Source of the DNA: a virus
Lineage: Duplodnaviria > Heunggongvirae > Uroviricota > Caudoviricetes
DNA length: 8,824 nucleotides
IMG/VR virus record: IMGVR_UViG_2675903509_000012
Strand: one strand, 5' to 3'
Part shown: piece by piece, positions 1 through 8,824 of the stretch
Position numbering within the stretch: the stretch's first letter is position 1
Layout: the number at the start of each line of letters is the position of its first letter
Position numbers and translations under genes: made by a program
Notes under the pieces: generated by a model
What the model saw: the letters and a program-made list of their open reading frames with translations, nothing else
Database searches by the model: none
Told to the model about the DNA's origin: nothing

Positions 1-1
1 A

Positions 2-649
2 CGAATATATGTTTTTCTTCTTTGCTGCTCTAGACTTAGATCCTTTAAGTCGATTAAAGGAGCAGCACAACGTTGGGCAAAGAGCTTTGCCAGAGTATGT
101 AAAGTAGCAATGATTTCTCTCTTACCTGCACATGGCACCGTAAGAATTTTTGATGCTAACTCCGATGATAGGCAAAATTATTATGGAACAAATCTTCGGA
201 CAGCTCTACAAACTTTAGGAAAAGATCTTGGAGTTTGTAGTTTAAACACAAGGGAAATAAATAGAGCTCCCACATCTGGTGATGCCGGGTTTGACCTAAT
301 TGCTACAGTGGAATTTCCTGATGGTCAAACTAGCAACTATGGAATTCTTGGTCAATGTGGTGCACAAGAAACAGGGTGGCCAAGCAAAACATTAGAGGCT
401 AACGTGTTAAAACTGACCACCTATTTCCAAATTGCGTTCCAGCATCCATCAACAATGTTCACGCCTGTTTTCTATCGGGAAGCAAATGGCGAATGGGTAA
501 GCACACACGCAACCGCTGGGGTATTATTATTAGATAGGTTGAGAATCATATATCTACTTGATAAGGCAAACCAATGGGAAGCGATAACTACCTCTGATTG
601 GTTTCGCGAATTTGAGGAAGAGCTTTATACATTAAATCCAGAGCCTTAA
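2..649 (+). CDS. 5'-truncated gene of unknown function (start lies left of the window); candidate restriction endonuclease or other effector paired with the adjacent m5C methyltransferase
   Basis: The frame of the listed 110..649 ORF has no stop codon back to position 2, so the listed Met is probably internal. It ends at TAA 647-649, 7 bp from the stop of the convergent methyltransferase. Both genes are visibly more AT-rich than the phage backbone. I recognise no family motif by eye. Confidence 0.6.
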   Translation, partial: RIYVFLLCCSRLRSFKSIKGAAQRWAKSFARVCKVAMISLLPAHGTVRIFDANSDDRQNYYGTNLRTALQTLGKDLGVCSLNTREINRAPTSGDAGFDLIATVEFPDGQTSNYGILGQCGAQETGWPSKTLEANVLKLTTYFQIAFQHPSTMFTPVFYREANGEWVSTHATAGVLLLDRLRIIYLLDKANQWEAITTSDWFREFEEELYTLNPEP

Positions 650-656
650 TAGCTTA

Positions 657-1601
657 TCAATCCCATAATTCTATTGGCAATGCCTTCGTTACAGCTTCAA
701 AAAGCGGCGGAGGCACTGCATTACCAACCACCGTGTATTTCATGCCAAGACTTGCAGCATTTGTTTCTGGAAACACTAGATCCTCAAACCCTTGTAATAG
801 TGCTGCCTCTCGAAAACTGAATCTGCGAGCTCTCCGATCCTCAACAAATCTCCATTCATCAGTTCTTACTTTCTCCATCGGAGGACTGACAGGATGCAAC
901 GGCATATGCCTTGCATTAGCAACTATTGTCTTTGAAATTTGATCCCAATCCTGGCGACGATTGCGAGACATATAATACCAATGGAATCCCATATCATAAA
1001 ATTCACCTTCTGGCCATTCAGGTAAATGCCCTATAGCATCTTTAATAGTAACATAGTTGACGCCAGTTGCTGGCCCATGAGTTGGCTGAGGGAACTCGTA
1101 CTTAACTTTGAAATCATTACGGATTCCTACGATAAATATTCTTTTTCTTTCCTGCGCTACTCCATATTCAGCCGCATTTAAAACTTTTGCGGAAACAGTA
1201 TAACCTGCTTCAGTAAAAACCCTGATCTGGTCAAATAACAAATGCTCAAAATTTTTTCTAACCATACCAGACACGTTTTCTACTATAAAAGCTTTAGGCT
1301 TTATATTGTTTAAAGCTCTAGCAAACTCTAAATAAAGAGTATTAATTTTTCGATCGGCTTTACGCGCACCACCCTGGCTGAATCCCTGACATGGATAACA
1401 ACCTACCAGCAAATCAGATTTAGGAAAAGTAGTTACATCAGCAATATTGCCTAATATGTAATCAGTTTCTGGATGATTGGCAATATAAACATCGCGCGCA
1501 TACGGCAAGATATCGTTGGCCATAAGCACATCAAAGCCGGCTCTCAAAACCCCCGCATCGGAACCACCGCATCCAGAAAAAAGTGAAACTACTGTTGGCA
1601 T
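657..1601 (-). CDS. DNA (cytosine-5)-methyltransferase, small Type II-like m5C MTase
   Basis: 314 aa with the canonical m5C-MTase motifs in order: SLFSGCGG (motif I, AdoMet binding), GCYPCQGFS (motif IV, catalytic Pro-Cys), FIVENVSGM (motif VI, ENV), QERKRIFIVG (motif VIII), FREAALLQGFED (motif IX), TVVGNAVPPPL (motif X). ATG at 1601-1599 is preceded by the SD AGGAGG (complement of 1605-1612). Confidence 0.9.
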   Translation of the reverse strand: MPTVVSLFSGCGGSDAGVLRAGFDVLMANDILPYARDVYIANHPETDYILGNIADVTTFPKSDLLVGCYPCQGFSQGGARKADRKINTLYLEFARALNNIKPKAFIVENVSGMVRKNFEHLLFDQIRVFTEAGYTVSAKVLNAAEYGVAQERKRIFIVGIRNDFKVKYEFPQPTHGPATGVNYVTIKDAIGHLPEWPEGEFYDMGFHWYYMSRNRRQDWDQISKTIVANARHMPLHPVSPPMEKVRTDEWRFVEDRRARRFSFREAALLQGFEDLVFPETNAASLGMKYTVVGNAVPPPLFEAVTKALPIELWD

Positions 1602-1604
1602 TAT

Positions 1605-1640
1605 CCCCTCCTAAAACCGACCGCGTATTATAGCGAAAGC
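1605..1640 (-). promoter_or_regulatory. Candidate RBS and sigma70 -10 element for the methyltransferase
   Basis: On the - strand, a consensus TATAAT (complement of 1627-1632) lies about 20 nt upstream of the SD AGGAGG. No convincing -35 was found, so this is weak. Confidence 0.3.
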
Positions 1641-1802
1641 CTCCGTATATAGAAGCAGGTTTTGAACAAGATTATGTTCTCACTTTTTAACAACTGTGGC
1701 CATAAAAAATTAGCTCAATATGAAAAACAGATTAATTCATTGTTTTTCATAGAAAAATCCCACAAACACTATAACATTCCCACAACACTGCAGTAGTAGT
1801 CA

Positions 1803-4079
1803 TTATTGTTTAACTGAAAAAACCGACCACTCATTAGCGACCGGATACGTGAATTTTTTCCCGTCATAATTTACGGTTGCCCCACGCGCCAGCGCCTCAA
1901 GCTCCCATCGCTGCGGCCTGATACCGTTCTGAGCAAGGTCAACGCGGATACGGGTAATTTGCATTCGTTCCGACCGGGTCAGTCTGGCCGATGGTGCCAT
2001 TTCATGCGGTTTTAACGGGCTTCCGTTTCTTTGCTGGCGATTTGGTGTTCTCAGGCCATGTTTTAATGCACCTCTGAGCGCCCTCACGACCTCCGGGTCA
2101 TTCCATTCGATGACACCGTCATCAACCAGATTAAGCACTGCTGCGGCGTGCTCAGAAGGTGTGGGAGCTGGTAACGAAGTATCACCACCGGTGAGCTTTC
2201 CACAGTTATTGACAGGACTCCGAGGCGCGGCGATGCCGCTTTTTAAAGTCAAAGGCTCAACGACCGGAACTTTCGGCACAATGCGCCAGTCCGTCGTTCT
2301 GGTGATATGAATATGACGCGCGCCGAGATGCGGCGCGTAAATGCCGACCACTCTCTCGACTTCTTCCTCGTACTCGTTAACGTCATCCGACGGGCTACGG
2401 GCGACCCTGACAGTCTGACAATCGCGCGGGACATTTGCCCCGCCCTGCGCGCTGATATACAACGCAAAATCACCACTGTCTGCAGCGGCGCGTGCAGCCT
2501 CGACGCGCTCGTCAAACTCATGAGCAATGCTGACGCCGCGAGGCAATTTGCGTAGTTCACGGTAAGCCCCCATTGTCGGCAGACCAACCGTTTTAAATTG
2601 CGGGATGCGCCACGTTGACGCCCATGCGGTAACAGCCGCGGCAGTGTCTTTCAGCGGTCTGCCGGTATCATTATCGAGCTGACCATCCAGTGCATATCCG
2701 TCGATATTTTTTGAGATGTATTTCGCGATATACCCCGCAGCACCGCCCCGGTTAAGGTGTTTCGCCTGAAAACGGTTTCGCGCGGCTCCTCTTTCGTCGC
2801 CATCCTCTTTGAGCGCATAGCGACGCATGATTTCGATAATCTGGTTACGCTGGCGTGGATTACAAAAAAGCATCATATGCCAGTGCGGCGTTCCGTCGTG
2901 GTGTGGCTCGACGACTCGCAACCCGTAGACCTGTAAATCATTATCCTTGAATGCCGTGCGCATCAGGCTCCAGATACGGCAGAGATAACGCTGCGCATCC
3001 TTTGGATTAAATGCCTCATCGTTCCAGCCGTGATTTAGCTGGACGGTTTTACTTTCGCCTTTTCTGACCTGACGTGTCGGATGATACTTTGACGGCGCGG
3101 TCAGCGTGATAAACATCCCCACATCACCCTCTGCGGCGGCGTAACGCTCAATACCGGCGATGGTGTTCATCAGCTCCATCCGGCGAATTTCAGGATTAGA
3201 AATACTGCCCATCACCTTACTGATAAGGTCGATGCGCTCGCCGGTTTCCCTGTTTTCAAGGTCACACGATTTAAGAAATTCCAGATTTGCCTGGCGGCGT
3301 GCACGTACATCACGAATGGCATGTTTACTGGCATAAGGAGAACGGTCTTTATTCACCTCCCCGACAGCAATCAGTAACGCCTCATGCCAGCGCATACGCT
3401 GGCCTTTAAGCTGATGAGTCCACCACTCATCGTTAAACAGACGGGCAATGGCAGAATATGCCTGCCTCGTGGTTATCTGTCCTTTACGGTATTTTTTCCA
3501 GTAGAGCGGGGAAATATTGAAAGCACGTGCAGCGCCAGCAACATGACCATACAGATGATCCTGCGCCTCATCCGTAAACAGCGATTCTTTTTCGCCATGC
3601 GCATCCACCCAGGCATCGCAGAGTTCCTCATACATCATGAAAAGCTGCGATGAGATACGGGCGGCAAACTTTTTCAGCTCCTTGTCATTCATCCCCGGCA
3701 GACGCGCATAATGGTCACGCTCTGCCAGAAACAGCAACGACGCGTCGGTGTTCATTTCATGGCGCTGATTCACACGCTCAATGCGCGGCCATAAACGACG
3801 CTGAAAAGTGGATGTGAGAAAATAAAACCCGTGCACCGGGCTTTTATTGCGCCGGATGTAGTCATAGCGTGAAGTAAACAGCGAGCGCAAAAAGTAAGGC
3901 AGGCGGTTAATCGTGGATAAAACACCTTGCACCTGACGCATCTCGTCACGTGTAAGGGGTCTTTCGCGCCCGACGGCCTCGCGTGGCGCGTTCCATGCAT
4001 AAGCACCGGTAAACGTCTTACCGGTGCCTGCGGCAAATGCTGACGGAGGGACAAAACGCCCGGAGGCTTTAACGGCCAT
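1803..4079 (-). CDS. A: P2 gene A-like replication initiator (rolling-circle nicking endonuclease)
   Basis: Roughly 760-aa product, near-colinear with the P2 A protein as I recall it (MAVKASGRFVPPSAFAAGTGK... N-terminus). The ORF-track start at 4121 is a TTG; the in-frame ATG at 4079 gives the MAVKASGRF start and overlaps the stop of the upstream small ORF. Confidence 0.92.
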   Translation of the reverse strand: MAVKASGRFVPPSAFAAGTGKTFTGAYAWNAPREAVGRERPLTRDEMRQVQGVLSTINRLPYFLRSLFTSRYDYIRRNKSPVHGFYFLTSTFQRRLWPRIERVNQRHEMNTDASLLFLAERDHYARLPGMNDKELKKFAARISSQLFMMYEELCDAWVDAHGEKESLFTDEAQDHLYGHVAGAARAFNISPLYWKKYRKGQITTRQAYSAIARLFNDEWWTHQLKGQRMRWHEALLIAVGEVNKDRSPYASKHAIRDVRARRQANLEFLKSCDLENRETGERIDLISKVMGSISNPEIRRMELMNTIAGIERYAAAEGDVGMFITLTAPSKYHPTRQVRKGESKTVQLNHGWNDEAFNPKDAQRYLCRIWSLMRTAFKDNDLQVYGLRVVEPHHDGTPHWHMMLFCNPRQRNQIIEIMRRYALKEDGDERGAARNRFQAKHLNRGGAAGYIAKYISKNIDGYALDGQLDNDTGRPLKDTAAAVTAWASTWRIPQFKTVGLPTMGAYRELRKLPRGVSIAHEFDERVEAARAAADSGDFALYISAQGGANVPRDCQTVRVARSPSDDVNEYEEEVERVVGIYAPHLGARHIHITRTTDWRIVPKVPVVEPLTLKSGIAAPRSPVNNCGKLTGGDTSLPAPTPSEHAAAVLNLVDDGVIEWNDPEVVRALRGALKHGLRTPNRQQRNGSPLKPHEMAPSARLTRSERMQITRIRVDLAQNGIRPQRWELEALARGATVNYDGKKFTYPVANEWSVFSVKQ
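2209..2228 (-). other. Candidate origin nick site inside gene A
   Basis: The - strand reads GCGCCTCGGAGTCCTGTCAA, which matches my recollection of the P2 ori sequence nicked by the A protein. It lies in the distal part of A (codons for AAPRSPVN), as in P2. This is recalled, not searched. Confidence 0.45.
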
Positions 4080-4344
4080 ATGAGCCAAAAGCCTCTGAAC
4101 AACGCTTGCTGAGTTGCTCAACCTGCGCGTTTAAATCAGCAAAAGATTTTGCGCTTCCGGTCAGAATATCGTGATGCATCAGGCCGGAAACGAGCTGGCT
4201 TAATTTCGGGTAATAACCAACCACCGACAGCCATTCCTGACCGGCGTTTTTACCGCTTTCCGCTCTCTTTTTCTCGTGGAGAATAAACTGAAAGCTGTCA
4301 CTGGTAACGACATAACGTTCGCCAATTTCAATACGAATACTCAT
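4069..4344 (-). CDS. Hypothetical small protein of the early operon (position of P2 orf83)
   Basis: 91-aa ORF. Its ATG overlaps the stop of the upstream ORF (ATGA) and its stop overlaps the start of A. Order and size fit the P2 orf80-83 block. Confidence 0.7.
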   Translation of the reverse strand: MSIRIEIGERYVVTSDSFQFILHEKKRAESGKNAGQEWLSVVGYYPKLSQLVSGLMHHDILTGSAKSFADLNAQVEQLSKRCSEAFGSYGR

Positions 4345-4565
4345 GCCGTTCTCCGGTAATGTTTGTTTTTTGCTTCAAAGACTGACTGACAGGAAACACA
4401 ACGCGTGGCTGACGGATAAGCCGCACGACGGGCAGCAGGTATTGGCGCGTCACACTCTTCGCAAACCAGCGAAGAAACACCGCAATGTTTTACCCTTGCC
4501 GCGTTAATCTGGCGCTCCAGTAATTCAGCCTGTTGTTCCTGAATAAAATCTACGTTGTCCGGCAT
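4341..4565 (-). CDS. TraR/DksA-family C4 zinc-finger protein (P2 orf82-like)
   Basis: 74 aa with CEECDAPIPAARR...RCVSCQ...KHY, the four-cysteine motif and spacing of F-plasmid TraR and the DksA C-terminus. Start overlaps the upstream stop (TAATG). Confidence 0.85.
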   Translation of the reverse strand: MPDNVDFIQEQQAELLERQINAARVKHCGVSSLVCEECDAPIPAARRAAYPSATRCVSCQSVFEAKNKHYRRTA

Positions 4566-4867
4566 TACCAGCTCCTTTTATCGTTAAGTATCCTGGATAC
4601 ATCAGCGCAATAACTGGCAAGTTCTGTCGTTAATTTTGTCAGTTCATCCACGGAGGAAATTTGCTTGTGGAATACAGCGCGTTTAACAAGTAAATTGACC
4701 ACATCAGACAGGAGGTTTAATTCATTCTGATAAATCGCGATAACAGATTCAGTGATGTCGCGTTTTTCTTTATCAAGACAAAGTTGAATAAGAGACAAAT
4801 CGCCATTTTCCATAACGGCGATTTTTAAGGCGTTATTCAGTAATACAACTGAATGAGAACAGGACAT
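4565..4867 (-). CDS. Hypothetical small protein of the early operon (P2 orf81 position)
   Basis: The ORF-track start at 4870 is a TTG; the ATG one codon in (4867) overlaps the stop of the upstream ORF (ATGA), so 4867 is the more likely start. Confidence 0.7.
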   Translation of the reverse strand: MSCSHSVVLLNNALKIAVMENGDLSLIQLCLDKEKRDITESVIAIYQNELNLLSDVVNLLVKRAVFHKQISSVDELTKLTTELASYCADVSRILNDKRSW

Positions 4868-5091
4868 CAAAGCACCTCCCCGCGAGACAATCCGATATTG
4901 TGAAATTTTTCCGACTCCTGACTGAGCAGCTCGACTATCTCCACGCGGGATAACTCCGCCTTTGTTATGTGGCGAATCATGGCGTCAAGATGAGAAGAAA
5001 AGCGCGTCGCAGCGTCGGCCTGTGCTTCGGTTCTGGCCTGTTGCAGCAGTAATGCGAATTTACCGCACTGATTTTCAGAAACTGTATGCAT
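4867..5091 (-). CDS. Hypothetical small protein of the early operon (P2 orf80 position)
   Basis: 74-aa ORF with ATG at 5091 and a GGAG SD upstream; sits downstream of B in P2 order. Confidence 0.7.
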
Positions 5092-5154
5092 GACTTTCTC
5101 CAGGCAAAAAGAAGCCCCGCACGATTAAGTGCGTTAAAAACTCTGATTAATTAT

Positions 5155-5655
5155 TTAATGCAGATATTGCTCTGGTTTTACCGACGTCAGAATTGTCGGT
5201 GCATACTCAAACAGGCTGAATAATTCACGTAATGCACGGAATAAAGCATCACGCCAGTAACATGATTCTTCATTAATTCGCCAGTATGGCTGGTTAAATT
5301 CTTTTTCTGTCAGTCGTGCGTGCATAAATAAAGTACGGCGCTGACTGACTGTTAAAAAACTAATATATGCATACTCACTTGCGCCAACCTGACGGCGTTT
5401 TGAGAATGCCCCACGCAGTTCATCAATTGCACATACCAGTCGTTCACGTTCGACGTCGTTCATTTCTTCAAAACGCATCGTTGCGTGACGCTGTTTTAAC
5501 TGCGCATGAAAGCAAACCGTTAGCCGTTCGCGTTCCATCATCTGATTATAATAATCGCATGTCTCCTGCCAGCGAGGGACGGCAAGATGCTTACCAATTA
5601 TCCGGCGCATAGTTGCTGGCTGTTTTTCAACGAGATTAAGCGTCATCACTGTCAT
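5155..5655 (-). CDS. B: P2 gene B-like replication protein (helicase loader)
   Basis: 166 aa, the same length as P2 B, and the sequence matches my recollection of it (MTVMTLNLVEKQP...EQYLH). Its ATG overlaps the stop of the upstream small ORF. Confidence 0.85.
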   Translation of the reverse strand: MTVMTLNLVEKQPATMRRIIGKHLAVPRWQETCDYYNQMMERERLTVCFHAQLKQRHATMRFEEMNDVERERLVCAIDELRGAFSKRRQVGASEYAYISFLTVSQRRTLFMHARLTEKEFNQPYWRINEESCYWRDALFRALRELFSLFEYAPTILTSVKPEQYLH

Positions 5656-5849
5656 TTCCAGACCCTCCGGCTTTTCAGAAAGGTCAGAGCCTTTTTTAAC
5701 GGACTCTGTTTTTTGGTGCGGATAATGATTCCCTTGCGACCCTTCCCGTGGGTGATGGTGAAGTCAATCGCCCTGGGGCTTTCGTTACGCAGTAACTGAG
5801 CAATACAACGCGGCTCATTCATAATCACAACCCCATCCACAAAAGCCAT
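5652..5849 (-). CDS. Hypothetical small protein between cox and B (position of P2 orf78)
   Basis: 65-aa ORF whose stop overlaps the B start (ATGA). An alternative in-frame ATG at 5822 lies 2 nt after the cox stop. Support is positional only. Confidence 0.5.
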   Translation of the reverse strand: MAFVDGVVIMNEPRCIAQLLRNESPRAIDFTITHGKGRKGIIIRTKKQSPLKKALTFLKSRRVWK

Positions 5850-6112
5850 GCATCACGCTGTTCAACCGGTCGGTTATAAAACGCCTCACGTACAGCGCGA
5901 TTAAACTCAGGAATGAAAACCCATTTTTCACCGGCACGAGCCTTCGGTTTGCAAGGATCACGCAATTCAATAATTGGTAATTTATTTGCCTTCACCATTT
6001 CACTGACGGCTGTCTTTGGCTTCCCTAATAAATCAGCAAATTTATCCACATGAACCGCATCAAGCGGATACTGAATCACATAATTTTCAGCGTCCATATA
6101 TGGTACCCTCAT
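5825..6112 (-). CDS. cox: Cox-like excisionase/directionality factor and early-promoter regulator
   Basis: About 90 aa, first gene of the early operon and divergent from the C repressor. The C-terminal pattern KLPIIE...AGEKWVFIPEFN...RDAWLLWMGL resembles P2 Cox as I recall it. The internal ATG at 6097 has a better SD (GAGGG) than 6112 and gives a 90-aa product. Confidence 0.8.
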   Translation of the reverse strand: MRVPYMDAENYVIQYPLDAVHVDKFADLLGKPKTAVSEMVKANKLPIIELRDPCKPKARAGEKWVFIPEFNRAVREAFYNRPVEQRDAWLLWMGL

Positions 6113-6233
6113 AGGATCCAGCCCTTTCTAAACCACTCAAAACCGTTTAGACGCTGGTTTATTCTCAAATCAATGGAACCTATATAGGTTCCAGTTTTGA
6201 GGGAATTTAGTCCCTATATAGGCACCATGTCAA
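6113..6233. promoter_or_regulatory. Immunity switch between cox and C, with candidate repressor operators and early promoter
   Basis: Perfect 18-bp palindrome GGAACCTATATAGGTTCC at 6175-6192 and a second CCTATATAGG at 6213-6222. On the - strand a consensus -35 TTGACA (complement of 6228-6233) is followed about 18 bp later by a -10-like TAAATT (complement of 6204-6209), so the repeats flank the candidate early-promoter -10. Confidence 0.55.
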
Positions 6234-6527
6234 ATGAAATTAAGCGAAAAGATTAAGGCCTTGCGTGAGGCTGAAGGGCTAAGCCAATCAAAATTCTGTG
6301 AAATCATAGAGTTACCGCTAAGCACACTTAAAAAATATGAAGGAGGAAACTTTGAACCCGGTGGCACAGCTTTGCTAAAAATCACTATGCATCCCACATT
6401 CCAAAAATATGCTCTATGGCTTATGACAGATAAAACCGCGCCGGACGCAGGACAAATCGCACCGGCTCTCGCGCACATTGGGCCAGAGTCAACAGAGTCC
6501 AACCACTCCGCGAAAAGGATTGGCTAA
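6234..6527 (+). CDS. C: P2 C-type immunity repressor
   Basis: 97 aa (P2 C is 99) with an N-terminal helix-turn-helix-like region. The C-terminal half (HPTFQKYALWLMTDKTAPDAGQIAPALAHIG) closely resembles P2 C as I recall it. Divergent from cox and upstream of int, as in P2. Confidence 0.85.
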   Translation: MKLSEKIKALREAEGLSQSKFCEIIELPLSTLKKYEGGNFEPGGTALLKITMHPTFQKYALWLMTDKTAPDAGQIAPALAHIGPESTESNHSAKRIG

Positions 6528-6596
6528 CTCTATATAAAGATTACATTTTCACCATTTGCTACCAAGATGGTGAATACAGCGCCGGAGGGCTTTCTT

Positions 6597-7577
6597 ATGG
6601 CAATTAAGAAGCTCGATGACGGTCGCTATGAAGTGGACATTAGACCTCGCGGTCGCGACGGAAAACGCATCCGCAGGAAATTCGAAAGAAAAGCTGAAGC
6701 ACTAGCATTTGAGCGATACACAATCGCCAATGCCAGTCAGAAAGAATGGGGAGGCCAGCGAGCAGACCGCCGAACTTTGAGTGAGTTGCTGGACATCTGG
6801 TGGAAATATCACGGGCAAAACCACGAGCATGGAACAAAAGAGTTTAATCATCTACTCAAAACCATCAGCGGCATAGGTGATATACCAGTGAGCCGGATGA
6901 GCAAAAGGGCTTTGATGGATTATCGTTCCATGCGACTACGTGATGGTATCAGTGCCGCAACGATAAACCGTGACATGTACCGATTATCCGGCATGTTCAC
7001 AAAATTAATTCAATTGGATGAATTTTCCGGGCAACACCCAATTCACGGACTGCCGCCACTGGCGGAGGCCAACCCTGAAATGACGTTCCTGGAAAAAGCA
7101 GAAATCGAAAAACTGTTAAATGTTTTGGCTGGTGATGACTTACTTGTCGCGCTTTTATGTCTGAGCACTGGAGGAAGATGGACGGAAGTTGCCACGCTAA
7201 AACCAGCACAGATTACAAATTGCAGGGTTACCTTCCTGAAAACCAAAAACGGTAAAAAGCGAACCGTGCCGATTTCTGAGGAACTGGAGAAAAAAGTTAA
7301 AGAGGAGGCCAGCGCCAAATTATTCAAAGTTGATTATGAGAAATTTTGCGGGATTTTACGCAGAGTGAAACCTGATATACCACCCAATCAGGCAACCCAC
7401 ATCCTGCGGCATACATTCGCAAGCCATTTCATGATGAATGGGGGCAATATAATCGCACTGCAACAGATTCTGGGACATGCGAGCATTCAGCAGACGATGG
7501 CCTATGCGCACCTTGCGCCTGACTACCTGCAAAATGCCGTCGCTCTGAATCCACTAAAAGGCGGAGTGACGTTATAA
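6597..7577 (+). CDS. int: Tyrosine integrase, P2 Int family
   Basis: N-terminus MAIKKLDDGRYEVDIRPRG matches the P2 Int start as I recall it. C-terminal catalytic signature of tyrosine recombinases: R (TGGRWTE), HxxRH (HILRHTFASH), LGH and the tyrosine in MAYAHL. ATG 6597 has the SD GGAGGG 7 nt upstream; the ORF-track start at 6567 lacks one. Confidence 0.9.
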   Translation: MAIKKLDDGRYEVDIRPRGRDGKRIRRKFERKAEALAFERYTIANASQKEWGGQRADRRTLSELLDIWWKYHGQNHEHGTKEFNHLLKTISGIGDIPVSRMSKRALMDYRSMRLRDGISAATINRDMYRLSGMFTKLIQLDEFSGQHPIHGLPPLAEANPEMTFLEKAEIEKLLNVLAGDDLLVALLCLSTGGRWTEVATLKPAQITNCRVTFLKTKNGKKRTVPISEELEKKVKEEASAKLFKVDYEKFCGILRRVKPDIPPNQATHILRHTFASHFMMNGGNIIALQQILGHASIQQTMAYAHLAPDYLQNAVALNPLKGGVTL

Positions 7578-7590
7578 ATTTCCCCCTCTG

Positions 7591-7612
7591 AGTGTCCACA
7601 TAGTGTCCACAC
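7591..7612 (-). repeat. Tandem direct repeat, candidate Int arm-type binding sites
   Basis: GTGTCCACA-TA-GTGTCCACA on + strand (TGTGGACAC twice on - strand, 11 bp centre to centre), starting 14 bp after the int stop. This matches the P2 Int arm-site consensus TGTGGACA as I recall it. Confidence 0.45.
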
Positions 7613-7696
7613 TCAAGAAATTTTGAAACCACTCCAAACCCTTACAGCTTTCGATAAGTGACTGTTTTTACTTTTGATTGCATGTAAGTAATTGAT

Positions 7697-7723
7697 AAAA
7701 AAAACCCCCACATCATGTGGGGG
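7697..7723 (-). terminator. Rho-independent terminator of cpxP
   Basis: GC-rich hairpin (CCCCCAC / GTGGGGG arms, 5-nt loop) at 7705-7723, followed on the - strand by a run of eight U (complement of the A-run 7697-7704), about 40 bp after the cpxP stop. Confidence 0.7.
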
Positions 7724-7763
7724 AAGACAGGGATGGTGTCTATGGCAAGGAAAACAGGGTTTA

Positions 7764-8264
7764 CTACTGGGAACGTGAGTTGCTACTACTCAATAGCTTC
7801 AACGATGAACTTTTTTGCCATTGCGTCACGTCACGCAACTGCTCCATTCGTTGTTGATGTTTCTCGTTTAAAACCGCTTGCTGCTCCGGCGTTAACAGGC
7901 GATACATTTGGTTGCGGACTTTTGCCATCTCAACCTGACGAGCAATTTGCTCATTCGCCATTTTTTCTGCCTGTGCGCGCACAGCGTTTTCATCAAAATT
8001 TTCTGCGGTGACAAGGCGATGCATTGTCTCCAGTTCGCTAACATTAACAGGAGGCTGTTCGTGCCGGGCCTGTTGCATAAGATCTCGCATCTGCTGACGC
8101 TGATGTTCGGTTAAACTTATGCCGTCGAACATATGGCTCTGCGTACTGCGCTGCGTAAGTTCTTCACCCGGATGCCAGTTATCGCCTGAACCGACTTCAG
8201 CAGCGTGGCTTAATGAACTGACTGCCAGCGTTGAGGCCATGACGGCAGCGGTAACTATGCGCAT
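7764..8264 (-). CDS. cpxP: Periplasmic Cpx-pathway adaptor/inhibitor CpxP
   Basis: Translation matches E. coli CpxP as I recall it ([21 protein letters not shown] signal peptide, [15 protein letters not shown]). The ATG at 8264 has better SD spacing (GGGAG) than the listed 8267. Confidence 0.93.
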
Positions 8265-8342
8265 CATTTGCTCCCAAAATCTTTCTGTCGCGATTCAACG
8301 ATAGAGAGTTTACGATTCAGGCTGCAAACATGCGTCAGGGGG

Positions 8343-8357
8343 TGTAAAACAACGTAA
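8343..8357. promoter_or_regulatory. CpxR binding box in the cpxP-cpxR divergent promoter region
   Basis: GTAAA-ACAAC-GTAAA fits the CpxR consensus GTAAA(N5)GTAAA, in the expected position upstream of cpxP. Confidence 0.7.
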
Positions 8358-8413
8358 AGTCATGGATTAGCGACGTCTGATGACGTAATTTCTGCCTCGG
8401 AGGTATTTAAACA

Positions 8414-8530
8414 ATGAATAAAATCCTGTTAGTTGATGATGACCGAGAGCTGACTTCCCTATTAAAGGAGCTGCTCGAGATGGAAGGCTTCAACGTGATT
8501 GTTGCCCACGATTCTGTGCGTATGGTTTAG
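8414..8530 (+). pseudogene. cpxR: cpxR 5' fragment: first 33 codons intact, then unrelated sequence and a stop after 5 more codons
   Basis: MNKILLVDDDRELTSLLKELLEMEGFNVIVAHD matches the CpxR N-terminus, with SD GGAGG upstream. After codon 33 (about 8512) the frame reads SVRMV-stop instead of GEQALDLL. Confidence 0.75.
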
Positions 8531-8667
8531 CCTCTAACCTTTACCGCTTTACGCCACCGCAAGCCAAATACATTGATATACAGCCCGGTCATAATGAGCA
8601 CCGCACCTAAAAATTGCAGACCCGTTAAGCGTTCATCCAACAATAGTGCCGCACTTGCCAGTCCTGG
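8527..8667 (-). pseudogene. Orphan C-terminal fragment resembling a membrane transporter (EamA/DMT-like), no start codon
   Basis: The - strand encodes ...PGLASAALLLDERLTGLQFLGAVLIMTGLYINVFGLRWRKAVKVRG-stop, a hydrophobic helix plus basic tail typical of a transporter C-terminus. The frame is closed by a stop about 54 codons upstream with no Met. Family assignment is a guess. Confidence 0.35.
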
Positions 8668-8824
8668 CGATATGTGGCGTGTTAGTCCAGCTGTGGACTT
8701 TTGGTTCGCTACCTATTATCGCGCTGGGGCTGGCATTTAGTTTTGCCTTCTACGGCCTGGTGCGCAAGAAGATTGCGGTAGAAGCACAAACCGGCATGTT
8801 AATTGAAACCATGTGGCTGCTGCC
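8664..8824 (+). pseudogene. rarD: Internal fragment of rarD-like permease, no 5' end, runs off the right edge
   Basis: Translation LAICGVLVQLWTFGSLPIIALGLAFSFAFYGLVRKKIAVEAQTGMLIETMWLL matches the middle of E. coli RarD as I recall it. Upstream of about 8664 the same frame reads unrelated sequence (IVPHLPV) and has no start codon. Confidence 0.6.

Follow-up and report, generated by a model that had tools for sequence, protein, structure and literature searches.

A three-gene cassette of ParB-domain, nuclease-like and C5-cytosine methyltransferase genes in the Q/A hotspot of a P2-like prophage: a candidate modification-linked anti-phage module

What kind of cargo does a P2-like prophage carry when the position held in phage P2 by orf91, tin and old is filled by a DNA methyltransferase gene and, facing it, a gene of no recognised family? 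The question is raised by a stretch of DNA of 8,824 nucleotides, here called the window, whose first 1,802 bases were taken in a sequence-only reading for an AT-rich two-gene module, most simply a Type II restriction-modification (R-M) pair or else a different methylation-linked system. Composition and position agree with that description. The GC content of bases 1-1802 is 0.403, against 0.533 in the neighbouring gene A (1803-4121) and 0.468 in the whole window, and the cargo lies between the P2 portal gene Q and the replication gene A of a P2-like prophage integrated beside cpxP. The Q/A locus is the tin/old hotspot, known for defence systems (Vassallo et al. 2022, PMC9519451), which supports the view of the cargo as variable and horizontally acquired. 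The number of genes does not agree. The block that stands out in composition measures about 3.5 kb, with a GC content of 0.396 versus 0.565 in the late genes, and holds three genes; the two-gene module was an artefact of the window edge, and the window takes in two thirds of the cassette. The 1.8 kb in the window are found at an identity of at least 95% in 48 of 5,426 complete E. coli genomes (about 1%).

The methyltransferase gene is complete. It occupies 657..1601 on the minus strand and encodes an intact C5-cytosine enzyme (m5C) of 314 aa, as had been read from the sequence, with matches to PF00145 (E 2.4e-64, 218 bits; cut-off 22) and TIGR00675 (dcm; E 5.9e-56, 190.5 bits; cut-off 100.65). 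The full motif set is present in the translation: FSGCGG (motif I), YPC71QGFS (IV), VENV (VI), QERKR (VIII) and GNAVPPPL (X), the catalytic Cys71 sitting in the PCQ motif. The protein is HaeIII-like over its full length, M.HaeIII being its nearest solved relative (E 3e-48, residues 4-308 versus 3-320), and it has arginines that align to HaeIII R225, R227 and R243, which we take to be informative on GGCC recognition; full-length similarity and aligned arginines together predict a target that is probably GGCC or a related site. The best-scoring PADLOC model is DruM2 (E 2.9e-113), MTase_II is matched at E 2.6e-78, and no PD-Lambda-5_B model stands among the best 25 of the 63 PADLOC matches. The resemblance to Druantia type II is confined to this score, as there is no DruE helicase, DruF or DruG and the neighbours are the two other cassette genes and P2 genes.

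Upstream of the methylase a Shine-Dalgarno sequence, AGGAGGGG, can be read on the minus strand at 1605..1612, 3 nt 5' of the ATG. It lies in an AT-rich non-coding spacer of 200 bp (1602..1802) that runs from the methylase start to the end of gene A and contains no open reading frame of at least 50 aa; unlike phages Wphi and 12474III, it has neither orf91 nor orf92. The methylase promoter is presumably located within this spacer. A consensus scan gave no strong sigma-70 match there and no promoter-like site upstream of the methylase, and in the promoter scan such sites were not commoner than in shuffled sequence. Gene A itself (1803..4121, minus strand; PF05840 Phage_GPA, E 2e-122) is the right-hand boundary of the hotspot and stands outside the cassette, and a terminator-like hairpin found by the terminator scan at 1823-1844 (10844-10823 in the E. 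coli locus L001) overlaps its last codons.

The gene facing the methylase, referred to here as the partner, is convergent with it, and the 7 bp between the two stop codons (650..656; TAA at 647-649 on the plus strand, TGA at 659-657 on the minus strand) are read directly from the sequence. The terminator scan detected no terminator-like site in these 7 bp, and because so short a spacer leaves no room for one, the partner and methylase transcripts should overlap. The partner frame is open from base 2 to its TAA, with no in-frame stop or start codon between base 2 and an ATG at 110. It is cut by the window edge, as had been noticed: the protein annotated in a 99.9% identical E. coli locus has 329 aa, codons 115-329 falling in the window (2..649, plus strand) and the first 114 to the left of base 1 (L001 8660-9000).

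Profile and structure searches bear out that the partner belongs to no recognised family and give it a fold. Scans of Pfam, NCBIfam and PADLOC returned nothing significant, and its profile against all PDB sequences gave only noise (E 0.13 or worse). The structural model predicts an N-terminal winged helix, encoded outside the window, and a C-terminal domain resembling PD-(D/E)xK restriction endonucleases, encoded entirely inside it. The best matches to the modelled nuclease domain are MspJI and AspBHI, and the Type II enzymes NgoMIV, BsaWI, SgrAI, AgeI and HindIII also occur among its structural matches. Where MspJI and AspBHI have an SRA-like domain for binding m5C, the partner has the winged helix, and it lacks the motif lysine. 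Down to 23% identity D208, D212, Q232, W240, D292, R293 and R295 are invariant; the +2 lysine position is an invariant Gly or Ala, and K243, 11 residues downstream, is nearly invariant. An hhalign comparison of the partner family with an Mrr_cat protein (from locus L035) aligned 17 columns round SGDxGxD with a probability of 1.8%, a hint only. The partner appears to be neither a characterised restriction endonuclease nor a housekeeping gene.

Extension to the left through identical E. coli loci, which recovered the full partner, also placed a further gene before it. This gene (L001 7549-8670) lies 5' of the partner and encodes a protein of 373 aa with a ParB N-domain; the cassette as a whole corresponds to L001 7342-10802. 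The two genes overlap by 11 bp and, to judge from this overlap, the partner is translationally coupled to the ParB gene. The ParB protein combines a ParB/Srx N-terminal nucleotide-binding domain with an invariant EGNRR, a ParB-like helix-turn-helix (HTH) and a helical C-terminal region, the structure prediction having been made on protein P0121, which is 91% identical to the E. coli protein. Its ParB P-motif includes R82 and R83, and an acidic tail (...DDDF) is invariant. It matches the PADLOC model PD-Lambda-5_A (E 6.2e-29, residues 9-282 versus model positions 7-277 of 440) and the TIGR00180 ParB domain (E 4.8e-08); its N-domain is of the PF02195 type, and profile scans gave no DUF262 (PF03235) match.

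The ParB gene and the partner travel together. In all 45 loci with enough flank, from at least nine phyla, a partner homologue lies directly downstream of a ParB gene, and the two genes usually overlap or abut, with overlaps of 11-14 bp in several loci. A partner without the ParB gene was never found, either in these loci or in those phage contigs and partner-seeded contigs whose sequence continues upstream, and at the level of genome comparison the pairing is obligate. The modification genes next to the pair, on the other hand, vary: usually there is a methylase of the present clade (Dcm), sometimes a Dnd system, a Dam-like or an N4/N6 methylase, or none. Dcm adjoins the pair in 18 non-redundant loci, in 11 of which it is convergent and 3-41 bp from the partner stop, and PF00145 Dcm lies within 2.5 kb in all five informative contigs sampled from the partner side, accompanied in two of them by a Vsr mismatch-repair gene. 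Dnd phosphorothioation genes (dndBCD(A)) adjoin the pair in six loci (L030, L036, L044, L045, L047 and L054), and a D12 or N6_N4 methylase does so in two. In about 15 of the 45 loci both pair genes are intact and every gene up to 3 kb away is a housekeeping or an unrelated one, so that the pair can exist without a linked modification gene; such loci do not sit easily with a nuclease that destroys self DNA when it is unmodified. A conventional restriction endonuclease is found beside Dcm in four alphaproteobacterial loci, in the partner-side contig L061 and in one HNH locus, and since it adjoins Dcm there the methylase may belong to it in those loci.

The same trio of genes has integrases for neighbours in elements of Pseudomonas and Burkholderia, and it is carried by the Peduoviridae phages HQ103, 12474II-V, Wphi and D14A, a distribution by which the cassette is horizontally mobile. 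Where alleles diverge, Dcm retains 63-77% identity, the ParB protein 32-35% and the partner 25-27%. An apparently split Dcm in locus L067, considered as a case of methylase loss, was rejected, the DNA of L067 and L068 being identical there and the difference one of gene calling. As a separate observation, the Dcm copies of both loci appear to carry a stop before motif X.

The evidence points to the second of the two original suggestions, a methylation-linked system other than a plain R-M pair: a ParB gene stands upstream and the modification partners vary. Starting from the established gene content, folds, conservation, obligate pairing, mobility, hotspot location and variable modification partners, we favour, at somewhat better than even probability, the view that the cassette is a restriction-like, modification-linked anti-phage module, in which a ParB-fold switch and a nuclease, related to PD-lambda-5, would work in the manner of SspE and DndI. 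The methylase would put its mark, probably at GGCC or a similar site, on the DNA of host and prophage alike. The ParB-fold protein would bind DNA and act as a switch, its nucleotide dependence being predicted from its fold, that reads whether the DNA carries the mark; the direction of this sensing is likewise a prediction. It would then license or restrain the partner, the predicted nuclease, with the result that phage DNA entering without the mark is cut, which is the basis for the anti-phage activity predicted for the cassette. The logic would be that of SspE and DndI, in which a ParB-superfamily NTPase and a nuclease are coupled to DNA modification.

Three known systems are informative on this proposal. 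PD-lambda-5 (ParB/HEPN plus D12 methylase) gave broad defence in experiments, having been cloned in an mrr-deleted host, and is read by its authors as a compact restriction-modification-like system (Vassallo et al. 2022, PMC9519451). It shares with the cassette a prophage location, the pairing of a ParB N-domain protein with a DNA methyltransferase, and the N-domain itself, the cassette ParB matching PD-Lambda-5_A at up to E 6e-29. The differences are nevertheless considerable. PD-lambda-5 has two genes and the cassette three, with a conserved extra nuclease-like gene; its A protein, of about 500 aa, ends in a HEPN/DUF4145-like region that the 373-aa protein does not have; a D12-class N6-adenine methylase (PF02086) serves as its B protein, where the cassette has a C5-cytosine enzyme (PF00145); and the effector position is taken in the cassette by a separate protein of predicted winged-helix/PD-(D/E)xK fold. 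Because the HEPN-like region is absent and the methylase is of another class, homology to this validated system covers one domain only. SspE and DndI, proteins that sense phosphorothioate, are like the cassette (as are GmrSD and BrxU) in coupling a ParB-superfamily nucleotide-binding domain to a nuclease, and like it in being tied to DNA modification by linked genes, Dcm here and Dnd in relatives of the pair. However, all of these are single polypeptides joining DUF262 (DGQQR) to a DUF1524 HNH nuclease, whereas the cassette uses two polypeptides, one with a PF02195-type N-domain (EGNRR) and HTH and the other with the modelled PD-(D/E)xK fold.

A counterpart with the same gene content is found in phage Wphi (NC_005056), where orf98-orf96-mth represent the three families, with order, orientation and hotspot unchanged, except that Wphi retains orf91 and orf92 beside gene A. 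Its gp98 belongs to the ParB N-domain family (HMM E 4e-74) and gp96 to the partner family (E 3e-32), both without annotated function in the Wphi record; mth is 76% identical to the window methylase, and the ParB and partner proteins are deeply divergent (34% and 25% identity). Literature searches by accession and keyword returned no paper characterising a trio of this type, and the ParB-partner pair is not described in the passages searched of a PNAS 2025 survey of ParB CTPases. A Druantia preprint considered as a source on ParB was discarded, its mentions of ParB concerning ParB-parS labelling and being irrelevant here.

A broader form of the same proposal is offered tentatively. The pair may be a universal plug-in restriction module, whose ParB switch, possibly a CTP- or ATP-gated clamp, would scan DNA for chemically unrelated self marks and gate the separate nuclease. 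The marks in question would be m5C, m6A or N4mC, or phosphorothioate, supplied by whichever modification system is linked.

Of the competing explanations, the one that survives best holds that the ParB-partner pair is a self-contained defence, either a Type IV-like nuclease or an abortive-infection effector triggered by infection, that does not read linked methylation, and that Dcm is separate, for example protecting the P2-like genome from host restriction enzymes. That about one-third of loci keep an intact pair and no modification gene within 3 kb is what it would lead one to expect; the modelled nuclease domain is closest to two modification-dependent enzymes, MspJI and AspBHI; and PD-lambda-5 has been termed 'RM+Abi' (Vassallo et al. 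2022, PMC9519451). Furthermore, conservation is far higher in the Dcm clade than in the pair, and Dcm also matches the Druantia methylase DruM; for these reasons it behaves as an exchangeable module. We still consider this explanation unlikely. Across many unrelated phyla and mobile elements Dcm directly adjoins the pair at 3-41 bp, either convergent or co-oriented, and with Dnd, D12 and N4/N6 enzymes in its place elsewhere, a repeated linkage to four modifying systems is hard to call chance. Phage L-413C, in addition, lost the partner and the methylase together and kept only a truncated ParB gene.

Less probable again is the explanation first proposed as the simplest, a classical Type II system in which the partner by itself would serve as the sequence-specific cognate endonuclease of the HaeIII-like methylase, and the ParB protein would be an accessory (e.g. 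a C-protein-like regulator) or a bystander. The arrangement invites it: a nuclease-like and an m5C methylase gene converge at close spacing, a layout shared by many Type II systems, Vsr genes lie beside relatives, as in m5C R-M systems, the methylase is HaeIII-like throughout, and the PD-(D/E)xK fold of the partner model brings Type II enzymes among its structural matches. The earlier statement that such systems occur on P2-like prophages holds in part: the title of Kita 2003 (PMC151499) links EcoT38I to P2, while EcoO109I (Kita 1999) is cited by Rousset et al. for a P4-like satellite locus. An endonuclease specific to one cognate methylase is, however, not what the loci contain. Partner homologues stand beside Dcm, Dnd, D12 or N6_N4 genes or beside none within 3 kb, and an enzyme tied to a single methylated site would not be expected next to phosphorothioation genes. 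Nor is the partner a stand-alone gene, on the genomic evidence of a ParB gene immediately upstream in 45 of 45 loci, which argues against a conventional Type IIP enzyme and, less firmly, against identity with EcoT38I. It is the constancy of the ParB pairing while the neighbouring modification genes vary that makes a plain Type II pair unlikely. The ParB protein, moreover, matches the partner in conservation (65% versus 58% mean column identity), which is unexpected of a bystander, and the partner lacks the canonical catalytic lysine and any sequence similarity to a solved restriction endonuclease.

A role outside defence, be it prophage maintenance, partition or gene regulation by the ParB protein and its partner, or the trio acting as a prophage addiction module, is very improbable: the ParB N-domain and HTH do resemble those of the partition and silencing proteins Spo0J and KorB, and R-M-like modules can serve as addiction systems, but no ParA-like gene of a ParABS system is annotated in the L001 or phage cassettes, no centromere-like repeat was noticed, the element is integrated, the cassette occupies a validated defence hotspot with a ParB domain nearest to that of a validated defence protein, and the pair is also found in chromosomal islands far from any replicon function.

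The cassette fills a proven defence hotspot in roughly 1% of the complete E. coli genomes and in several phage isolates, among them Wphi, a subject of long study. For two of the three proteins the annotation nevertheless goes no further than 'hypothetical' or 'ParB N-terminal domain-containing'. The present analysis turns an anonymous pair into a concrete hypothesis, that of a ParB-fold switch and a nuclease which travel together and dock onto different DNA-modification systems, and it bears on the way in which systems linked to methylation or phosphorothioation distinguish self from non-self. Host DNA probably acquires an m5C mark from the cassette, predicted at GGCC, which matters for cloning and for sensitivity to McrBC and Mrr as well as for the phage susceptibility of clinical and STEC carrier strains. 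If the tentative plug-in reading is true, the pair would represent a large defence family, of more than 1,200 clusters at 50% identity and not a system in the 2023 PADLOC library, and ParB-clamp biology would reach from chromosome segregation to the discrimination of self from non-self.

The window takes in the right end of a P2-like prophage that lies beside cpxP, and it carries, together with cox and B, the replication gene A (1803-4121, minus strand; PF05840, E 2e-122), the C repressor gene (6234-6527, plus strand) and the integrase gene (6567-7577, plus strand). The integrase end of the prophage adjoins cpxP (7764-8267, minus strand), which is outside the prophage and has cpxRA farther out, and the attachment site is therefore placed between int and cpxP (7578-7763). 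Bases 1-1802 stand out in composition (GC 0.403 vs 0.533 in gene A) and hold an intact C5-cytosine methyltransferase gene with all catalytic motifs (657-1601, minus strand; PF00145, E 2.4e-64), as well as a plus-strand frame, here called the partner, which is open from base 2 and whose stop (647-649) is 7 bp before that of the methylase (657-659). What the sequence-only reading had said of the window itself, including truncation of the partner by the window edge, was correct throughout. The final codons of gene A overlap a terminator-like hairpin with a T-run (1823-1844, minus strand), so that A transcripts probably stop shortly before the cargo; in that case the methylase would need its own promoter in 1602-1802, where a consensus scan found no promoter-like site.

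Of 5426 complete E. coli genomes, 48 carry the 1.8 kb of cargo with at least 95% identity, and the copy in NZ_CP077477 (locus L001) has one mismatch to the window. There the AT-rich block is about 3.5 kb long (GC 0.396; late genes, 0.565), is flanked by portal gene Q and gene A, and contains a gene for a 373-aa 'ParB N-terminal domain-containing protein', the complete partner gene (329 aa, 'hypothetical protein'), which overlaps the ParB gene by 11 bp and has codons 115-329 in the window, and the methylase gene, convergent to the partner. The leftward extension suggested earlier thus recovered the whole partner with a ParB gene upstream of it; both genes of the proposed two-gene module are real, but the module is a trio of which two thirds had been visible. 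The Q/A interval is a P2 hotspot where tin and old are found along with numerous further defence systems (Vassallo et al. 2022, PMC9519451). Of the two restriction-modification precedents named earlier for P2-like prophages, EcoT38I is tied to P2 by the title of Kita 2003; for EcoO109I, the paper is Kita 1999, which Rousset et al. cite in connection with a P4-like satellite locus.

The partner has no match in Pfam, NCBIfam, PADLOC or PDB sequences, and no model in the 2023 PADLOC library. Its family comprises 1254 clusters (50% identity) at E ≤0.001, and the best 150 matches are nearly all stand-alone proteins, about 300-365 aa long, of which the shorter cover part of the profile only. Residues D18, E21, R87, Y95-P96-F97, Y117, F143, D208, D212, Q232, W240 and D292-R293-x-R295 are invariant down to 23% identity, and K243 is nearly so. 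The motif SGDxGxD(212)-x19-GQ(232)C resembles the D...QxK site of Mrr/MspJI, with the lysine position always Gly or Ala, so that the active site is predicted to be either rearranged or dead; this missing lysine is the weakest link in the assignment of the partner as a nuclease. The ParB protein matches PADLOC PD-Lambda-5_A (E 6.2e-29, residues 9-282) and, weakly, ParB domain models; a motif of nucleotide-binding type, EGNRR, is invariant, and no nuclease or HEPN domain was seen in it. In the family alignments its C-terminus is an acidic tail with terminal Phe (...DDDF, ...DEDEF) throughout the clade of about 46% identity or more and in the distant locus L039, the Phe being absent from more distant clades. 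The tail, encoded outside the window (L001 8623-8670), resembles the C-terminal tip of SSB (DDDIPF) and could be the peptide through which the partner or SSB-binding proteins dock.

From end to end the methylase resembles HaeIII (1dct, E 3e-48, residues 4-308 vs 3-320). It has arginines aligned with HaeIII R225, R227 and R243, residues that contact the GGCC site, so that a GGCC-like specificity is predicted. Its best PADLOC model is DruM of Druantia type II (E 2.9e-113, 377 bits), while generic Type II methylase models score lower (262 bits); several non-classical defence systems may share this Dcm clade as their modification module.

A scan seeded with the ParB alignment, with one genome per species, gave 49 loci of 29-64% identity from Proteobacteria, Bacteroidota, Acidobacteriota, Planctomycetota, Chloroflexota, Armatimonadota, Abditibacteriota, Campylobacterota and Bdellovibrionota. 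A partner homologue directly follows the ParB gene in all 45 loci with enough downstream sequence, and the two genes are therefore an obligate unit. The third component differs between loci. A PF00145 methylase adjoins the pair in 18 non-redundant loci, in 11 of which it has the window's convergent layout, 3-41 bp from the stop of the partner; the convergent clade is still 63-77% identical to the window enzyme where ParB is 32-35% and the partner 25-27% identical. Six loci have Dnd phosphorothioation genes (DndB, C, D and A) beside the pair, and one locus each has a D12 methylase, an N6_N4 methylase or a Type I specificity subunit there. Around 15 loci, mostly from Bacteroidota, have, within 3 kb, no genes other than housekeeping or unrelated ones.

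Between Dcm and the pair, four alphaproteobacterial loci have a NotI-like REase gene and one locus an HNH gene. The NotI-like arrangement, with a distant Dcm, is found in L024, L027, L028 and L051 (Sphingomonadaceae, Erythrobacteraceae, Sulfitobacter) and in the partner-seeded contig L061; the REase and Dcm are a conventional Type II system, which may share its methylase with the pair or reflect plain defence-island clustering. In sampling from the partner side, all five informative contigs had a PF00145 Dcm gene no more than 2.5 kb away, accompanied twice, in unrelated metagenomic lineages, by a gene for the very-short-patch mismatch-repair endonuclease Vsr (L062 2320-2775; L067/L068 5463-5912). 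Vsr goes with active m5C methylases, and its position implies that the adjacent Dcm would methylate the host genome. At about 3090-3110 in L067/L068, where the pair is divergent, the adjoining Dcm seems to be interrupted by a stop or frameshift immediately ahead of motif X (..TRIDTEQ, a stop, then out-of-frame IGNAACVPV); the DNA is identical in the two contigs, and the gene may be a pseudogene or contain a sequencing error common to both.

The trio is mobile: integrases adjoin it in Pseudomonas nitroreducens and Burkholderia vietnamiensis elements, and it is carried by the Peduoviridae HQ103 (identical), vB_EcoM-12474II-V (58-61%), Pseudomonas phage D14A and Wphi. The last, a classical, long-sequenced P2-like phage, has a divergent copy, orf98-orf96-mth (L056; NC_005056, 29419-32589), annotated only as gp98, gp96 and 'mth'; gp98 and gp96 match the family HMMs (E 4e-74 and 3e-32), and identity to the window cassette is 76% for the methylase and 34% and 25% for the other two proteins. 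In Yersinia phage L-413C, the diagnostic phage for Y. pestis, a truncated ParB N-domain gene (L060, 29530-30522; 62% identity across 79% of the protein) is all that is left, immediately next to orf91; the partner and methylase have been lost, and the locus looks like a decayed cassette. The peduovirus ValB1MD-2 of Vibrio has, as one operon beside the integrase, genes for a shorter, 252-aa ParB-like protein, a 265-aa hypothetical protein and a DNA adenine (Dam) methylase (L059, 31046-33485), which looks like a split PD-lambda-5-like arrangement.

PD-lambda-5 is the closest validated relative of the cassette. It consists of a ParB/HEPN protein and a Dam-like methylase, gives broad protection and required an mrr-deleted host for cloning (Vassallo et al. 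2022, PMC9519451); the ParB domain alone is common to both, so strictly speaking the cassette is no member of PD-lambda-5. In mechanism its closest precedents are SspE and DndI, whose ParB-superfamily NTPase domain detects a DNA modification and governs the nuclease attached to it. This kinship, this logic and the misfit of a plain Type II pair lead us to propose, with moderate confidence, that the HaeIII-like methylase would supply a self mark, that the ParB-fold protein would act as a nucleotide-dependent, DNA-bound switch reading it, and that the partner would be the effector nuclease. Confidence is held at that level by the loci lacking a linked modification gene and by the missing lysine; both leave room for a pair that acts independently of the methylase, which we consider unlikely. 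The Type II restriction-modification pair offered earlier as the simplest reading does not fit, since the nuclease-like gene is bound to a ParB gene and not to one fixed methylase, and the same pair also docks onto phosphorothioation genes.

In the literature searched, no paper naming or testing the ParB-partner-methylase cassette was found. Its ingredients, a P2 hotspot, a ParB-domain defence protein, a methylase and an REase fold, are familiar, and it is not categorically new. Beyond the proposed reading of a methylase mark by the ParB switch, it is conceivable, though we would put it forward only tentatively, that a ParB-type clamp or switch might in general read DNA marks that are unrelated to one another, and gate a nuclease separate from itself.

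Follow-up and report, generated by a model that had tools for sequence, protein, structure and literature searches.

What does the gene that enters this stretch of viral DNA at its left edge encode, and in what company does it act? In the window (the whole stretch analysed, 8,824 nt), frame +2 is open from nucleotide 2 to a TAA stop at 647-649 (translation of 2-652, plus strand), with a TAG directly 3′ of the TAA. The ORF list places the start at the ATG at 110 simply because the frame continues beyond the window's left boundary. A sequence-only reading had taken this Met to be probably internal and the true start to lie outside the window, and both points are confirmed by a complete genome (NZ_CP077477.1; locus L001, where window position equals L001 position minus 6000). 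There the full gene (hereafter the target) occupies L001 5660-6649 and encodes a 329-aa protein (WP_000142509.1, annotated "hypothetical protein"), with 114 codons (342 nt, L001 5660-6001) upstream of the window. Codon R115 begins at window nucleotide 2, and the Met at 110 is M151. The part of the protein seen in the window (215 residues) matches the L001 protein without a single difference, which supports the gene structure directly and supplies the full-length ORF that the sequence-only reading had recommended obtaining.

The target ORF is a real, strongly conserved gene. A word-indexed search finds 252 homologues, and an exhaustive HMM search recovers 1,260 clusters at 50% identity, nearly all of 310-350 aa and matched end to end; the exact E. 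coli sequence is present on at least 1,000 contigs. Members are found in P2-like prophages, in E. coli, Salmonella, Yersinia, Citrobacter and many environmental Proteobacteria. Conservation is directly evident in the alignment of 257 full-length members, where D212, Q232, W240, R293, R295 and R87 are invariant (257/257), and D18, E21, D208 and D292 vary in only 1-2 members (D292 is kept in 256/257). The earlier statement that the protein has no recognisable family holds for the curated libraries: neither the full-length target nor the truncated protein has a meaningful match in Pfam, NCBIfam or PADLOC at E ≤ 1, and the only PHROGs matches of the full-length target (phrog_3984, 2.6e-173, and phrog_14650) are both of unknown function. 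Public names for four of the clusters all read "hypothetical protein". Large as it is, the family is labelled "hypothetical" throughout and goes undetected by Pfam, NCBIfam and PADLOC v2. The features of the window are collected in Table 1.

Table 1. Features of the window, with the target residues discussed in the text (positions in nucleotides of the window)
Feature	Position	Strand	Basis or remark
Target gene, 3′ two-thirds (codons R115-P329 and TAA)	2-649	+	Open frame; full gene in complete genomes; homologues; AF2 model
Predicted nuclease active-site segment S206-K243 of target	275-388	+	Profile-MspJI alignment, invariance, model strands
Target D208	281-283	+	Family conservation
Target D212, start of strand 213-217	293-295	+	AF2 model, profile alignment
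Target Q232-C233-G234	353-361	+	End of strand 227-233
Target W240	377-379	+	Family conservation
Target K243, proposed relocated catalytic Lys	386-388	+	Family conservation
Target D292-R293-x-R295 motif	533-544	+	Start of helix after last core strand (model, conservation)
Spacer between convergent target and MTase stop codons, 7 nt	650-656		Sequence, ORF coordinates
C5-cytosine DNA methyltransferase, 314 aa, usual third cassette gene	657-1601	-	Pfam DNA_methylase 2.4e-64; TIGR00675 dcm
Gene A replication endonuclease	1803-4121	-	RefSeq start 4079
DUF5405 genes, DUF2732 gene and other small early genes	between gene A and integrase		
TraR/DksA zinc-finger gene	4341-4565	-	
Cox	5825-6112	-	
C repressor	6234-6527	+	
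Integrase	6567-7577	+	RefSeq start 6597
cpxP (host gene)	7764-8267	-	

Structure prediction, likewise recommended by the sequence-only reading, gives a restriction-endonuclease fold of the PD-(D/E)xK type. The AF2 model of the target (mean pLDDT 87.4, pTM 0.89, from a 59-sequence alignment) shows a central mixed β-sheet with flanking helices, superposable on known restriction endonucleases (REases), and its best Foldseek match is MspJI (E 7.5e-3, probability 0.97). MspJI is also the best match of the family profile among all PDB sequences (E 0.004). This match requires a broad profile of 58 diverse members (A2), since the close-homologue profile (A1) returns only coiled-coil noise from the same sequences. 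By sequence and structure together, the closest relatives of the target are MspJI and AspBHI. Weaker matches of single distant members fall on the same segment, including the PADLOC "methyl-directed type II REase" models (1.3e-4 to 8e-3), LmuA (0.018) and Pfam Mrr_cat (PF04471), where the best member scores 17.4 bits (E 0.005) against a gathering threshold of 21 bits and the protein encoded in the window has no match.

The profile alignment pairs family positions 179-236 with MspJI 297-360 (sssGDgglDlV...vlGQCaa and SSGDGGVDFIG...VLGQAKC, respectively), placing D212 of the target on MspJI D334 and Q232 on MspJI Q355. The D334A and Q355A substitutions each abolish cleavage by MspJI, whose family motif D...(Q/E)xK is described as having the D at the start of strand 2 and the (Q/E)xK at the end of strand 3 (PMC2938202). 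The AF2 model agrees with this description, with D212 directly before strand 213-217 and Q232 at the end of strand 227-233; D212 is thereby the conserved Asp that defines Mrr_cat at the start of strand 2. The two stretches that had been singled out earlier, speculatively, as parts of a degenerate PD-(D/E)xK core prove to be those that align to the MspJI catalytic motif GDGGvD334...GQ355aK357: SGDAGFDLIATVEF (206-219) and ILGQCGAQE (229-237). In the model, SGDAGFDLIA and ILGQCGAQE form strands 2 and 3, the two central strands of the fold. Residues ~130-329, all within the window, are predicted to form a PD-(D/E)xK domain of the Mrr/MspJI "D...QxK" type. The D292-R293-x-R295 motif may bind DNA or contribute to the active site. 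The N-terminal portion (1-~130), most of which lies outside the window, is modelled as a helical domain that probably docks onto the partner protein encoded upstream (see below).

The suggestion that the core is degenerate fits less well. At the end of strand 3, where Mrr_cat has (Q/E)-x-K, the target has Gly234 in the Lys position, aligned with MspJI K357, and position 234 is Ala, Gly, Thr or Ser in 252/257 members. The canonical Q-x-K is found in five members only (P0230, P0233, P0238, P0240 and P0241), and these have no Lys three residues after the invariant Trp, the single apparent exception being an alignment shift. Conversely, 251/257 members combine a non-Lys residue at 234 with a Lys nine residues downstream, in W240-x-x-K243, and a single member has neither lysine. 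This distribution suggests that the catalytic Lys has moved from the Q-x-K position to K243 in the W-x-x-K loop, and the mutual exclusivity of K234 and K243 argues for an active rather than a decayed nuclease, although the five Q-x-K members probably form one clade, such that the exclusivity may reflect a single evolutionary event. The loop holding K243 (231-250) is the least confident part of the modelled domain (pLDDT 70-77). The core is thus of the D...QxK type with an apparently relocated Lys rather than plainly degenerate, and it is from these features that we infer catalysis by the target. The opposite reading, in which the target is a catalytically dead REase-fold subunit that binds DNA or acts as an adaptor while the effector is the ParB-like protein described below or a host factor, would explain the replacement of the Q-x-K Lys (by Gly/Ala) in 251/257 members, and has a precedent in the inactive REase domains that serve as DNA sensors in ParB-containing defence (Menshen NsnA, PMC12065111). 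We consider it very unlikely in view of the invariance of D212 and Q232 and the exclusivity of the two lysines.

The neighbours of the target were compared in two samples: 19 genomic loci from Gamma- and Betaproteobacteria (17 with upstream and 16 with downstream sequence), and 62 viral contigs found by a scan with profile A1 (61 with upstream sequence). A ParB-like gene lies directly upstream of the target, usually overlapping it, in 17/17 genomic and 61/61 viral loci with upstream sequence. At L001 it occupies 4549-5670, upstream of the window, and overlaps the target start by 11 nt (in ...GGTGATGATGACTTTTGA). The stop-start overlap implies co-translation of the two proteins, and probably a complex between them. 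The partner is a 373-aa ParB-N protein with an HTH, which matches ParB_N rather than DUF262, and in which Box I (ENPR) and Box II (E79-G-N-R-R83) are invariant. It also matches more than 25 PADLOC PD-Lambda-5_A models (best 6e-29, residues 9-282). The upstream ParB gene is retained even in the deeply diverged locus L023, where a 26%-identity target of the canonical Q-x-K clade forms a co-directional ParB_N-target-C5-MTase operon.

The gene that converges on the target in the window encodes a full-length homologue of M.HaeIII (PF00145; 3e-48 over residues 4-308), which is also its best solved homologue. M.HaeIII methylates GGCC. Among PADLOC models, the methyltransferase (MTase) is matched best by those for DruM of Druantia type II (1e-113); the generic type II MTase models rank below these. 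No terminator was found in the 7-nt spacer between the target and MTase genes, and scanning the surroundings of the convergent pair for promoters and terminators yielded nothing informative. On the minus strand, a terminator-like hairpin with a T-run covers the last codons of gene A (window 1823-1844), just upstream of the MTase, and a promoter scan found no consensus promoter between this hairpin and the MTase start. Across loci, a C5-MTase adjoins the target in 10/16 genomic loci with downstream sequence and in 62/62 viral contigs (72/78 with enough flank), the linkage expected of a type II restriction-modification (R-M) system with its cognate methylase. It occurs in three arrangements relative to the target: convergent, co-directional downstream, and upstream (the last in viral contig L071). 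The six loci without an adjacent MTase (L003, L006, L008 and L013-L015) all belong to Methylococcales methanotrophs, and keep the ParB gene and the target with every invariant target residue. In three of the six the ParB/target pair lies among housekeeping genes, and in L008 it is followed by IS607-like genes. Additional nuclease genes occur in two loci: an HNH_2 gene (7e-11) between target and MTase in a Methylophilaceae genome (L004 6997-7926), and an HNH gene (4e-7) just beyond the MTase in Halomonas (L012 8118-8840). The cassette methylase may serve more than one nuclease.

These counts revise the earlier framing of the target as the partner of the MTase. Linkage to the MTase stands (72/78), but a two-gene pair is an incomplete account: the ParB gene, encoding a ParB-CTPase/HTH protein, is the tightest partner (78/78) and is linked more tightly to the target than is the MTase. 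This bears on whether the locus is a classical two-gene type II R-M system, in which a sequence-specific REase would be matched to the MTase and the ParB-like protein would be a KorB-like transcriptional controller in the role of a C protein. The gene layout and the similarity to KorB fit such a system. We nevertheless regard it as quite unlikely, since the ParB linkage is the tighter one and involves overlapping stop and start codons, ParB and target persist in loci that lack the MTase, the A protein of the defence system PD-lambda-5 carries a homologous ParB module fused to an effector domain, and a 373-aa CTPase would be unusual as a controller.

A further alternative is a type IV system resembling MspJI, in which the target and the ParB-like protein would attack modified DNA, as GmrS/GmrD do, and the adjacent methylase would not be a protector but could be a phage anti-restriction enzyme or act on a different sequence context. 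Several observations favour it. The nearest relatives of the target, MspJI and AspBHI, are modification-dependent, and the PADLOC models matched are "methyl-directed" REases. MspJI itself adjoins a C5-MTase (PMC2938202), and the ParB/target pair occurs without an MTase in the six loci above. The combination of a ParB-like NTPase with a nuclease is the architecture of GmrSD, SspE and PD-T4-2 (PMC12065111), and the protection conferred by PD-lambda-5 is strongest against T-even phages (PMC9519451). Nevertheless, the model and Foldseek detect no SRA-like or other known modified-base reader in the target, whose N-terminal domain is helical and without such matches. The persistence of the C5-MTase linkage through deep divergence and in three arrangements speaks for functional coupling, and a 5mC-dependent nuclease beside a 5mC methylase would destroy its own genome. 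We therefore judge the type IV alternative unlikely.

The genomic setting speaks to whether the cassette serves defence at all. The window covers the early genes of a P2-like prophage that is inserted beside cpxP, and its nucleotides 1-1800 are 99.8-99.9% identical to 48/5,426 complete E. coli chromosomes. In the complete genome (NZ_CP077477.1), portal gene Q and gene A flank the cassette; in P2 this variable site holds old and tin, and it is known as a hotspot for anti-phage systems (Vassallo et al. 2022, PMC9519451). The ParB, target and MTase genes have ~38-41% GC compared with ~53% for the flanking phage genes (the shift is seen between window 1-1750 and 1800-4100), and with this contrast the cassette looks like a horizontally acquired moron. 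It is also found outside P2-like phages, in other elements and in the chromosome. Elsewhere its flanking genes are those of prophages or mobile elements (tail genes, S24 repressor, Rep_trans and IS elements). One viral contig (L076 3962-5525) carries a target homologue cut to 247 aa by insertion of an rve-family IS, a naturally inactivated copy.

The palindrome ATGCAGTTGCAT lies upstream of the ParB gene and is kept in five diverged cassettes, with further ATGCA/TGCAT repeats following in some loci. It abuts a sequence that matches the P2 cohesive end (GTGCTTTCCCCGCCTCGCC), and the two lie at L001 4303-4357, just upstream of the ParB gene. For this reason the palindrome was attributed to packaging instead of to an operator or ParB loading site; together with the cohesive-end-like sequence it is probably a packaging signal, and a ParB/KorB-type operator is possible. 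A non-defence role, in which phage DNA would be protected by the methylase and the ParB-like protein and the target would take part in the phage's own DNA transactions near cos (such as packaging, partition or replication), is consistent with this proximity to cos and with the enrichment in prophages of ParB-fold/methylase combinations of unclear role (PMC12704722). It is highly improbable, however, given the presence of the cassette in only the 48 E. coli genomes mentioned, its exchangeable hotspot position and foreign GC content, and its occurrence outside P2-like phages, which mark it as an accessory set with no core phage function.

Comparison of diverged cassettes points in the same direction as an R-M-like role. 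Phage Wphi carries a deeply diverged version (gp98/gp96/mth), and between it and the E. coli cassette the MTase retains 77% identity compared with 34% for ParB and 26% for the target; a conserved MTase beside a fast-diverging nuclease (77% versus 26%) is the usual R-M pattern. In viral contigs L038 and L054-L087 the MTase is likewise 64-100% identical while ParB and target drop to 25-40%, and L038 combines a Wphi-type MTase (98%) with an E. coli-type target (58%). MTase types are thus exchanged between cassette subtypes, by modular recombination within the hotspot.

Our preferred reading, which we consider fairly probable, is that the target acts as nuclease effector in an R-M-like defence cassette of three genes carried by prophages: a ParB-CTPase/HTH protein, the target and a C5-MTase. 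In the proposed mechanism, the translationally coupled ParB-like protein, with its intact CTP-binding Box I/II and HTH, would bind DNA and recruit or license the nuclease; the M.HaeIII-like methylase would mark host and prophage DNA as self; and unmethylated incoming phage DNA would be cut by the target. While linkage to both neighbours is directly observed, and fold and motif alignment have direct support in the model and profile, we infer the complex with ParB, the role in defence and the sense in which methylation affects cleavage. A more elaborate version of this mechanism, which we put forward tentatively and regard as doubtful, is restriction by a CTP switch. Partition ParB and KorB close into CTP-gated sliding clamps. 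By analogy, the cassette ParB would load at unmethylated sites, close as a CTP-gated sliding clamp, and carry or activate the Mrr-like nuclease, with K243 completing the active site only when licensed and the C5-methylase blocking loading on self DNA. If true, this would be a fourth coupling of recognition to cleavage, beside the ATP-driven translocation of type I, the ATP-triggered sliding of type III and the direct cutting of type II systems, and PD-lambda-5 would be a sibling with an Abi effector.

With its REase core and fixed ParB/methylase context, a nameless hotspot gene becomes a specific candidate for defence that can be put to the test, and it offers a way into the mechanism of PD-lambda-5, which is validated but still unexplained. 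What the ParB-CTPase fold does apart from segregating chromosomes is under active study (PMC12704722), and the cassette would add to its roles. 5mC is expected in the DNA of lysogens that carry the cassette, which would bear on cloning, on host range in phage therapy and on how compatible they are with McrBC/Mrr hosts. No named system with this three-gene architecture was found in literature searches that took in PD-lambda-5, PDC-M38 and ParB-methylase combinations of the P2 hotspot, and ParB and methylases are unmentioned in Rousset et al. 2022. The cassette is uncharacterised and absent from current defence catalogues, although its theme, ParB-linked and methylase-associated defence in a prophage hotspot, is known.

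The cassette can be placed among known systems through each of its parts. With MspJI and Mrr_cat, the target shares the core fold, the GDgGxD motif with its second Asp at the start of a strand, and the GQ at the end of the next strand; it differs from MspJI, which has an SRA-like 5mC reader, in its helical N-terminus with its own invariant or nearly invariant residues (D18, E21, R87 and Y95), and from both in the ParB-like gene always beside it. With type II and type III R-M systems, the cassette shares the adjacent methylase and nuclease, the compact convergent layout, the conserved M and fast-evolving R components, and mobile carriage. Unlike these, it includes a ParB-CTPase that is obligatory by linkage, a methylase that is dispensable in some loci, and no ATPase or helicase motor, such that long-range communication, if any, would have to involve CTP-gated sliding rather than an ATP-driven process.

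The coupling of a ParB-superfamily, NTP-binding DNA sensor to a nuclease is shared with GmrSD, SspE, PD-T4-2 and Menshen (PMC12065111). Those systems belong to the DUF262 branch (DGxQR), have HNH, HEPN or other effectors, and lack a methylase, whereas the cassette has canonical ParB Box I/II (ENPR, GNRR) with an HTH, a predicted PD-(D/E)xK effector and a linked C5-MTase. In particular, the combination of DUF262 DGxQR with a DUF1524 HNH domain that defines GmrSD is absent, the partner being ParB_N and the effector PD-(D/E)xK.

The closest comparison is with PD-lambda-5, an experimentally validated two-gene defence system of a P2-like prophage, which was interpreted by its authors as a compact "RM+Abi" system and required a host deleted for the mrr region (Vassallo et al. 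2022, PMC9519451). The two share the kind of prophage, a homologous ParB-N/middle module (6e-29 over ~270 residues) and pairing with a DNA methylase. PD-lambda-5 A is a protein of ~500 aa with a weak HEPN-like C-terminus, whereas the 373-aa cassette ParB appears to lack HEPN; we considered whether the target might supply this HEPN half as a separate protein and rejected the idea, as the target has no PADLOC match and a different fold. PD-lambda-5 B is a Dam-type N6-adenine methylase (MethyltransfD12, PF02086), whereas the cassette methylase is a C5 enzyme, and the cassette has a third gene for a separate REase-fold effector that matches no PD-lambda-5 model. On sequence grounds, the cassette thus appears to be not a member of PD-lambda-5 but its sibling, in which the effector and the methylase have both been swapped.

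Follow-up and report, generated by a model that had tools for sequence, protein, structure and literature searches.

The 136-nt spacer between cox and the repressor gene C at one end of a P2-like prophage raises the question of what DNA sequence the repressor would recognise there, and to which immunity class the phage belongs. The window, i.e. the whole stretch of 8824 bases that was analysed, contains the C-cox-int end of this prophage beside cpxP. The C gene and the tyrosine integrase gene that follows it are encoded on the + strand; cox and, after it, the early genes are on the - strand (Table 1). An ORF located beyond int (7764-8267) is presumably the host cpxP, as taken from the sequence of its product, and from its size and position alone, a 772-aa ORF on the - strand (1803-4121) is taken to be a homologue of the P2 replication gene A. 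An 801-bp region of the window is 100% identical to several Peduovirus records, and the switch region of Yersinia phage L-413C and of phage R18C is 99.3-99.5% identical to the window; over the 801 bp alone, the identity is 99.5% for L-413C and 99.8% for R18C. The switch is also present in 420 of 5426 complete E. coli genomes at an identity of at least 99%. E. coli ATCC 8739 has a switch identical to that of the window, and the phages P2_AC1 and P24B2 likewise have the wild-type form.

An earlier note made on this DNA proposed a 97-aa repressor, and the ORF is indeed real and aligns with WPhi C from residue 1. Its product matches the P2 C structure (PDB 2XCJ/2L49) over residues 3-97 with a phmmer E-value of 1.9e-21, and is assigned to Pfam HTH_3 and to phrog_147 (6e-39). 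It has the features of a P2 C homologue of about 100 aa, namely an N-terminal HTH and the C-terminal segment GQIAPALAH, and shares 43% identity with P2 C and 56% with WPhi C. The opposing gene encodes a Cox-family protein (Pfam Phage_Cox, 1e-23; phrog_272, 2e-47, residues 1-90 of 90) with 82% identity to WPhi Cox and 88% to P37 Cox. Its start at 6097 is preferred over an upstream ATG at 6112, and RefSeq cox genes of 273 nt are found at the same position. The int gene follows C in the same orientation at the prophage end. Because C is homologous to P2 C, a Cox-family gene opposes it and int comes after it, the locus is assigned to the P2-type switches. Very probably, the region is a P2-type C/Cox immunity switch with the WPhi architecture and belongs to the L-413C immunity class. 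The switch type itself is textbook, and the logic of the P2-type switch is unchanged by these results.

Table 1. Features of the C-cox-int end of the prophage, in coordinates of the window.
Feature	Position	Strand	Description
cox	5825..6097	-	90-aa Cox-like excisionase and Pc repressor; first early-operon gene
Cox-proximal half of spacer	6098..6160		Probable cox RBS, weak Pc and Cox sites (predicted)
O2	6176..6191		Promoter-distal predicted C operator; perfect 16-bp palindrome GAACCTATATAGGTTC, core 6179-6188
Pe -10 hexamer TAAATT	6204..6209	-	Promoter scan; aligns with WPhi TATATT, then CCC(G)TCAAAA
O1	6210..6225		Promoter-proximal predicted C operator; GTCCCTATATAGGCAC, core CCTATATAGG 6213-6222
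Pe -35 hexamer TTGACA	6228..6233	-	Promoter scan; WPhi junction; P2 annotated -35 at the equivalent place
C	6234..6527	+	97-aa immunity repressor; HTH_3 N-terminus, conserved P2-C C-terminus
int	6567..7577	+	Tyrosine integrase 3' of C, lysogenic operon; Int_N and Phage_integrase domains

The promoter scan of 5900-6700 reports a single sigma-70-like promoter, the early promoter Pe on the - strand, in which TTGACA and TAAATT are separated by an 18-nt spacer and match the consensus at 10 of 12 positions. Its start site, placed from the WPhi constructs described in PMC1904263, would lie at about 6197-6199. On the + strand the -35 hexamer reads TGTCAA and directly adjoins the C start codon ATG at 6234-6236. 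The overlap of the -35 with this codon that had been claimed is thus not real: the hexamer abuts it, and overlaps only an out-of-frame ATG at 6227-6229 that opens 9 codons. The standard scan of the same interval found no Pc promoter on the + strand, and a relaxed scan of this strand yielded only candidates with 7-8 of 12 matches, indistinguishable from chance. In WPhi the Pc start is 60 nt from O2, and the Pe and Pc transcripts overlap by 82 nt, compared with about 35 nt in P2 (PMC1904263). By homology with WPhi, the Pc start should be near 6110-6120. P2 Pe converges with Pc, and a face-to-face layout of the two promoters with overlapping transcripts would apply to the window by homology with P2 and WPhi alone.

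The cox-proximal half of the spacer (6098-6160) probably holds the cox ribosome-binding site, a weak Pc and Cox-binding sites. This block is common to P37 and WPhi, whose operator halves differ, and includes a 7-bp inverted repeat (TCTAAAC at 6127-6133 and GTTTAGA at 6145-6151). A search of the whole window against Rfam at the gathering threshold gave no known RNA family.

The other half of the spacer contains the repeats. CCTATATAGG is found exactly twice in the 8824 bases, at 6179-6188 and 6213-6222, 34 bp from start to start and on either side of the Pe -10 (6209-6204), and both 10-bp cores are perfect palindromes. The earlier note had described just this, i.e. a sequence occurring twice at a distance of 34 bp, flanking the -10 of the early promoter and made of half-sites that are themselves palindromic. 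It had also embedded the first copy in a perfect 18-bp palindrome; the palindrome exists but the length was understated, the 18 bp lying inside a perfect 20-bp palindrome, TGGAACCTATATAGGTTCCA (6174-6193), with copy 1 at its centre. Copy 2 is the centre of the 16-mer GTCCCTATATAGGCAC. The 16-mers around the two copies, termed O2 (copy 1) and O1 (copy 2), are symmetric at 16/16 and 14/16 positions, respectively. No further copy of CCTATATAGG was found in the whole window, even with one mismatch allowed. By chance 0.09 matches are expected, and at least two matches occurred in 2 of 200 shuffles of the window. Allowing up to two mismatches, CCTAWWTAGG gave 7 matches against 9 expected, and no third C site beyond the two. 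A full-text literature search for CCTATATAGG matched no phage paper. Within the best explanation of the locus, the segment 6174-6233 is with high probability the predicted early promoter Pe together with its operator.

By 2007, the operators of only three switches of this type were located, those of P2, P2 Hy dis and WPhi (PMC1904268). The P2 and P2 Hy dis operators consist of 8-bp half-sites, 22 and 26 bp apart from centre to centre, that flank the Pe -10 and the Pe -35, respectively; the WPhi operators, which are experimentally proven, consist of 10-bp half-sites with a centre-to-centre distance of 34 bp and flank the Pe -10 (PMC1904268). The arrangement in the window had been likened to that of the P2 C operators. 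The sites do sit where mapped P2 and WPhi sites sit, but the closest match is WPhi, not P2. With the sites in brackets, the Pe strand of WPhi reads TTGACA GTAACC[TATTGGTGAC]T TATATT CCCGTCAAAAGGTTGTG[TATTGGTGAC], and that of the window reads TTGACA TGGTG[CCTATATAGG]GAC TAAATT CCCTCAAAACTGGAA[CCTATATAGG]TTCCA. O1 occupies the spacer between the Pe -35 and -10, O2 spans about +7 to +24 relative to the Pe start, and both positions equal those of the WPhi O1 and O2. The window also shares with WPhi the gene order (cox, Pe with the operators, C, int), the TTGACA -35 that abuts the C ATG, with the junction TGTCAA|ATG in both, and the pair of 10-bp sites, of which one lies within the spacer of Pe and the other, 34 bp away, beyond its start site. 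The two switches differ in the site itself, which is non-palindromic in WPhi (TATTGGTGAC) and palindromic in the window (CCTATATAGG), in the promoter spacer, 18 nt in the window and 17 in WPhi, and in the cox-proximal spacer, which is about 16 nt shorter in the window. The likeness to P2 covers the full length of C and the two sites flanking the Pe -10, taken as a sequence arrangement. In contrast, P2 has direct repeats of 8 bp (GTTTAGAT) that are not palindromic and are spaced by 22 bp, and the -35 annotated in the P2 RefSeq features overlaps the C start, whereas that of the window abuts it. The half-sites of the window are thus not the non-palindromic direct repeats known from the family (PMC2995052).

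Within an immunity group, C proteins have an identity of at least 95% and a common operator sequence (PMC3448106). C of the window is only 43% identical to that of P2 (class I) and 56% identical to that of WPhi (class III), and its operator is CCTATATAGG vs GTTTAGAT and TATTGGTGAC, respectively; given an identity of at least 95% within a group, the window falls into a class separate from both. Four poorly conserved residues of P2 C, Y31, S35, Y36 and R41, were proposed to read bases (PMC2995052); in the alignment the window C has L, K, K and N at these positions. The distinct immunity specificity suggested by the earlier note is therefore supported at the sequence level by the identity of C, its predicted base-reading residues and the operator sequence. 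The window belongs with L-413C, which has the same C gene, with no differences across 6234-6527, and the same spacer. This class has been in the databases since L-413C was sequenced. Karlsson et al. 2006 reportedly distinguished seven P2-like immunity classes, and direct repeats have been noted for these classes in a general way. The class of the window is almost certainly one of these seven.

L-413C has the WPhi attP core (PMC3448106). The combination of this core and a WPhi-like Cox (82%) with a divergent C therefore points to a mosaic switch. As judged by sequence, a Cox/int module like that of WPhi is fused, at about 6150-6160, to a C/operator module of another kind.

The Pe regions of relatives of the window C, collected from genome and viral contig collections, provide a phylogenetic footprint of the operators. 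The ten lineages include contigs named Enterobacter hormaechei, Dryocola, Symbiopectobacterium and Arsenophonus, as well as IMG/VR contigs; C is 61-86% identical to that of the window in the seven lineages for which a value was computed. In all ten, one site of the CCTAWWTAGG type lies within the Pe spacer and another past the -10, at a spacing of 23, 29, 32 or 34 bp and with otherwise unrelated flanks. Among the 20 sites, CC at core positions 1-2, A at position 4 and T at position 7 are invariant (20/20), T at position 3 and A at position 8 are each kept in 18, and the two final G (positions 9 and 10) in 19 each. The two central bases are always A or T, and TATA, AATT and ATTT are all found at the centre, so that direct readout of the central AT step is unlikely, as it is for the operators of P22 and 434. 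Outside the core, the outer G at -3 is present in 16 of the 20 sites and the outer C at +3 in 11. Since the core is kept while flanks and spacing vary, the motif travels with the repressor subfamily, independently of context. The best reading of these alignments is a recognised site with the consensus G-NN-CCTATATAGG-NN-C, a near-palindromic 16-bp sequence (GNNCCTATATAGGNNC). A longer, 20-bp unit, TGG-NN-core-NN-CCA, was dropped as the recognised site, as only its -3/+3 positions recur across lineages.

Repressors of the family whose recognition helices differ have other sequences at the same two places, i.e. TATTGGTGAC-like direct repeats in WPhi and SI7 and an inverted pair built on TTAATGAC in P37. 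Some IMG/VR classes have plainly palindromic sites (GTTC-N7-GAAC, GGTTC-N8-GAACC and GTACATATGTAC). The P2-type switch family thus has members with clearly palindromic sites.

The operators of the window are those of most prophages of its class. Of the 420 E. coli prophages, 314 have the sequence of the window over 6168-6236. In 80 the sole difference is at 6204, where A>G gives the hexamer TAAATC, and in seven it is at 6203, both positions being in the -10 region and outside the repeats. The 30-bp segment 6170-6199 is intact in 415 prophages and 6205-6234 in 407, with some change in the two segments in 18 of the 420. Among 36 IMG/VR copies, changes inside the 16-bp operators were confined to a contig that has the R18C substitutions over the compared region and the length of R18C (31834 bp).

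The phages L-413C and R18C depart from this pattern. L-413C, which is lytic and forms clear plaques, derives from a temperate phage (PMC2893161; PMC3448106), and R18C is described as virulent (PMC6823313). Over 1241 bp they differ from the window at 7 and 6 positions, respectively, and in L-413C three of the seven differences fall within the operator/-10 stretch. Their C genes show zero nucleotide differences from that of the window, yet each phage has exactly one substitution in each operator. In L-413C these are G>T at 6176 in O2, the outer G at -3, and G>T at 6222 in O1, the last G of the core; in R18C they are G>A at 6188 in O2, again the last core G, and C>A at 6214 in O1, the second core C. 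For each phage, the probability that at least two of 6-7 SNPs per 1241 bp fall within the 32 operator bases by chance is about 0.01. All four substitutions are absent from the 420 E. coli prophages. With its two substitutions, the 69-bp R18C query has no 28-base word in common with the wild type and gave no match; it would find any prophage carrying either substitution singly. In WPhi, repression in vivo is lost only when both half-sites are mutated, and mutation of one is tolerated (PMC1904268; PMC1904263). The paired operator changes in L-413C and R18C fit this requirement. From their sequences, both phages would be double operator mutants, a reading that is new here. L-413C also has a -10 change at 6205, which recurs, alongside 6204 A>G, in prophage 41EC2. 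In HQ103, with Y. pestis EV76-CN as its recorded host, there is instead a 7-bp deletion inside C.

We propose that the 97-aa C, predicted to be a dimer like its homologue P2 C, occupies two near-palindromic 16-bp sites, one dimer on each. With O1 filling the -35/-10 spacer of Pe and O2 just downstream of the start site, occupation of both sites would exclude RNA polymerase from Pe or trap it there. Once Pe is shut, cox and the replication genes would be silent, and lysogeny and immunity would be maintained. A weak promoter close to the start of cox would drive rightward transcription of C and int, and this transcript would read through both operators and converge with that of Pe. The data show the anatomy of the sequence, the homologies, the operator mutations of the lytic isolates and the conservation among lineages; from these we infer physical binding by C, the occupation of each palindrome by a single dimer, and where the start sites and Pc lie.

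The distal palindrome could act mainly at the RNA level, folding in the Pe transcript, and in its antisense, into a 5' stem-loop or attenuator-like hairpin, with copy 2 being incidental. The scan flags TGGAACCTATATAGGTTCCA with its T-rich tail as terminator-like on the - strand, and in the predicted fold of the Pe leader it forms the hairpin at the 5' end (-29.2 kcal/mol, z -2.5). Comparable structures could form elsewhere: in the WPhi, P37, SI7 and Klebsiella-type switches a 9-11-bp stem (AAAAGGT...ACCTTTT) encloses the distal operator, and the arms around the distal core differ among lineages with complementarity kept. Yet the core is kept in sequence and not merely in pairing, the copy in the spacer, which does not belong to the hairpin and is conserved in 10 lineages, is left unexplained, and the R18C change at 6188, turning a G-C pair into G-U, would hardly weaken the stem but comes together with a second change, in the other copy. 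It is improbable that such a hairpin, controlling the stability or read-through of the transcript, is the main function of the palindrome; a hairpin role may well coexist with operator function.

That the repeats serve as Cox-binding sites or as elements of the Pc promoter, rather than as C operators, is highly unlikely. In P2-like phages Cox does act in the same intergenic region (PMC3448106), and a weak + strand candidate promoter places its -10, TAGGTT at 6185, inside copy 1. However, this candidate matches at 7 of 12 positions, no better than chance, and the block conserved along with Cox is the cox-proximal one (6098-6150). Furthermore, Cox is 82-88% identical to the WPhi and P37 proteins, whose repeats entirely differ; it is thus C that the repeats follow, and not Cox. 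In promoter regions, palindromes that are short and AT-rich are frequent, and two matches were obtained in the 2 of 200 shuffles mentioned above, which could be taken for a chance repeat with no regulatory role. Against this stand the exact duplication placed precisely around the -10, the retention of the motif across genera at variable spacing, and the paired mutations in lytic isolates only; the probability that we assign to a chance origin is negligible, and the comparative data effectively refute it.

Under the preferred reading of the repeats as C operators, the window resembles the P22 c2 and 434 systems in that the palindrome, AT-rich at its centre, would be bound by a symmetric HTH dimer. 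P2 C is similar to P22 c2, and the recognition helices are 26 A apart in both (PMC2995052). The lambdoid phages differ in their tripartite OR, as opposed to the two operators of the window. There is also no Cro-type competition for shared sites in the window, because Cox has its own operators, and the C protein has no RecA-cleavable domain. A 10-bp palindrome is short for two recognition helices to lie in successive major grooves, and the symmetric-dimer model thus needs the outer G and C, which are less conserved.

We speculate that each "half-site" is a complete palindromic operator bound by one symmetric C dimer, and likewise in several other P2-type classes with plainly palindromic sites (GTTC-N7-GAAC, GGTTC-N8-GAACC, GTACATATGTAC). 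This generalisation is tentative, and we give it slightly less than an even chance. If true, the binding of non-palindromic direct repeats by P2-type C would be a degenerate special case of two palindromic operators. The study of the P2 C structure left open how a symmetric dimer is accommodated on non-palindromic repeats (PMC2995052). A palindromic operator in a homologue of P2 C would offer a simpler system for this question, and the class of the window would then be a natural system for the way in which a symmetric C dimer reads DNA.

What appears to be new here, on the evidence of sequence comparison, is the definition of the operator as a conserved palindrome. It concerns an immunity class present in about 8% of complete E. 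coli genomes, and L-413C, one of its members, is used in plague diagnosis. L-413C and R18C differ from the window in being lytic and in having mutated operators, the window carrying the wild-type operators found in most prophages. As a corollary of the proposed reading, they would derive from a common E. coli prophage by mutation of both operators to an operator-constitutive (vir-type) state, and the 16-bp palindromic operator would provide the molecular reason why both are lytic despite an intact repressor. It is predicted that L-413C and R18C would plate on lysogens of the same class.

The spacer between C and the Cox-family gene is a composite. Its half nearest cox (6098-6160) is conserved with the switches of P37 and WPhi, which carry other C classes, and the operator half is not conserved; the recombination junction lies in the cox-proximal spacer at about 6150-6160. 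The conserved half probably contains the Cox sites and the opposing promoter Pc. Two start codons can be proposed for cox itself. ATG 6097 is preceded by GAGGG, and its product matches the phage protein family phrog_272 end to end; RefSeq E. coli genomes and several phage records also annotate cox as a 273-nt gene, which implies this start. The L-413C record uses ATG 6112.

Features of the window and of two comparison loci (L004, L005)
Feature	Position	Strand	Remark
7-bp inverted repeat	TCTAAAC 6127-6133 / GTTTAGA 6145-6151		within 6098-6160
cox start candidates	6095-6112		ATG 6097 (90 aa) vs ATG 6112 (95 aa)
Hairpin, window	6160-6200	-
Hairpin, L005	469-498
Hairpin, L004	469-502
Cytosine DNA methyltransferase gene	657-1601	-
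ORF adjoining the methyltransferase gene	110-649	+	matches the C-terminal half of phrog_3984 only

Beyond the 772-aa presumed replication gene, the methyltransferase gene and its neighbouring ORF (together 110-1601) look like cargo of the restriction-modification type. A variant private to the window was observed in int at a third codon position: nucleotide 6620 is C here, and every one of the 36 IMG/VR copies has T, as do L-413C and R18C.

The 3' end of the -10 element of the early promoter Pe (6203-6205) is a polymorphic hot spot across prophages. Among the 420 E. coli genomes carrying the same switch, 80 have A>G at 6204, which turns TAAATT into TAAATC with loss of the conserved final T, and seven have G>A at 6203; strain 41EC2 combines changes at 6204 and 6205, and L-413C has A>G at 6205. 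These substitutions may be promoter-down variants that would lock the prophage in. C is intact and wild-type in L-413C and R18C, which look like operator (vir-type) double mutants, and it is truncated by a 7-bp deletion in HQ103. The switch of vB_YpM_50 is wholly wild-type; its recorded host, Y. pestis EV76-CN, is that of HQ103.

Folding of the early transcript places the distal operator palindrome in a hairpin at the 5' end (z -2.5). WPhi, P37, SI7 and Klebsiella-type switches share a conserved stem, AAAAGGT...ACCTTTT, whose 12-nt loop contains the distal operator. Between lineages the distal palindrome's arms vary in sequence, and their complementarity is kept.

Related modules were found in more distant genomes. 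In pArsFIN13 of Arsenophonus nasoniae (L012 530-700), a stop after 56 codons shortens the C homologue, yet both palindromic operators are intact (CCTAATTAGG and CCTATATAGG, 23 bp apart). Enterobacter hormaechei and Dryocola (L021 and L024) have a related C and the same operator pair; the early gene opposite C does not seem to be a cox, its product starting MSTTRKSTTKKAAS, and therefore the C/operator module is used beyond the classical cox context.

Site symmetry was also compared in other P2-type C classes (loci L092-L096, L075-L077 and L088/L090 (IMG/VR), and L023). Plainly palindromic sites occur there at the same two positions, namely GTTC-N7-GAAC, GGTTC-N8-GAACC and GTACATATGTAC, and P37, E. 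coli C11 and Klebsiella WOUb02 carry the site pair in inverted orientation. The description of the P2-type family by direct repeats may be too narrow.

Follow-up and report, generated by a model that had tools for sequence, protein, structure and literature searches.

In the P2/λ convention, attP is written P-O-P′, where P′ is the arm that adjoins int and O is the core that phage and host have in common. In phage P2 this core is 27/28 bp long (AAATCTCCCTTACACGGGCTTATTTTTT) and is the 3′ end of the CyaR sRNA. In the annotation of NC_001895, the P2 site consists, from the ogr side to the int side, of P arm, IHF site, core, Cox region and P′ arm. Both arms have paired TGTGGACA sites, the Cox footprint falls between core and P′ arm, and int reads toward the core. 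Integrases of the P2 type have the arm-site consensus tgTGGaCa (Nilsson and Haggård-Ljungquist, PMC3448106), and it has been proposed that Cox acts on attL (PMC3936717).

The closest described relatives of the prophage considered here are WΦ and L-413C, which have the same integration position, MG1655 4104392, and of which L-413C has an attP core identical to that of WΦ (PMC3448106). The genome paper of E. coli W gives cpxP-fieF as the insertion site of prophage Wphi1, and names rybB, cyaR and ssrA as other sites of P2-type or related elements, cyaR being a P2-type site (PMC3032704). In addition, for a Salmonella prophage of 31.7 kb, a preprint of 2026 tests by PCR for the empty site in the fieF-cpxP interval. 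Both the cpxP-fieF site and the specificity of WΦ and L-413C for it are therefore already published, which the initial annotation had not recognised. On the host side, the cpxP 3′ UTR is the source of CpxQ, a 58-nt Hfq-dependent sRNA that is cut out by RNase E, covers nearly the entire UTR and has its seed region at the 5′ end (PMC9438474, PMC6755755).

The DNA analysed here, termed the window, is the whole stretch of 8,824 nucleotides of the viral record IMGVR_UViG_2675903509_000012. Positions 7578-7763 of the window are almost certainly the integrase-proximal junction of a P2-like (Peduovirus) prophage of the WΦ/L-413C type, lying in the known site downstream of cpxP. The prophage occupies the published WΦ/L-413C attachment site between cpxP and fieF. 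Judged by protein identity, its int-C-cox module is of the L-413C type and its integrase is of WΦ specificity. It is the att junction of a heterobivalent tyrosine integrase, belongs to the WΦ specificity group, is of a textbook type and has already been described. Three points are mildly new: the overlap of the core with CpxQ, the side of the crossover as read from a single nucleotide polymorphism, and a candidate Cox element that co-varies between phages.

Position of the core and place of strand exchange

The junction was mapped by comparing four kinds of site, attP, attB, attL and attR, in a six-site alignment (Table 1). In empty E. coli sites, that of K-12 included, the match to the window begins only at 7694 and extends to the right. 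Phage genomes in circular permutation (L-413C, P24B2, FSL SP-004 and others) follow the window from the early region through int to 7740, and right of 7740 they diverge into the ogr-side arm. Since phage identity extends up to 7740 and host identity starts at 7694, the common segment is 7694-7740. In the alignment, the window is made up of the L-413C int-side arm, the core and the K-12 cpxP flank, while the other junction of the lysogen is made up of the K-12 fieF flank, the core and the L-413C ogr-side arm. By the P2/λ naming the junction in the window is attL, B-O-P′, which is read as P′-O-B in the window, the cpxP flank being B.

Table 1. Features of the int-side junction and of the neighbouring phage and host genes, in window coordinates
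Feature	Position	Strand	Basis
cox, directionality factor and switch repressor, L-413C type	5825-6112	-	Pfam Phage_Cox
C immunity repressor, L-413C type	6234-6527	+	Pfam HTH_3
int, 326-aa tyrosine integrase, WΦ/L-413C specificity	6597-7577	+	Pfam Int_N and Phage_integrase; identity
Phage-only P′ arm (int-proximal)	7578-7693	+	Same sequence as in L-413C attP; no counterpart in empty E. coli sites
Int arm-type site, copy 1	7591-7600	-	AGTGTCCACA on plus strand; PMC3448106 consensus; homologous P2 repeat
Int arm-type site, copy 2	7602-7611	-	One helical turn (11 bp) from copy 1
Candidate Cox (excisionase/RDF) element	7623-7648	+	AAACC at 7626 and 7636, 10-bp spacing
Candidate IHF site	7685-7697	-	Perfect consensus, TATCAATTACTTA against WATCAANNNNTTR; spans P′/core boundary
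att core (common core O), 47 bp, GATAAAAAAAACCCCCACATCATGTGGGGGAAGACAGGGATGGTGTC	7694-7740		attP/attB/junction comparison
cpxP rho-independent terminator (stem 7705-7723, U-tract 7697-7704)	7697-7723	-	Terminator scan and RNA fold; wholly within core
Putative CpxQ sRNA, 58 nt	7697-7754	-	Counted back 58 nt from U-tract end
T/G polymorphism, loop of terminator/CpxQ hairpin	7713		Also L002 2520 and L006 846
Proposed overlap GGGATGG, dyad AGACA (7725-7729) / TGTCT (7737-7741)	7730-7736		Proposed; dyad read from sequence
cpxP, host gene	7764-8267	-	Annotated cpxP in all 5426 genomes; Pfam LTXXQ

The core agrees with attP of both L-413C and WΦ at 47 of 47 positions and with K-12 attB at 46 of 47, the one difference being a polymorphism in the hairpin loop; many empty genomes also match it at all 47. 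The window itself ends without the distal junction, and the second copy of the core was seen in complete lysogens. One of these, NZ_AP022036, is 100% identical to the window across 7578-8300 and has the prophage order fieF/ogr to int/cpxP. The initial annotation had proposed searching for a core repeat at the distal prophage end, and an exact copy does lie at the fieF/ogr end of this lysogen (L001 9208-9254; the other copy is at 40777-40823). It had also proposed a comparison with an unoccupied cpxP-downstream region, and the empty site of K-12 defines attB. The core is a direct repeat in lysogen M217 too (L006 827-873 and 39063-39109).

The polymorphism in the loop bears on where within the core the strands are exchanged. 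Position 7713 is T in the window and in every attP read directly (L-413C, WΦ, FSL SP-004), and G in K-12 and a minority of E. coli, most E. coli having T. From an evenly spaced listing, the number of empty E. coli genomes with the G allele is roughly estimated at 900, and among phage records none exactly matches the G version of attP. In lysogens M217 and 167, the fieF-side core carries G and the cpxP-side core carries T. The G-bearing fieF-side junction has an exact match in roughly at least 90 genomes (from a spaced listing), and the G-bearing int-side junction with this arm has an exact match in no genome. If a phage with T entered a host with G, this pattern points to an exchange in 7714-7740, the part of the core that lies beyond 7713 toward cpxP, and this placement is somewhat favoured. 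Strain 167 carries the same IS-disrupted prophage as M217, so the side of the crossover rests on few independent events, and the G-type lysogens examined are probably one clone and one integration event. The Salmonella phages STYP1 and FSL SP-004 have cores identical to the E. coli core and thus provide no extra crossover markers. GTDB species representatives were also scanned for the ogr-side junction string GGTGTCACAAAAAAGCAC, which gave 10 unrelated chance matches and no diverged-core lysogens. Exchange would take place at the cpxP-proximal end of the core, probably around GGGATGG, a 7-bp spacer that together with its flanking dyad plausibly represents core-type sites around an overlap.

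An exchange in the terminator palindrome, with its stems CCCCCACA and TGTGGGGG as inverted core-type sites and an overlap at about 7711-7717 in the loop, is unlikely, even though this palindrome is the most conspicuous dyad in the core. Tyrosine recombinases usually use inverted core sites around a short overlap of 6-8 bp, an arrangement that the palindrome offers, and if there was a single event, a heteroduplex across 7713 could by chance have resolved to G on the fieF side and T on the cpxP side. However, the T/G difference at 7713 would then sit in the overlap, where heterology normally blocks λ-type recombination, and the lineage with the G allele was nevertheless lysogenised. Moreover, the opposite arrangement, in which the int-side junction carries G, is found in no genome. 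If the exchange does lie within 7714-7740, the terminator joined to cpxP in lysogens, and with it the 3′ part of CpxQ, would be phage DNA carrying the phage loop allele T.

The initial annotation had rightly recognised a prophage-host junction next to int and an insertion just downstream of cpxP, both of which are borne out by the four-way comparison. It had placed the att core and the junction within 7613-7704, abutting or overlapping the cpxP terminator, and this placement is very improbable. Part of it stands, as phage-only DNA ends at 7693 and the core begins at 7694, both inside that interval. However, only 11 of the 47 bp fall inside it, the common segment does not abut the terminator but includes it entirely, and 7613-7693 has no counterpart in empty sites, so that the alignment of attP, attB, attL and attR refutes the proposal. 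The core had been misplaced by about 36 bp; the region described, 7578-7723, ends inside the core, which extends to 7740, and leaves 17 bp of it outside. The segment 7613-7693 is instead the spacer of the phage P′ arm and, by analogy, would be the Cox-binding region.

Arm-type repeats and candidate Cox and IHF sites

The TAA stop codon of int (7575-7577) is followed on the plus strand by atttccccctctG-AGTGTCCACA-T-AGTGTCCACA-ctc, the first of the two exact AGTGTCCACA copies beginning about 13-14 bp past the stop. Two direct repeats had been noted at this place as a 9-mer, GTGTCCACA (7592-7600 and 7603-7611), and were said to match the P2 Int arm site. Both copies are present, although the repeat unit is 10 bp with an 11-bp period and not a 9-mer, and the likeness to P2 is confirmed by the consensus of PMC3448106 and by the P2 annotation. 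The minus-strand form TGTGGACA lies at 7593-7600 and 7604-7611, which are its only matches in the whole 8824-bp window, against 0.19 expected. The repeats fit the published P2-type consensus tgTGGaCa, and the identical pair occurs at the identical place in attP of L-413C and WΦ. For P2, the annotation of NC_001895 gives a nearly identical pair, GAGTGTCCACACAGTGTCCACAG, as the P′ arm bound by Int. There, the int ORF overlaps its own P′ arm repeats, whereas int in the window stops 13 bp short of them. A second pair, CTGTCCACATAGCGTCCACA (the P pair), lies outside the window and has the same orientation as the P′ pair; it is present in attP of L-413C and, in the complete lysogen, at the distal junction. 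By consensus and homology, the tandem repeats are P2-type Int arm sites.

It is most improbable that the repeats are instead a chance duplication or serve another function, such as that of a regulatory or terminator element at the 3′ end of int. Two TGTGGACA matches somewhere in the 8.8 kb did arise in 3 of 200 dinucleotide-preserving shuffles, a count in which adjacency of the copies was not demanded. The two copies in the window, however, are adjacent and in 11-bp phase, they are kept in P2, WΦ and L-413C while the neighbouring spacer diverges, and they have a counterpart of the same orientation on the other arm. Adjacency, helical phasing and conservation thus make a chance origin very unlikely, and the location is the region annotated in P2 as Int-binding, with a match to the published consensus.

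With the repeats read as Int arm sites, and by homology with P2, Int would be a heterobivalent tyrosine recombinase. Its N-terminal domain would bind the two TGTGGACA repeats at 7591-7611 as well as the second pair on the ogr-side arm outside the window, and its core-binding and catalytic domains would act inside the core, the 47 bp of which are identical in attP and attB.

A candidate element for Cox lies in the spacer that separates the core from the arm sites. Its part at 7625-7640 (GAAACCACTCCAAACC) agrees at 14 of 16 positions with the phage’s own Pe-Pc switch at 6129-6144 (TAAACCACTCAAAACC), a score reached by 0 of 100 shuffles. In WΦ, the aligned arm element TCCAGTCCCTTATAGGT agrees at 16 of 17 positions with the WΦ switch (TCCAGTCCCTTCTAGGT), and this arm element differs in sequence from that of the window, the WΦ Cox being only 79% identical. 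Because arm and switch elements have changed together between the two phages, 7623-7648 is probably a Cox site, which Cox would bind for excision. A search of the arm with the P2 cox-box consensus TTAAASNCM gave only matches with 2 mismatches and was dropped, Cox here being just 38% identical to P2 Cox. In the open-access literature searched, no text on a WΦ Cox/attP footprint was found.

The candidate IHF site is kept in WΦ as TATCAATCACTTA, despite divergence of the neighbouring spacer. Since the mapped IHF site of P2 is on the other arm, the site at 7685-7697 is a candidate only, and its assignment is tentative. IHF may bend the DNA here.

Integrase specificity and identity of the prophage

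The mechanical ORF of int begins at an upstream ATG at 6567, and all annotated relatives begin at 6597 (MAIKKLDDGRYEV...), a start that aligns with the N-terminus of P2 Int. Int is 99.7% identical to that of L-413C, 98.8% to that of WΦ and 49.9% to that of P2. For C, the corresponding values are 100%, 56% and 42%, and for Cox 98.9%, 79% and 38%. The first ~30 aa of Int, its arm-binding part, are nearly identical to P2 Int, which fits a common arm-site sequence combined with a different core. The initial annotation had not seen the canonical P2 attP core and had expected a different site specificity. The P2 core is indeed absent from 7578-7763, and the expectation is correct, as Int shares just 50% identity with P2 Int but 98.8-99.7% with the integrases of WΦ and L-413C.

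Among the known systems, L-413C (a Yersinia/Escherichia phage, AY251033) carries essentially the same module, its arm and core being identical to the window over 7578-7740. It is a free phage with an attP, while the site in the window is recombined with the chromosome, and it differs in the cargo left of gene A, where the window has a methyltransferase module (1-1816). WΦ (NC_005056; Wphi1 of E. coli W) has the same 47-bp core, arm repeat pairs and host site and a closely similar Int, but the spacer between its arm sites and core has diverged, its putative Cox element is of different sequence, and its C and Cox are of a heteroimmune type. P2 resembles the window in the layout of its attP described above and differs in its core, its host site and its integrase.

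Two further readings of the junction can be set aside. It is next to excluded that this is a canonical P2 prophage, inserted by P2 Int acting by chance at a secondary site near cpxP: the gene order and most genes are P2-like and this int even occurs in several database records under the name “phage P2”, but Int, C and Cox have the low identities to their P2 counterparts given above, the P2 core is absent, and a perfect 47-bp attP/attB core is unlike a secondary site, so that this reading is refuted. Equally, an assembly chimera is refuted, since, although from about 8507 the window joins cpxR to fragments of eamA and rarD in an order found in no complete genome, the P′ arm-core-cpxP junction is present in 793 of the 5426 complete E. 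coli genomes, with matches that cover 80% or more of a 223-bp query, and the best genome match is 100% identical across all 223 bp. The junction is thus that of a WΦ/L-413C-type prophage, and no observation speaks against this identification. For annotation, this fixes the prophage boundary at 7693/7694 and the core at 7694-7740, and it assigns the integrase to the WΦ specificity group.

Several other observations concern the remainder of the window and the related records. At the right end, 8507-8824 is chimeric: cpxR (start 8415) follows the reference only to 8512, and next to it come the reversed 3′ end of eamA (~8507-8665) and an internal fragment of rarD (8664-8824). These pieces are contiguous in no complete E. 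coli genome, the joints share a few bases of microhomology, and the genes eamA and rarD are paralogues of the EamA family; the chimeric end is probably an assembly artefact. At the left end, 1-1816 is low in GC (38-42%, compared to 50-56% in gene A) and is missing from the prophage of NZ_AP022036, which is otherwise 98% identical. It encodes a C-5 cytosine DNA methyltransferase at 657-1601 (minus strand), for which the top PADLOC match is DruM/type II MTase. A convergent ORF that has no Pfam or PADLOC match ends at 649. The two may form a restriction-modification pair that occupies the cargo hotspot known from P2 downstream of gene A.

NZ_AP019189 (L006) and NZ_CM132961 (L019) represent a widespread clinical E. 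coli clone with a degenerate prophage at the cpxP site. In this prophage, gene A is split by ISEc12, IS150 and ISEc22 are inserted as well, and ogr is separated from the att arm by an additional ORF of 642 nt; the prophage is locked in, yet int, C and cox are intact. A 32,330-bp separate record in an E. coli assembly, NZ_JBQJRQ010000002.1, is 96% identical at 16233-16286 to window 7685-7738 and lacks cpxP, and it looks like a P2-like genome that was assembled as its own replicon and carries attP. The records KC618326/NC_041848, OU784549/NC_070904 and OU784750/NC_070905 are named “Escherichia phage P2” or “Peduovirus P2” and have a WΦ-type int and core in place of the canonical int and attP of P2. 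This means that records labelled P2 may carry a WΦ-type int, which is a naming trap for best-hit annotation. The prophage-derived records KC618326, STYP1 and vB_EcoM-569R9 include the host cpxP-side flank.

The core, the cpxP terminator and CpxQ

The 3′ UTR of cpxP is 67 nt long and ends in a rho-independent terminator. The position, terminator and length of 7697-7754 are consistent with CpxQ, which is accordingly placed there as a putative feature. With this placement, the core would cover nt 15-58 of CpxQ, leaving the 5′ seed, nt 1-14, as host-only sequence; the left edge of the core lies 3 bp past the U-tract. An Rfam scan of the window at the gathering threshold found no family. The one notable match of a permissive scan was Hrs1 (RF02628, “Hfq-regulated sRNA 1”) at 7697-7769 on the plus strand, opposite to CpxQ, over the full model length and below threshold (44.5 bits, gathering score 56.4, E = 9e-8), so that neither scan confirmed CpxQ by a model. 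This match may reflect the same conserved cpxP 3′-UTR locus, modelled on the other strand.

In the lysogen, cpxP/CpxQ is intact at the int-side junction, and at the other junction a second copy of the terminator precedes an unchanged fieF upstream region. Between phage late transcription and fieF there are both the phage ogr terminator and the second terminator copy. No promoter-like site able to drive the second core copy was found at the fieF-side junction. The phage in this way carries a replacement copy, so that insertion keeps cpxP/CpxQ intact and also leaves an intact terminator upstream of fieF.

An insertion of this kind has precedents. It has been described for phage 186 and tRNA genes, where insertion occurs at the 3′ end of the gene and a replacement 3′ end is carried by the phage (PMC3448106). 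In 186, Fels-2/SopE-phi and the P2-like prophages at rybB and cyaR, as in the window, attP/attB identity reaches the 3′ end of an RNA gene, and the gene is therefore rebuilt after insertion. These integrators target free-standing tRNA, tmRNA and sRNA genes, whereas the target in the window is an sRNA derived from a 3′ UTR together with the terminator of a protein gene. In the open-access literature searched, no paper was found that ties CpxQ to prophage integration. The overlap of the core with CpxQ may never have been spelled out, yet it is a direct consequence of two published facts.

The WΦ core, described before CpxQ was discovered, would thus be the 3′ three-quarters of CpxQ together with the cpxP terminator. 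The P2-like phage described here follows the rule of its relatives at cyaR, rybB and ssrA, in which the 3′ end of a regulatory RNA is targeted and a spare copy is carried. With CpxQ placed as above, phages of the WΦ type would have in their attP a copy of the Hfq-binding CpxQ 3′ module (nt 15-58, terminator included) and would deposit it in about 15% of complete E. coli genomes, and this second copy would lie, without a promoter, between the phage late genes and fieF. It is improbable, but conceivable, that lysogeny has regulatory consequences, either through altered stability or termination of CpxQ or through a chimeric RNA resembling CpxQ that arises when transcription of the phage ogr/late operon reads through. 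If this were true, lysogeny at cpxP would be a modifier of the Cpx envelope-stress response and not a neutral insertion.

Follow-up and report, generated by a model that had tools for sequence, protein, structure and literature searches.

How did the first codons of cpxR come to be joined, at the right end of this stretch of Escherichia coli DNA, to an inverted piece of the eamA locus and an internal piece of rarD? The window, by which we mean the whole stretch of DNA that was analysed, was identified by an exact-sequence look-up of a chimeric 38-aa open reading frame as the whole of contig CCBX01000256.1 (8,824 bp, range 1-8824) from the draft assembly GCA_000946315.1, and the patchwork at 8513-8824 is the terminal 312 nt of that contig. 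We put at roughly 85% the probability that these 312 nt represent a chimeric template or a contig-extension error, foreign to the strain's chromosome at this position.

Upstream of the first join, positions 1-8512 are collinear with E. coli O111:H21 strain 15A (NZ_CP077477.1) at 100.0% identity, and all genomes other than strain 15A reach at most 98.8% identity over the full length. In strain 15A, cpxR and cpxA run on intact past the equivalent of 8512. A P2-like prophage adjoins cpxP with its early region, which encodes a replication endonuclease, Cox, a repressor, and an integrase; the int-cpxP-cpxR stretch is an ordinary, collinear arrangement that 792 of the 5,426 complete E. coli genomes share. 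The coordinates of these features, together with those of the junctions and of the three pieces, are collected in Table 1.

Table 1. Features of the right part of the window and their counterparts in strain 15A; positions are those of the window unless strain 15A is named.
Feature	Position	Strand	Observation
P2-like prophage integrase	6597..7577	+	Called gene, Pfam Phage_integrase; at the prophage end adjoining cpxP
cpxP, intact	7764..8264	-	Pfam LTXXQ; annotated as cpxP in matching genomes; 99.9% identity to K-12
cpxR codons 1-33	8414..8512	+	100% identity to strain 15A cpxR, as to that in thousands of other genomes; match stops at 8512
Spurious 38-aa ORF	8414..8530	+	CpxR residues 1-33 followed by 5 residues out of the eamA 3' flank; a called gene in the deposited record
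Junction 1	8511..8512		2-nt overlap 'AT' common to the cpxR and eamA-locus references; window aligned beside both references
Inverted eamA (ydeD) locus piece	8513..8663	-	100% identity to eamA of NZ_CP027355.1 and of strain 15A
Junction 2	8664..8665		1-2 nt overlap ('C' or 'CT') common to the eamA and rarD references; window aligned with the references
Internal rarD fragment, nt 403-563 (codons 135-188)	8664..8824	+	100% identity to strain 15A rarD
Strain 15A, cpxR breakpoint	2,942,922	+	
Strain 15A, eamA piece	524,007 to 523,854	-	
Strain 15A, rarD piece	3,047,409 to 3,047,569	+	

Several further observations concern the prophage and the opposite end of the contig. Homology to K-12 starts at 7694 (within 7578-7763), 3 nt past the 3' end annotated for the sRNA cpxQ, which places the prophage integration site at the cpxP/cpxQ terminator. 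A perfect tandem pair, AGTGTCCACA ... AGTGTCCACA, with its members 11 nt apart, occupies 7591-7611 just 3' of the integrase stop codon, in the prophage-side part of the att region, and could represent an arm-type repeat of the integrase or a repeat of an IHF region. A variable locus past the prophage's replication gene (window 2-649 on the + strand and 657-1601 on the - strand; 1549-3649 in L003) encodes a C5 cytosine methyltransferase of the Dcm type (Pfam PF00145, 2e-64; best PADLOC models DruM-like) as well as a 329-aa protein, present here by its C-terminal 215 aa, that has no match in either Pfam or PADLOC. In strain 15A the 329-aa protein comes after a ParB-N-like protein that matches PADLOC PD-Lambda-5_A (6e-29), and the pair may form a two-gene anti-phage cassette with an uncharacterised second component. 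The left contig end, which falls inside the gene for the 329-aa protein at this hotspot, is clean, with full (100%) collinearity to strain 15A starting at base 1. A second matching place occurs in many of the genomes that match, strain 15A among them, and the left contig break may reflect a second related prophage, unlike the right end, for which there is no such explanation. Position 1234, inside the methyltransferase gene, is N in the deposited record, A in the window, and G in strain 15A; this lone N suggests consensus or scaffolding post-processing of the assembly.

An earlier note on this DNA had described a cpxR gene cut at codon 33, an inverted transporter fragment, and an internal rarD fragment, with breakpoints near 8512 and 8664, and alignment to reference genomes bears out each part of this anatomy. 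The cpxR ATG lies at 8414 and reference identity remains at 100% through 8512, which is exactly 33 codons. The transporter fragment is the eamA (ydeD) locus in reverse orientation, eamA being the gene for the O-acetylserine/cysteine exporter. It matches at 100% identity over 8511-8665, a span that takes in the final 45 codons of the gene, its stop codon (8527-8529), and 16 nt downstream of it; the piece is 151 nt long when only unique bases are counted and 154-155 nt with the ambiguous junction bases, and against strain 15A's own eamA the 100% match spans 8511-8664. The segment that the earlier note had set at 8513-8667 and proposed to trace by alignment comes from this locus as far as 8665. 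The rarD piece begins in frame at codon 135, and the contig terminates inside rarD after 161 nt. Every base of 8513-8824 is accounted for by either eamA or rarD.

In strain 15A the cpxR, eamA, and rarD pieces match at 2.94 Mb, 0.52 Mb, and 3.05 Mb, each at 100% identity. The eamA piece lies 2.4 Mb from cpxR and the rarD piece 104.5 kb from it, so that the wide separation of cpxR and rarD that the earlier note gave for E. coli K-12 also holds in the closest complete genome. Since one genome matches all three pieces at 100% identity, they share a single genome background and do not represent contamination; a second strain as the source of the foreign pieces is ruled out on the same ground.

We searched for both joins across several collections. 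Neither junction is present in any of the 5,426 complete E. coli genomes, and an arrangement shared with related strains, which the earlier note had named among the grounds for doubting its interpretation, is accordingly not found in that set. Exact-string scans returned 0 matches for both junction strings in GTDB representative genomes and 0 matches for the junction 1 string in JGI metagenomes, and the plasmid collection holds no record covering either join. In an assembly collection that includes independent assemblies of public runs, the chimeric 38-aa ORF occurs in one contig only, CCBX01000256.1 itself. The remainder of cpxR, by comparison, is present in 5,426 of 5,426 complete genomes, and the remainders of both cpxR and rarD are single-copy in every one of them. 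Neither the departure of the contig from cpxR at 8512 nor its stop in rarD can therefore be put down to a repeat.

Read literally, the passage from cpxR to rarD would be a 104.5-kb deletion in which 151 nt of inverted eamA serve as filler. The two pieces lie in the same orientation in the reference chromosome, and their coordinates, 2,942,922 to 3,047,409 and both on the + strand, give the order and orientation of a deletion; at a tandem-duplication junction the coordinates would run in the opposite order, and that reading is rejected. In strain 15A the 104.5-kb interval carries yihA/engB, hemG, ubiB, polA, an rrn operon, glnA, dsbA, tatABC, and many other genes, several of which are essential in E. 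coli according to the Keio essential-gene set. A clonal isolate with a simple deletion of this interval should therefore not be viable, and the literal reading is disfavoured. Of the three origins that the earlier note had offered for the structure (a complex rearrangement or deletion scar, an assembly chimera, and an engineered junction), the deletion scar is, in its literal form, weakened by the essential genes in the interval, and the assembly chimera is the one we favour.

The third of these origins, a laboratory deletion or insertion in cpxR, has the abruptness of the joins in its favour and nothing more. Neither FRT nor loxP was found at the joins when up to 3 mismatches were allowed, no vector or plasmid match spans a join, and no sequencing-adapter or linker remnant is present at either of them. 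The inserted bases are all native E. coli chromosome, and recombineering arms would not match the sizes or positions of the pieces. In the light of this lack of a recombinase scar or vector sequence, we regard an engineered junction as scarcely credible.

Mobile elements and site-specific recombination fare no better as sources of the joins. The earlier note had reported no IS element, repeat, or att-like sequence at either junction, and our repeat searches agree, with no direct or inverted repeats found at or near either join. A rearrangement mediated by an IS or transposon was rejected, there being no IS end, terminal inverted repeats, or target-site duplication at the joins. Recombination by the prophage integrase at att sites (for example P2-type eduction) was rejected likewise, in that no repeat connects the prophage-host boundary at 7560-7760 to either join. 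The prophage end and cpxP are both intact. A search of 7500-8824 returned no Rfam families.

Both joins are direct, and each carries the short overlap listed in Table 1. The chance of finding microhomology of at least 2 nt at both junctions is ~0.024, a figure that weakens if the overlap at junction 2 is counted as 1 nt. The junction microhomology is thus slightly above chance, and it is compatible both with chimera formation in vitro and with microhomology-mediated joining in vivo.

The latter compatibility makes it necessary to weigh a real, heritable, complex rearrangement, in which cpxR broke and was mended through microhomology-mediated end joining or replicative template switching (A-EJ, MMBIR/FoSTeS-like). 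Such repair would have taken up, by copying or capture, a 151-nt stretch of eamA in inverted orientation followed by 161 nt or more of rarD; the outcome might be, for instance, a patchwork insertion that inactivates the Cpx regulator. The 1-2 nt of microhomology at both joins and the short inverted insert, copied exactly from another locus of this genome, resemble the products of microhomology-mediated template switching, and the break inside the rarD piece could be repeat-induced if that piece were a second copy. Duplicated pieces should, however, also break the assembly at the 154-nt eamA copy, and there is no break there. The simplest form of such a rearrangement, the 104.5-kb deletion, loses essential genes. 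Neither join occurs among the 5,426 complete genomes or in the scanned collections, and cpxR is present in all 5,426; the nearest relative, strain 15A, is identical over 8.5 kb and has the normal arrangement. Canonical NHEJ is, to our knowledge, missing from E. coli, and natural isolates are not known to capture pieces of chromosome in patchworks; both points also speak against a heritable event of this kind. We consequently judge a real rearrangement to be improbable, and its more specific form, the closing of a double-strand break in cpxR by microhomology-mediated joining with capture or copying of ~150-nt fragments from distant loci (first inverted eamA, then rarD), to be marginally more improbable again.

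The joins could also have formed in vivo without becoming part of the strain's genome, as a product of illegitimate recombination in a few non-viable cells that was sampled by the library as a rare dead-end molecule. The same sequence evidence that points to an artefact would be expected of such a molecule, and the junction microhomology is compatible with joining in vivo; from sequence alone it would be indistinguishable from a chimera made in vitro. A single rare molecule needs over-representation, for example through PCR duplicates, to be assembled, and we hold this origin to be very unlikely, more so than either form of heritable rearrangement.

The reading that we prefer is therefore a chimeric contig end, and it is favoured by the terminal position of the patchwork, the exact copies of distant loci from the same genome, the uniqueness of the joins, the lethality of the literal reading, and the dead end in rarD. 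The pieces measure 151-155 and 159-161 nt, about the size of a read or a small fragment. We infer that short, read-sized fragments (~150-160 nt) of one genome may have been joined end to end during library preparation; alternatively, the culture may have contained a rare dead-end DNA molecule that served as the chimeric template. The chimera would then have been attached to true sequence ending in cpxR, either by the assembler or during contig extension or gap filling. The lone N at 1234, if it marks post-processing of the assembly, would count in the same direction. A dead-end overhang backed by one template explains why the contig leaves cpxR at 8512 and why it stops 161 nt into rarD. The true chromosome is most likely normal, and the assembly's other contigs would carry cpxRA, eamA, and rarD intact.

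Several considerations count against an artefact. It is not obvious why an assembler would take a rare chimeric path over the well-covered true path through cpxR; microhomology at both joins is a signature shared with joining in vivo; and neither join is marked by an adapter or linker remnant.

If the 312-nt patchwork is a chimeric contig end, its biological importance is probably slight, as cpxRA, eamA, and rarD are most likely normal in the strain. The corollary that the earlier note drew for a real join, namely that the strain lacks the response regulator CpxR, is thus unsupported, the join being most likely an artefact, yet it is not formally refuted. The consequence for data quality is more tangible, in that a deposited draft contig bears a false join and a spurious 38-aa 'CpxR' ORF, which can mislead calls of gene presence and absence, pangenome or structural-variant analyses, and scans made from sequence only. 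Were the joins real, the strain would be a natural Cpx-null E. coli isolate with a P2-like prophage adjoining cpxP, and its joins would be a rare case of E. coli repairing DNA as a patchwork through microhomology; we know of no ~150-nt fragment capture of such kind from wild E. coli.

Three known kinds of structure bear comparison with the right end of the window. Products of alternative end joining in E. coli and of FoSTeS/MMBIR template switching show short microhomology and a short exact copy of another locus in either orientation. The window is like them in the short microhomology at its joins and in its short inserted exact copy of another locus, and unlike them in that its donor loci lie very far apart and the simple product would be lethal.

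For MDA chimeras, two points should be stated at the outset: a cultured isolate is not normally amplified by MDA, and the donors here are megabases apart. Lasken & Stockwell (2007; PMC1855051) report MDA chimeras as inverted in >85% of cases and as having 2-21 nt of complementarity in >70%, and describe intramolecular rearrangements, within one branched DNA molecule, as favoured; we take this preference to mean nearby sequence. Measured against that account (PMC1855051), the window is similar in its one inverted segment and its priming-like microhomology of at least 2 nt, and dissimilar in that its pieces lie 2.4 Mb and 104.5 kb apart and its second join is not inverted. The favouring of rearrangement within one molecule, as given there (PMC1855051), together with the two points made at the outset, led us to set aside an MDA-type chimera.

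In place of the single join of chimeric contig ends or misassemblies in short-read bacterial drafts, the window has two consecutive joins with read-sized pieces. Known causes of chimeric ends in draft assemblies are chimeric library inserts and errors of contig extension or gap filling. The window resembles these contig ends in that its joins lie at the extreme end of a short contig with a dead end soon after the last of them, in that each joined piece exactly copies a distant locus that is single-copy in the same genome, and in that the joins occur in no related genome.
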